64,000 nucleotides of DNA from an uncultured Acidobacteriota bacterium (lineage in GTDB: Bacteria; Acidobacteriota; Blastocatellia; RBC074). This document shows positions 1-64,000 of this stretch, piece after piece. Every line of letters begins with the position of its first letter. Positions within the stretch are counted from its first letter, which is position 1. The stretch spans positions 640,001-704,000 of the forward strand of contig CAWCKY010000003.1 in assembly GCA_963796275.1 (NCBI GenBank). The letters are read 5' to 3'. The notes under the pieces are model-generated. The model saw nothing but the letters and a program-made list of their open reading frames with translations, made no database searches and was not told the DNA's origin. The translations under genes were made by a program, and so were the position numbers.

Positions 1-1037
1 CTGATCATTGGCATTCGCTGATGACGATCCTGTCATGCGCGGCAGGCAAAGATGTTTATGTCGAAAAACCGCTCACGCTCTTCGCTCGCGAAGGCCGGTG
101 GCTCAGCGATGCGGCGGGGAAGTACAAACGCGTCGTCCAGATTGGCACGCAACAACGCTCTGGCGAACAGTACAAACAATGCCTCGATTTGATTCGCCGC
201 GGGCACATCGGCGAAGTTCGCAATATTCGTATTTCGAGTTTCCGCAACATCATGCCCGGGTTCAGCAATCCGGTGGGCGCTGAACCGTTATCCGAAGAGG
301 ACTGGAAGATGTGGCTGGGACCAGCGCCATACCGGCCTTTCGATAAAAATCGCTGCATCTATCACTTTCGTTGGTTCTGGGATTATTCCGGGGGACAAAC
401 CACCAATCTGCTCTCGCATAACATCGACATCGTCCAATGGATAATGAATGCCAGGCCGCAGGCGGTTGCGGCGATGGGCGGGCGATATTCGCTCAAAGGA
501 ATCGGCGAAACTCCCGATGTCTTTGAAGCGATCTTCGAATATCCCGGATTCATTGTGAACTGGTCGTCGAGCGAGATCAGCGCGGGACGGCGCGGCAGCC
601 TGGAATTCTGTGGCACCAAAGGCATGCTTCGTCTCGATCGCAGCGGCTTCGAGGTCGTCCCCGATATGCTGGTCGCCGCCGATGATCAGATTCCGAGTTT
701 CACCGAACGCCGCAGCAGGCCAACAACGCTGCAGCCGCGCACCGATGCGATGAAAAAGGAAGGGTATGAACAGGTGCGCGATCAGTTCCAACCGCACGTG
801 CGTAACTTTCTCGATTGCGTTAAATCGCGCCAGCAGCCGGTCTCCGATCCCGAGAGCGGCCATCAGACTTCAATCGCATGCCATCTCGCGAATATAGCTC
901 TGAAAGTCCGCCGGACGATACGCTGGGATGGGGCCAAAGAAGCGATCATAGATGACCGCGAAGCGTCAAAGCTGCTGGTGAAAGAATATAGCGCCCCATG
1001 GGATCGTGAACTCAAAGCTGTCATATCCAGGACATGA
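1..1037 (+). CDS. Gfo/Idh/MocA family oxidoreductase, 5' truncated by the window edge
   Basis: The frame is open to the left edge (DHWHSLM, part of the PDHWH motif). Also GKDVYVEKP, VQIGTQQRS, WLGPAP and FRWFWDYSGG motifs. Confidence 0.9.
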   Translation, partial: DHWHSLMTILSCAAGKDVYVEKPLTLFAREGRWLSDAAGKYKRVVQIGTQQRSGEQYKQCLDLIRRGHIGEVRNIRISSFRNIMPGFSNPVGAEPLSEEDWKMWLGPAPYRPFDKNRCIYHFRWFWDYSGGQTTNLLSHNIDIVQWIMNARPQAVAAMGGRYSLKGIGETPDVFEAIFEYPGFIVNWSSSEISAGRRGSLEFCGTKGMLRLDRSGFEVVPDMLVAADDQIPSFTERRSRPTTLQPRTDAMKKEGYEQVRDQFQPHVRNFLDCVKSRQQPVSDPESGHQTSIACHLANIALKVRRTIRWDGAKEAIIDDREASKLLVKEYSAPWDRELKAVISRT

Positions 1038-1080
1038 GAGGAGCGATTCACCTCAATCGATGCGGTGAATCTTCGTAAAT

Positions 1081-2145
1081 ATGAAGACTAGACGTGAATT
1101 TCTCGCATCCGTTTCGGCGATAGCCGCGGCAGAGTTGTTAAATTCGGGAAGCCAGCCCGCTCCCAAAACTTATGGCATCGCATATACATCGTTTCCGATT
1201 CGCATTCGCCAGGCGCGCGCGGGCGCTGGTAACCAGCCCCATCCGCTGCCAGCCGAGAAATTTATCGACCTCTGTCATTCGTTCGGCGGCAACGGTTGCC
1301 AGATGGATTTCTCGCAACTCACTTCGACGGAACCTGATTATCTCAAACGCATCAGGTCACAGCTCGAGGCCAAAGAGATGTTCCTGGAATTGGCCGTCAG
1401 CGCAAGAGCACTGGAGAGCGGGGAAATGTTCGGGCGGATTGCCTCGGCGGCACAGCAATTGGGCGTCTCGCGTCTGCGGATGGCGTGCCTGAGCGGGCGG
1501 CGATACGAAAATTTCAATGATATGGCGAAGTGGCAGGAGTTCGCCGATAAATGGAAGAATACGTTCAAACAGGCCGAACCCCTGCTCAGACAGCATAAAC
1601 TTCTGGTCGGAGTCGAGAATCACAAAGACTGGCTGGCGGACGAATTCGTTGAGATTCTCAAGAGCGTGAGCAGTCCATATCTCGGCACGTGCGTGGATTT
1701 CGGCAACAATCTCGCCTTCCTCGAAGACTCTATCGAGGTTGCCCGGAAACTCGCACCGTACGTCGTGACGACGCATCTGAAAGATATGGCGGTCAAACCT
1801 TACGCCGACGGCTTTGAGTTGTCGGAAGTTGCATTGGGTGATGGAATCACTCCAATGGCGGAGATCGTCAATATATTGCGAAAACAACGTCCGGATGTAA
1901 ATTTCTGTCTGGAAATGATCACACGAGACCCGTTGAAGGTGCCGTATAAGACGGATCATTACTGGATTACGCACCAGCGGCGCGATGAGGAACGGATCAA
2001 GAAGTTTGAGACAACCATCCTAAAACGGGCTGCCAAAGAGCCGCTGCCACGCACGAGTGGGATGAGCGCAGACCAGGCGTTGGAATTCGAAAATGAGAAT
2101 ATTCGGCGCAGTGGAGTTTACGCAAAAAAGGTTCTCAAGATTTAG
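1081..2145 (+). CDS. Sugar phosphate isomerase/epimerase (xylose isomerase-like TIM barrel) with Tat-like signal
   Basis: N-terminal TRREFL twin-arginine motif; metal-ligand motifs VENHKD, VDFGN, THLKD and LEM. Confidence 0.85.
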   Translation: MKTRREFLASVSAIAAAELLNSGSQPAPKTYGIAYTSFPIRIRQARAGAGNQPHPLPAEKFIDLCHSFGGNGCQMDFSQLTSTEPDYLKRIRSQLEAKEMFLELAVSARALESGEMFGRIASAAQQLGVSRLRMACLSGRRYENFNDMAKWQEFADKWKNTFKQAEPLLRQHKLLVGVENHKDWLADEFVEILKSVSSPYLGTCVDFGNNLAFLEDSIEVARKLAPYVVTTHLKDMAVKPYADGFELSEVALGDGITPMAEIVNILRKQRPDVNFCLEMITRDPLKVPYKTDHYWITHQRRDEERIKKFETTILKRAAKEPLPRTSGMSADQALEFENENIRRSGVYAKKVLKI

Positions 2146-2354
2146 TTGTCAGTTGCCAGTTGCCAGTTGCCGGTTGCCGGTTGCCGGTTGTCGGTTGCCA
2201 GTTGCCGGTTGTCGGTTGCCGGTTGTCGGTTGCCGGTTGTCGGTTGCCGGTTGTCGGTTGCCGGTTGCCGGTTGCCGGTTGCCGGTTGCCGGTTGCCGGT
2301 TGCCGGTTGTCAGTTGTCGGTTGCCGGTTGTCGGTTGTCGGTTGTCGGTTGTCG
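2145..2354. repeat. Tandem heptamer repeat GTTGYCR, 30 copies, with a short inverted counterpart at 2421-2451
   Basis: 210 bp of GTTGTCA/GTTGCCA/GTTGCCG/GTTGTCG units starting at the upstream stop codon; CCGACAA-like units lie downstream. Confidence 0.97.
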
Positions 2355-2467
2355 GTACGCAGTTGAAATTTCACGGACTTACTAAGATATCCAGAGTAAA
2401 CTGCGATTTGTGAAAAGCGAACCGACATCCGACAACCGATTACCGACAACCTTCTTAGGAGATTGGG

Positions 2468-3244
2468 ATGCAAAAAAACGTAATGGAACTCTTTCGGTTG
2501 AACGGCCGCCGCGCGCTCATTACCGGCGGCGCGAAGGGGCTCGGCCGTGTAATCGCCCAGGCTTTTGCCGAGGCAGGCGCGGATGTAGCTGTCGCCAGCC
2601 GGACGTTGGCCGATTGTCAAAAAGCTGCGGATGAAATCGCCCGCTCGACGGGGCGTCAAACGGCCGCTTTTGCGGTGAACGTAGCCGTACGCGATGACGT
2701 GCGTAAGTTGAGGGAGGATGTCGAAGCTTCGCTTGGGACAATCGATATTTTGGTGAACAACGCCGGTATCAACATCCGCGGTCCGATTGAAGAGTTATCC
2801 GAGACGGATTTCAATGATGTGTTATCCACCAACCTGACCGCGCCGTTCTTATGTTCTCAGATCTTCGGCCCGCCGATGTGCGAGCGAGGCTGGGGTCGCG
2901 TGATCAATCTCGGCTCGATAATGTCAGTCATCGCCCTCTCTGCGCGGTCGCCTTATGCTTCGTCGAAAGCAGGGGTTCTAGGATTAACGCGCGCGCTCGG
3001 GCTTGAATGGGCTACCAGAGGCGTAACTGTGAACGCGATCTGCCCGGGGCCTTTCGCAACTGATATGAACAAACAATTGCTCAATGACCCGGCGAAATAT
3101 CAAGATTTCGTTTCCCGAATACCTATGGGCCGCTGGGGCGAACTGCACGAGATCAGCGGCGCCGCCGTTTTCCTGGCATCAGACGCTGCATCGTTTATTA
3201 CAGGAAGCGCCTTGTTCGTTGACGGCGGGTGGACGGCTCAATGA
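2468..3244 (+). CDS. SDR family NAD(P)-dependent oxidoreductase (FabG/gluconate 5-dehydrogenase-like)
   Basis: [24 protein letters not shown] and VDGG motifs. Confidence 0.93.
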
Positions 3245-3822
3245 TCTTCAACACGAAGGGGTTAGAGGAATTATCTGCAGGTTTGAGGGGGGGGCACTTT
3301 GGCGAGCGGGCGCGCATGCTACCGCTTTCGTAGTCATATTCCTGTTCCGGGATTTTCGCTTTGTACTCACCCGATGGCTTTCCGCAGCTCCCGTGGTAAA
3401 CTTGTAAGCGACTGTGCCTTCGTAATGAAACTACTCAGCAAGCCACAGAAAAACAGCCACGCTCTCCCCATACTGAACTAAAGATTCAATCAATATTATT
3501 AGTATTTCCGGCCTTCGAGAATTAAAAGTGCAGTGATGACAATATTTCATCCGAGCGACTCCTTTGACTGCAACAAAATTGTGTTCTACCCACGTTCAAG
3601 CAACAAAACTGTTGTATGCATTTCCAGCGATTTTTCATCTTGATAAAATAGCTTGCTATAAATTAAATTAAGCATCCGTTTGGCCCACATCCAGAGTGAT
3701 CGAGGTTTTTGATGCTAATTGATGTTTTTTGATAAATAATAGCGATTCTCGATTACTTACTTCATACCAATCAAAATGATGCTGCGAAGGTGAAGGAGTG
3801 AGGAACTGCAGCGGAAGGTGTA

Positions 3823-4413
3823 ATGCAGAAGAAGGATTGGGAGTTAAATCAAAGTGCTTTCCATCGGTTGCTCAACTGGTTCGATGAAGGCACTGACTCC
3901 GGCGGTCAAAAGTATTTAGAGATGCGGTATCGACTCACCAAATACTTCGACCGGAAGAACTGCTTGTCGCCTGACGAACTGGCGGATGAAACATTGAACC
4001 GGGTGGCGCGGAGGCTGGTGGAGGAAGGTTCGATCACTGACACGACGCCTGCCAAATATTGTTATACCCTCGCAAAATATGTTTTTCTGGAGCACCTGCG
4101 CGAGCAGGGGCGGGAGAATCTGCGTTTGGGGGGACTGACTGTCTCCAGCAAGTCGATCGATCGCTCGGCGGTTTTAGCGGAGCAAAGAGAAAAGGAGAAG
4201 CGGCTGGATTGTTTGGAGCGCTGCACTCAGAATTTGGATCCGGACATTCGGGAAATGATTTTCCAGTATTACTCCGGTGAACAGCGGGTCAAAATCGAAA
4301 ACCGGCGGTCATTGGCTTCCAGGCTAGGTATCTCGATAAACGCTCTCAGTATACGCGCCTGTCGCGTACGCGAGAAGCTCGAGTCCTGCGTCAAGGATTG
4401 CATAAACCGGTGA
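3823..4413 (+). CDS. ECF-type sigma-70 family RNA polymerase sigma factor
   Basis: 196 aa. Region-2-like PDELADETLNRV; region-4 HTH LASRLGISINALSIRACRVREKL; followed by a membrane anti-sigma-like gene. Confidence 0.8.
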   Translation: MQKKDWELNQSAFHRLLNWFDEGTDSGGQKYLEMRYRLTKYFDRKNCLSPDELADETLNRVARRLVEEGSITDTTPAKYCYTLAKYVFLEHLREQGRENLRLGGLTVSSKSIDRSAVLAEQREKEKRLDCLERCTQNLDPDIREMIFQYYSGEQRVKIENRRSLASRLGISINALSIRACRVREKLESCVKDCINR

Positions 4414-4476
4414 AATATTTCGCCGAAATCGTCTTGTCAAAGTAGACGAGGATACCCGGAATTCAGGAGGTCTCTA

Positions 4477-5484
4477 TTGGAAAAGCAGACCTACGATGAT
4501 CGATTAATCACTCAATATCTACTTGGCCGCCTGTCGGAAGAAGAGATGGAGAGTCTCGATGCGTTGAGTTTCAATGAGACTGATTTTGCGTACCGTTTAC
4601 AGACTATCGAGGACGACCTGGTCGATGCTTATGTGAAAGGTGAGCTTACCGGTAAGAATTTGGATAGCTTCAATTCGCACTATCTTTCGACGCCGATGAG
4701 AATCGATAAGGTGAAATTCGCTACGGCATTTCAACTTACCATAAACCGATCGGACACAGGCGAGGCGAAACAAGGCGTTCGGGGGCAGGCTACAGTGCGT
4801 TCGAAAATTGGTAATCGGACGTCGTCATTACGATCCATTCAAGCTTTGTACGCGTTTTTGAATCCCCCGGTTTTATGGGGAGGTGGTCTAGCGGCAATGC
4901 TTGTGCTGATTTTGGGCACATGGGTGGTCGTTGATAATTTTCGTTTGCGAAACCGATTGGAGTATCTTCAAGCAGAAATCCCGGCGCTCAACACGAATGA
5001 GCAGGAGTTGCGGGCCCGACTCGAACACCAAACCTCAGCCAATACAGATATTTCAGAAGAGCTTGACCGTACGAGGAGCCAGATCAAAAGACTCGAACAA
5101 CAGCGGGTCAGCTTACCGAAACCTGTGTTATCGCGAGACCCGGCGATCGCTCATTTCGATCTTTACCCTCAGATGCGAGGCATCAACCGCGCCACCACCA
5201 TTTCAATACCGCCTGGGACTGACTTCGTTTCATTTCAGCTTGAACTTGAACCAGGAGAGGTCCATAGTTACCGCGCCGAATTGAAGACGCAATCCGGGAA
5301 TCAAGTAATCTGGAGATCCGGAAAACTCAATTCGAGATCGAGAGGTAATAGCCGTGTGACCAATCTCAGCATACCCGCCAGAATGTTGATGACGCGGTGG
5401 TATATCCTGGAACTATCGAGCATTTCCAGCCGCGCCGCAACTGAAGTTGAGGCCGGGTATCCATTCAAGGTTGAGAAGAAATAG
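4477..5484 (+). CDS. Putative single-pass membrane anti-sigma factor
   Basis: N-terminal ITQYLLGRLSEEE...EDDLVDAYVKGEL helical domain, one TM helix (GLAAMLVLILGTWVVV), a coiled coil and a beta-rich C-terminal domain. TTG start with AGGAGG RBS, directly after the sigma gene. Confidence 0.7.
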   Translation: MEKQTYDDRLITQYLLGRLSEEEMESLDALSFNETDFAYRLQTIEDDLVDAYVKGELTGKNLDSFNSHYLSTPMRIDKVKFATAFQLTINRSDTGEAKQGVRGQATVRSKIGNRTSSLRSIQALYAFLNPPVLWGGGLAAMLVLILGTWVVVDNFRLRNRLEYLQAEIPALNTNEQELRARLEHQTSANTDISEELDRTRSQIKRLEQQRVSLPKPVLSRDPAIAHFDLYPQMRGINRATTISIPPGTDFVSFQLELEPGEVHSYRAELKTQSGNQVIWRSGKLNSRSRGNSRVTNLSIPARMLMTRWYILELSSISSRAATEVEAGYPFKVEKK

Positions 5485-5669
5485 AAGTAGAATTCGAATT
5501 GAACATTCTCGACCGTGTTTCCGAGCGCAAGGTTTGCTGGATGCCTCTCTTATCTATTACCTGTCACATGAATAATTAATTTCTCAACTCCTCATTCTAT
5601 TTGTTTGGAAATATGGAGGCGGTAGAGAATCGGTAACAATTTTCATACCGTGAATCTAATGTTCATGCG

Positions 5670-8600
5670 ATGAGAGGTGCTTTGATGACTTCCCCCCAAA
5701 AAGCATGTTCGAACTACTGCAACTTCGTCAAACTGATCCTTTGTCTGACCATATGGCTGCTGATTTCAACGGCGATCAGTCCGAACACACGAGCGGTCAA
5801 TAATCCTACAAACAACACCGGAGGAAGCCGGCCCGTGCACAGAAAGTCGATCGTGGACCCGAACGGCCCGCGCGAATCGATGATGCTCGAACGCGGCAAA
5901 CCCGTTGAGCGAGAAATAAGCGATGGGCAAATGCACAGCTACGAGATTGCGCTCAGCGGGGATATGTTCATGAGCGTAACACTAAAGCATCGAGGGCGAG
6001 AGCTGCAGGTAAAGCTGCTTGGGCCGACAGGAAAGCAGATCACCGAGGTCGATCCGGAATATGATATTCAGGGCAGGAAGATCATCTCGTATGTAGCACG
6101 AGTTGATGGGAGCCATCAGTTGAATGTGGGACCTGCTCGAAAGGGCGCGCCTGCAGAGCATTATGTGATAGAGCTGGTTGAGTTACGCTCGGCGGATGAG
6201 AAGGACCGTGCATTGCAGGAAGCGCGGAATCTGAGCGCAGAATTTATGCTCCTATACCGCGCGGGCAAATACGATGAGGCGCTTTCATACTCCGAACGCA
6301 TTTTGGAAATGCGTCGGAAGATATTGGGAGAAGAGAGCTATATCATAGCCGTCTCTATCAATCGACTCGCGATTATTCACAGTATTAAGGCCGATTACGC
6401 CAAGGTTGAACCTCTTTACCGGCGCGCTCTGGCGATATTCGAGAAGGTGTTGGAGCCCGAGCACCCCAATTTTGGCGACATCTACAATAATCTGGCTGCT
6501 TTGTACTATACGACGGGTGATTATGAGAGGGCGGAGGTTTTCTATCGGCGCGGTTTGGCGATCAGGGAGAAGGCGTTTGGGCCCGAACACACAGCCGTCG
6601 CTTCGTCGCTCAATAATTTGGCCGGCACATTTTTAGATCGGGGGATGAATGAGCAGGCGGAACCGCTCTATCGCCGAGCAATCGAAATCCGGGAGAGAAT
6701 CGCCGGGCCGGAGGACGTATCGCTTGTGAATCCTCTCAGCAATCTGGCCGACAGTTACACCCTTAGAGGTGTTTACGAAAAGGCGGAGCCGATCTACCAT
6801 CGAGCCCTGCAGATTCTGGAGAAAAAGGTGGGGCCGTATAACCCCCAATATGGTTATCCTCTTGAAGGATTAGCTCGGCTGTACAATTTCAGAGGTAAAT
6901 TCGAAGAGGCAACGGCGTTGTACCTGCGTGCGCTGGAGATCCGGGAGAGAGCGGTTGGGTTACATCACCCCGAAGTTGCTGCATCACTGACAAAAATCGC
7001 GGCTTTATTCGCAGCTCAGGGGGAAATGGGCCGGGCCGTGATGTATCAGGCGCGCGCTAATGAGATCAGCGACCGAAAACTCGCACTCGACCTCGTCATC
7101 GGTTCCGAACGCCAGAAGCTGGCCTACCTTGCGCTCCAATCGAACCAGACCGACCAGACTGTTTCACTGCACTTTCGATATGCTCCACAAGATCCGACTG
7201 CGAGGAATCTGGCGGCCAACGCCGTTCTGCAGCGCAAGGGGCGCGCGCTCGACGCGATGTCCGACAATTTCGCCACGCTGCGCCGGCGCGCCGCTCCTGA
7301 GGATCGGATATTGCTCGACCAGTTGAAAGAAACGATCACGCAACTGGCCAGACTTGTGCTAAATACCCCGCAGAATGTGGAGCTCAAAGATCATCAGAAC
7401 CGTATCGATGCGCTGGAGGAGCGAAAAGAGAAGCTCGAAGCCGATATCAGCAGGAACAGCGGCGAGTTTCTGGCTCAGTCACGCCCGATAACAATCGCTG
7501 CCGTTCAATCGGCTATCCCATCCGATGCGGCGCTCATCGAGTTTGCTTCCTACCGCCCTTTCAATGCCAGGGTTAATGAAAATGCATATGGGACATCCCG
7601 CTATGTCGCCTATATTTTCCAGCGTGAGGGAGACGTTCAAGGGATCGATCTGGGTGAGACCGGAGTGATAGACAGGTCTATCGCTGCGCTCCGCGAAGCG
7701 CTGCGAGACCCGAACCGTAGTGACGTCAAGAATTTGGCTCGCGCGGTCGATGAGACGGTGATGCAGCGTATTCGCCCGCTGCTGGGTGATTGCACACAGT
7801 TGCTGATCTCGCCGGATGGGACGCTAAATCTCGTCCCATTTGCCGTGCTGGCGGATGAACGTGGTCGTTACCTGGTCGAGCGTTACTCTTTCACGTATCT
7901 GACGAGCGGCCGGGATTTGCTCCGTCTGGGGGTAGCCCGGGAAAGCCGGAGTGCGCCACAGGTCATAGCCGATCCGGCCTTCGGCGAACCTCCTCTCAAG
8001 TACCTGGCGGGCGCTGCGATCCCGAAGAGAAGGTCGATTAAAAGTAGGAAGCTTCAAAGTATTACGACCGGAACTGACCTGTCGAACGTATATTTTGCTC
8101 CGCTTCGCGGGACGGCGATGGAAGCGCAGATGATCAAGAGGATATTTTCTGATGCGACAATCCTGACGGGAGAGCAGGCGACGGAAGCCGCGTTGAAGCG
8201 TGTCGCGGCACCTCGGATACTGCACATTGCGACGCATGGGTTCTTTCTTGAGAACCGGCCATTGACGGTAGCGGGCGCCGACATCTCCAAGGCACCTGCG
8301 GATATTCGAGGATTGAACGCAAGTGTGAAGATCGATAACCCGCTGTTGCGATCAGGACTCGCATTGGCGGGCGCAAACGCGCATATGGGTAAGGAAGATG
8401 ACGGCATATTGACCGCTCTGGAAGCTTCGGGAATTGATCTCTGGGGGACCAGGCTGGTCGTTTTGTCGGCCTGTGACACTGGATTGGGCGAGGTGAGGAG
8501 CGGAGACGGGGTGTACGGACTTCGACGCGCACTGGTGCTGGCGGGATCGGAGACTCAGGTCATGAGTCTCTGGCCGGTGAGCGATTACGCAACGCGGGAG

Positions 8601-8765
8601 CTGATGAAGTCATATTACGACGGATTGAAGCGCGGACTTGGTTGCGGAATAGCGCTGCGGCAGATGCAGTTGAAGATGCTGCAGACTCCGGGACGGCAAC
8701 ATCCGTTTTACTGGGCGAGTTTTATCCAGTCGGGCGAATGGGCCAATCTGGATGGAAAGCGGTAA
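5670..8765 (+). CDS. Secreted TPR-CHAT caspase-like protease with N-terminal PPC-like domain
   Basis: Hydrophobic signal; kinesin-light-chain-type TPRs (HTAVASSLNNLA...AEPLYRRA); catalytic His (LHIATHG) and Cys (VVLSACDTG); ends HPFYWASF. The start may be 5685. Confidence 0.92.
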   Translation: MRGALMTSPQKACSNYCNFVKLILCLTIWLLISTAISPNTRAVNNPTNNTGGSRPVHRKSIVDPNGPRESMMLERGKPVEREISDGQMHSYEIALSGDMFMSVTLKHRGRELQVKLLGPTGKQITEVDPEYDIQGRKIISYVARVDGSHQLNVGPARKGAPAEHYVIELVELRSADEKDRALQEARNLSAEFMLLYRAGKYDEALSYSERILEMRRKILGEESYIIAVSINRLAIIHSIKADYAKVEPLYRRALAIFEKVLEPEHPNFGDIYNNLAALYYTTGDYERAEVFYRRGLAIREKAFGPEHTAVASSLNNLAGTFLDRGMNEQAEPLYRRAIEIRERIAGPEDVSLVNPLSNLADSYTLRGVYEKAEPIYHRALQILEKKVGPYNPQYGYPLEGLARLYNFRGKFEEATALYLRALEIRERAVGLHHPEVAASLTKIAALFAAQGEMGRAVMYQARANEISDRKLALDLVIGSERQKLAYLALQSNQTDQTVSLHFRYAPQDPTARNLAANAVLQRKGRALDAMSDNFATLRRRAAPEDRILLDQLKETITQLARLVLNTPQNVELKDHQNRIDALEERKEKLEADISRNSGEFLAQSRPITIAAVQSAIPSDAALIEFASYRPFNARVNENAYGTSRYVAYIFQREGDVQGIDLGETGVIDRSIAALREALRDPNRSDVKNLARAVDETVMQRIRPLLGDCTQLLISPDGTLNLVPFAVLADERGRYLVERYSFTYLTSGRDLLRLGVARESRSAPQVIADPAFGEPPLKYLAGAAIPKRRSIKSRKLQSITTGTDLSNVYFAPLRGTAMEAQMIKRIFSDATILTGEQATEAALKRVAAPRILHIATHGFFLENRPLTVAGADISKAPADIRGLNASVKIDNPLLRSGLALAGANAHMGKEDDGILTALEASGIDLWGTRLVVLSACDTGLGEVRSGDGVYGLRRALVLAGSETQVMSLWPVSDYATRELMKSYYDGLKRGLGCGIALRQMQLKMLQTPGRQHPFYWASFIQSGEWANLDGKR

Positions 8766-8802
8766 ACAATGGCAAAGATTGGTATGAGTGCATGTCGAAT
8801 TA

Positions 8803-9010
8803 ACGATCCACCGACTGCCGTCGGGGGGATTTAGGAAGATACCTCTATTTCAAAGACCATTGGAGTGTCTTGCAACATCGTTAAGAGTTCTCAGAAGGGC
8901 GTAATAGCGAGAGATTTTTTGCACTCCTACCGGGCTTGATTATTCGCTTACCACTAACCAGGGGCTGCGCATCACACGCTTCAACCCTGGCTGCTATATT
9001 GGCACTCCGT
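8803..9010. repeat. REP-like palindromic elements downstream of the CHAT gene
   Basis: Hairpins ATCCACCGAC-TGCC-GTCGGGGGGAT and CCAGGGG...CCCTGGCT; the latter resembles the element at 16052-16317. Confidence 0.5.
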
Positions 9011-9446
9011 TCCCCGTCGGCGCTTAGCGACCAGATTTTACGAAAGTTAACAGTTTATCGTGGTTCGAATGAGAAATAGCGAGCAATGCTCGCGGTTTAC
9101 TCAGGAGTCACCCTCGATAACGCTCGAGGTACTGAATCACCAGCCGCATCGCAATCACATTTCACCAATGTACCCTGCAGTCCTCAAACCTAACAAATCG
9201 AACCGGTTGCTGAAATATCCTCAGAGGTTCAGATGCGGATGTCTTTGTGAAATTTTCCCATCTGAAATGTTTTTCTAGAATTGTCTTATCTGTATGGGTA
9301 AGGATATGACCCGGAAATTTATCTTGATAGAAGTCGCCCGGAGTTGACATCATCGAAATAACTTTCCAGGTCATGGTGATTCTCTACCGCGGTCACTGCT
9401 TATCCGAGAGTACAAACAACGGTTTATATAAGAATAACTCCCCCGG

Positions 9447-9492
9447 ACCTGGAAGGGCTGTAGCGCGAGGTCAATCTACCGCCCTTCCAGGT
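9447..9492 (-). terminator. Stem-loop 3' of GH48 (terminator or REP-like)
   Basis: 12-bp perfect stem ACCTGGAAGGGC/GCCCTTCCAGGT about 60 bp after the stop codon. Confidence 0.5.
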
Positions 9493-9551
9493 GTCTAATG
9501 TTTCAGTAAGATAATTGTGAAGTTAAGCGTCTTCAGCCAAAACTATATTAA

Positions 9552-12500
9552 TTATGGAAATAGCCGCCCATATTCGGCATTAGCCAATGCAACATCAACC
9601 TGAGCCCAGAACCTGTGGTAACGAAACGTGGGGACCGGTCCTCCATTGAGGTAGGCCTCCACCTTCGGCCACTCCGGATCATTCATATACCTGGAGCGGA
9701 TGCTCAGGAAGGTCGACATGCTGTTGATCGGATCGCCTGTCCCCATGACGCCGGAAAAGGTCGAGGGCACGTATATTGGATCGTCGAACCGCTGGTAATC
9801 GCTGCGGGATTCGGTGACGGACACCCCGATATCATCGCGGTACAGCGTCCATATCCGATCCAGTATCTCCTTGGCCATCATCTGAGAACCCGTATGCTGC
9901 GTCGCCCAGCGCCGTGTTCCTGCGCTGTAATAAATGAGCGTTTTGGCGAATGCGCCGGCCAGACCGAGGTCTTGCGTCGTGTCGGCCACTGTGACACGCA
10001 GGTTCGCGTTAAAACTCGCATCGCCCGGCATCCAGTTCTGGGTGGTCGCGTTCCAGTTGAGAGACGGTTGTCCGTTCCAATCGAGAGTTGATGGGAGCTG
10101 AAAACTACCGTCGGCCGTTAGCTGCGTGTTGGTCATCGCCCAATTCACCCATTTATCTAAGATGATCTTTGCATTGGCGTTGCCCGTCACATAATAATAT
10201 TCCGCCACACGTTCCATAGACCAGACCTGAAATCCGAACCAGGTGTTGCTCGGCGGATCGTGATAGACGGGCTGCTCGTCGTAGAACATCCCGTAGAAGG
10301 TCGAGACTCCTGTCGGAGGGGTAGCATAACGTCCGGCCCAACTGTTGGTTGCGCCGCCGGCAATCGCGCCATCTGCCGATTGCAGCCAGCGGTAGAACTC
10401 GATCTGACGGGTCAAACTCGTTCCCCAGTCGCGCGCCGCGTTGGGCGAGCGTGGGATGAGCGATGGTACGCTCGAGAGTGCATATGCAGCCATAGGGTTC
10501 TGGTATCCGAAATGGTTGTAGCTGGAACCGATGCGGAATCCCCAGTTTTGAGATACGTCGACCGGCCCACCCCATCCGTAGTACCACGACAGCAGATAGT
10601 GGGCGGAGTTGTATCCCGTTCCCGCCGCACAAGAGGGGCTCGCGCATCCCATCGTCTTGAAATACTTGTCGAACATTGAGTAGCGCAGGTAATCGCCCAT
10701 TTTCGCGGCTTTAGCCACCAACCCGTCAACTACTGCGCTGCCCCCCTGTTCATCGGCGAAGACTTTAGCCCAGTAGAGGGCTTGTACGAGGCGCGCGTCC
10801 GCATCCGGAGCATTGGTATACCGCCATTGGCGGGTATAGGTGGAATCGATTATGAACAACGGCAGGAATCCGCCCGTCGCCCCTCTACCCCACCCGAAAC
10901 TCTCCCAGGATGGATGCGGGATCGTCTCCCACACCGATTCCTGTGGTCCGCGCTGAAACGTGTTGAGATAGGCCGGCCTGGAACTACCGTCGCCGCGTCT
11001 CCCATAGCCGTACCAGTTATCCACGTCGAGCAGCCAGTGCATGCCGTAGATTTCCGATGTCCCATAGGTCGTGCGCAGTTCAGAGCCGATCGGATCCTGT
11101 CCAACCGAGACGGATGAATTTAGCGGTGTCGGGTAGTCATTCGGCAGATCGAACTCGGGCGCATACTGCGCCGGGATCGCCGGGTTATACGAGCTGGCCG
11201 TGGTCGGCTGATCCTGGCTGGTCGGAATGATGTATGCCTCCATGTTGTCGAACATAAGGCTGAGATAGCTCCAGTCCTGAGTGATGAAGCCGTACATCGT
11301 TTCTAGCCATGCCCAGTAACTGTATGCCTCAGAGGTTGTCTCGTGGCCATAATCTGGCGCCTCGCAGATCAGCGTCTCTTTCGAGTGGTAAGGAACGCCT
11401 TCGGGACTGAAGTATCCGTTTTCAGGATTGTGCAGATCTTCCCACAGATCCAGAAATCGTTGTGTGTAGGCATTGGTGGGCGTCCCGCCTTCATCAGTCG
11501 TGGCCGTCACGGCATTGCTGGGCGCCGAAACGTTCCCGGCGGCATCGAGCGCCTGAACGGTGAAAGTGTAGCTCGTGTTGGGAGTGAGGCCGGCCGCGAG
11601 AAAGATATTGAAAGTGGATGATCCTGCCACGATGGTATCGCGGGATATACGATATCCGGTGACACCGACGTTATCGGTCGAAGCGCCCCATGTCAGGGAT
11701 ACGCTGGTGGTCGTCTTGGATGCGACCGCCAGAGTTGTGGGCGCCGTCGGCGGCTGCGTGTCGATCATCGCCGGATCGGTCGTGACGGTGACCGCATTAC
11801 TTAGGGCTGACATGTTTCCCGCCGCATCCACGGCCCGCGCGGTGTAGGTGTGAGCTGTAGATGGGGTTAGCCCGGTGACCGTGAAGGAGGTCGCGGCGCT
11901 GGTCCCAACCTGTGTAGCGCCTTCGATGATGCGATATCCCGTGACGCCGACGTTATCGGTCGAAGCGCCCCAGGTCAGGGATACGCTGGTGCTCGTCTTG
12001 GATGCGACCGCCAAGGTTGTGGGCGCCGTCGGCGGTTGCGTGTCGGAGGAAGACGGTATGGGTTCGGAGCCCCAGACCAGCGTGCCATTGCGATACAGTG
12101 TGATGCGATCCCAGTCCGCGAAGCTGGTCTTCGTCGCGTCGTACGAGTAATCATTACCTTCTGTGTAATTGCTCCAGTTCTGGCTGTGAAGGCGGGTTTG
12201 AATCTCTCCGCTCTGCTGGCCCGGCGCGATGCTCCCCGCGCCCGCGCCGAAAGCCAGTTCGAGATAAGTGTTGGCGCCGGCCACGGGAGCCGGCAGCGAG
12301 ATGAAGCGTGCATTGATGTTGGAGCAGCCTCTCATCGCCCAGTCGCAGTCGTAGACTTGCGGCATGCTTCCGTCGTTCGTATACCAGTAGCGTATCGTCA
12401 ACTCGCTGAGCGGCACGGCTGCCGCCCCGGTGTTAACGACGTTGAGATGCGCCTTGATCTGGTTGTCGCCGGGCGAATTAGGGTCTGCCAAACGATATTG

Positions 12501-12641
12501 GATTTTCAGCGCTGGTGCTTGTAGATAGGTGGCGATTGCCGCTCCCGCTCCGGCGAAGAGCGTGGCCGTCATAACAATGGCCAGTATAACCGCGCATCTA
12601 TGCCCGATCTTTGAAGACCTTCCTGTTAGTACTAATTTCAT
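9552..12641 (-). CDS. GH48 exocellulase: signal peptide-CBM3-FN3-FN3-GH48
   Basis: CBM3 (LSELTIRYWYT, YDCDWA, GEIQTRLH); two near-identical FN3 domains (DTQPPTAPT...ASTDNVGVTGY); GH48 motifs EAPDYGHETTSEA, QRGPQESVWET, WRYTNAPDADAR and YHRFWAQ. ATG at 12641 has an AGGAGG RBS. Confidence 0.95.
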   Translation of the reverse strand: MKLVLTGRSSKIGHRCAVILAIVMTATLFAGAGAAIATYLQAPALKIQYRLADPNSPGDNQIKAHLNVVNTGAAAVPLSELTIRYWYTNDGSMPQVYDCDWAMRGCSNINARFISLPAPVAGANTYLELAFGAGAGSIAPGQQSGEIQTRLHSQNWSNYTEGNDYSYDATKTSFADWDRITLYRNGTLVWGSEPIPSSSDTQPPTAPTTLAVASKTSTSVSLTWGASTDNVGVTGYRIIEGATQVGTSAATSFTVTGLTPSTAHTYTARAVDAAGNMSALSNAVTVTTDPAMIDTQPPTAPTTLAVASKTTTSVSLTWGASTDNVGVTGYRISRDTIVAGSSTFNIFLAAGLTPNTSYTFTVQALDAAGNVSAPSNAVTATTDEGGTPTNAYTQRFLDLWEDLHNPENGYFSPEGVPYHSKETLICEAPDYGHETTSEAYSYWAWLETMYGFITQDWSYLSLMFDNMEAYIIPTSQDQPTTASSYNPAIPAQYAPEFDLPNDYPTPLNSSVSVGQDPIGSELRTTYGTSEIYGMHWLLDVDNWYGYGRRGDGSSRPAYLNTFQRGPQESVWETIPHPSWESFGWGRGATGGFLPLFIIDSTYTRQWRYTNAPDADARLVQALYWAKVFADEQGGSAVVDGLVAKAAKMGDYLRYSMFDKYFKTMGCASPSCAAGTGYNSAHYLLSWYYGWGGPVDVSQNWGFRIGSSYNHFGYQNPMAAYALSSVPSLIPRSPNAARDWGTSLTRQIEFYRWLQSADGAIAGGATNSWAGRYATPPTGVSTFYGMFYDEQPVYHDPPSNTWFGFQVWSMERVAEYYYVTGNANAKIILDKWVNWAMTNTQLTADGSFQLPSTLDWNGQPSLNWNATTQNWMPGDASFNANLRVTVADTTQDLGLAGAFAKTLIYYSAGTRRWATQHTGSQMMAKEILDRIWTLYRDDIGVSVTESRSDYQRFDDPIYVPSTFSGVMGTGDPINSMSTFLSIRSRYMNDPEWPKVEAYLNGGPVPTFRYHRFWAQVDVALANAEYGRLFP

Positions 12642-12999
12642 CTTTCCTCCTAGCAAAATTGACGGACTATTTGTTGTGGCGAGTTTTTATGTTGGGATGC
12701 AATCTGTGCAAAGAAATTGACAGGATTTACAGGATTATTAAGGATTGCGGATCGGAGAAGTGATCCTGAAATATCCTGTAAACCCGGCCTATTTTTTCAT
12801 TAAGCAAAGCCGCTATTGCGCATGAGAAGGAAGAGAAGTAGAAGAAATATGCGACAGAGTCCTGAAAGTTTCGGCCAAATTTTGTTTTCTGATCTGCTCC
12901 AACGATTCGCTTTCTAAGTTGTGAAAGCGGAACATTTTGCATCTTCGTCTTCGCTTCATCTGTTCGCGCCTGAGCGGCTTTGCGTGAATGTGCCGGCCA

Positions 13000-15060
13000 T
13001 CAGAAGTGACCGGTCTGGGTATATGTAGCTCCACCAGTCGTGTAGGTGACGGTGTATGTATCACCTGCGACAGGATGAAGCATACCGGTGCCGTTAGTTT
13101 GAGCTGCGAACGTCCAATTCGCCCCGGGCCACAGAGCCTGTCCGGGAGCCATGGTGAACTGGTACGTGATGGCGCTTGCCGTGCTGCTATTACTCTGTTG
13201 TATCAAACCGCCGACAGTGTTGTATTGGCCATTGAAGCCGATTCCACCGATCCTCTGGATCGTGATAGTGATCGAGAGGGAGGTGATGTTGGCAGCGTTG
13301 GTCAGCCGGATCACCTCTTCGTTGTACCAGGGACTGTTGGTATTGATCCGCGGAGAAACCGTAACGCCTCCCGTTCCGCTGGCAGCGTTGACGGTCAAAA
13401 GCATTGGAACAGTCCGAGTGAGACCGCCGCCGGAGCCGATGAGCGTCACATTCGCGGTTCCGGTTGCAGCCGTACCCGAGGCGGCGAGCGTGAGCGTGCT
13501 GTTCGTCCCTGTTGCTGGCCCCGGACTGAAGGTGGCTGTGACGCCGGCTGGCAGCCCGCTAGCGCTCATGGTTACATTGCCGGTGAACCCGCCAGATCGC
13601 ATTATGCCGATTGTGCTCGATCCGCTCGCGCCACGGTCGATGGTCAGGTTTGATGGTGTTGCCGAAAGAGAAAAATCGGGCGCCGGGGGAGCATCCACCG
13701 TCAGGATTAGTGTGGTGGATCGGGTAAAGCTCCCACCTGCGCCCGTAATGGTCACAGTCACTGTTCCAGCTGCGGCCGCGCTCGAGGCAGCGATACTGAT
13801 GGTACTGCTCGTGCCGGTCGCATGGGTGGGGTTTAAAGTGGCCGTGACCCCTGCGGGCAGGCCGCTTGCGCTCAGAGCGACGCTGCCCGTCAATCCGCCG
13901 GATCGTGTAATAATGATCGCGCTCGTTCCGCTCGCACCTCGGCTCACGGTCAGAGTCGCGGGATTCGCCGATAGAGTGAAATCGGGATTGCCGCCGCCGG
14001 GACCTTGCCAGTTCCGCAGCACGGCCTCGGCCGGCTTGCCTCGCGGATTGTAATCGGTATCGTTGGCCACCGGCGCGGGCACGGGCCAGGCCCACCAGAA
14101 GAACCCCTTCATCCAGGATGACTGCTGGCTCCAGACCGTAAAAGCAGCCTCATAGCAATCTCTCTGCTCGGCAGTATCCAGCGCGCCTGTGAGTCCGAAG
14201 TTCCATGGTTCACGATTGGTTCCGTCGGTGCTCTTGTAACCGATCTCGGTGAATATGACCGGTTTCTGGCGCGAGTCGGCGAAATTCTGAACCGCGGCGA
14301 CCAGGTCCTCGCCGTATCTGTTCGATCGCCATGCGGCGATGAGCTGCGCCAGCGTCGGGTTGGTCTGATCGGTCAACGTGAAATATCCGTCCAGGCCGAT
14401 GAGGTCGAGCTGATCCCAGAACGAGACCGAGGTGAACTCGTCGGCGGGGAATGTCGCGTTGGCGGCATAGGTCAAGACGCCGCCGTAGACGTTGCGGATC
14501 GCGTTGATCACCGCTAGCCAGCGATCCCGATTGGCCGCACCGCTGATCGTCCGGAATTCCGTTCCCATGCAGTAAGCTTCGACATTCAGCATTTCGGCCA
14601 TCTGAGCGTAATGCAGGATGAACGTCGTGTAACTCGCGAACCAGGCATCGATATCGGTCGGGTTGATATCGCCTCTCCATTGGCCATTCCACGGATCGAT
14701 GTGGGGCTTGAGCATGACCTTCACGCCTTTGCTATGGAGGTCCTGTATAGCGGTTATGAGAGCCGCATCGGTCGGCGTCTTCTCGCCAATGGGAGCGATG
14801 ACGTTTGAGTTGGCGGTGTCCTGATACTGTGTTACCAGGACAGCTGCCCAGTTGGTCCCCGTAGCGGCGAGATCGTTGCGAGAGCTGGTGGCATCGGGAT
14901 ATGTGTATTCGTCGAACCACCAGGAGACATGTACGATCCCGTTGTACTCGAAACCGCTCTGACTTTGTGCGAGCGTCCGCAGAAAAGACGAAATGCCGAT
15001 GAGCGATATGATGGCGGCGCCTAGTATGAAAATCCGGCGATAGGCAAGGAGGGTTTTCAT
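13000..15060 (-). CDS. GH113-like (beta-mannanase-type TIM barrel) hydrolase with 2 Ig-like repeats and the shared C-terminal X domain
   Basis: KVMLKPHID, WRG, WFASY, GTEF, TYAAN, FTEIGY and WWAW motifs. The start ATG overlaps the upstream stop (ATGA, 15057-15060). Confidence 0.82.
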   Translation of the reverse strand: MKTLLAYRRIFILGAAIISLIGISSFLRTLAQSQSGFEYNGIVHVSWWFDEYTYPDATSSRNDLAATGTNWAAVLVTQYQDTANSNVIAPIGEKTPTDAALITAIQDLHSKGVKVMLKPHIDPWNGQWRGDINPTDIDAWFASYTTFILHYAQMAEMLNVEAYCMGTEFRTISGAANRDRWLAVINAIRNVYGGVLTYAANATFPADEFTSVSFWDQLDLIGLDGYFTLTDQTNPTLAQLIAAWRSNRYGEDLVAAVQNFADSRQKPVIFTEIGYKSTDGTNREPWNFGLTGALDTAEQRDCYEAAFTVWSQQSSWMKGFFWWAWPVPAPVANDTDYNPRGKPAEAVLRNWQGPGGGNPDFTLSANPATLTVSRGASGTSAIIITRSGGLTGSVALSASGLPAGVTATLNPTHATGTSSTISIAASSAAAAGTVTVTITGAGGSFTRSTTLILTVDAPPAPDFSLSATPSNLTIDRGASGSSTIGIMRSGGFTGNVTMSASGLPAGVTATFSPGPATGTNSTLTLAASGTAATGTANVTLIGSGGGLTRTVPMLLTVNAASGTGGVTVSPRINTNSPWYNEEVIRLTNAANITSLSITITIQRIGGIGFNGQYNTVGGLIQQSNSSTASAITYQFTMAPGQALWPGANWTFAAQTNGTGMLHPVAGDTYTVTYTTGGATYTQTGHF

Positions 15061-15842
15061 GGTTGCACCCCCGTATGAGTCAGACACCAGCTCACTGTCG
15101 TGATTACGTCACCTGTCTGAATACCATCGGCGCCGCCGACGGTCCGGCTCTCCGAGCATTCGGATTTGGCGACGCATCCGTTTGCGCAACCCACAATCTT
15201 GGTGACGCGGATGCGGAAGCTGGTCTTGTTGACCTCCTCGACCACGCCGCAATAGCCGTTACCCTGCCAGGGTCGAACGCAGACGGTATCGCCAACCGAT
15301 CTTCCGGATGAACGAGCCCCGGCCGACCGCAGCATCGAGGCCAGCTCGTCGTTCCCGGTCCGCTCGGCTGCCTCGAGGGGGCTTCCCCAACCGCGCTGGC
15401 TGGCGTTGAGGTCGGCGCCCGTGTTGATCAGGATGCGGGCGGCGTCGTTCCGGCCGAATTCGGCGGCCTCGATGAGGGCAGTTCTTCCCGCAGCGGATGT
15501 CGTGTTGATATTCGCTCCTGCCGCCACTAGCATTCGCACTGCCTCTACCTGCCCGGATTTAACCGCTTCCATTAAAGGAGTTCGACCAGCACGATCGCGT
15601 GCGTCCGGATTCACACCCTGGATCAATCGTAAACGCAGGGTCTCGAGCCTCCCTTCACGAGCGGCCTGGTGCAGTTCTGTTTGAGCAGATTCTTCTTTGG
15701 GTTCTTGCGGTTGTTGTATTGAAACTGCCGCTCTATGCGAGGGGTCTTGTTCTCGGGCGGTTACGGCCCAACCGAAGGCGAAAACCGCCATCATGCAGAT
15801 GATGAATAGAACGCGCTTGTCGGGGCGCAGCGGATTTGACAT
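15057..15842 (-). CDS. Secreted ankyrin-repeat protein with Cys-rich C-terminal domain
   Basis: Signal peptide; ankyrin motifs TELHQAA, GRTPLMEAV, GRTALIEAA and SPLEAA; 6 Cys in the last ~75 aa; AAGGAGG RBS before ATG 15842. Confidence 0.88.
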   Translation of the reverse strand: MSNPLRPDKRVLFIICMMAVFAFGWAVTAREQDPSHRAAVSIQQPQEPKEESAQTELHQAAREGRLETLRLRLIQGVNPDARDRAGRTPLMEAVKSGQVEAVRMLVAAGANINTTSAAGRTALIEAAEFGRNDAARILINTGADLNASQRGWGSPLEAAERTGNDELASMLRSAGARSSGRSVGDTVCVRPWQGNGYCGVVEEVNKTSFRIRVTKIVGCANGCVAKSECSESRTVGGADGIQTGDVITTVSWCLTHTGVQP

Positions 15843-16051
15843 GAAACCTCCTTTGAAATTCCTGGGAGCGTGAGAAGCCACGCGCGCTGAGTTTCCGGAT
15901 TATTGCTTTCGGCTTTGCCGCCAGAAGTGCGGAAGGGCCATTTGTCCGGGTCAGCTCGGACGTGGCTCCCGGTTGGTCTGCCGGGGAAAATTCGGAGACA
16001 TTCCGCAAATCTGACGGCTAGGCCGCAGGAAAATGTTCGACATTGAAGCGG

Positions 16052-16317
16052 CTGAGAGCGTGTTTAAAAAGTTCCGCTTAAACCCTGAAAATGCGCGAAA
16101 TGATAGCCAGGGCGCAGCAAAAGCATTTCTCCTGGTGATGCAGCGCCAAAGAAGCATCATGCCCGGTAAGGGCTTGAGTGCCGTTTATTACTCCTTACCA
16201 GGCCTGGTAGACATTGATGAACGCGACCGGGGGCTACGCTTCGCTTGCGCCCCCGGCTATTTTATTCGCGCCTCCTTGGGGCTCGAGGTCGAACAACCAA
16301 CTTTTAAACACGTTCAG
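16052..16317. mobile_element. MITE/REPIN-like nested palindromic element (~265 bp)
   Basis: Terminal inverted repeats GAGCGTGTTTAAAAAGTT / AACTTTTAAACACGTTC. Internal inverted pairs GCGCGAAATGATAGCCAGGGCGCAGC / GCTTGCGCCCCCGGCTATTTTATTCGCGC and GCCCGGTAAGG / CCTTACCAGGC. Confidence 0.65.
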
Positions 16318-16376
16318 AACAGCCGAGTAGGCAGTCATAAAAACTGCCTACTTCTTACTGCCTACTGCCTACTGCT

Positions 16377-19277
16377 TTAGAACTGCCCGGTTTGCGTATA
16401 ACTCACGCCTCCGGTTGTATAAGAAACCGTATACATGTCACCGGCAGTTGGATGAACCATTCCAGTACCACTCATCTGTGCCGAGAACAGCCGATTCGCC
16501 CCAGGACTGAGTGTCTGACCGGCGGCCAGACTGAATTGGTATGTGATCGTCGTCCCTGTTGTGCTGTTGCTCTGAAGTATCTGCCCACCGATGGTGTTGT
16601 ACATCCCGCTGAACCCGACTCCGCCGGTGCGCTGGATGACGATCGTGACCGAAAGCGATGTGATCGCGCCCGTGTTGGTCAAACGAACGGCCTCTTCGTT
16701 GAACCAGGGGCCGCTCGCATTGATCACCGGTGCGATGGTGACCCCTCCGGTGCCGCCGCCACCCTCGCCAACTGTCAGATTGATCGTGGTTGTGCGGGTC
16801 AATCCGCCGCCAGTTCCGGTGACCGTAACCGCAGATGGTCCGAGAGTGGCGGTGCCAGACGCAGCCAGGGTCAATGTACTGCCGGCTCCCGTAGATGAGG
16901 CCGGGGCGAAGGTCGCGGTCACGCCGGCCGGCAAGCCGCTCGCGCTGAAAGCTACGCTGCCGGCGAAGCCGCCCGTGCGTGCGATCGCCACAGCGCTGGT
17001 TCCATTCGCCCCGCGGTTGATCGACATACTAGATGGAGTTGCCGAGAGCGCGAAATCCGGCGTTGCAGGATCGTTGACAGTGAGGTTGATCGTCGATGTC
17101 CGGGTCAAACCGCCGCCCGTTCCGGTTATCGTTACTACAGCTGGTCCCAGCGTCGCCGCCGTAGATGCGGTAAATGTCACGGTGCTGCTCGATTCCGTAA
17201 CCGACCCTGGGGTAAACCCGGCCGTCACCCCCGCCGGAAGTCCGGCCGCGCTCAACGTTACAATCCCAGTGAACCCACCGGTGCGCGTGATCGTGATTGT
17301 ACTGCTCGCACTCGCACCGCGATTGACCATGACCGCTGACGGGTTGGCTGAATGAGAGAAGTTAGGAGTCGGCGGCACAGACTGCGCCGGATAAAGCTGC
17401 GTCGCCGGAATGATTTGCTTCGCGAGTCCAGCCGGTGTGCTCCAGGAGAGAGAAGCGGTGGCATCTCCTCCTGCTTCATAAAACTCCAGCCGTATCGAAT
17501 ACCGTTGCCCCAACTGCAACGGGATCGACCCGCTATCCTCTATAGCCGCGTGGTCCGTCCAGTTATCGATGATCAACTGGTCATCCACCCAGAGCCGCGC
17601 GCCGTCGTCGTGGGTCACGTAGAAGGTATACAGCTCATTGGATCGAGCCTCGACCTCGCCCTCCCAACGAACGGAGAACTGGTCGGCGGGTACAATACCG
17701 GGAGCGGGCGACCCGCCGGCCCAGTTGAAGTCGACTGTCGAGTCCGTACGCGTCAGCAGAGGCGTACCCGCGAGGGCCGTGCCCTGGTAGAACGTTCCGG
17801 TCAGGCCGGTGCCGTTGCCGGGCGGCGACATCGGAGGAGGCGTGGGAGTCGGAGGAGGTGTTCCCGGTTGACCGCCGTTCGCGAAGTAGAGACGCCCGGC
17901 GAGCGCGAATACGAAGGATGCGTTGTAGTCGATAGCGACTTCGGTCTGGGTGAAGTTATTTACGTCGTCATTATAAGTCCCGTTCAAGCTGGGGCCGCCG
18001 ACGAGTCCGCCGATCATCCCTTTGGTTGGGCCTCCACGCACGGGCTCGTTCGCGCGATGGTGCGGGTGTATGGGTGGGTTAGCCAGGTAGTTGCTCACAT
18101 AGGAGCTATTTCGCTCGTTATTCCCCAACGCGTAATTCACGATAAATGTACCCGTGTTGAAGAAATCGTTATACCCCCAAAGCTTGTAGGCAAGAAAACC
18201 GAGTCCCGCCTCGGCTGATGCGTAGCGCAAGGTGCCCCACTGGTCAAGCCAGGGGAGTCCGTCGTTCGTCTTCTGCAGGGTGTCGCGGTACCAGACCAGA
18301 TTCCAGCGCAGCCCATCCGCGTATTTCTGCATGCCAGTGAGCTGGTGCATCTTGAGGAGGCTGGCCAGAGTCATATCATCCCAGGCCATCGTCCACCGTT
18401 TCTGGTAAGGGTTGTCATTGCCGTCGTTCGGTTGTGATATCCAACCGTCCACCGGCTGTAAATAAGCATCATCATCAGTGGCGATGTGCAGCCAGATACC
18501 GGCCCATGCGAGGTCGTCGAAATGGGATGTCGAACGATAGAATGAGCCGCCACCTCCGTCGCTGCCGCGACCGAGGTTCGTGCGCCCCAACTCGAAGAGC
18601 TCGCGCGCCGCGGTAAGGCAACGGTTTGCGTAGGTTGCATCGGTGCTGCGATAGTTGATCGACATAAGCGCCAGAGCCGCGGCAGCCTGTCCGAGGATGT
18701 CCGAAGCGGGCACTCCTGGGCGGGCCGCGAGCACGGGACGAGTAATGATCTGGCCCTCTGGCGATTCCCAACGTCCGTGATCAGCGTTCCCGTCGCCCTT
18801 GTGGTAATAGAACGTGGTGGCGTTCGGATGGCTCTTGAGGAAGTAATCGGTGAAATACTTGAGCGTCCGCAATGTCTTAGGAGTCAACCCGGCGCGGTCG
18901 AATTCCGCGCGGTACTCGTAGAGCGACCATCCCAGGACACTCGCGCTGAATCCCTGCGGTTGACCGAACTGGACGAAGTCGCCGGCATCGTGGAAACCTC
19001 CCGTGAGGTCAAGCGGTGGGCTTGCCATGCTGCCGTCTGTGGTATGGCATGCCCCGCGCCAACTGAATACGTTGTCGACACCTGCGTCCGGCCCGCATTT
19101 ATTGGCATCGAAGAACCAGATCGCCTTCTCCAGCGCGTCAGCATAGTTGAAAGTCATCTGGCCCTGCGTGGGCGTCGGGCGCAGGAAAACCGTCAGGGTG
19201 GTTGTCAGGAGAATGGTAAGTAGAGTGAACAGAAGGGTCGGGAATTTTCTGCCACGTCGCGTTTGTCTCTGGTGCAT
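16377..19277 (-). CDS. GH9 endoglucanase: signal-GH9-PA14-2 Ig-like repeats-shared C-terminal X domain
   Basis: DLTGGFHDAGD, HPHHR and TEVAIDYNA GH9 motifs; PA14 motifs FSVRWEG, THDDGARLWVD and IRLEFYE. Confidence 0.93.
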   Translation of the reverse strand: MHQRQTRRGRKFPTLLFTLLTILLTTTLTVFLRPTPTQGQMTFNYADALEKAIWFFDANKCGPDAGVDNVFSWRGACHTTDGSMASPPLDLTGGFHDAGDFVQFGQPQGFSASVLGWSLYEYRAEFDRAGLTPKTLRTLKYFTDYFLKSHPNATTFYYHKGDGNADHGRWESPEGQIITRPVLAARPGVPASDILGQAAAALALMSINYRSTDATYANRCLTAARELFELGRTNLGRGSDGGGGSFYRSTSHFDDLAWAGIWLHIATDDDAYLQPVDGWISQPNDGNDNPYQKRWTMAWDDMTLASLLKMHQLTGMQKYADGLRWNLVWYRDTLQKTNDGLPWLDQWGTLRYASAEAGLGFLAYKLWGYNDFFNTGTFIVNYALGNNERNSSYVSNYLANPPIHPHHRANEPVRGGPTKGMIGGLVGGPSLNGTYNDDVNNFTQTEVAIDYNASFVFALAGRLYFANGGQPGTPPPTPTPPPMSPPGNGTGLTGTFYQGTALAGTPLLTRTDSTVDFNWAGGSPAPGIVPADQFSVRWEGEVEARSNELYTFYVTHDDGARLWVDDQLIIDNWTDHAAIEDSGSIPLQLGQRYSIRLEFYEAGGDATASLSWSTPAGLAKQIIPATQLYPAQSVPPTPNFSHSANPSAVMVNRGASASSTITITRTGGFTGIVTLSAAGLPAGVTAGFTPGSVTESSSTVTFTASTAATLGPAVVTITGTGGGLTRTSTINLTVNDPATPDFALSATPSSMSINRGANGTSAVAIARTGGFAGSVAFSASGLPAGVTATFAPASSTGAGSTLTLAASGTATLGPSAVTVTGTGGGLTRTTTINLTVGEGGGGTGGVTIAPVINASGPWFNEEAVRLTNTGAITSLSVTIVIQRTGGVGFSGMYNTIGGQILQSNSTTGTTITYQFSLAAGQTLSPGANRLFSAQMSGTGMVHPTAGDMYTVSYTTGGVSYTQTGQF

Positions 19278-19379
19278 AGTCAGACTCCTTAAATATTAGT
19301 TTTCAGTTTTCAGTTTTTAGTTTTCAGTCGAGATCACCCAGACTAAAAAATAAAAACTAAAAAATAAAAACTAAAAACT

Positions 19380-19597
19380 AAGTAACCACTCAGCTTCTTC
19401 GCCGCGTTAGCGGCGGTTGATTGTAGCCATGGGTTTTAACCCACGGTGGCGGTAGATTTTTTTCACGTCGCGTCAGCGACGGTTGAATTCAGGCGTCGCT
19501 AACGCGACGCGGGAATATTCTTCAAGCCTTCCGTGGGTTAAAACCCACGGCTACAATCAACCGCCGCTAACGCGGCGAAGTGACTGAGTTGTTACTT
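19380..19597. mobile_element. ~218-bp near-perfect nested palindrome (REPIN/MITE-like)
   Basis: Arms TTCGCCGCGTTAGCGGCGGTTGATTGTAGCCATGGGTTTTAACCCACGG and its near-exact reverse complement; inner arms CGTCGCGTCAGCGACG / CGTCGCTAACGCGACG; centre TGAATTCA at 19484-19491. Confidence 0.85.
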
Positions 19598-19690
19598 TTA
19601 CATTTTAGATTTTTAGATTTGTCATAGAAGGATCTGCATATCTTCAATGACAAATGAAAAATCTAAAATTTAAAAAACTGAAAACTGAAA

Positions 19691-19731
19691 ACGGTCCGGC
19701 GTCGGTCAACCTCCTGCCGCTGCCGGACCGT
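19691..19731 (-). terminator. Stem-loop 3' of the DUF1501 gene
   Basis: 10-bp stem ACGGTCCGGC/GCCGGACCGT followed on the minus strand by TTTCAGTTTT. Confidence 0.6.
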
Positions 19732-19743
19732 GGGTTCACCTTA

Positions 19744-21114
19744 CTAGCTGAGGAATCCTAGGGTTCTCGGTCCGAAACGATCGAGATTCGGAAAGACGTC
19801 GGATGCATCGGCGTCGCTTAGACCGAACCACCGGGCCAGCGTATTGCCGTACTGGTCCATTGAGTTATCAGGTAACAAGGCTCCACGAAAGTTGCCCGTT
19901 ACGCTAAACAGTGGGAAGTCCCGGGCGCCGCCGATTCGCACCTCAGGGTAAGGGCCGCCGAAAAATCTGCCGCCCAGCACGGAACCGCCCATGACTAAGT
20001 AGTGGTTGGCGTATCCGTGGTCGGTGCCGTCGCCATTTTCTTTGAATGTGCGCCCGAACTCGCTGAAGGTAAAAGTTGTGACCTGGGTTTCCACGCCAAG
20101 TTCGACCGTCGCTGCGTAAAAAGCGCTCATCGCGGCATCCAACTCGCCGAGCAGCCTGGTCTGTGTGATTAACTGCGCGCCGTGCGTGTCGTAAGCGTTG
20201 CCACCTACCTGCGCGTAGAAGAGCTGTCGCCGTTCATGTCCGAGCGCACCACGCGCTGCTATTGCAATTGCGATCTGCCGCAATTGCTGGCCTACAGTGG
20301 TATTCGGAAACTGCGTCGTGAAGGGCTGGTTGGCGAACACCGTGCCGACCACCCGCGAATCATCGATGGCCCGGGATACCCGTCCGTTGAAAGCATTGAC
20401 CTGGGTTGAAGTCTCGGCGAGAGAGGTCAACTGTTTTATACCGTCAAAACGAACGGGGAGCGCACCGGTTGGTGGCAGGCCTGTGATTCCCAAATTGAGG
20501 TTGGGCTGAAGCGTGATCGACTGCGCCGAGCCTTTGAGCCACGGTGTGTTGTTGACCATCGTCATCAACATCGGAATGAGCGGCGCGGTGTTGAAGATAG
20601 GGAAATAGGCACCCATGCTATTCCCCCACCCCCTGGTGTTCTCATTGACCAGATTCTGCGAGAACACCTGTTGTTGAAAGTGGTCGAACAGACCGGACGG
20701 CGCCAGACTCGGATTGCTGAGAACCTGTTGCGGAGTCACAGGCTGTATCAGGTTGCCGACGTTGCAAACGAGGGCGACCTTGCCTTGTTGCCACAAACTG
20801 TGGATGCCGGTCAGACTCGGATGCAGACCGAAATTTCCCTCACCCGGTACACTGATCGGCAAAAGACTTCCTTGCGGGAGAGCCATCCCTCCCCGGGTCA
20901 TCGCATACGTGTTGTATGCAGCTTGATCGCGCGGCACCACGGTGTTGCATCCATCATTACCACCCTCGAGAAAGAGGCAGACCAGTGCTTTGTAGTCTCC
21001 AGTTTGAGCGGCATATGCGTTCTCCCGAGCAGCATAACTTAGTGCGGTCATCATTGCCGCCGCACCCATCCCGCCGCTGCACGATTTTAGAAATTCTCTA
21101 CGTGTGAATGACAT
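19744..21114 (-). CDS. DUF1501 domain protein, Tat-exported
   Basis: MSFTRREFLK twin-Arg signal; DYKALVCLFLEGGNDG, YDTH, FSEFGRT and GTDHG motifs; adjacent to a DUF1800 gene. Confidence 0.9.
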   Translation of the reverse strand: MSFTRREFLKSCSGGMGAAAMMTALSYAARENAYAAQTGDYKALVCLFLEGGNDGCNTVVPRDQAAYNTYAMTRGGMALPQGSLLPISVPGEGNFGLHPSLTGIHSLWQQGKVALVCNVGNLIQPVTPQQVLSNPSLAPSGLFDHFQQQVFSQNLVNENTRGWGNSMGAYFPIFNTAPLIPMLMTMVNNTPWLKGSAQSITLQPNLNLGITGLPPTGALPVRFDGIKQLTSLAETSTQVNAFNGRVSRAIDDSRVVGTVFANQPFTTQFPNTTVGQQLRQIAIAIAARGALGHERRQLFYAQVGGNAYDTHGAQLITQTRLLGELDAAMSAFYAATVELGVETQVTTFTFSEFGRTFKENGDGTDHGYANHYLVMGGSVLGGRFFGGPYPEVRIGGARDFPLFSVTGNFRGALLPDNSMDQYGNTLARWFGLSDADASDVFPNLDRFGPRTLGFLS

Positions 21115-21124
21115 GTCTCCTCCT

Positions 21125-24100
21125 TTATCTTTGCACCTGATATTGCATCGACGATGCAATGATGTAGATGGCCGTCTGGACGCGCAGACGATTGTTGTTC
21201 TGGACGCTGGTAACCGCATTGATCACAGCCTGTCGCATCTGGGCCGACATCGAATTGTGCATCAATGCCTCATTGAGTCGGTCGACCAGTTGCGCCGGAT
21301 TGGCTGCCAGTTGGTCCCAGGGCGCCAGATTGATCTGGACAGTAGTGCCATTGCCGCCTGTCGGGTTGGGATCGCCGCCTGCCTGGATGTTACCGAAGAG
21401 CAGGTCATTCAGAAGGTTCATGCGCTGGATGATCGTCGATGTCGTCAGCAGTTGTGCCGGCGGGGCAACAACCGGTTGCCCATTGACGACGATCCGGAAA
21501 TCGGGCTGGAAGTAGCTGAAGACTGAGGGGGGCGAGAAGATATCCTGGCCCATCGTCCGGCTCCTCTGTGGAATACCCCACATGCCTCCCGTGCAGTTGA
21601 GAGAGCGGAAAAGGTGTGTGAGGAAGAGCGCCGGCTCGCGCAATTTTCCGTAGATCGAGGCGGACTTGGTATTTCCGCGCGCTTCCTGATCGAGCAGAAT
21701 TGCACGAACAACAGCCTGCAGATCGCCTCTCACTCCCTCACCGTTGTTGTTGAAGACCGCCGCGACGCGCGAGATGTAGGCCGGGCTCGGGTTGCTCGTC
21801 ACCAAATGCTGGATGAGCTGGCGCCCGATGAAAGGTCCTGTATTCGGATGATTAAATGCGTTGTTGATCGTAGCGTCCAGATCCTGCTCCACCGTTTGTC
21901 CGGCTGGTATTATCTGTCCGTTAAGGAGTATCTTTGCGCCGGTATCGTGATTCGCCGAGTTAGGGATCATCGGCGCGAAAGGATTGAGCGGATTGTTATC
22001 GCCCATATTTGGCTGGCTTGCCCTGGGCGCATAGTTCCATCCAGTCAGCGCCCGCGCGCCTTCCTGAATATCGGCGATTGTATAAGTTTCCAGAGGCCGC
22101 CCTTGAGCATCCACTTGCAGGCTGCCGTCTAAATTCAGCCGGAAGGTACCGATGGTGAAGAGCTGCCAGAATTCGCGGATAAGGTTTTCGTCAGGCGATG
22201 TTCCTGTTGTCGGATTCGCCCTCTTGCTGTTCACCACGGTCAGATACGTTCCCATGATGGGACTCACCATCATTTCGCGAAGCAGTGTCCGATAGTTGCC
22301 GAATGCATTGCGAGTCAGTATGTCGTGGTACTGAGAGACCATGGCCGTCGGATCGCCGTTACCATCCTGGTTGCCAATATCAGCTGCGACAACGATCTGG
22401 CTGAGCGCGAAGGCCACTCGCTGCCGGAGTTGATCCGCCCCAGTCATCGCGTTCCGGAAGAACTGCAGATCGACGGGGTAGCTGACGAACTGACCCTGCT
22501 GCAACTGAACCAGGTTCTGATAGCCCGAGGTCGGAGCGCTGAACTGTTCGTTGAGCCATGACTCGAAGCCGATCTGCAGGACGCGATTGGCTTCCTGTAC
22601 AGTCGGTCCGTAGGTAGCCTGCTCGAGCAATCGATAGGCATCGCCAAAACCGCCGCCGCCGTCATCGGGTACGTCATCGCTTCCATCGTCGAGCACGAAG
22701 AGCCAACCGCGAATCTCGCCCTCCGGGAAATTGGCGGAGTGGACATTGACGTAGAGGCGTCCGGACTTTAACGAATTGACCTGATCCGCAACGGACAGGC
22801 CACCGATCGGTGCGAATATCCACAACAGATTCGACACCTGGCCGAGAGGCTGATCGAGGTCCAATATCGTTCCCGGTGCGGTATTGCCGGGCTCCGCAGG
22901 CCCATGAATGTGGGCCGCCGTCTCCCCAGCGCTCAGGTTGGAGAAACTCATCGAGACCAGCGCCGACGTCTCATCGGGCGAGAGAATGACATTCGATACG
23001 CCCGTTGCGGAGGTGATTACGGGAGGCACTTCACCCGCGCCGTTGAGCATAGCGAGATAGGTCCGCCGTGCAATGGGTAAACCGTCATTGTCGAATTCGC
23101 TGACGTCGGCGTGCGCGTTCGTCAGGCCTGTCCCGGATGCGCGAAACATCGCCGTCCCATTGGTTATGTCGGCATCTTCGGCCGCGCTGATCGTCACCAT
23201 CTGGGAAGTGGCGAAGTTGGCCGGCGTGAACGTCAGCGTAGCTCCGGCGGTGACATTCAAATTTGTATCGCCCGATAACCGTGCGACGGTTACCGTGACA
23301 TTCGCAGACGGCGCGCTCGCCAACCGCACACCGAACTGAGCCGAGCTGCCCTCTATCACCGGCAGCGTTCTGATAAGGTTAGTGAGAATCGATATGGGAG
23401 CGTCGTTGTCGAGCTCGGAAGCGTTGACATCCGCAGCCGTCAGGCCGGTCCCGGAAGCTCGAATTACGGCAGTGCCGTTAGTCAGATCGCCGTCCTGGGC
23501 AGCGCTGACAGTTACGTTTTGAAGAGTGGCGAAGTTGGCTGGCGTAAACGTCAGTGTTGCCCCGCCGGTCACGGTCAGATCAGTATCGCCCGAGAACCGC
23601 GTGACATTCACCGTAACGTTGGCGGCAGGGGCCGCCGACAGCCGCACGCCGAACTGCGCGCTCCCTCCCTCGTTGACGTTCAGCGTTGGGACGCTCGTCT
23701 GGATCGCGATCGCGGCGGTGTCATTGTCGGCCTCGCTCACGTTGACAGTGGCGCTGGTCAAACCGGTGCCGGATGCCTGGAAAACCGCTGTGCCGTTGGC
23801 CATATCGGCATCTTCGACGGCGCTGACCGTGACATTCTGAAGGGTAGCGAAGTTGGCCGGCGTGAATGTCAAAGTCGCCCCCCCGCTCACGGCCAGATCG
23901 GTGTCTCCCGAAAGACGTGCGACGTTGACCGTCACGTTAGCCGCGGGCGACGCCGATAGACGTACGCCGAACTGCGCGCTTCCCCCCTCGTTGACGTTCA
24001 GTGTAGGGACGCTCGTCTGGATCGCGATCGCGGCCGTGTCGTTGTCGGCCTCGCTCGCATTGACATCGACATTTGAAAGGCCGGCGGCAGAGGCTCGAAA

Positions 24101-24820
24101 GACCGCGGTCCCGTTGGATTGATCCGCATCCTCGGCCGCTCCGATCGTGACCATCTGTTGAGTGGCGAAATTGGCCGGCGTGAAGGTCAAGCTCGCGCCG
24201 CCGGTCACGGTCAGATCGGTGTCGCCGGACAGCCGCGCGACGTTCACGGTGACGTTACTTGAGGGCGCCGCCGATAATCTCACGCCGAACTGCGCGCTGC
24301 CGCCTTCATTTACGCTCAGCGAGGTTGCGCTGGTGACGATCGTCGGAGTCGTCTCGCCGCACGCCTGCCCATTGAGCGTGAAAGAGGTAGGCAGAGGATT
24401 GCTGCCTGACCAGTTGGCATTGAAGCCGAAGGAGACGGTCCCGCCGGTCGGAATGTTCGCATTATAAGAGGCATTCGTCACCGTTACATTGGCTCCGGAC
24501 TGCGTATACGAGCCGTTCCACAGCTCGTAAATTGTCTGATTGGCCGGAAAAGCCCAGGTCACAGTCCATCCGTTTATTGCAGGGCCATTATTCTTTATCG
24601 TCACATCGGCCTGAAAACCGACGTTCCATTGAGTGGTCAGACGGTAGGTGATGTTACAGGTCGATGTCGATTGCCCTTTGATCCTGTTAAGACCGCCGAA
24701 GTCGCTCACGATCATCAGCGCCATCGCCAGCACCAACAGAACTCTGAAGGCGCGCCTATGAAATCCGAATCGTGGCAATATCGGATTCCAATCTCTTCGT
24801 TTCGCCAAGATATGCCTCAT
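21125..24820 (-). CDS. Signal-CBM2-4 Calx-beta/Ig-like repeats-CHRD-DUF1800 fusion protein
   Basis: CBM2 at 24359-24658 (C...QWNVGFQADV...INGWTVTW...LWNG...C); four ~103-aa repeats ending DND; CHRD (AAHIHGPA, LYVNVHSANFPEGEIRG); DUF1800 (RLLEQATYGP, DQLRQRVAFALSQI, PDENLIRE, LVTSNPSPAYI, KLREP). Confidence 0.9.
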   Translation of the reverse strand: MRHILAKRRDWNPILPRFGFHRRAFRVLLVLAMALMIVSDFGGLNRIKGQSTSTCNITYRLTTQWNVGFQADVTIKNNGPAINGWTVTWAFPANQTIYELWNGSYTQSGANVTVTNASYNANIPTGGTVSFGFNANWSGSNPLPTSFTLNGQACGETTPTIVTSATSLSVNEGGSAQFGVRLSAAPSSNVTVNVARLSGDTDLTVTGGASLTFTPANFATQQMVTIGAAEDADQSNGTAVFRASAAGLSNVDVNASEADNDTAAIAIQTSVPTLNVNEGGSAQFGVRLSASPAANVTVNVARLSGDTDLAVSGGATLTFTPANFATLQNVTVSAVEDADMANGTAVFQASGTGLTSATVNVSEADNDTAAIAIQTSVPTLNVNEGGSAQFGVRLSAAPAANVTVNVTRFSGDTDLTVTGGATLTFTPANFATLQNVTVSAAQDGDLTNGTAVIRASGTGLTAADVNASELDNDAPISILTNLIRTLPVIEGSSAQFGVRLASAPSANVTVTVARLSGDTNLNVTAGATLTFTPANFATSQMVTISAAEDADITNGTAMFRASGTGLTNAHADVSEFDNDGLPIARRTYLAMLNGAGEVPPVITSATGVSNVILSPDETSALVSMSFSNLSAGETAAHIHGPAEPGNTAPGTILDLDQPLGQVSNLLWIFAPIGGLSVADQVNSLKSGRLYVNVHSANFPEGEIRGWLFVLDDGSDDVPDDGGGGFGDAYRLLEQATYGPTVQEANRVLQIGFESWLNEQFSAPTSGYQNLVQLQQGQFVSYPVDLQFFRNAMTGADQLRQRVAFALSQIVVAADIGNQDGNGDPTAMVSQYHDILTRNAFGNYRTLLREMMVSPIMGTYLTVVNSKRANPTTGTSPDENLIREFWQLFTIGTFRLNLDGSLQVDAQGRPLETYTIADIQEGARALTGWNYAPRASQPNMGDNNPLNPFAPMIPNSANHDTGAKILLNGQIIPAGQTVEQDLDATINNAFNHPNTGPFIGRQLIQHLVTSNPSPAYISRVAAVFNNNGEGVRGDLQAVVRAILLDQEARGNTKSASIYGKLREPALFLTHLFRSLNCTGGMWGIPQRSRTMGQDIFSPPSVFSYFQPDFRIVVNGQPVVAPPAQLLTTSTIIQRMNLLNDLLFGNIQAGGDPNPTGGNGTTVQINLAPWDQLAANPAQLVDRLNEALMHNSMSAQMRQAVINAVTSVQNNNRLRVQTAIYIIASSMQYQVQR

Positions 24821-24996
24821 TTTTATCTCCTTACTGTTTTTCCATCAGGCATTGGGTGAATGGAGTATTTTTGCCTCATTAACAAGAACCGCTAGGCTCC
24901 TAAGCCGCGTTTTTCACGGTGAGGAGGATTAGCTGTCGCTTTTGATTTTTGCCTCTTTGAGTCCATCCCATTTATTTCTTGTCTAACTGCTTGGAA

Positions 24997-27900
24997 CTAG
25001 AAATGCCCGGTCTGCGTGTAGCTCACGCCCCCGGTCGTATATGTGATCGTATAGGTGTCTCCGCTCATCGGATGAGCCGTGCCTGTTCCGCCGCTTTGTG
25101 TCGCAAATGTTCGATTCGAACCAGTCCCCAGCGTCTGTCCGGCTGCCAGGTTGAACTGATATGTGATGGCCGTCCCTGTGCTGCTGTTGCTTTGGAGTAT
25201 CTGCCCGCCGACCGTGTTGTACTGCCCGCTGTGGCTGATGCCTCCGGTCCGTTGGATGACGATCGTCAGCGTCAGCGAGGTGATCGCCGCGCTGTTGCTC
25301 AGACGAAGTACCTCTTCGTTGAACCACGGACCGCTCGCCCCGATAACCGGTGTAACTGTGACGCCACCGGTCCCCCCGGTCGCCTCACTCACAGTGATAT
25401 TGATCGATGCGGTTCGCGTCAGACCTCCGCCCGTCCCGGTGATCGTGACGGTTGCGACCCCGATGGCGGCAGTGCTCGATGCCGTAAAAATTGCGGTGCT
25501 CGTAGTTCCGGTCGTAGATGATGGGTTTAAACTCACGGTCACGCCGCTCGGCAAATTGCTCGCGCTGAAGGCCACGCCGCTCACGAAACCGCCGCTGCGC
25601 GTTATAGTGATGGCGCTCGTCCCACTCGCACCGCGATTGATCGTTCCGCTCGCGGGTCCGGCGGATATGGCGAAGTCAGGCTGCTGCGGCGCATTCACCG
25701 TCAGGTTGATCGCGGTGGTACGAGTCAGCTCGCCACTGGCGCCGGTGACGGTAAGTGTTGCGGGTCCGGTTGCGGCTCCGCTCGAAGCGGCTAAGGTCAG
25801 GGTCGTACCGGCTCCCGTCGTGGAGGCCGGGCTGAAGCTCGCGGTCACTCCACTCGGCAAACCGCTCGCACTGAAGGCAACCCTGCCGGTGAACCCGTTG
25901 CTGCGTGTAATGGCGACGGCGCTGTTTCCGCTCGCGCCCCGGTTCATCGCCATGCTCGATGGGCTCGCTGAAATCGAGAAGTCGGGATTGGGAGCCGTGT
26001 TGTTCGGATCACCATAGATTATCCCGCGCCCGTTCGTGCTGATGTACACTCGCCCATAAACTCGAGGATCGCCCGTGATCGCCGCGTCAGTCGATCCATA
26101 CTGATGCAGGTCATCATTGATCCGCACCCAGCTCGCACCCATATCGTCAGATCGGAATATGCCGCGGATACTGTTCACTTGCGCGCTGCTGTAAATCGCC
26201 ATATAGGTCTGGCCCGGCGCTGCTCTCCCAAAGCCGATCGTATTCGCCTCTTCGACATTCGATACCCGCGTGAAGCTCGCTCCCGAGTTGGTCGAGCGCC
26301 AAAGTCCGCCCTCGCCGCCAGCCAGCCAGACGTCTCCCTCGTGGCCGGGCACCGCTTTGAACTTCGCCGAACCTGGAAGTCCCGTCGCAGCCGCGGTGAA
26401 ATTGGCGCCTCCATTGGTGCTCACATAGAACGTTCCGTTCGCGAACCCGTAAAACTTCATCGAGTTCACGCGGTCTGAGCCGACGCGCGCTCCCGCGGGA
26501 ATTCCCACGGATTGCGTCCAGGAGCTTCCATTGTTGGTCGAGAAGTGCACCGCCGCGCCCGAAGGACTCCAGATTACCCTGCTGCCATTGGCCGACGCGG
26601 CGACCGTCCCACCTCCGTTTACCCCGCCCGGTTGAGCGCTGCCCGCGAACCAGCTCGTTCCGCCGTCGAAGGAGAAGCCGGAACTGTTGGTGCCGGCGCT
26701 GGCGTTCCCGACGCGGACGATGAAGTTCGGCATAAGTTCCGCGTAGTCCAGGCTGGTGGTACTTACGAAAGTTGGGCTGGTCATCATCATCGCTGGAACA
26801 GCCGCCAGGTTGTCGTGACGGAAGCCGCAGATGTCCCCCAGGCCGCTCAAAAGCGGGGCACCCGATGGTGGGCTGATCAGGTCAAGAACGGCCGTCTCTT
26901 CCAGACCCTGAACCTTGACCGAGATGTTGATGGTTCCACCTGTGTCCCAGGCGGTCAGATTGTCGCTGCCGTAGATGGTTGCGCCCGTGCCATAGAACAT
27001 CCGGTTGGAGTTGAACGGATCGATCTCGAGGTCTCCCACCATCCAGCCGAGCTTCGGAGTGATCTCCGGTAAGGCCGGGTTTGCCCCAAATGTTAACCAG
27101 GGCGCGGCGGTGATGTTCTGCGCATATCGGAAAGTTCGATTGGGATACGCTCCCCAGTCCCATATCCTGGTCCAGCTCGCGCCGGCGTTGGTGCTGCGGA
27201 AGATGATCGTGTCGGGCCACCACGAGTTCAAAGCGGCGACCATAATGATGTTGGGATTCTGCCCATCGACCGTCAAACCTCCGTAGCCGAAATAGTTGTC
27301 GGAGCTCGAAGATGGCACGGGGCTGATCATCGTCCACGTCCCGCTCGACGTGTCGAACTTCCAGACATCGCCTTTTTCACCATCGTATGGACCCGCGCCG
27401 TCGCTGTAGCTGATGTACAGCATTCCATTTGACGACAGGACGCCGTGATGAGGCAGATAGCCGGCCGGCTGGCCCGGAACGGCAGCCCAGGAAGCTCCGC
27501 CATCGGTGCTGCGGTAAATGCTGGTACCTTGATCTGCCACGCCGGCATAGATGGTCTGTGTCGTATTGCCGGGCGTGCCCGTCCTCGGATCGAAGGTGAT
27601 CCACACGACTCCGACGATGTCGCCCGTGTATGAATTGCTGGGGTCTTCGACATAAGTGCCGGCGTTCGGGAAGTTCGTGACTCTGGCCCACGTCACGCCG
27701 AAGTCGGCGCTCCTCCAGAGGCCGTTGCCGCTCCGCGCGCCCATGTACAGAATGCTATTTCGGTTGGGATCGATCGCCAGGCGTTCGCCCATAGAGCGGC
27801 CCGGCATATTCCCCCCCACTTTGAATGGCAGATTTGTGCGCTGCCAGGTGTTCCCACGGTCGGTAGAGCGGAGGATGGCGCCATTCATGGCTCGTCCATT

Positions 27901-28282
27901 CGTTGGTGTAGGTCCCGGCGGCAATATAGACGCGGTTCGGGTCGCGCGGGTCGGTGGCTATGCTATCGACGCCGGTCAGGTTCCAGTCATCGAAGCCGAT
28001 CCAGTCGAGCAGCGGAATCCAGCTATTGGTGGCGGGATTCCACCGATAGGCGCCTCCGATGTCGGTGCGGGCATAGACGAGATTCGGTTCGCTTGTGTTG
28101 AAGACGATGCCGGGGACGAAGCCGCCGCCGTTGATGATGACGTTACGCCAGGCATACGCCTCGACAGATTGCGCGTGAGCGGGAGGAGCATTCAATCCTA
28201 GCTTGATCGCGAGCAACGCCACGAAGCTGATGGCTGAAAACAGAGTGATTCTAAGGAGAATAGTCGTGGGCCGGATTGACAT
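24997..28282 (-). pseudogene. GH74 xyloglucanase/endoglucanase with 2 Ig-like repeats and the shared C-terminal X domain, split by a 1-nt frameshift near 27886-27890
   Basis: The 5' ORF has the signal peptide, GGGFVPG and YARTDIGGAYRW. The 3' ORF continues NGAILRSTDRG...GGNMPGRSMGERL...GDICGF. The junction TGG ACG AGC C ATG AAT GGC has one extra base. Confidence 0.88.
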
Positions 28283-28516
28283 ATTCTTTTCCTCCGTAGC
28301 TGGTGCTTAGTTTGGTGCTTAGTCGATGTTATGTAGCTCTGTTCGTATCACAGAAGCATTTTTTTCTTGGTTTTTTACCGAAGAGGCGGAGAGTACGCAG
28401 AGGCAATACAGAGGTATAAATTTGGCTTCGTTATCCTTTGCGCTGCCTCTGCGTTCTCTTCGCCTCTTCGGTGAGAATTGACTTTTCGACGATATAATTT
28501 GCGTCTGGGTTATTCA

Positions 28517-28570
28517 CTGAGGCTGGAGAAGGCCGTGCGTTTATGCCGACCTAGAACCTGCCAGCCTCAG
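28517..28570 (-). terminator. Stem-loop 3' of the GH9-CBM3c-CBM2 gene
   Basis: 10-bp stem CTGAGGCTGG/CCAGCCTCAG 16 bp after the stop codon; no strong U tract. Confidence 0.45.
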
Positions 28571-28586
28571 CTACCTCACCTCTCTG

Positions 28587-31073
<2,487 letters not shown>

Positions 31074-31524
31074 CTAAAAAGAAGATCGGTCGTTTGATTG
31101 CCTGCCCTGGATGGTTTTCACCTGATGTCCCTAATGTCCAAGTCGTTTTCTAATAAATCGGTACCAGATGACTGGCACACTTAAGTGTTCTTGCCGGGAC
31201 GACACAACCTTCTAATGCAGAAATAACAGACCTGCTATTTATTTCGTGTGCTTCAAGAAAGCTCTGATAACGCTACTTGAGCTTTGGGAGTGATACTTCA
31301 AGGTGCGTGTCTCGCAAACAATTGCCGTCAACGAGAAGGGGTGGTTAATTTCTAATATAACCAGATGGAAGGAGGACCACCACCTCAAAGCAAATCAAAT
31401 TAGAGAGAAGATTAAGTTATTAATCTATATAGGGGATTCGTCGCGTCTTGTTGACAACGCGAATGCAGCTTATGCCCACGTATTTGTAGAGGTCAATGGT
31501 TTTACTGATATCTAACTGTGCATT

Positions 31525-31540
31525 ACCGTTAGGTAACGGT
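31525..31540. promoter_or_regulatory. Palindrome ACCGTTA-GG-TAACGGT in the divergent intergenic region, possible operator
   Basis: 7-bp perfect inverted repeat midway between the cellulase cluster start and the CHAT gene start. Confidence 0.3.
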
Positions 31541-32054
31541 TAGCGGGACCATGTCATATCTTTCTAAAGAAAAAACTTAGAGGTTGTAAAGTAAGAGTTG
31601 ATCCTCTCCGCCGAGATTAACTGGTCCGCGAGGTTTTTATGGATATAGGGACATGCGAATCTGCCGCTTGGGAAACCGGTAAATATTTTAACTCTCTATG
31701 GTCGTTTTGAGACTCTGTGGAACACCGAGCCATCCCAGGTCAGGCAGTTTGCGGCAAATTGATTTGTGGCAAATTGAAATGATATTTCTTTTTTTCGCTG
31801 TCTCTTTTACAATGCGCTCGCCTAGAGTTCGAAAAAGATAAAGATATCTTCCACTTGGATTGCTTTTTCAGGTTGGATCGACGACCCGCTAGGAGCGACA
31901 AAGAATAGTGCCGACTCAACTGGCCGTGAGTACGGTTCCTTTAAATCATGAATAACATTGAGTCAATCCTCAAAGCATACTGACTCGGAGCGCCATTTCT
32001 GCAGTCTCAAATGATCCCCGTTTTCCATTCAAATTAGAACCAGAGGAGGTTTTT

Positions 32055-35000
32055 GTGCGATTCCCGAAATGCATGAAACATGTTGTCATCGGGGTGTTGT
32101 TATTGACCTGTGTTGTATGGTTTGACCGAGCAATGGGTCTCTCCTCAATGGCGCAATCGAATGATGCCGACCCCATTCGCTTGCTGGTCGGGAGACTCTT
32201 CGAGTCATATCAGCAGAAAGATCTTGATAAATTGATCTCCCTCTGGAGCGAGGAATCAACTTACCTGGCTGAGAACAAAAAAAACTTGCAAGGGGAATTT
32301 TTCGCATATGACAAACTAAAAGTGAAGAGCTTCGATATACGTCAGACGAAGATTGATGGTGACAAAGCCACTCTGCGGGTGGTGGCCGAGATGGCACTCA
32401 CCAGGGCAAAGATGTTAAAGCCCACTGAAACGCTGGCGAAGAAGAATTGGACAATCGAGTTAGTCGGCGAGGGAGGAATCTGGAAAATATGGAAATTCAT
32501 TGCCAGCGAGGAAAAATTGGCTGCTGAGATCATTGCCGCGAACACAGAGGAAGATAGAAAGGTCTTAATGGAGAAAGAGCCTGAGTTACTTACTTCCGAT
32601 CTTGCCACTATCCTCGCTCGCCAGAATACTTCTAACATTGCCTATCAGAAGGGCTACCAACATGCACTCGCAATCAATCAGCTCGCATCCAAACTCGCTG
32701 AGAAAATTGGCGATCAATTGGTTATGGGCAAGGTGCTGTACAATACCGGATACATCTACGGTTGGCTAGGGGGACCAGAAAAATCCCCCGAAATAGCACT
32801 TGGATATTATAGAAAAAGTTTGAAGATCGGTGAAGAATTTGGATTTAAAGATCTCGCACTTCGATCTCAAATGAGTTCCGCAATAGTCTATCACAGCATA
32901 GGCGATCATTCACATGCCATAGAATATTATCAGCAGAGTCTCAAATCATCTGAGGAATTGGGTGATGTCATCATAACGACCCAAGTGCTGAACAATTTAG
33001 GAAGTATATACCGATTGCAGAGTAAATTAGCCCAGGCTCTGGAAGTGATGTTGATAAGTCTGAAGTTGTCTGAAAACAGACCTGCCTCTGGAACGTATTG
33101 GGCAGACATATCGAGGATTATGGCCAATATTGGCGCTACTTTTAGGGCCCAGGGCAATGTTGAACAAGCCTTGGCCTACTTCCAAAAGGCATACGAAACA
33201 TCTCAAAAAGGCGGTAAGCTAGAATCTCCTGATGCCAAGTTAGGTGTAGCTCAAATAGTTGCAGAACTTGGTTCTAGCCACTTCCAACAGGGCAACTATC
33301 CTTTGGCAAACGAGTATTATCAGAAAAGTCAGAAGCTGATGGAAGAGGTTGGAGATAGGTTATTGAATCGTAAAGATAGCTTCATTTCTTGGATCAAATC
33401 GAACATGGGTGATATTTTAGTAGCAGAAAAAAAACCACTTGATGCGATGGCTAGCTATCAGGAATCGCTCATGTTGGCAGAAAAATCGAGAGATAAAACA
33501 AGGATGGCATATCCTTTAAGCAGCCTAGGCAAGATACACCTTTTGCAGGGAGATTATCGCGGGGCATTGACTCTCGCAGAGCGAGCTGTGAAAGCTGCCG
33601 AACAAGTCAGCCAACCCGATTATTTAACAGATGCCTTGGTGATAGTGTCTCAAGCCTATCAGAAACTGGGCCACTCCGAGGACGCTCGTCAGGCATTAGC
33701 TAAAGCTATTGATGTTACTGAGCAGTTGCGTGATCAGTCGGTCGGCAACGAACTCGACCGCCAGCGCGCTTTTGAATATACGCTGACTCCATATCAGGCA
33801 ATGATCGATTTCCAGGCTGATCAGAAACAATTTACAGAAGCCTTCTCTTACGCTCAGCGTGCAAAAGGACGCACCCTCTTGGAGTTATTGCAGAATGGCC
33901 GGGTTGACATTGATAAATCGGCGTCTCCTACAGAGCGCGAGCAAGAGCAACAACATAACCAAAAAATCGTTTCTCTCAATCGCCAGGTCACCGCTGAGAA
34001 GCTGAAACCTCAACCTGATGAAAAACGCCTGGCCGAGTTTGAGGAACAGTTGAAGAAAGCACGCTTGGAATTCGAGGCGTTCCAAACCACTCTGTATGCA
34101 TCCCACCCTGAACTCAAAGTCCAGCGCGGCGAGATTCGACCATTCTCCTTTGACGATGCGGCTGACCTCATTCCTGATTCGAAGACTGCACTCCTGGATT
34201 TCATCGTCACAGACGAGAATGTCCACCTCTTCGTCCTGACCAAAGACGATTCCGCCAAACCGACCTTGAATACCTATACCGTCAAGATCGATCGCAAATC
34301 TCTGGCTGAGGAGGTCGAGCGCTACCGTCGCCGAATGGAAAACCGAGACTACGACTTCCAGGCGATCTCCAAGTATCTCTATGTCTTGCTGCTCAAACCG
34401 GCTCAGAAGCAACTGCAAAACAAATCCTCCCTCATAATCTCTCCCGATAACGTCTTATGGGATTTGCCATTCCAGGCCTTGCTATCCCCGGAGTTACGCT
34501 ATCTGATCGAAGACGCCGCGATCTCATATACACCATCTCTTTCAGTGCTCAGAGAGATGCGGCTCGCGGGCAAGAAGAATCAAACGCCGGCCAAGCCATC
34601 CTTACTGGCTCTGGGCAATCCGGCGCTGGGAAACCGGAGTAAAGACTTGGTCAAGTTTGTGAAGATGGATACGGAACTACAGCCATTGCCGGAGGCGGCG
34701 GCTCAAGTCAGAGCCTTGGGGCGATTGTACGGACCGAGGTTCAGCCGAGTCTTCACCGGCCCGGCTGCGCGCGAAGAAGTGGTCAAGCGGCAATCGGCTG
34801 ACTATCGCATTCTGCACCTGGCAACGCACGGCATCCTCAACGACGTCAGTCCGATGTACTCACACGTCATGCTGTCTCAAACGCCAGGCAAGAGTGACGA
34901 GGACGGTTTGTTGGAAGCCTGGGAGATGATGAACCTGGATCTGGACGCCGACCTGGTGGTGCTGACAGCCTGCGATACGGCCCGTGGACGAGTGGGAGCA

Positions 35001-35267
35001 GGGGAAGGGATGATCGGGATGAGTTGGGCGCTATTCGTAGCTGGATGTCCGAGGACGGTGGTCAGTCAGTGGAAGGTGGAAGCATCGAGCACGGCAGACT
35101 TGATGGTGGAGTTCCATAAGAAGTTCAAGACGAAATACGGCAGAACGCAATCAATGGTTTCCACGGCGGAGGCGATGAGACAGGCCGCCTTGAAAGTCAT
35201 GAACAATCCGGAATACGTGCACCCATTCTATTGGGGGGGATTTGTAGTGGTCGGCGATGGTAATTGA
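32055..35267 (+). CDS. Secreted TPR-CHAT protease with N-terminal NTF2/SnoaL-like domain
   Basis: GTG start with GAGGAGG RBS; signal; NTF2-like segment ([18 protein letters not shown]...[10 protein letters not shown]...GIWKIW); TPRs; LHLATHG and VLTACDTARG; ends HPFYWGGF. Confidence 0.92.
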   Translation: MRFPKCMKHVVIGVLLLTCVVWFDRAMGLSSMAQSNDADPIRLLVGRLFESYQQKDLDKLISLWSEESTYLAENKKNLQGEFFAYDKLKVKSFDIRQTKIDGDKATLRVVAEMALTRAKMLKPTETLAKKNWTIELVGEGGIWKIWKFIASEEKLAAEIIAANTEEDRKVLMEKEPELLTSDLATILARQNTSNIAYQKGYQHALAINQLASKLAEKIGDQLVMGKVLYNTGYIYGWLGGPEKSPEIALGYYRKSLKIGEEFGFKDLALRSQMSSAIVYHSIGDHSHAIEYYQQSLKSSEELGDVIITTQVLNNLGSIYRLQSKLAQALEVMLISLKLSENRPASGTYWADISRIMANIGATFRAQGNVEQALAYFQKAYETSQKGGKLESPDAKLGVAQIVAELGSSHFQQGNYPLANEYYQKSQKLMEEVGDRLLNRKDSFISWIKSNMGDILVAEKKPLDAMASYQESLMLAEKSRDKTRMAYPLSSLGKIHLLQGDYRGALTLAERAVKAAEQVSQPDYLTDALVIVSQAYQKLGHSEDARQALAKAIDVTEQLRDQSVGNELDRQRAFEYTLTPYQAMIDFQADQKQFTEAFSYAQRAKGRTLLELLQNGRVDIDKSASPTEREQEQQHNQKIVSLNRQVTAEKLKPQPDEKRLAEFEEQLKKARLEFEAFQTTLYASHPELKVQRGEIRPFSFDDAADLIPDSKTALLDFIVTDENVHLFVLTKDDSAKPTLNTYTVKIDRKSLAEEVERYRRRMENRDYDFQAISKYLYVLLLKPAQKQLQNKSSLIISPDNVLWDLPFQALLSPELRYLIEDAAISYTPSLSVLREMRLAGKKNQTPAKPSLLALGNPALGNRSKDLVKFVKMDTELQPLPEAAAQVRALGRLYGPRFSRVFTGPAAREEVVKRQSADYRILHLATHGILNDVSPMYSHVMLSQTPGKSDEDGLLEAWEMMNLDLDADLVVLTACDTARGRVGAGEGMIGMSWALFVAGCPRTVVSQWKVEASSTADLMVEFHKKFKTKYGRTQSMVSTAEAMRQAALKVMNNPEYVHPFYWGGFVVVGDGN

Positions 35268-35843
35268 ACGGGTTCGACGCAGAGCCACATAGTGCAACCA
35301 TTCAGCTTTAAAGACCAGCGCTATTCAGCCGATAAAGTCCTAAAACATTATTATTCTATTAAATTGGTAGTAGTCGTGTTTTCTACGTCTTATACACATG
35401 ACGAGAGCAAGAATTATGTCTCCGCAACAGAGTTTGACAAAAGGTTCTCGATATTAAGGGTGCATATACACATCCACGAGTGAAAGAGAAAGGTTATTGC
35501 ATCTGGCTCCGCAATCCGTCTCGGCTCCATACAAGAGGGATAAAATAACCGTGATAGGCGATGAGGCGTATCTACTGAAAATCTACAAGGGAGAGAGTAT
35601 GGTTCTGTTTAGAAAGCCAAACGTAGTCATATATGTGGAAACATCTACGTCAGATGCGGAGACTTTTGCCAAACTGATGGATTCATTACTGCTGCCTTGA
35701 GTTCGGTGGGTTTCCGTTGCTGACTGTGGAATAGTCTCACAGACTGTGATTGATTCGCTCATTACCTCAGGGTTATAGCTGTTGGGACCTGTCAGACACC
35801 CTTAGTTACAATGTTGACAATAGGTCATTCAGGAGGATATCCC

Positions 35844-36395
35844 ATGCTTACATTGCTATATCGTCTGTTCGTTTGTCTCCTCTTCTGCTCACTTTTCATT
35901 GTTAGAGCTAATTCCCAAATCCTCCCACAAACAGAAGATCAAGAGACGATCAAACTCAAAACCGAGCTCGTCGTCGTCGACGCCCTGGTGAGAGATAAGA
36001 AGAGCCGCGAGATCATCACCGGCCTCAAACTTCAAGATTTTGAACTATTTGAAGACGGCGCGAAACAACAGGTCGAATTCTTCGGTCAGGACAAGTTGCC
36101 GATATCTTTAGTGTTACTTCTGGACATAAGCGGGAGCGTCAAACCGGTGATCGAAAAGATTCGTGAAGGGGCTTTGCAGACATTGCAGCGTCTGAAGCCA
36201 GAAGACGAGGTTGCGCTCATGGTCTTCTCCGGCATGACCGAGTTGATCCAGGACTTCACCAAAGACCGGGAGTTGGTTCAGAAGAAATTGGCTCAGGCGC
36301 TGGAGAAGCCCGGCGGCGGCACGCGCATCCACGAGGTGCCGCCGATACAGTATGATGCGCCGGATGCCGGTAATCCGGAAGCTGAACGGGAGTAG
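35844..36395 (+). pseudogene. Truncated acidobacterial-type VWA domain protein
   Basis: Signal, IKLKTELVVVDALVRD and MIDAS motif LLLDISGS. The sequence loses VWA character after GGTRIHE and stops 3 bp before a duplicated CHAT leader. Confidence 0.75.
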
Positions 36396-36397
36396 AA

Positions 36398-36680
36398 TGG
36401 CTGACTCAGTATGCCATCTCTGCGTACTCAATTGAGCTTGCCCCAATTTCCCTCACAGACTAGAGACAGAGGAGTTTTTGTGCGATTACCAAAATATCTG
36501 TCAGGTCTCATTGTGCTGTTGTTAATGACCGGTATCGTTTGCTTCGACCATCCCCTGAGCGACTTCTCTCTGGCGCAATCGAATGATGCGAATGGCGCTG
36601 ATGCCATTCGCGTTGTAGTCGGGAAACTCTTTGAGTTATATCAACAGAAAGACCTCGACAATTTGATCTCCTTCGGGAGC
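36398..36680 (+). pseudogene. 5' remnant (leader plus ~65 codons) of a TPR-CHAT paralog; direct repeat of 43350-43631
   Basis: Near-identical DNA to 43350-43631, GTG at 36480; breaks off at DNLISF. Confidence 0.9.
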
Positions 36681-36982
36681 TGTTCTGCTAGGGTCCGGAT
36701 CATCACCTATTCGCCGTTTTATTTCTCCAGAGCTATTCATGCCAATAATCTCTTGTAGATTATTATTCTATAAAATTGGTATTGGCCGTGTTTTTCCACG
36801 TCTTATATCCATGACAGCAACAGGCGCGTTATCACCACAACCTATGTTGCCATTAATAATCGTAAGGGGATTGAGGGAGATGGCTATAAGACTCTGATAG
36901 TTGGGTAAAAGGAGAAATATATGAGCCCAATGGGGATTCATCTGACACGAGGTTCGCATTTTTACCTGGTGGCGGCTTCTCT

Positions 36983-37082
36983 GTGGCGCAAACAAACGAA
37001 GTCGATGCCATTCGCATTCTCGTCGAGAGGCTCTTCAAGTCATATCAGCAAAAAGACCTCGAGCGATCGTTCTCACTTTTCG
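36983..37082 (+). pseudogene. Second short remnant of a TPR-CHAT N-terminus
   Basis: AQTNEVDAIRILVERLFKSYQQKDL matches [25 protein letters not shown] of the gene at 32055. Confidence 0.75.
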
Positions 37083-37160
37083 GCCCTGTCAGCTACTGTG
37101 TAGTCAATGTCGGTACACGGGCTGAGAATGTACAAAATGTTATTCGAATAGGAGCCAAAC

Positions 37161-40100
37161 ATGCCGATTAAGAGATCAGTTATTGCAACGTGTGTATTGT
37201 CAAAGTGGGCGGCCTTCTTATTTGTTATTTTGGCCGGGATTCTCATTTTTTCATGGGGGCAGCGTTCCTTCGCGGCGCGACAGGCAGCAGCGCAGGCTGG
37301 CGCTCTAGGATCCCAGTTCTCATCACGCGTGCCAGCGAGCCAATCCTCGGGCACAACCAGTCGCCAGATCCCTGCGACCCGCGAAAATTTCGATGCGCGA
37401 GCCGGCCATCAACGGACGCTCGTCATGCCGCCCGGTGCCGGTACTGCTGCGACCAATGCGGGAGCGGCGCCACGCGGCGCAGGGCAAACCGTTCAGGTCT
37501 CCCGCCTTAAGCAGTCGCGTCCCAGCGTCGGTATGCGATGGAGTTCGTTGACCGGTACGCCGAGCCGTCTATACAGCCACACCGATACCCTGAGTGATCC
37601 GACAACGGGTGACGCCGGGGCTGTGGCGCGCGGCTTCCTCAAGGGTAATGATGACCTCTTTCGGTTAAGCGTCGCCGAAGTGGATGGGCTGAAGGAAGAA
37701 CGCCGATACCGGACCGAGCACAATGGCGTGACCCACCTGACGCTCCAGCAGGAGATCGGCGGAATCGAAATCTTTCAATCTGCAATGACCATGCACCTCA
37801 ACCGCGAGGGCGCTATTATCTCGGCCAGCGGCGAATTGATGCCCGGCGCGGCGCGGTCGGTCAATCTCAGTCAACCGAAGATCCCGGCTGTCGAGGCTTT
37901 GCGCATTGCAGCGGAACAATCCGGTGCCGAACTCAAAGAGCAGCCCCGATGGACTCTGTCGCCCGGGGGCGCCGAGGCACGCCAGGAGTTTGCCGGCGGC
38001 GAGAGCTTCGAACGGGACGTCAAGGCGAGGCTCGTCTACTTCCCGGTTGCCCCCGAGCAGGTGCGTCTGGCGTGGGAATTCGTGATCTGGATGCGCGAGA
38101 CGCCTGATGTCTATTTGATTCTGATCGATGCGGAGCAGAACAGCATGCTCTTCCGTCAAAATCTGACCAGCTACGAGGAGAATCCGCTGCGACCACATGG
38201 ATTGGTCTACACTGGAGACAGCCCGCGTCCGGATGTGCCACACACCAGCGACTCACCGCCGACCGTCGAGCGCCAGGACGTACCGTTCAACGCGACGTCT
38301 TTCAACGGAGCGACGATCTTCCAGCCGAGCGATCCGCATTACGATTGGTGGGCGGGCAACCCGGCCAGCGGTTTGATCAGCAACAACGCGGATGCGCGGC
38401 TGGACCGCGATTCTATCCAGAACCAGCCGGACCTGCCGCGGTTGGAAGCTCCGGACGGCAATTTCTCATTCCCGGTCGATCTGGCGATCGAGCCGACGGC
38501 CGCGACCAATCCGCAGGCGGCGCAGGTCAATCTCTTCTACTGGATCAACCGCTATCACGATATTCTTTACTCATTCGGTTTCAATGAAGCGGCCGGTAAC
38601 TTTCAGACCGACAACTTCGGGCTTGGTGGAATGGTCAACGATGCAGTGATCGGTGACGCACAGGACGGCATCGGTATTAACAACGCCAACTTCTCGACGC
38701 CGCCGGATGGTCAGTCCGGTCGGGTTCAAATGTTTCTCTGGAATTTGGCCTCGCCTCAGCTCGATGGGTCCTTCGATCAGGGGGTCGTCATTCACGAACT
38801 GACTCATGGTTTGAGCAACCGGCTGGTCGGTAACGCGCTTGGGCTGGGCGCCTTCCAGAGTCGGAGTATGGGAGAGGGTTGGTCGGATTTCCTCAGTCTA
38901 GCATTGTTGCGGATCGAGCAAGACGACCCGCGTGGTGCGTACCCGGTCGGCGGGTATGTCACCAACGATTATGCCCGTGGAGTCCGCCGCTATCCCTACA
39001 GCACCGATCTGCAGGTCAATCCGCTGACCTTCAGAAACCTGGGTGAAGTTCTGGCAGTTCATGCGGGAGGAGAGATCTGGTGCAGTATGTTGTGGGAGAT
39101 GCGGGCACTCTTGATCGAGCGATACGGTTTTAGTGAAGGGCAGCGGCAGTCTATCCAACTGGTAGTCGACGGATTGAAGATGACCCCCACGGACCCGAGC
39201 TTTATCGATGCGCGGGATGCGATCATGCTCGCCGACCGCGTGAATAATCAGGGTGCGAATGGATGTCTGATCTGGAAAGCATTCGCTAAGCGGGGCATGG
39301 GAATTAACGCCAGCACACTGGGCGCCTCGGAGATTGCCACCGTCGAATCTTTCGAGGTCGCGCCTAATTGCAGCACTCTCGGCTCGCTGCTCCTGGATAA
39401 GATCAGTTATGTCGATAACGAGACGGTCCATATCACGCTGGGCGACAGTAATGCCAGGACTCCGGTGATGGTCGATGTAAGGAGTTCCAAAACCGGCGAC
39501 CGGGAGAGAATCAGGCTGGAGCCCGATGCCTCCATATCCGGTCTCTTCGTCGGTTCGATTCGCCTTGATGGCGGCCGTGCCAGGGAGGGTGATGGCATGC
39601 TTCAGGGATCGGATGAGGCCAGGGATCAGATCAGAGTTGTCTATCTGGACCGCGACACCGATCTTCGCAACTCCGCGCTCGTCTCGGCCACCGCTGAATG
39701 GGCGCGTGAACTGGTGATCCTGGACGACGATGTCGAGCGGGGAAACCAGACCTGGCTGACTAATATCAGCTGGGCAATCACCGGCGAGCTTTCCGGCTCT
39801 CCCACGCACTCCTGGCGCATCAGCGGCGCGTCCTTTGACCCGCTCCTGCTGAATGATCTCTCAATCACCTCGCCGTTGCTCGATCTGACAGGTCTTGGTG
39901 AAGTCACTCTTTCCTTCTCGCAAAGCCGCCAGCTTACCGGCGCCCGCAGCACGAGCTCCGGGCGGGTCGAGATATCCATCGACGATGGCGTAACGTGGAC
40001 CGCGGTCAAAACGTTCAACGATAACCAAACTGGCTTTGCCCCTTCGCAGGTGTTGTTGTCGGGATTGAATGGTCAGGCGAAGGCGCGTCTGCGATTCCGG

Positions 40101-42968
40101 TTGGTGGCTCCGCAGTTGAGCATAACCCCGGTTTTCTGGGCGGTTGACGATATACGTCTCACAGCGCGTTCTGCAGATCCGCGAGTCATCCCGCCGGGTG
40201 ATGCGCCGGCGCCGATCATTACTGCAACCAGTCCTGCTTTCGGACTGCCGGGCGGCGGCACGCAGGTGATTATCAGCGGTGCGAACTTCACCGAAAGCGA
40301 TGACACGAGTGTCACCTTTGATGGTCTTCCGGCCGCACAGGTGACAGTACTGGGCAGCTCAACTATTACGGCAGTCACCCCAGCGCATAGCGCCGGACCT
40401 GTCAACGTACGCGTCATCAATCGCCGGGGTACGGCCAGGCTGTCGAGGGGGTTCACCTACTACGAGCCGGGCAGCGCCACCAGGCAGCCGGTGCTCGGTA
40501 ACGTCTCTCCTGGTTCCGGCTCCGTGCTGGGTGGAACGTCCGTAACATTGACCGGGACGAACTTCACGCCTGAAACATCGGTCAGCTTCGGCTCGCAAGA
40601 GGCGCCGGTCACATTCATTAATGGCAACACTCTGCGGGTATTTGCGCCGGCGGCTTCAACGATAGGGGCTGTCGATGTCACAGTTCGGAATGGCAGCCGG
40701 CAGATGACACGCACCGGCGCCTACCGATATATTGCAGCCACACCGCCCGCGGTGCAGGTGCTCAGTCCGCAAGACGGCGAGAATTTTTACACGGGCAGTC
40801 TGCTTACTATTCGCTGGCAATCGTCTGGTAATCGCGAGCTCGTGACACAGCGCATCAGGCTCACGTACCTGCCGGCCATCGGATTACCCACAGAACGGAC
40901 TATCGATATCGTGCTCGAACTGGGCGGCGATTCGCGCTCATTCACCTGGGAAGTGCCGACTGCCCTCCCGCCCGCTACGCAGGCACGCATCTACGTTACG
41001 GCAATCGACGATGAGGGCGCTGAGACGGAGGCGGTTTCAGGCCAGTTTGCGATCTTGCGGCGCTGGGAGACGAATACGAATCTGTCGCAATTTCTCCCAA
41101 CTGGGCAGTATGTCGCCGATGACAAATACCTCTACGGCATCGGACAGGTGTTGCAATTGGGCTCACCGCCGGAAAATAAGATCGTTCGCTACGACCCGGA
41201 GACAAATGTCTGGACGGATCAGGGGCTTGCCTTGCCGCCGTCCATTCTTGGGAACGCTCGGGCTGTTTTCCTCAATGGCAAGATCTATATTCCGGGAGGA
41301 ACCATTCCCGGCCCCGCTATAACACCGCTTCACCTCGCTTACGATATAGCCGCGAATACGTGGTCGACTCAGGCCGAGGTGCCGAACCCGACGGCTCTTT
41401 ACGCGCTTACCGAGGATAATGCGCGGGGCGTCTACTATCATACCGGCGGGATCACTCTTACGGCCTACTCAGCGGCATTCAAGATGTATGATCCGTCGTC
41501 AAACGCTTGGACGGACCTGCCGCCGATGAATTCGGCCCGTGTCACCCACAATGCTGCGGTGATCGAAGGAAAACTTTATATAGCCGGGGGCATTGGTCCC
41601 TCCGGTGCTCTCCTGGGCGGCGAGGTCTACGATTTTGAGACCAGGCAGTGGTCGCCGATTGCGCCGCTCAGCCGTCCTCGGATGAACGCCCAGGCTGCTA
41701 TCGTCGAAGATGCGGCTGGAAATCCATTCTGGCTCTTCATTGGCGGGGCTGCTGCGAACGATGCGGAGGTCTACGATGTCCGTAACAACCGCTGGATCGA
41801 GCTCGATAATTCATTCGTGCTGACCCCTATTTCTCTCAATCCCGGTGGTCCTACGTTGTCGCGACCACTGACCGGGAGCGGGGTTATCGGCGGATTTTTC
41901 TATACCGTCTCGGCCCCTATCGATGTCTCCCGATTGTCTGTTGCCCCGCTGGAGATATCCGTCTCTGATCGACCTCCGATTCTCACCGTGCCCGTGACAC
42001 AGGTCGGAGCCGCGAATACAAAGATGGAGTTTAATATTTCGGCCAGCGATCTCGGCTCGGGAGTGCCTCTCTCGATCACTGCAGATGGGCTGCCTGCGCG
42101 TGCGCGTTTCACGACAGAGGTCATCACCAACAACAGGACGGAGGGTACATTCAAATGGATCCCGACCGCCGCCGATGTCGGAAGCAGTTTCAATCTCGCC
42201 TTCACCGCGAGCGATGGGCGGTCGAGCGATACGAGAGTGGTCAATGTGCGGGTGGTCGAATGCTCGGCATTGACACTGGCTAACGCCGCTGGGGCTAAAG
42301 AGGGACGGCTGACGGCCGACTCAATCGCTACGGCTTTCGGCGCCAATCTCGCCATCGGCGTCAAGACGGCCGAGTCGGAGCAGTTGCCGTTTGAGTTGGC
42401 GGGCACCACCGTCACTATCAACGGTATTCCAGCCCCGGTATTTTCCGTCTCACCTGACCGGGTCGACTTCCTCGTCCCGCCGACTGTCGAGCCGGGCGAG
42501 GCGACCGTTGTCATTCGCAATCCGGGAGGGAGTTACTCGATCGGGACCACCCAGATTGTGGATGTAGCGCCTGCGATCCTCGCCGGTGGCGCGGGGGGAA
42601 ACAGTGACACCGACACCGCACCATTCGCCCTCGGCAATGGGAGCAATGGAATCGGTTTAAGGCTGCCGAGATTGGAGAGGCTTACCGGTCGCAGGCCGGA
42701 TATTCTCACCCTATATGCCACCGGCATCCGCCGTGCACGGGCTGCCAATCCGAACGACGAGAACGGCGTTGCCGAATCGGTCGAGGTGATGATCGGCGGA
42801 TACACGGCACGTGTCCTCTACGCCGGCGCACATGCCAGGTTGAGGGGTCTGGATCAGATCATAGTCGAGATTCCTGCCGGCCTGGCCGGGACAGGGCAGC
42901 GACAGGTCGAAGTCGTGGTCTCGGTCGACGGTGTCTTTGCCGATCGTACGGTGATCTCACTTAAATGA
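37161..42968 (+). CDS. M36 (fungalysin-like) secreted metallopeptidase, 1935 aa, with propeptide, jelly-roll, 2 IPT/TIG, Kelch repeats, Ig-like and Solibacter-type (TIGR03437-like) C-terminal domain
   Basis: Propeptide NGVTHLTLQQ; GFNEAAGNFQ, NNANFSTPPDG, HELTHGLSNRL and MGEGWSD motifs; GGTQVIISGANF; Kelch GKLYIAGG; C-terminal LAGTTVTING...VLYAG...GLDQI. Confidence 0.9.
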   Translation: MPIKRSVIATCVLSKWAAFLFVILAGILIFSWGQRSFAARQAAAQAGALGSQFSSRVPASQSSGTTSRQIPATRENFDARAGHQRTLVMPPGAGTAATNAGAAPRGAGQTVQVSRLKQSRPSVGMRWSSLTGTPSRLYSHTDTLSDPTTGDAGAVARGFLKGNDDLFRLSVAEVDGLKEERRYRTEHNGVTHLTLQQEIGGIEIFQSAMTMHLNREGAIISASGELMPGAARSVNLSQPKIPAVEALRIAAEQSGAELKEQPRWTLSPGGAEARQEFAGGESFERDVKARLVYFPVAPEQVRLAWEFVIWMRETPDVYLILIDAEQNSMLFRQNLTSYEENPLRPHGLVYTGDSPRPDVPHTSDSPPTVERQDVPFNATSFNGATIFQPSDPHYDWWAGNPASGLISNNADARLDRDSIQNQPDLPRLEAPDGNFSFPVDLAIEPTAATNPQAAQVNLFYWINRYHDILYSFGFNEAAGNFQTDNFGLGGMVNDAVIGDAQDGIGINNANFSTPPDGQSGRVQMFLWNLASPQLDGSFDQGVVIHELTHGLSNRLVGNALGLGAFQSRSMGEGWSDFLSLALLRIEQDDPRGAYPVGGYVTNDYARGVRRYPYSTDLQVNPLTFRNLGEVLAVHAGGEIWCSMLWEMRALLIERYGFSEGQRQSIQLVVDGLKMTPTDPSFIDARDAIMLADRVNNQGANGCLIWKAFAKRGMGINASTLGASEIATVESFEVAPNCSTLGSLLLDKISYVDNETVHITLGDSNARTPVMVDVRSSKTGDRERIRLEPDASISGLFVGSIRLDGGRAREGDGMLQGSDEARDQIRVVYLDRDTDLRNSALVSATAEWARELVILDDDVERGNQTWLTNISWAITGELSGSPTHSWRISGASFDPLLLNDLSITSPLLDLTGLGEVTLSFSQSRQLTGARSTSSGRVEISIDDGVTWTAVKTFNDNQTGFAPSQVLLSGLNGQAKARLRFRLVAPQLSITPVFWAVDDIRLTARSADPRVIPPGDAPAPIITATSPAFGLPGGGTQVIISGANFTESDDTSVTFDGLPAAQVTVLGSSTITAVTPAHSAGPVNVRVINRRGTARLSRGFTYYEPGSATRQPVLGNVSPGSGSVLGGTSVTLTGTNFTPETSVSFGSQEAPVTFINGNTLRVFAPAASTIGAVDVTVRNGSRQMTRTGAYRYIAATPPAVQVLSPQDGENFYTGSLLTIRWQSSGNRELVTQRIRLTYLPAIGLPTERTIDIVLELGGDSRSFTWEVPTALPPATQARIYVTAIDDEGAETEAVSGQFAILRRWETNTNLSQFLPTGQYVADDKYLYGIGQVLQLGSPPENKIVRYDPETNVWTDQGLALPPSILGNARAVFLNGKIYIPGGTIPGPAITPLHLAYDIAANTWSTQAEVPNPTALYALTEDNARGVYYHTGGITLTAYSAAFKMYDPSSNAWTDLPPMNSARVTHNAAVIEGKLYIAGGIGPSGALLGGEVYDFETRQWSPIAPLSRPRMNAQAAIVEDAAGNPFWLFIGGAAANDAEVYDVRNNRWIELDNSFVLTPISLNPGGPTLSRPLTGSGVIGGFFYTVSAPIDVSRLSVAPLEISVSDRPPILTVPVTQVGAANTKMEFNISASDLGSGVPLSITADGLPARARFTTEVITNNRTEGTFKWIPTAADVGSSFNLAFTASDGRSSDTRVVNVRVVECSALTLANAAGAKEGRLTADSIATAFGANLAIGVKTAESEQLPFELAGTTVTINGIPAPVFSVSPDRVDFLVPPTVEPGEATVVIRNPGGSYSIGTTQIVDVAPAILAGGAGGNSDTDTAPFALGNGSNGIGLRLPRLERLTGRRPDILTLYATGIRRARAANPNDENGVAESVEVMIGGYTARVLYAGAHARLRGLDQIIVEIPAGLAGTGQRQVEVVVSVDGVFADRTVISLK

Positions 42969-43087
42969 AGAGAGAACGCGAAGCGCGCGAAAATAGTGAA
43001 ACACACGAGCTCTTTTCATACTGGTTGTGTGTTTCGTGGTTTTCGCGTGCTTCGCGCTCTATTAAGGAGCTGAAAGGAATCAAGGCG

Positions 43088-43258
43088 ATGACCGGTTTTG
43101 CATTTATCCCAGGTGGCGGAGGCGTTGAAATCAACCATAACAAAAAACTCACATACAGGCTTTTTCAATTTGATCTTCTGTATACTAGTCTGGGTAACGG
43201 AGTCGGCCAATTGAATCCTAGAGTATCTACTGGTGTAGTTTTTAATATCAGGAAATAA
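43088..43258 (+). pseudogene. C-terminal remnant of an outer-membrane beta-barrel protein
   Basis: GFAFIPGGGGVEINHNKKLTYRLFQFDLLYT...NPRVSTGVVF resembles the last strands of small OmpA-like barrels; no N-terminal part is present. Confidence 0.5.
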
Positions 43259-43430
43259 GAATAGCCAATACCTATTTCGTTTGTTAGATGAGAGGCAAAC
43301 TTCTCCAAGCTCTCCTATTTCGCCGAGATTGTCTCATCATCGATCCAAGTGGCTGACTCAGTATGCCATCTCTGCATGCTCGATGAGCTTGCCCCAATTT
43401 TCCCCACAGTCCAGAACCGGAGGAGGTTTT

Positions 43431-46400
43431 GTGCGATTACCAAAACAGCTGTCAGGTCTCATCGTGCTGTTGTCAATGACCGGTCTTGTTTGCTTCGACC
43501 ATCCCCTGAGCGACTTCTCTCTGGCGCAATCGAATGACGCGAATGACGCTGATGCCATTCGCGTTGTGGTCGGGAAACTCTTCGAGTCATATCAACAGAA
43601 AGACCTCGACAATTTGATCTCCTTCTGGAGCGAGAAATCTCCATTCCTTGCCAGGAACAAAAGTGCTTTCCATGCGGAATTCAATGCCTATATGAATATT
43701 GTCGTGAAAGGCTTTGACATCCGCCAGATGAAGATCGATGGCGATAAGGCGACGCTGCGTGTGTCGGCTGAATTGGCGCTCACGAGGGCCCGTATGGTAA
43801 AGCCCGCTGAAAGGATTGGGCAGAAGAACCGGACGATCCGGCTGTTCAATGAAGGCGGGGTCTGGAAGGTCTGGGAGTTTATCCATAGCGAGGAAGAGCT
43901 CGCCTCCGCGATCATGGCGGTGAAGACGGAGGAAGAACAGAACGCATTGATGGAGAAAGAACCGGAGCTGGTGAACTCCGATCTTGCCTCCGCCCTTATC
44001 CGTCTGGCACGTCCTGTACCTGGTGATCAAAGGAGCCACCAGCGCGCGTTAAAGTTCTGTCAGCTCGCCTACAAAATCGCCGAGGGGGCTGGCGATCAAT
44101 GGGTCATGGCAATCGCTCAAATGTCCATGGCATATGTCCAGCTTCGTATCGACTCACCAGAAAATTCTCTCGAGCTGGCACTTGAATATTACCGGAGAAG
44201 TTTGAAGATTGGAGAAGAGTACGGATTTAAGGAGATCATTGCCAAGTCCCTGAGAGGTGCTGCACAGATCTGTGCACATATGGGCGAGATATTGCAAGCC
44301 GAAGAATATTATCAGCGAGGCTTACCGCTGTTTAATGAATTGGGAGACCGCGATTTGATATACGACGCGATGAACGACCTGGGAGTCATATATCGCAGAA
44401 GAGGCAATTTCGCCAAGGCCCTGGAGCTTCTTTTTAAATCATTGAAGATGGCTGAAAGCAGGCTTGTATCCGGAAAAGATTGGCAGCACCTGGCACTGGC
44501 CCGGATGAATATGGGCATTGCCTTCTCCGTCCAGGGTAATTACGAACTGTCTGTGGTTTATCAGCGGCAGGCAGTCGAAGCTGCGGAAAAAGCGGTAATG
44601 TTGGGAGACCTTGCTTCTAAAGACACTAAGTCCGGAGCGTTATCACTGATCGGTTATGCCTATATGCAACTGGGCAACCTCTCTTTAGCGATGGAGTATA
44701 GTCAGAAAAGTTTGAAGGTGGCGGATGAGATCGAAAATATAGTGCCGTATTTTAAAGAAGACCTAATCTCGACGCTCAAATCGCAAGTTGGGTTCATTCT
44801 GGAAGCGGAAAATAAGACGCTTGAAGCAATCGCAATCTACCAGGAGGCGCTCGAACTGGCAGAAAAATCGAAAGATAAAACCAAGGTAGTGTATCCCCTA
44901 TTGTACCTGGGCAGAGCAAATAATCTGCGAGGCGATTATCGCCAGGCCCTGGTCTTTGCCGAACGAGCCGTCAAATCTGCCGAACGGGCCGACCAGAGGC
45001 TCAATACAGGTATGGCGCTGGTAGTAGTCGCCAAAGCCTATCAGAAGCTCGGCCAACCCGAAGAGGCTTATCAGGCATTGACAAGAGCCATCGATATTTA
45101 CGGGAAGTTGCGAGAGCATTTAGGTGGCACGGAACTCGATCGCCAGCGCTCTTTAGAAGAAGCAGTTACTCCATATCACGTCATGGTTGATCTCCAGATC
45201 GATCAAAAACGATTCATGGAAGCCTTCGCTTTTGCTCAACAGGCAAAAGGAGGCACCCTCCTGGAAATGTTGCAAAACGGCCGAGTCAATGTCGACCGTT
45301 CAGCGTCTCCGGAGGAGCGCGAAGAGGAACAACGACTGAACAAAAAGATCGTTTCCCTCAACCGCCAGATCACAGGCGAGAAGTTGAAATCTCAACCTGA
45401 TGTTAAACGCTTGTCTGAGTTTGAAGAACGGCTGAAAAACGCTCGTCTGGAGTTCGAAGCTTTCCAAACCACACTCTACGCAGCCCATCCCGAGCTCAAA
45501 GTGAAGCGCGGCGAGATTCGACCAGTCTCACTTGTGGATACGGCACCACTCTTTCCCGATTCGAAGACCGCCCTCTTGGATTTCATCGTCACAGACGAGA
45601 ATGTCCACCTCTTCGTCTTGACCAAGGAGGCTTCCGCCCAACCGGCCATGAACACCTACACTATCAAGGTCGACCGCAAAGCGCTGGCTGAGAAGGTGGA
45701 GCGCTTCCGTCGCCGAATGGAGAACAGAGACTACGATTTCCAGGAGCTCTCCAAGGAGCTCTACCTCTTGCTGATCAGACCGGCGGAGAAGCAGCTGCGG
45801 AACAAAACCAATCTCGTCATCTCTCCTGATAACGTGCTGTGGAACTTGCCATTCCAGGTATTGCTCTCGCCGGAGTTGCGGTATCTGATCGAGGATGCCG
45901 CGATCTCATATGCGCCATCTCTCTCAGTGCTGAGAGAGATGCAACTGTCGGGCAAGAAGAGGCAGTCGCCTGCCAAGGCGTCGTTAATCGCTCTGGGTAA
46001 CCCGGCGCTGGGAACGAGGAGTAAAGAATTGGCCAAGTTTGCGAAAATGGATGCGGAGCTGCAGCCCTTGCCTGAGGCGGCGGCTCAAGTCCGAGCTTTA
46101 GGGCGGTTGTATGGCCCAGAGCTCAGCCGAGTCTTTATTGGTCCAGGAGCGCGCGAAGAAGTGGTCAAGCAGCAATCAGCTCGATATCGTATTGTACACC
46201 TGGCGACCCACGGCATCCTCAACGACGTCAGCCCGATGTACTCGCACGTCCTGCTGTCTCAAACTCCCGGAAAGAGCGAGGAAGACGGGTTGCTGGAGGC
46301 CTGGGAGATGATGAATCTGGACTTGAATGCAGACTTGGTTGTACTCTCGGCCTGCGATACGGCGCGTGGACGAGTGGGAAAAGGAGAAGGGATGATCGGT

Positions 46401-46649
46401 ATGACATGGGCGTTATTCGTGGCTGACTGTCCGAGGACGGTGGTCAGTCAATGGAAGGTAGAGGCATCGAGCACGACGGCCCTCATGGTGGAGTTCCACA
46501 AGAAGTTCAAGACGAGATACGGCGGTCAGAAACCGGCGGTTTCTACGGCCGAGTCGATGAGGCAGGCGGCATTGAAAGTGATGAGCAATCCTGAATACGC
46601 GCACCCGTTCTACTGGGGCGGATTTGTCGTGGTCGGCGATGGAAACTGA
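43431..46649 (+). CDS. Secreted TPR-CHAT protease, paralog of 32055..35267
   Basis: GTG at 43431 with GGAGGAGG RBS; same architecture; VHLATHG and [10 protein letters not shown]; C-terminal part highly similar to the paralog. Confidence 0.92.
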
Positions 46650-46657
46650 TTTTTATT

Positions 46658-47737
46658 ATGCAAACATTTGATACTGCACCAGTCCGCACCGGTGAAGAGC
46701 TTGATTGGAAAGCGCTCGAAGCTTATCTGTCAGAGCACCTGCCGGCAAAACTCGACGATGGCGCGATCGATTCCGACGCCGGGTTAGAAGTCGATCAATT
46801 TCCGGGCGGACATTCGAATCTCACATATCGCATCCGCTTCGGCGGACGCGAGTTCGTCATGCGCCGTCCGCCGTTCGGCCCGGTCGCGCCGACGGCGCAC
46901 GATATGCCGCGCGAATACAGGTTGCTGGCCGCCATCAATCCGCACTTTCCGCTCGCGCCGAAACCCTATCTGCTGTGCGAAGACGCGAACGTCATCGGCG
47001 CGCCTTTCTATTTGATGGAACGCCGTCGCGGGATAGTCGTGCGCCAAACGATACCACCCGAGATAGGCGATAATCTCGAACTCCGTCGGAAGATCGGCGA
47101 AAATCTGGTGGATACACTCGCCGACATGCATAGAGTCGAGATAGAGGGCACGGGTCTCATCAAGATCGGCAAACCTCAGGGTTTCGTCAAGAGACAGGTC
47201 GAAGGTTGGGCGGGGCGATGGGAACGGGCGAAAACCCGCGAATTGGACGAGATGACCAGGACTGCGCAATGGCTCGTTGAACGGCTTCCGTCCGACCCCG
47301 AGCGGCCATCCCTCGTTCACAACGATTACAAACTGGACAACATAATGCTCGACCCGGCAGATCCTGCTCGAATTGCTGCAATACTCGATTGGGAGATGTG
47401 CACCGTCGGCGATCCGCTGGTTGATCTCGGCTTGTTGCTATGTTATTGGCCTCAGGCTGACGATCCGGACCTCTTCTCCGATTCTCTGAGAAGCGTGACG
47501 ATGTTACCCGGGTGGATGAAGCGGGCGGAGATTATTGAAAGATACGCCGCGCGCAGCGGGCGCGACCTGTCGAATATCGCTTACTATCATACCCTGGCAG
47601 TTTTCAAACTAACGGTCGTGATCCAGCAAATTTACTATCGCTATCACGTGGGTCAGACCAAAGACGCGCGGTTCGCCGATTTCGATAAACGCGTCGAAGC
47701 GTTGGCGAAGATGGCTCACTCTATGATCCGATCTTGA
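46658..47737 (+). CDS. Phosphotransferase family protein (APH/ACAD10-11 kinase-like)
   Basis: [29 protein letters not shown] and [17 protein letters not shown] motifs. Confidence 0.9.
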
Positions 47738-48032
47738 GTCTGAGATAAGAAAAAATCCATAGTGTTGTAAAGCGCTCCCTGCTAAAACAGGAACAAAATG
47801 CCAGGCCATTGCATTTTGGCCACATTTGGCACTCTTGTTTCCATGTTTTAATAGATTGGTTGATCTAAACTGCCAATTCCAAACCAAATACCGACAACCC
47901 CCCCTTGAAGCCGTCACCTCGCGGTAGTAGCATAAGAATGGCTTTACCAAATAACATCAGCGCTCACGCGTGGGCGCCTATTTCGGTCAAAGGCAATGTA
48001 AAGATATATTCCAATTTGTTGCGAGGTATCCG

Positions 48033-50570
<2,538 letters not shown>

Positions 50571-50708
50571 ATCATTGTCATTTGTCATTTGTCATTCGTC
50601 ATTGAAGAGGATTGGTTCAGTCAGTCGTAAATGGTCAATGACAATTGGAAATGAAAAATGAAAAATAAAAAATGGAATGGAAAATGGAAAAAGAAGGGGG
50701 GTGAATGA

Positions 50709-52067
50709 GTGCACACGCTGGAAGACCTGCGGGAACGTATCAACCTTCGCCTCGATGACAGTTTTGTCGGGATCAGCGAGCAGGTGGCCGATCTAGCAGC
50801 CGAAGACCTGGTCGAACTGCTTAATCAATTGACGCTGATCGAGGCGGCATCGATCATGATGATGCTTCCGGTGGCGCGCGCCGTCGAGCTATTCGACCAG
50901 CCCACAATGTCACGCCGCGGGGCGATTCTGGAGAAACTCGAGCCGGGACGAGCCGCGCAGATCATCTCAGGCCTCGCCGCAGATGAGCGCACAGACATCA
51001 TTCAGCAAATAGGTCTGACCGAACGCCGCCGCATCCTCGCCCGCGTCGATAACGAGGTCAAAGCCGAACTCGAACACCTGCTGCAATACGAAGAACACAC
51101 TGCTGGCGGCATTATGACGACGGAGTTTGTGCGGCTCGATCCGGAGATGACAGTGGGCGATGCTCTCAAACATATCCGTTCGGTCGCGCGCGAGAAGGAG
51201 TCGATCTATGCCTGCTATGTGATGGAACCGGAGACCGACAGGCTACTGGGAGCGGTCTCGCTGCGCGATCTGGTTATGGCGGAGCTCGATCAGTCCGTGG
51301 CGCGCGTGATGCGCCGCCGGCCCATCACCGTTGAAGCCAGCGATGACCAGGAGACCGTGGCGCAAAAGATCGCCAAATATAACTTGCTCGCCGTCCCCGT
51401 GCTCGAGAAGGACGGCAGCCTCGTCGGTTTTGTTACGGTCGACGATGTCATCGACGTTTTGATTGAAGAGCAGACCGAAGATATTCTGCGAATGGCCGCA
51501 GTCGAACCAGGCGCGCTCGACCGGCCTTACTTCGACAACCCGATCTTTCGCGTCGTTCGCAAGCGGATCGGATGGCTGTTGCTTCTCTTCGTGGCGTCAA
51601 CGATGTCGAGCAAAGTTCTCAAGAGTTTTGGAGCGGAACTGGGGACCGTCGTCGCGCTTACTTTCTTTATTACGTTGTTGACCGGCACCGGGGGGAATGC
51701 GGGGGCGCAGACGGTGATGACAGTCATCCGCAGCCTCTCGCTAGGTGAGATCGGCGTGAAAAACGCCTGGCGCGTCGTACTTCGAGAGTCGCTGACGGGA
51801 TTGATGGTCGGAGGATTGATCGGCGTGGTCGCCTTTGCCCAGGCCTACTGGGTCACGCAGGATATCAAGTTGGCCTTGACAATTGCGGTCACCATCTGTG
51901 CAATCTGCGTCTGGTCGACTACGGTCGGAGCGATCGTTCCGATTGTGGCGCACCATTTCGGCGTCGACCCGGCTCTCCTCTCCGCACCGCTCATTACGAC
52001 TTTGGTTGACGCGACAGGTCTGCTAATTTATCTGTCGATTGCGAAGTTGATATTGGATCAAATTTAA
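50709..52067 (+). CDS. mgtE: Magnesium transporter MgtE
   Basis: [13 protein letters not shown] pair, [19 protein letters not shown] and [15 protein letters not shown] motifs. Confidence 0.95.
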
Positions 52068-52180
52068 CCGGCCAAAGAGGCACAGAGACAGAGAGGAAAA
52101 AGTGATTTGCGATTAATCACTAATACCTCTTCTCTCCTATGTGCATCTGGCCAGTCCTTGGCATTCGGGAATTTGAAATT

Positions 52181-53293
52181 ATGCGGACTAGACGAAAACG
52201 GCTGCGAATTTCTCTGGTATTTGTCCTGGCGGCTTTCGTATCGATCGCTCCGAATTTCAGCGCGCAGCAGCGGGCACTTTTCGATGTGATCCCGCTCGGA
52301 CTGCCGGAGGACACCTGGAGGTTCTACGTCCCGAAAAGCAATCCGCTCACCGCAGCGAAGATCGAGCTCGGCCGCAAACTCTTCTTTGACGCCCGGCTTT
52401 CGGCTGACGGCAAAGTATCGTGTTCGTCATGCCACGACCCGAAGTTGGCGTTCACCGATGGCAAAACGATTGCCGAAGGGATAGCGGGCCGGCGCGGGAC
52501 GCGCAATGCCCCTACGCTGCTCAATGCGGTGTTCAACCCCGCGCAATTCTGGGATGGCCGCGCTGATACCCTGGAACAACAGGCAGCCGAGCCGCTCATC
52601 AACCCGCTTGAAATGGGCAATGAATCGCACGATCAAGTGATCAACCGGCTGCGCTCGATCTCCGAGTACCGCGCGGAATTTCAATCCGTTTTCGGGGGTG
52701 AGATTACAATCGAGCGGTACTCTCAGGCAGTAGCTGCATATGAGCGTTCGCTGCTCTCGGGCGATTCACCGCTCGATCGATTTCTCGCAGGAGATGAAGA
52801 CGCGCTCAGCCAGAGCGCCAAACGAGGTTTTGCGATCTTCCGCGGAAGAGGTCGCTGCGCTCGCTGCCACTCTTTCACCGATCAACGACCATTCTTCACT
52901 GATTTCGCTTATCACAACACCGGAGTCGCCGCTTTTCATCCGGAGTTCGACAGACTCGCGCGACAGGCCGCCGCAGCCACGGAAACCGAGCGGGCAAAAG
53001 CCGTCATCGATAAACTCGGCCGCGAGCAAGGCGGTCAGGAATTGGGACGAATTTTGATCTCTTATCAGCTTTTCGATGTCGGCGCCTATCGCACACCGAG
53101 CTTGCGCAATGTGGGCGTCACCGCGCCTTACTTCCACAACGGCAGCGCAAAGACGCTCGCCGATGTGGTCAAGTTTTATAACGGAGGCGGCCGGCATAAC
53201 CCAAATATCGATGAAGAGCTCCACTCGCTGGGGTTGACCGAAGACGAGCAGCGCGAACTGGTGATTTTTTTGGAGTGTTTGACCGGCAGGTGA
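52181..53293 (+). CDS. Di-heme cytochrome c peroxidase (CcpA/MauG family)
   Basis: Two CxxCH motifs (CSSCH, CARCH); LGRKLFFD, RNAPT, QFWDGRA and TPSLRNV...APYFHNG; signal peptide. Confidence 0.92.
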   Translation: MRTRRKRLRISLVFVLAAFVSIAPNFSAQQRALFDVIPLGLPEDTWRFYVPKSNPLTAAKIELGRKLFFDARLSADGKVSCSSCHDPKLAFTDGKTIAEGIAGRRGTRNAPTLLNAVFNPAQFWDGRADTLEQQAAEPLINPLEMGNESHDQVINRLRSISEYRAEFQSVFGGEITIERYSQAVAAYERSLLSGDSPLDRFLAGDEDALSQSAKRGFAIFRGRGRCARCHSFTDQRPFFTDFAYHNTGVAAFHPEFDRLARQAAAATETERAKAVIDKLGREQGGQELGRILISYQLFDVGAYRTPSLRNVGVTAPYFHNGSAKTLADVVKFYNGGGRHNPNIDEELHSLGLTEDEQRELVIFLECLTGR

Positions 53294-53431
53294 AGGAAAA
53301 TTCACAAAAAGAGGACATAAAAACATATAAATTTTCCCGATAATGTTTTTGTGTCCTCTTTGTATTTTTTCTGCTCGCCATGATAGGGTAAATAGGATTC
53401 AGGACTCTACCTTTAGGAGGGTACCACTAAT

Positions 53432-54298
53432 ATGCTAACGCAATCGCTAAACCACACTTCTTCTCTCTACTCAACGACACGCAATTCAGATTTATCGCAT
53501 CGATCGTTCCGCTCGATTGCGGATTTCCGCAAAGCGAAACTGGATGGGCGCAAGATATCGATGCTCAGCGTCTATGACGCGATCTTCGCTCGGCTTGCGG
53601 TTGAGGCTGGGGCCAACACTCTCCTCGTAGGCGACAGTGTGGCGATGGTTCTATATGGATACGAGAGCACAATTCATGCCACGGTTGAGATGATCGCCTC
53701 GCACGTAGCGGCTGTTCGCCGCGCGTGTCCAGGCGCATTTATAGTCGCTGATCTTCCCTTCGGCTCCTACCGTAGAGGTGTGAAAGCCGCTATGAAGGCT
53801 GTCGAGGCAATGGCGCGCGCCGGAGCTAGCGCAGTCAAACTCGAGGGAGTCGCGGGCAATGAAAAGATCATCTCGCATATCGTTGAATCGGGAATTCCCT
53901 TGATGGGCCACATCGGGCTGACGCCTCAATCTGTGCTTGCGCTCGGAGGGTATAAGGTGCAAGGAGCGACAGAGAAGGGAGCATCCAGGCTCATCGAAGA
54001 CGCCCGAACCCTGGAGGGGCTGGGCGCCTTTTCACTTGTTCTGGAATGTGTAAGCCGCGGCCTGGGTCCACGTATCTCTACTCATCTTTCCATACCGGTC
54101 ATCGGAATCGGAGCCGGCGCGGATGTCGACGGTCAAGTGCTCGTGGTCTCCGACGTCCTCGGACTCTCGCGGGGCCGCTCTCCGCGATTTGTCAGGAAAT
54201 ACATGGATGGTGAGGCTCTGGTGTCAAAAGCGTTCGAAGAATTCTTTCGGCAGATAGACGAGTCGGATTACCCGAACCAGGCCGAGAGCTACGATTGA
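53432..54298 (+). CDS. panB: 3-methyl-2-oxobutanoate hydroxymethyltransferase
   Basis: LLVGDS, ADLPFGSY, AVKLEG, GHIGLTPQ and IGIGAG...DGQVLV motifs. Confidence 0.96.
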   Translation: MLTQSLNHTSSLYSTTRNSDLSHRSFRSIADFRKAKLDGRKISMLSVYDAIFARLAVEAGANTLLVGDSVAMVLYGYESTIHATVEMIASHVAAVRRACPGAFIVADLPFGSYRRGVKAAMKAVEAMARAGASAVKLEGVAGNEKIISHIVESGIPLMGHIGLTPQSVLALGGYKVQGATEKGASRLIEDARTLEGLGAFSLVLECVSRGLGPRISTHLSIPVIGIGAGADVDGQVLVVSDVLGLSRGRSPRFVRKYMDGEALVSKAFEEFFRQIDESDYPNQAESYD

Positions 54299-54309
54299 TC
54301 GGAATTGAC

Positions 54310-55050
54310 ATGACTTCACAGATTCCCGGCAATCATCCGAGAAGGGTTTCGCTCGAGACGAGGACGAGGCTTACGGATGGTGTGCGGCAAGGGATTACAT
54401 CTTTCGATGGACTGATCGCTCATGGAAGAGGCGAGGCGTTTGATTATCTGCTGGGAGAGCAAACGCATGATTTTGCTCTACGTGCGATCGATGCAAGTGC
54501 GGCTGCTCTCCTCCTTGCAGAACGCCCCGTGATTTCAGTGAACGGAAATGCGGCAGCCCTTGTTCCACGAGAAATGGGAATTCTCGCGGAGATTCTCGGT
54601 TCTCCGCTCGAAGTGAACCTCTTTCACGCGAGCCGTGAGCGCGAAATGAAAATTCGCGATCACCTTCTCTCACACGGCGCCCGCCAAGTCCTCTTAGCGG
54701 ATGAGGATTTTGTTATAGGTGGTCTTGATTCCAACCGGCGCCTCGTAAATGGCCAGGGAATATATCGAGCCGATGTGATCTTCGTTCCTCTCGAAGACGG
54801 CGACCGCTGTGAGGCGCTCATTAGGTCCGGACGAAAAGTCATCACGATCGATTTGAACCCGTTATCGAGAACCGCGCGTACCGCCTCGATCACGATTGTG
54901 GATAATATCGTCCGGGCGCTTCCGCTGTTGATAGAACGTGTAAAATCTATTGGTTCGAATTCCCCTTCGATTCTCGAAGATATTATGAAGAAATACGACA
55001 ACAGCCTCACCCTTCGAGAATCAGAAGCGGTTTTACGTGGTAACCGTTGA
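54310..55050 (+). CDS. Archaeal-type 4-phosphopantoate--beta-alanine ligase (phosphopantothenate synthetase, PPS)
   Basis: Family motifs HPRRVSL, GLIAHGRGEAFDYLLGE, PVISVNGN, LEVNLF, VPLEDGDRCEAL, IDLNPLSRT and TIVDNIVRA. Confidence 0.9.
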   Translation: MTSQIPGNHPRRVSLETRTRLTDGVRQGITSFDGLIAHGRGEAFDYLLGEQTHDFALRAIDASAAALLLAERPVISVNGNAAALVPREMGILAEILGSPLEVNLFHASREREMKIRDHLLSHGARQVLLADEDFVIGGLDSNRRLVNGQGIYRADVIFVPLEDGDRCEALIRSGRKVITIDLNPLSRTARTASITIVDNIVRALPLLIERVKSIGSNSPSILEDIMKKYDNSLTLRESEAVLRGNR

Positions 55051-55119
55051 GGCAGGGCGGTATTGGGAGTGGGAGATAACAGTCGGTGAAGTCCATGGAG
55101 CGAACGGAGTGTTGACTCA

Positions 55120-55193
55120 ATGAACGTTTAGAGCTCCGCGGTCAGAAATCAAGCAAAAAAAAGACCGCGTAAACGCGGAACTCCAAACGCATT
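55120..55193. repeat. REP-like inverted pair between PPS and coaX
   Basis: CGTTTAGAGCTCCGCGGTC ... GACCGCGTAAACGCGGAACTCCAAACG, with an internal hairpin CCGCGT-AA-ACGCGG. Confidence 0.55.
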
Positions 55194-55210
55194 AGTTCGG
55201 GGAGGGTTCT

Positions 55211-55981
55211 ATGATTCTTTGCCTGGACGTAGGAAATACGCAGATTTACGGTGGAGTATTCAAAGACAATGCGCTCGCCAGCACATTTCGGAAGAGCTCG
55301 TTAAATGTCGCCTCCTCAGATGAGTTCGGTCTATTTCTCCGTACCGTTCTGCGTGAGAGCGGTTACGATCCACTGGATGTGCGGCAGGTGGCGATCTGCT
55401 CGGTTGTGCCGAACCTGGTCCATTCTCTCCGCGCAGCGTGTCTCAAATACTTCGCCGGCGAACCGTTTCTTCTCCAACCAGGGGTTAAAACAGGACTCAA
55501 GATCAATTATCGAAACCCGATCGAAGTCGGCGCAGACAGGATCGCAAACGCTGTCGGCGCCCTCGATCGATTCCCCGATGAAAATCTAATTATCCTCGAT
55601 CTGGGAACAGCTAGCACCTTTTGCGCAGTCTCTTCCGGGCGCCAATATCTCGGAGGGGCGATTACCGCCGGGCTTCGCATCTCGATGGAAGCGCTCGAAT
55701 CCAAGACGGCTCGCCTGCCCGCCGTCGAAATAATCAGACCGGGGACTGCCGTCGGGCGCTCGACTGTTGAGAGTATTCAATCAGGACTGTTTTATGGGGC
55801 CGCCGGAGCTATTCGTGAGATTACGGAGAGAATGAAAACCGAATGCTTTCAAGGGCAGAATGTGATCGTGATCGGAACGGGGGGGTTCAGCAGGTTATTT
55901 GAGGAAGAGGGACTATTCGATAAGCTGGTTCCGGATCTGGTGCTACACGGTCTTTATGTCATTTGGCGGATGAATTCTTAA
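55211..55981 (+). CDS. coaX: Type III pantothenate kinase
   Basis: [30 protein letters not shown] and GTGG motifs. Confidence 0.93.
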
Positions 55982-56091
55982 ATGAGAAAACAATCCCGAT
56001 TTCCTCATATCCCTGGTGGGGGCAGGTAACATCCAAACATACCGATCCCCCACCGCGCATTTTGAAAATTGCTGAATTTAAGTGGCCAAGC

Positions 56092-56481
56092 TTAAGCGGC
56101 GAGTTGAGGTTCCGTCCCAGGCTCTAGCGATATCTGACTTACGATGTACTGAAACGAGACGTCTCTTAATCTATCATCGACTTTGAGTGGAAGAGGCAGT
56201 TCGATAGTCCCTTGGGGACCGACACTGTATCTCGGGGTATCATAATGGTTTTTGGTTGCTGCTGAGACATCGGGTGCATTCTGATCCAACCAGCGATTGA
56301 CCTCTGGGTGGAGCACATCCAGGCCGTATTGTTGCCACAGGAGTTCCATCACGACTATGCTCGGTGGGACAGCTTTGCGGTGATATACGGCAGGCACTCT
56401 CAGTTTGACAATTATTTCATCGGGCACTGGGTTGGTGAAACCTTGCTGCTTGTTACCGAAAATATTGAGGCACTGTAACAT
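56092..56481 (-). CDS. Hypothetical protein (~129 aa)
   Basis: The ORF fills an otherwise empty gap, and ATG 56481 is preceded by AAAGGGAAG. No recognisable family. Confidence 0.45.
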   Translation of the reverse strand: MLQCLNIFGNKQQGFTNPVPDEIIVKLRVPAVYHRKAVPPSIVVMELLWQQYGLDVLHPEVNRWLDQNAPDVSAATKNHYDTPRYSVGPQGTIELPLPLKVDDRLRDVSFQYIVSQISLEPGTEPQLAA

Positions 56482-56838
56482 TGTAATCTTCCCTTTCGAC
56501 TTCGTTGCATCAGATTTCAACTTTTCCGATTCTAGAACAGGAATCAAACTGCGAAAGCATTGTTCTTCATCGAAGCGGGATTTCCGCGATTATCAAGAAA
56601 CCAAGCAACTTATCCGCTCTCTGATTTAGCTTACGCGGAGAGGGCGGCAACTGGATTGCTGTCGTCCGGTTAAAAAAGGAGAGCTCGAGTTGGGGGTCTA
56701 GATCAGAAATCGTATCGGTTTTAGTACGCACCGACTGCGGATTAAAAATAAATTCCGTATGACGGTTTAACTTTTCCCTTACAGTTTTTATAATTCTAAC
56801 GGCACCATCCCCCAGCGAATTGCAATGAGGTTTTCTGC

Positions 56839-58152
56839 ATGGCAGGCGTGATGGCCACAAATCAAAAGATTAGATCGAGTGATTATCGTTACCCTGGAGA
56901 ACACCTCTCGCTCGTACTGACCTTCAGCATTCTTATAACTCTCTATATTCTTGCGGCTATCTTTTTCATCGGGACCTGGTTGTCGACTTTGAATACGTTG
57001 ATGTTAACGTTTGCCGGCCTCACTGTTTACATCGTCACAGTCAAGCTCCAACAACGTTCAGCATTCGGCACCCTGGTTCGAGTCGGCCCACGTCAGTTCC
57101 CCGAACTCTATGATTTAGCCTCGGTTGCTGCCGAACGTTTGTCGACTGGGCCGGTCCCCGTCTATGTCAAACGCTCTTCGGAGATGAACATCTATACTCT
57201 AGGTTTTCGAAAGAAGCATTTGATAGTGCTCACATCGTCATTGGTCGATCAGATGGAGCCCGACAACCTGCAATTCTTCATCGGACGCGAGATTGGTCAC
57301 ATACAGGGAGGTCATACGTGGCTCCGAACCTTTCTCAAACCGCTCGGTTCTGAAGTTCCGGTCATCGGAAGGCTGCTAAATAGCGTTATCTTCGGCGATT
57401 GGGTCAACCGCGCTGAATTGACCGCAGACCGGGCCGGCTTCATCGCGTGCCGGTCATTGACTACATCGGTGAGCACCATGCTCAAGTTCGGCATAGGCAT
57501 CAGGTTGTATGAGAAACTCGATATCAAGGAGTTTCTCGGACAGATCGACGAGGTCCGTAATTTTAGCGGGCATCTGACGGAGATTGTCGCCGAGCAGCCA
57601 TATCTGACTCAGCGAGTGCGTGCACTCGTTCGATTCGCCCTGTCCGACCGTTTCTACGCGCTGGTGCCCGATAAACGGGGTTACACGCAGATACTTGAAG
57701 CGATACCTGCAGCTTTCGTATCAACCGGGTTCGATCTGGCCGAGTTCAAGCCGGGGATTGAAAGAACGATTCATTCTAGAGGGAATGTCCTGACGGTCGC
57801 CGATGAGATTGTAACTGCTGTCGAAGAACCCGATGACCTCGATCCAAGTGAAAATGCGCTTGATCCTCGTATGACGCTGGTTGCGGCGGAGGGCGATTCG
57901 ACATACATTCTTCGACGGCATTTCACGCGCATCGGTCGCAACCACGATAATGACATCGTTCTCAACAGCGACCGGGTGAGCAGGTACCACGCCGAGATCA
58001 TGCGTGAGGGTGACGAGATGAAGGTCGTCGATAAGAAATCGCGCAACGGAGTCTGGCTCAATGGTAGAAGGGTCAATGAATCGGCCGTCATCAAGTCGGG
58101 CGATGTGATACGCATCGGGCGAGAAAACCTCACATACACGGAGAAAGATTGA
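56839..58152 (+). CDS. Membrane M48 (Ste24/HtpX-like) peptidase-family protein with C-terminal FHA domain; HExxH altered to RExxH
   Basis: Two N-terminal TM helices; QFPELY, FFIGREIGH and RAELTADRAG; FHA motifs IGRNHDNDIVL...VSRYHA...SRNG. Confidence 0.85.
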   Translation: MAGVMATNQKIRSSDYRYPGEHLSLVLTFSILITLYILAAIFFIGTWLSTLNTLMLTFAGLTVYIVTVKLQQRSAFGTLVRVGPRQFPELYDLASVAAERLSTGPVPVYVKRSSEMNIYTLGFRKKHLIVLTSSLVDQMEPDNLQFFIGREIGHIQGGHTWLRTFLKPLGSEVPVIGRLLNSVIFGDWVNRAELTADRAGFIACRSLTTSVSTMLKFGIGIRLYEKLDIKEFLGQIDEVRNFSGHLTEIVAEQPYLTQRVRALVRFALSDRFYALVPDKRGYTQILEAIPAAFVSTGFDLAEFKPGIERTIHSRGNVLTVADEIVTAVEEPDDLDPSENALDPRMTLVAAEGDSTYILRRHFTRIGRNHDNDIVLNSDRVSRYHAEIMREGDEMKVVDKKSRNGVWLNGRRVNESAVIKSGDVIRIGRENLTYTEKD

Positions 58153-58742
58153 AACTGGCACGATCGACTGATTTGGCAGAGAAAATCCGGGTCCTGGCTG
58201 AAGAATCTATTGAAGCCAAGCGGCTCTTTTTCCAAGAATCGGCAGCGGATGTCGCGTTCGCCGCTCAGATGATTATCGAAAAGATGCGCGCGGGCGGGAA
58301 ACTGCTGATATTCGGAAACGGGGGATCGGCCGCCGACGCACAGCACCTCGCAGCCGAGCTGGCGTTCAAGATGGGGCGGGAACGCGCGGCCCTTCCTGCA
58401 TTGGCCCTGACGACCGATACATCGCTCCTGACCGCGATCAGTAATGACCGTTCGTTCGATTTCGTATTCGCGCGGCAGATACAGGCCCTCGGACGCGAGG
58501 GTGATATCGTGCTTGCGATATCGACGAGCGGAAACTCGCCCAATGTTATCGAAGCCGTCAAAGAGGCGCGAGCTTTGGATATCGCGGTCATCGGGTTATT
58601 GGGCGCGGGGGGCGGGGAGGTCGCGAAACTGGTCGATCTCGCCCTGATCGTGCCCAACCGCGATACTCCGCGTATTCAAGAGGTTCATATCGCAATCGGC
58701 CATATCATTTGCCAGTTGATCGAGGATGAGCTTTGTAATTGA
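58149..58742 (+). CDS. gmhA: D-sedoheptulose 7-phosphate isomerase
   Basis: FGNGGSAADAQH, TAISND, FARQ, ISTSGNSPNV and TPRIQEVH motifs. Confidence 0.95.
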   Translation: MKLARSTDLAEKIRVLAEESIEAKRLFFQESAADVAFAAQMIIEKMRAGGKLLIFGNGGSAADAQHLAAELAFKMGRERAALPALALTTDTSLLTAISNDRSFDFVFARQIQALGREGDIVLAISTSGNSPNVIEAVKEARALDIAVIGLLGAGGGEVAKLVDLALIVPNRDTPRIQEVHIAIGHIICQLIEDELCN

Positions 58743-58821
58743 TAGTTGATAATTGATAGTTGATAGTTCGTATAAATTGTTGCCGTAGTCTATACGAACT
58801 ATCAACTATCAACTATCAACT
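58737..58821. repeat. Inverted heptamer repeat pair (GATAGTT)n / (AACTATC)n forming a long hairpin
   Basis: TTGATAGTTGATAGTTCGTATA, 16-nt loop, TATACGAACTATCAACTATCAA. Confidence 0.9.
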
Positions 58822-58831
58822 GTTTTTTTCT

Positions 58832-59794
58832 ATGTCAAATTATCGCCAAAAACCGATCGATCTTTCGCGCATCTCTACTTATCCTCTGGCTTCGCGCCCG
58901 AGTAAAGTTACGGTGCGCGATTTCGCGAGCGCTTTGAGTGATGAGCAAGCGCGGGGCGCCGCCGCATTACTCGATTCGATGCCGCATATTCTCACGGCGG
59001 ATTCAATCCGTGCGGTTGCATCTGAAATCGCACAGGCAAGAGCGAAAAATCGCGCAATCATTTGGGGCATCGGCGGGCACGTGATCAAGACCGGCCTTGC
59101 GCCGATATTGATCGACCTCATGCGGCGAGGGTTTATTACTGCGATAGCTATGAACGGTTCGGGCGTGATTCACGATTTTGAGATCGCGATTGCGGGTTGG
59201 ACTTCTGAAGATGTCGAAAGTGGGCTGGCTACCGGAGAGTTCGGAATGGCAGATGAGACGGGGCGACTGATAAACGAAGCGATCAAACGCGGTTTCAAAG
59301 ATGACTGTGGGATCGGCGAATCGGTAGGATGCGCACTGGCCGACCTTAATCCCCAGTACCGACAATTTTCGCTTCTCCACGAAGCTTATAAGGCGCGAAT
59401 CCCGATCACGGCGCACATCACTATCGGTGCGGATATCGTTCACATCCATCCGGAGGCTGACGGCGCCGCCATCGGTGCGGCGTCATATCGCGATTTTCTC
59501 TTATTCACCTCGCTCGTTAAAGAGCTCGATGGCGGCGGGATATATCTCAACGTGGGCTCGGCGGTGACGATGCCGGAAGTCTTTTTGAAAGCCGTGACCG
59601 TCGTGCGAAACCTGGGCCATTCGCTAAAAGATTTCACGACGGCCAATTTCGATTTCATTCAGCATTACCGGCCATCGGCCAACGTAGTGCGAAGACCAGT
59701 GGCCAATGGCGCGGGGCGCGGATATAGCATCACAGGGCATCACGAGATTATGATCCCGCTTTTGTCGGCGGCGGTAATTAATTGTGCGAATTAA
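58832..59794 (+). CDS. Conserved hypothetical protein, probably deoxyhypusine-synthase-like NAD-binding fold
   Basis: GGHVIKTG, MNGSGVIHDFEIA, IGADIVHIHP, NVGSAVTMPEVFLKA and GHHEIMIPLL motifs. The fold call is an inference. Confidence 0.6.
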   Translation: MSNYRQKPIDLSRISTYPLASRPSKVTVRDFASALSDEQARGAAALLDSMPHILTADSIRAVASEIAQARAKNRAIIWGIGGHVIKTGLAPILIDLMRRGFITAIAMNGSGVIHDFEIAIAGWTSEDVESGLATGEFGMADETGRLINEAIKRGFKDDCGIGESVGCALADLNPQYRQFSLLHEAYKARIPITAHITIGADIVHIHPEADGAAIGAASYRDFLLFTSLVKELDGGGIYLNVGSAVTMPEVFLKAVTVVRNLGHSLKDFTTANFDFIQHYRPSANVVRRPVANGAGRGYSITGHHEIMIPLLSAAVINCAN

Positions 59795-59841
59795 AGTCCA
59801 ACACTTTGATCTGTAAGTTTTTGTGGTTCTGCCGCTCAAAG

Positions 59842-61431
59842 TCAGCGAAATATCTCAACGGCTTCATCCGCAGGCAAATAAGCGCCCTGCAATCTAACCG
59901 GCACACCCAAGTCCTTGAACAACAGTTCACCTCTGCCCGTCAGGTTTTCGGCTCCGGCAAAATTGAGAAGCATCTTCGATTCCGTCGCTTTCTGCATCTT
60001 CATCGCTATGCGTGCCGGGATGTTGAAATCGACCACGCCGCGTATGATTTCACGGCTGGGTTGGCTCGTGGCCACTATCAAATGGATCCCCACGGTGAAC
60101 GCCTTCTGGCCAAGTTTAACGATCTGCCGCTCTATCGCCTGACGGTTTTTGCGGTCGGACGCAATCAAATCCGCATACTCGTCACAGATGCAGAATATCC
60201 TCGGGATCGGCTTCTTCTTTAGATGAATATATCCGGTCAGTGAGTCCTGCCCGGTTTCCGCCAACATTTTATAGCGCCGTTCCATCACATCGACGAGTTT
60301 GGAAAGCGCCTTGGCGACTGGCTGTTCATCCGGGTAGATAATCGGGGAGAGAAGAAATGGTGAGTTGCGCAGGTCTTCAAAGGCGCTTCGCTTCGGATCG
60401 ATAATCAGTAGACGCATCGTTGCCGGAGTGTTTGTCACGATCAGCCCGGCGATCGCGGCACGCAGCCATTCGGTTTTGCCGCTGCCGGCCATTCCAGCTA
60501 TGAGAATGTGAGCATCTTCGGGCTGCGCGAAGTCAATCAACCGTAATTGGCCCGCGCGGTCGATGCCGAGCGGCGCCTTTGAACTACCGACCAGATTATC
60601 GGATTTTGGCAGTTGTGTCCGAATCGTCGAGAAGAGCAGCTGTTCTGAACGCGCTACTCCGGCCAATCTGCCGATCAGGCTCTTGAGGTATGGTTCGGCC
60701 AGTGCCATTTCAACCGCCGAGATCAGGCGTTCCTGGCGCTGCGGGCCGAAGGATACGAGGGAAAGCCCGCCGGATGAGCGCTCACCTGCGGCAGTAAGCA
60801 ACCGATGATAAAGACAGGCATATACGAGGTCAGACGGAGGGGCAGATTGCCCCGATTGTCCTGATTGCCCCGATTGCGCAGACTGCGCCTTATCTCCCGA
60901 TTGCTCCGTTTTGAGTTCTACCACACACCATCGGTTTGTGCCGGGGATTTGCAGGATCGCATCGGTGCCTCCGGTCAAATGCACGTCATCACGCCAATCG
61001 GGTTGGCCGAGCTCCCAGACGAACGGATGCCCGGCTCGCAGAATTTCAGCGAGCGCCAATTCCTCGTCGCCGAGCTCTTGCTGCCAGAGAAGGTCAGCCA
61101 GCCAATAACACATCTCCTGCGTTGCATCCCAGAGGTTCAGGACGTGATCGGTGTCGTGTTGAAGGACGACTTGGTGACGGAGTAAGCGGGGGGCGAATAG
61201 TTTCTGATAGGTATGCCTGACGAGCGCTCGCCGCCATTCATCGATATCCGGTTCAGCGTCTACGATCGCCGCGCGAAAATTGAGCGATGGGTCAGGGCCA
61301 ACGAGGGCCGCGAAGACCTCGTGAAATAAACGGTCGAGAAGAATAACTGCAGGTATGCCATCGCCATTCAAGCCCACCGAAGCACGTAAGATCGCAGCAT
61401 GCACATCGCAAACCTGCAAAGCGGTTGCCAA
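59842..61431 (-). CDS. PD-(D/E)XK nuclease-like domain fused to an FtsK/SpoIIIE ATPase (no TM segments)
   Basis: GGTDAIL...VVELKT; Walker A AGMAGSGKT, IIDPK, MERRY, Walker B ICDEYAD, GIHLIVATSQP and GAENLTGRGELL. Start codon uncertain. Confidence 0.85.
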   Translation of the reverse strand: MATALQVCDVHAAILRASVGLNGDGIPAVILLDRLFHEVFAALVGPDPSLNFRAAIVDAEPDIDEWRRALVRHTYQKLFAPRLLRHQVVLQHDTDHVLNLWDATQEMCYWLADLLWQQELGDEELALAEILRAGHPFVWELGQPDWRDDVHLTGGTDAILQIPGTNRWCVVELKTEQSGDKAQSAQSGQSGQSGQSAPPSDLVYACLYHRLLTAAGERSSGGLSLVSFGPQRQERLISAVEMALAEPYLKSLIGRLAGVARSEQLLFSTIRTQLPKSDNLVGSSKAPLGIDRAGQLRLIDFAQPEDAHILIAGMAGSGKTEWLRAAIAGLIVTNTPATMRLLIIDPKRSAFEDLRNSPFLLSPIIYPDEQPVAKALSKLVDVMERRYKMLAETGQDSLTGYIHLKKKPIPRIFCICDEYADLIASDRKNRQAIERQIVKLGQKAFTVGIHLIVATSQPSREIIRGVVDFNIPARIAMKMQKATESKMLLNFAGAENLTGRGELLFKDLGVPVRLQGAYLPADEAVEIFR

Positions 61432-61451
61432 AAAAACACCTCCTCAGGAAA

Positions 61452-61527
61452 TAGTTTTCAGTTTTCAGTTTTCAGTTTTCAGTCGCCGATTGAGACTGCC
61501 CAACTGAAACCTAAAAACTAAAAACTA
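61452..61527. repeat. Inverted heptamer repeat pair (AGTTTTC)n / (ACTRAAA)n
   Basis: Same unit as at 19297-19380; overlaps the ATPase stop codon. Confidence 0.85.
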
Positions 61528-63540
61528 ATCACTTCTCTCATCGTCGACCACTAGCATTGTGGGCTGAAATATCACGGCCGGCGGTCCGTTGAGCAGGCCG
61601 AAACGTTCGGGATAACGGCGCGCACAGTCCTTTAGTTCATCTTCATTCCGGTCGAGTTTGCAGGCTGCATCAGCAACCGATACGAGATGATGGTTATGCA
61701 GCAACTCGCCGATGTCTTCGCAGAGATTAAAATCATCATTTGCCGTTTTATCCTGTGAGGTTATCGTCTCGGGCAACAGGTTGTCTAATAGTTCACGCAA
61801 TGGGGGAAATTTCATATTGAGATGCGCTGCGAGCCACTCTTGAACCATAGCGGGAGATACCGTTTCGCCGCCATTGGATAGATCGCCCGCTTTGGCGTCC
61901 GACCATATCCCCCTGAGGGTATCGAGCGCGGCAAGCATTGCCGCAGAAGCGCTGATCCATCGGAAACCCTGGGCCACCAGTTGCTCCCGATGCTCTCTCG
62001 TCTTCTTCGCATTTGTCGCAATGGGCAACCGGGCGTCGCGTATGAGAATGAAATTCTCGTGGGTCGTCTCCTCGAGCACCTCCTCTTTGACCTGCTCGCG
62101 TAAACGCCGCAGGCGGCCCGCAAGATTCGTCATATTTCGCTGGTTGCAGAGGCAGATGCTGATGCGACCGCGCGGGTTTTCGAAGACGAGATCGGCGTCT
62201 CCTATCCGGGCGGTTGCTTTGAGCTCCCAATCCTGGTTGAGCAGGCGCAACAGGAGCGGTAATCCGTGCGTCAGTATCTGATCGGTATATTCCACCGATG
62301 CGGCTGCCGCAGTGCGATCGAGACGCATATCGATTGCGCCCGCCAGAAAATCTTCGAGCGGTGGCTTGGATTTGAATAGTTCGGGGCGCATTGCGGCTTC
62401 GAATTTTTCTGCGCAGAACGATAGCATTTCACGCGGCGTGTACTTGTTGCGACGCAACGCTTCACGGATATCCGTGCGGCGCAAAGGCCAGAATCGGCCA
62501 GGTTTGGATCGTCGCAGTTGGCTGATTTCCGGGGTGGAATTGAGCCGCGCTTCTACCAGGCGCTCGGCCTGATCAGGCAGCAATGGTGCCAGCAGGCGGG
62601 AGCCGGATTCGACCAATCGGTCGCGATCCGAACTGATGAGCAACTGCTCCAGTTTCAAATAGAACTGCGTCAGGATGCATGAAATGATCAGGATATTTTG
62701 AGTGCTGTCGTGCAGATAGCTGGCCATTTGGCCGAATTTCAGCAGACCCTCGAGGTCATCGGGGTGGGACTGCAGCGCTTCCACCTGATCGAAACAGAAT
62801 ACGAGCGGCATCTCCGGGCCGGTTAACCGGGTCAGGCTCAGGACGACGCGCCGCGCCCGGTCTTCAACCTCATCATCCTGTTCAATATTCACCTCGAGCC
62901 GGCTGAGCGCGGCCTCCGGCAATGACTCGCCCCTCAACCACGCGCGCGCATCGCGGCGATGGCGGCCCAGGAGCAGATGGCTCAAAACCGTCATGAGGTC
63001 GCGGTCATTGATGAGTAACTGTTGATCGAGACGGTCGAGCGCCTCCTCAATCTCTTCAGCGGCGCCAGGCGATGTCTTGACGCGGCTCCGCAACCCTTCG
63101 AGCCACGCCCACGGTTCGCCGATTTCAGGATAGACATCGAGGATGCGCGGCAGCAGTATCCGCTCGAGCTGCGAACGCCCGTCGGTAGTGAGCCGCAGAA
63201 GATCTTCACCGAAGCGGTTGCGCAGATGACGCCAAATCATCTGCGGGCTGGTCTGCAACCTAACGGAGACGAAGACGGCCGGCGGGGCGGGGCCGTATGC
63301 CGTCAACAGACCAGCCAGATAAGCCTGTAATCTGGCCAGCAGATGTGTTTTGCCGCTGCCGGCTTCACCATAGAAAAGGACCGAAGTCGAAAGTTTTTTC
63401 GAACGCACGTGTTCCAGCGCGCGGCAGCAGAGATCGAACGCATCCTGGTGGATCTCGGCTACATCGACGACATCCCAATTCCAGGGATCAGCGACGATAG
63501 CGCTGCGGAAAGGATTCGTTATGGAGACGCCAGAATTCAT
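61525..63540 (-). CDS. P-loop (AAA/STAND-like) ATPase
   Basis: Walker A GEAGSGKT and Walker B VFCFDQVE; the start overlaps the upstream stop (ATGA). Confidence 0.85.
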   Translation of the reverse strand: MNSGVSITNPFRSAIVADPWNWDVVDVAEIHQDAFDLCCRALEHVRSKKLSTSVLFYGEAGSGKTHLLARLQAYLAGLLTAYGPAPPAVFVSVRLQTSPQMIWRHLRNRFGEDLLRLTTDGRSQLERILLPRILDVYPEIGEPWAWLEGLRSRVKTSPGAAEEIEEALDRLDQQLLINDRDLMTVLSHLLLGRHRRDARAWLRGESLPEAALSRLEVNIEQDDEVEDRARRVVLSLTRLTGPEMPLVFCFDQVEALQSHPDDLEGLLKFGQMASYLHDSTQNILIISCILTQFYLKLEQLLISSDRDRLVESGSRLLAPLLPDQAERLVEARLNSTPEISQLRRSKPGRFWPLRRTDIREALRRNKYTPREMLSFCAEKFEAAMRPELFKSKPPLEDFLAGAIDMRLDRTAAAASVEYTDQILTHGLPLLLRLLNQDWELKATARIGDADLVFENPRGRISICLCNQRNMTNLAGRLRRLREQVKEEVLEETTHENFILIRDARLPIATNAKKTREHREQLVAQGFRWISASAAMLAALDTLRGIWSDAKAGDLSNGGETVSPAMVQEWLAAHLNMKFPPLRELLDNLLPETITSQDKTANDDFNLCEDIGELLHNHHLVSVADAACKLDRNEDELKDCARRYPERFGLLNGPPAVIFQPTMLVVDDERSD

Positions 63541-64000
63541 CTTAACGCGATACCTATATAATAATTATTCCATTCATCGGCGACCAATTGCGCCCGCTCC
63601 TGATCGCCGAGGCGAAAGGGGAAATTGTGCCTCTGGAGAGAGACGCGATTTTCCTCGGCCAGTCTGAGCACGGTGCGGTCAAAACTGGCTTTGTCCCATC
63701 CCTCATTCTGCAAGGAACGCCATAGCTGATCGAGCGGAACCAGTTCTCCCTGGGCGGCGGCGAGTTTGATTCGCATTATCTGCGCCAGCAGCTTCTCGCT
63801 CATATCTTTTTGCGAGAGAGGTTTTTTTAATTGCGTGACAGGCAGCGTGCGCGCTGCATAAAGGACCTCATCGGCCGGGAGTCCGAGTTTCTTCCCGATC
63901 TTTTTGATGGCGTCCTGAACGTAATCGCACGGATCGGGAGGTTGTCTGCCGAATCGTGTAGTACGTCCGCCGAGGAATGGGGGTAAAACTTTGACGAGTT
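63537..64000 (-). CDS. Hypothetical, probably DNA-binding (winged-helix-like C-terminus), 5' truncated by the window edge
   Basis: The frame stays open beyond the listed ATG 63803 to the window end (...LPPFLGGRTTRFGRQPPDPCDYVQDAIKK...); C-terminal LVPLDQLWRSL...FDRTVLRLAEENRVSL. Confidence 0.7.
   Translation of the reverse strand, partial: LVKVLPPFLGGRTTRFGRQPPDPCDYVQDAIKKIGKKLGLPADEVLYAARTLPVTQLKKPLSQKDMSEKLLAQIMRIKLAAAQGELVPLDQLWRSLQNEGWDKASFDRTVLRLAEENRVSLQRHNFPFRLGDQERAQLVADEWNNYYIGIALR

Follow-up and report, generated by a model that had tools for sequence, protein, structure and literature searches.

A panB-PPS-coaX operon in Blastocatellia and a candidate route to 4'-phosphopantothenate without a GHMP pantoate kinase

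Here we describe a three-gene operon in a 64,000-nucleotide stretch of DNA (the window) from an uncultured soil bacterium of the class Blastocatellia, Acidobacteriota. A preliminary description had listed three co-oriented genes, panB, PPS and coaX; open reading frames were found at these positions, all on the plus strand, and each has profile matches to its family. The first gene, panB (53432–54298), encodes a ketopantoate hydroxymethyltransferase of 288 amino acids, which scores 311.4 bits against PF02548 and 275.3 bits against TIGR00222 (cut-off 207.55) and is thus a PanB; it is preceded by a ribosome-binding site, AGGAGG, 10 nt 5' of its ATG, and is the only copy in the genome (tblastn against the genome). 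The second (54295–55050) encodes a ligase of the PPS family (PF02006, the 4-phosphopantoate–beta-alanine ligase family; NF010324), 251 amino acids long if read from a TTG that overlaps panB by 4 nt. An ATG at 54310, which would leave a gap of 11 nt after panB, is the more likely start, as it better fits the alignment to the Thermococcus kodakarensis PPS structure (PDB 3WDK). The third gene, coaX (55211–55981; PF03309, NF009855), encodes a 256-residue protein of the type III pantothenate kinase (PanK) family and is also present in a single copy (tblastn). Reading of the sequence between PPS and coaX gives a spacer of 160 nt (55051–55210), in which GGGGAGGG precedes the coaX ATG; the spacer shrinks to about 9 nt at two related loci (L009 and L010). 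It also contains a hairpin, CCGCG-TTTA-CGCGG (55165–55178), with eight A residues directly before it, an arrangement that is terminator-like on the minus strand only.

The ligase belongs to its family by both profiles (PF02006, 227.3 bits, cut-off 26.4; NF010324, 329.8 bits, cut-off 227). Against NF041123, the equivalog model of archaeal PPS, it scores 295.5 bits, 4.5 below the cut-off of 300. This shortfall is not peculiar to PPS linked to CoaX, because a bacterial PPS linked to the pantoate kinase PoK (L069) also falls short, at 289.7 bits. The three motifs quoted in the preliminary description are all present in the translation, and each motif has an aligned counterpart in the solved T. kodakarensis PPS (3WDK and 4MB0; 222 bits). 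Of the 69 sites with a conservation of 95% or more among 77 other PPS, the consensus of the Blastocatellia PPS keeps all 69, and a homologue from a Bdellovibrionales metagenome-assembled genome (MAG; L074) keeps 68. By these conserved sites, together with the motifs aligned to a solved PPS, the apparatus recognizing phosphopantoate shows no relaxation, even between lineages with an identity of only 46–57%. A scan for specificity positions returned only residue 178 and a few partial changes: the residue is methionine in 88% of the 77 other PPS, and serine (seven) or tryptophan (one) in the eight CoaX-linked PPS. As a family member the protein looks unaltered. The PPS tree does not resolve the three CoaX-linked lineages as a single clade and is compatible with one origin; L074 and a second CoaX-linked sequence, L120, lie on long branches, but PPS linked to PoK in that order have long branches too.

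CoaX is equally clear as a family member. It scores 222.6 bits against PF03309 and 320.7 bits against NF009855 (cut-off 233), which places it among the type III PanKs, and it matches solved PanK-III structures at 325.7 bits (PDB 3DJC) and 214 bits (2H3G). All eight PPS-linked CoaX fall together in a distinct CoaX clade whose stem is 1.4 long; the clade (support 100) unites them with two CoaX that are linked to PanC. Since they are placed after PanC, these two relatives must be pantothenate kinases. The change D138C and a change at Y197 are common to the PanC-linked relatives as well, and of the 256 positions only F226 is specific to all eight PPS-linked members (leucine or isoleucine elsewhere). 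On this evidence CoaX looks orthodox, and pantothenate as its substrate fits the position of its relatives after PanC in operons. The specificity positions, M178S/W in PPS and F226 in CoaX, give too little signal to tell which of the two steps comes first.

The panB-PPS-coaX triad is present in six Blastocatellia genomes, namely that of the window, three MAGs (L008, L009 and L010) and genomes G171 and G170 (L101 and L102), and in the Bdellovibrionales MAG (L074); one further MAG has a coaX-PPS pair. The preliminary description had proposed synteny as a check, and in these seven genomes the triad is conserved with flanks that are not shared; those of the window differ from those of L008–L010. 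In unsaturated pairs, dN/dS is 0.10–0.14 for PanB, 0.10–0.18 for PPS and 0.07–0.08 for CoaX, with a lowest CoaX value of 0.06 overall. By these comparisons the triad behaves as a unit that is conserved and under selection. Acquisition is indicated by PF02006, which was found in none of 150 further genomes in a sample of the class. Among 80 metagenome PPS loci PoK was found at 46 and CoaX at none, so that PPS-CoaX linkage is rare. In a sample of 30 relatives from the same family (including G163), panB was found in 7, coaX in 13, panC in 27 and coaA in 18. The genomes with the cassette belong to a subgroup that has panC and coaA and is otherwise devoid of panB and coaX.

The host genome (9.46 Mb in seven contigs; 94.7% complete) holds more of the pathway outside the window. 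An intact panC lies at G000:C6:496345-497172 (PF02569, 320.6 bits; TIGR00018, 295.9 bits, cut-off 212.75); it adjoins folK and is under purifying selection (omega 0.06–0.09). A type I PanK gene, coaA, lies at C1:291944-292864 (TIGR00554, 478 bits), and a reductase of the ApbA/PanE family is also present. Thus, with coaX in the window, the enzymes of the canonical bacterial PS/PanK pathway are in place. Contamination as the origin of panC and coaA was rejected: their contigs are 2.9 Mb and 1.3 Mb long, and all seven contigs have a G+C content of 0.534–0.550. The absence of panC noted in the preliminary description thus holds locally, at the operon, but fails genome-wide, and the module is not the sole route here, as the genes for the bacterial order, panC and coaA, are both present and conserved. 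That description had also named an intact panC beside an inactive PPS as the case against its proposal; the panC is intact, but the PPS, with its low dN/dS and complete set of conserved sites, does not look inactive.

No PoK was found anywhere in the genome, as the preliminary description had supposed from the locus. The best match to NCBIfam model NF040725 scores 16.1 bits and lies on thrB, and the best match to our own PoK HMM among 69,376 six-frame ORFs scores 11.1 bits (E value of 0.64); true PoKs score 128–511 bits with the same models. The genome encodes six GHMP kinases: galK, a galK-like kinase, ispE, thrB, a mevalonate-kinase-like protein and a heptose-kinase-like protein. The possibility that one of them is a hidden PoK was rejected, the last two matching mevalonate and sugar kinases in the PDB and not PoK. 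The kinase on which the archaeal PoK/PPS pathway depends, a GHMP pantoate kinase, is thus missing from this genome.

With such a gene content, 4'-phosphopantothenate could be made by the ordinary pathway of PanB, KPR, PanC and either CoaA or CoaX, with PPS a redundant or differently used passenger that arrived with transferred panB and coaX. The intact panC, coaA, coaX, panB and reductase genes would allow this, and the other five Blastocatellia cassette genomes likewise carry both panC and coaA. The passenger reading is nevertheless improbable: every comparison shows purifying selection on PPS, none of its conserved sites is lost, and the three genes stay linked while their flanks change. It would also require that the gaps in two MAGs, described below, are due to incomplete assembly.

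The origin of the operon can be read from the relatives of its outer genes. Among 400 other Acidobacteriota sampled (including G224, G248 and G342), a CoaX at 58% identity was found in two genomes only, G506 and G457, the next best match being at 46%. Both are single-contig genomes, 98–99% complete, in which panB and coaX lie within panB-panC-coaX operons (L134 and L135) and from which PF02006 is absent. In the PanB tree the cassette PanB groups with the PanB of these panB-panC-coaX operons (support 99), apart from the PanB of the panB-panC genes native to the family. Because both trees, PanB and CoaX, join the cassette to panB-panC-coaX operons, the place held by PPS is precisely that of panC, which upholds the earlier remark on its position. 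The two operons share frame, gene order, PanB clade and CoaX clade; they differ in the middle gene, a PF02006 ligase in the cassette and a PanC of the cytidylyltransferase fold in G506 and G457. These ligases are not homologous, and a PF02006 ligase normally acts on phosphorylated pantoate.

Taken at face value, this congruence suggests that the ligase may act first, taking unphosphorylated pantoate as a pantothenate synthetase would and replacing PanC like for like, with CoaX an ordinary PanK that draws the reaction forward. A CoaX near-identical in kind to its PanC-linked relatives is in keeping with such a swap, as is the serine or tryptophan at PPS position 178, and Pfam and NCBIfam label the family 'phosphopantothenate/pantothenate synthetase'. 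Ronconi and colleagues are said to have reported in 2008 that the Methanosarcina mazei homologue complements an Escherichia coli panC mutant and, in vitro, gives product only if coupled to E. coli PanK. The T. kodakarensis PPS, however, reportedly lacks pantothenate synthetase activity. Across the three CoaX-linked lineages no conserved residue of PPS is lost, save for scattered changes in the long-branch L120, and M178 varies among PoK-linked PPS as well. Moreover, a synthetase isozyme would here wholly duplicate PanC, yet PPS and panC are both under purifying selection. We regard a ligase-first order as only slightly less likely than the reverse order proposed below.

Comparison across bacteria shows which kinase accompanies PPS. 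The 19 PPS-bearing bacterial genomes examined divide into 11 with PoK and 8 with a PPS-adjacent CoaX, and none has both. PoK was found in all eight PPS-bearing bacteria of other phyla (128–153 bits), in seven of which panC was not seen; CoaX, too, was not seen in seven of the eight. In the order to which the MAG G154 belongs, PPS occurs in 5 of 31 genomes, none of the five has panC, and three of them have PoK beside PPS and are without CoaX. In G154 and in a second MAG, G190, CoaX lies beside PPS and neither panC nor PoK was found; the sole weak GHMP matches in the two are thrB. G154 retains its PPS-adjacent CoaX of the distinct clade beside an additional CoaX of the ordinary clade. Neither MAG has a completeness figure, which leaves room for the passenger reading and weakens the case for a PPS-CoaX route. 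Random gaps in MAGs, however, would not produce the alternation of PoK and CoaX beside PPS without overlap at the locus, and the two CoaX-linked MAGs that lack panC and PoK are independent of each other.

The preliminary description had posed a dilemma in which either CoaX acts on pantoate or PPS does. With PPS in the panC slot, no PoK, and two MAGs that have PPS-CoaX with neither panC nor PoK, we judge this dilemma to be the right one. A third possibility is that an orthodox PPS receives its 4-phosphopantoate from a kinase that is neither GHMP nor CoaX. One conceivable source is CoaA, the type I PanK encoded in all six Blastocatellia cassette genomes, given that type I PanKs are tolerant of many pantothenate analogues. 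This is very unlikely, as G154 has no CoaA and it is CoaX, not CoaA, that adjoins PPS in eight of eight cases and in two gene orders.

The comparisons point to a PoK-independent PPS-CoaX route to 4'-phosphopantothenate, which we consider probable. The cassette would be a mobile, selected three-gene operon that turns pantoate derived from 2-oxoisovalerate into 4'-phosphopantothenate and needs neither PanC nor a GHMP pantoate kinase, and it would have arisen when a PPS-family ligase took the place of panC inside a panB-panC-coaX frame. As to the order of steps, we tentatively propose that the kinase acts first: 4-phosphopantoate would be formed from pantoate by the operon CoaX and then joined to beta-alanine by the unaltered PPS, a bacterial kinase of the ASKHA fold thereby substituting for the archaeal GHMP kinase. 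The full retention of conserved PPS sites, the single distinct clade of all PPS-linked CoaX and the retention of such a CoaX in G154 are in favour, and characterized archaeal PPS enzymes were reportedly found by Yokooji and colleagues in 2009 to be inactive on unphosphorylated pantoate. Against a kinase-first order stand the orthodox look of CoaX, its place in the tree among PanC-linked CoaX and its single specific position. We infer, too, that the pair may be sufficient alone; nothing in this genome, with its intact and selected panC and coaA, requires it to be, and the rarity of the linkage among metagenome loci also counts against a general PPS-CoaX route. The cassette would have entered a background with panC and coaA but no panB and so would supply the sole PanB, along with a second route beside PanC and CoaA.

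The cassette can be set against two known systems. With the archaeal PoK/PPS route (T. kodakarensis TK2141/TK1686) it shares the ligase family, as judged by score, motifs and conserved sites, and the linkage of PPS to panB, which is common to many PoK-PPS-panB loci. It differs in that the host genome has no GHMP pantoate kinase, that the kinase gene beside PPS encodes a type III PanK of bacterial type, and that panC and coaA are present alongside PPS. The PoK/PPS route is also known from Entoporibacteria (Thomes and Lescure 2020, PMC7883664), and the coexistence of PoK/PPS and PanC/PanK systems had not been described before, according to that work on bacterial PPS. The archaeon Picrophilus torridus, which has a bacterial-like type I PanK (PMC7883664, PMC6650551), likewise mixes domains in the segment from pantoate to 4'-phosphopantothenate. 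As Thermoplasmatales are reported to have neither PoK nor PPS (PMC6650551), it is not a PPS and PanK hybrid. We found no description of PPS paired with a type III PanK in the literature searched.

In this genome a type III PanK of bacterial type accompanies PPS in place of PoK, PPS and PanC coexist under selection, and the ligase swap took place within a conserved operon frame. Whether condensation or phosphorylation comes first on the way from pantoate to 4'-phosphopantothenate has been treated as a marker that sets archaea apart from bacteria and eukaryotes. The enzyme that accepts the unusual substrate, be it CoaX or PPS, would have a broader specificity than present annotation assumes, which bears on how strict PanK-III and PPS are taken to be and on automated calls of 'CoA pathway incomplete' or 'archaeal pathway'. 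The CoaX clade of panB-X-coaX operons may include true pantoate kinases. If so, pantoate phosphorylation would have been solved a second time by a non-homologous enzyme, of the ASKHA fold and not GHMP, and a chimeric bacterial-archaeal route of kinase and then PPS would travel as a three-gene cassette from one soil bacterium to another and coexist with PanC/PanK in one cell.

Three ORFs in one orientation form the cassette: panB (53432–54298; PF02548, 311 bits; TIGR00222, 275 bits), a PPS-family ligase gene (54295–55050) and coaX, which encodes a type III pantothenate kinase (PanK; 55211–55981; PF03309, 222.6 bits; NF009855, 320.7 versus 233). PPS scores 227 bits against PF02006 ('phosphopantothenate/pantothenate synthetase') and 329.8 against NF010324 (cut-off 227), and falls slightly below the cut-off of the archaeal equivalog NF041123 (295.5 versus 300). 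Its residues 9–242 align with the solved Thermococcus kodakarensis PPS 3WDK (222.7 bits), and all PPS motifs named in the preliminary description are in place in this alignment. An AGGAGG lies 10 nt 5′ of the panB ATG. A TTG start would give PPS a 4-nt overlap with the panB stop; the ATG at 54310 is the more likely start. coaX follows 160 nt after PPS with its own GGGGAGGG, and no sigma-70-like or terminator-like site above shuffled-sequence level was found on the plus strand between the cassette genes. The corresponding gap in L009 and L010, two related cassettes, is about 9 nt, so that the 160-nt spacer is missing from both. In the window, the spacer contains a GC-rich hairpin, CCGCG-TTTA-CGCGG (55165–55178), preceded by A8, which reads as an intrinsic terminator on the minus strand only. 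The neighbouring genes (52139–53293, 56839–58152 and 58149–59794) encode a MauG/MbnH-like di-haem peroxidase, a fusion of an M48 peptidase with a C-terminal FHA domain, and a GmhA-like SIS protein, after which comes a GSU2086-family protein (NF052581, 416.5 bits).

The genome (9.46 Mb, 7 contigs, 94.7% complete, 5.2% contamination) carries one copy each of panB, PPS and coaX. Contrary to the earlier proposal that panC is missing, an intact panC adjoins folK on contig 6 (PF02569, 320.6 bits; TIGR00018, 295.9), and coaA (type I PanK) is present on contig 1 (TIGR00554, 478 bits); each of these contigs is megabase-sized, with the G+C content of the genome as a whole. Directly 5′ of coaA is npdG, a homologue of NADPH-dependent F420 reductase (L090:615-1394; TIGR01915, 224.6 bits versus a cut-off of 149.8). 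The claim that a GHMP pantoate kinase (PoK) is lacking held: profile searches of the genome returned at best 16.1 bits to NF040725 (thrB), and an HMM built from five PoKs adjoining PPS, which scores 247–511 bits in 31 of 82 PPS loci, had a top score of 11.1 bits over 69,376 six-frame ORFs. The six GHMP kinases of the genome were considered as PoK candidates, and each is otherwise assigned or resembles mevalonate or heptose kinases. The genome also has two ApbA/PanE-family reductase ORFs and coaBC; aspartate decarboxylase PF02261 was not found in it. The sole coaBC (G000:C3:292673-293918; L091, L092) matches its model as two pieces in different frames (model 3–44 at 292673–292798; 42–391 at 292791–293918), a frameshift or assembly indel near the 5′ end.

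In the bacteria examined, either PoK or CoaX serves as the partner of PPS. All eight PPS-bearing bacteria from other phyla (a Methylomirabilia, two Latescibacterota, a Gemmatimonadaceae, a Verrucomicrobiota, a Poribacteria and two unclassified) have PoK (128–153 bits), and in seven of the eight neither panC nor CoaX was seen. The exception in both respects, a Methylomirabilia MAG (G155; L038, L097-L099), has PoK–PPS plus coaX, and its panC lies in three pieces on one contig (88.6, 36.1 and 21.6 bits); it looks like a genome midway between the bacterial and archaeal routes. In the order of the Bdellovibrionales cassette MAG G154, PPS occurs in 5 of 31 genomes, none of them with panC. In three, which lack CoaX, PoK (102–118 bits) is the gene immediately before PPS; in the other two CoaX adjoins PPS (panB–PPS–coaX in G154, coaX–PPS in G190), and these MAGs, of unstated completeness, yielded no PoK, their sole weak GHMP matches being homoserine kinases. 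G154 has a second coaX elsewhere (L130 = G154:C28:4278-4883), on a long branch (1.7) of the ordinary clade. Overall, of 19 PPS-bearing bacterial genomes, 11 have PoK, 8 have a PPS-adjacent CoaX and none has both, and among 80 metagenome PPS loci PoK occurs in the flanks of 46 and CoaX in none. The PPS–CoaX pairing is rare. One metagenome locus is cassette-like (panB–PPS, 75% identical), and its sequence ends 105 nt 3′ of PPS. The order PoK–PPS–panB recurs in metagenomes (for example, L175, L190, L213, L221, L222, L225, L232, L234-L237 and L242), with panB after PPS, opposite to the panB–PPS–coaX of the window. In a Nanoarchaeia MAG, a 675-residue ORF directly upstream of PPS (L020:3977-6004) is a CoaBC–pantoate kinase fusion (CoaBC, residues 3–397, TIGR00521, 384.7 bits; PoK, residues 404–655, NF040725, 154.8 bits).

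Each cassette enzyme belongs to a known family; the novelty lies in their combination, in which PPS fills the panC slot, CoaX is its partner, PoK is missing and, in this genome, PanC and CoaA are also present. Sponge-associated Poribacteria have PoK and PPS without PS and PanK, and coexistence of both pathways was stated to be undescribed so far (Thomes and Lescure 2020, PMC7883664); by contrast, PPS here lacks PoK and coexists with PanC and CoaA. A passage in Shimosaka et al. (2019, PMC6650551) describes PoK and PPS as jointly missing from Thermoplasmatales. A full-text literature search, with most subscription papers outside its scope, found no paper on PPS paired with CoaX, which does not prove absence.

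That PPS occupies the panC position is borne out by the relatives of the window CoaX. Among 400 other Acidobacteriota, 304 match it at E ≤ 1e-40, with bimodal identities; the closest, at 58% (next, 46%), come from two single-contig genomes (G506 and G457; 98–99% complete) in which CoaX ends a panB–panC–coaX operon. Their PanC scores 239–250 bits against TIGR00018, and PF02006 was not found in either genome. In a CoaX tree of 48 rows (quick method, SH-aLRT as the sole support measure, as for PanB), the eight PPS-linked and two PanC-linked CoaX form one clade (100%, stem 1.4), with the PanC-linked pair sister to the Blastocatellia cassette CoaX (89); all other Acidobacteriota CoaX, including those of the window's own family, fall outside. 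The PanB tree (19 rows) gives the same grouping (99%). As the two trees agree, the panB–X–coaX frame was thus inherited as a unit, X being PanC or PPS.

A set of 77 other PPS has 69 sites conserved at 95% or more; all 69 are retained in the Blastocatellia consensus, 68 in the Bdellovibrionales L074 and 62 in the long-branch L120. Position 178 alone departs from the common residue in every one of the eight CoaX-linked PPS: seven have S and one W, where 88% of other PPS have M. Outside this set, too, the position varies. Against a solved type III PanK, the window CoaX reaches 325.7 bits. F226 (elsewhere L or I) is the sole position specific to all eight PPS-linked CoaX; two other changes, D138C and loss of Y197, also occur in their PanC-linked relatives. 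Judged from these residues, both enzymes look orthodox, so at least one would have to be promiscuous. We tentatively favour CoaX phosphorylating pantoate before PPS acts, because the phospho-substrate ligase is unrelaxed across lineages only 46–57% identical, because the PPS partners all come from one distinct CoaX clade and because characterised archaeal PPS enzymes are not known to act on pantoate. PPS acting first on pantoate, followed by CoaX, is only slightly less likely: it would be a like-for-like replacement in the panC slot, it agrees with the nesting of PanC-linked among PPS-linked CoaX, and an M. mazei homologue reportedly acted as a 'pantothenate synthetase' solely when a bacterial PanK was coupled. 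Under either reading, that experiment comes closest to a precedent in which a bacterial PanK and a PPS-family enzyme jointly make 4′-phosphopantothenate.

The synteny is conserved. A species-representative genome scan with the window PPS found panB–PPS–coaX at four of the best 80 of 508 relatives, three in Blastocatellia MAGs (PPS 73–76% identical) and one in the Bdellovibrionales MAG (L074, 58%). Two further cassettes lie in the window's own family (G170, same genus; G171, another genus), and PF02006 was found in none of 150 other genomes sampled across Blastocatellia. In the three Blastocatellia MAGs (L008–L010), the cassette's surroundings, out to about 5 kb, contain no counterparts of the window's flanking genes. 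For Blastocatellia cassette pairs at dS 0.3–0.66, dN/dS is 0.10–0.14 for PanB, 0.10–0.18 for PPS and 0.07–0.08 for CoaX. The shared triad, unshared flanks and low dN/dS therefore indicate that the three genes move and stay together. In a sample of 30 family relatives, which are not independent of one another, panB occurs in 7 (Pfam model; a second search agrees), coaX in 13, panC in 27 and coaA in 18 (17 above cut-off). One subgroup has panC and coaA without panB or coaX; the other has coaX without coaA, and five of its genomes have a panB–panC pair (PanB 44–47% identical to the window's). The cassette genomes all belong to the panC and coaA subgroup, six of six having both genes, and panC omega in the Blastocatellia cassette genomes is 0.06–0.09. 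Many family relatives, some 96–100% complete, have panC and coaA without panB (Pfam model and protein query). Retention of panC without panB suggests that pantoate is salvaged or that a ketopantoate hydroxymethyltransferase has gone unrecognised. The cassette arrived in a background where it provides the sole PanB.
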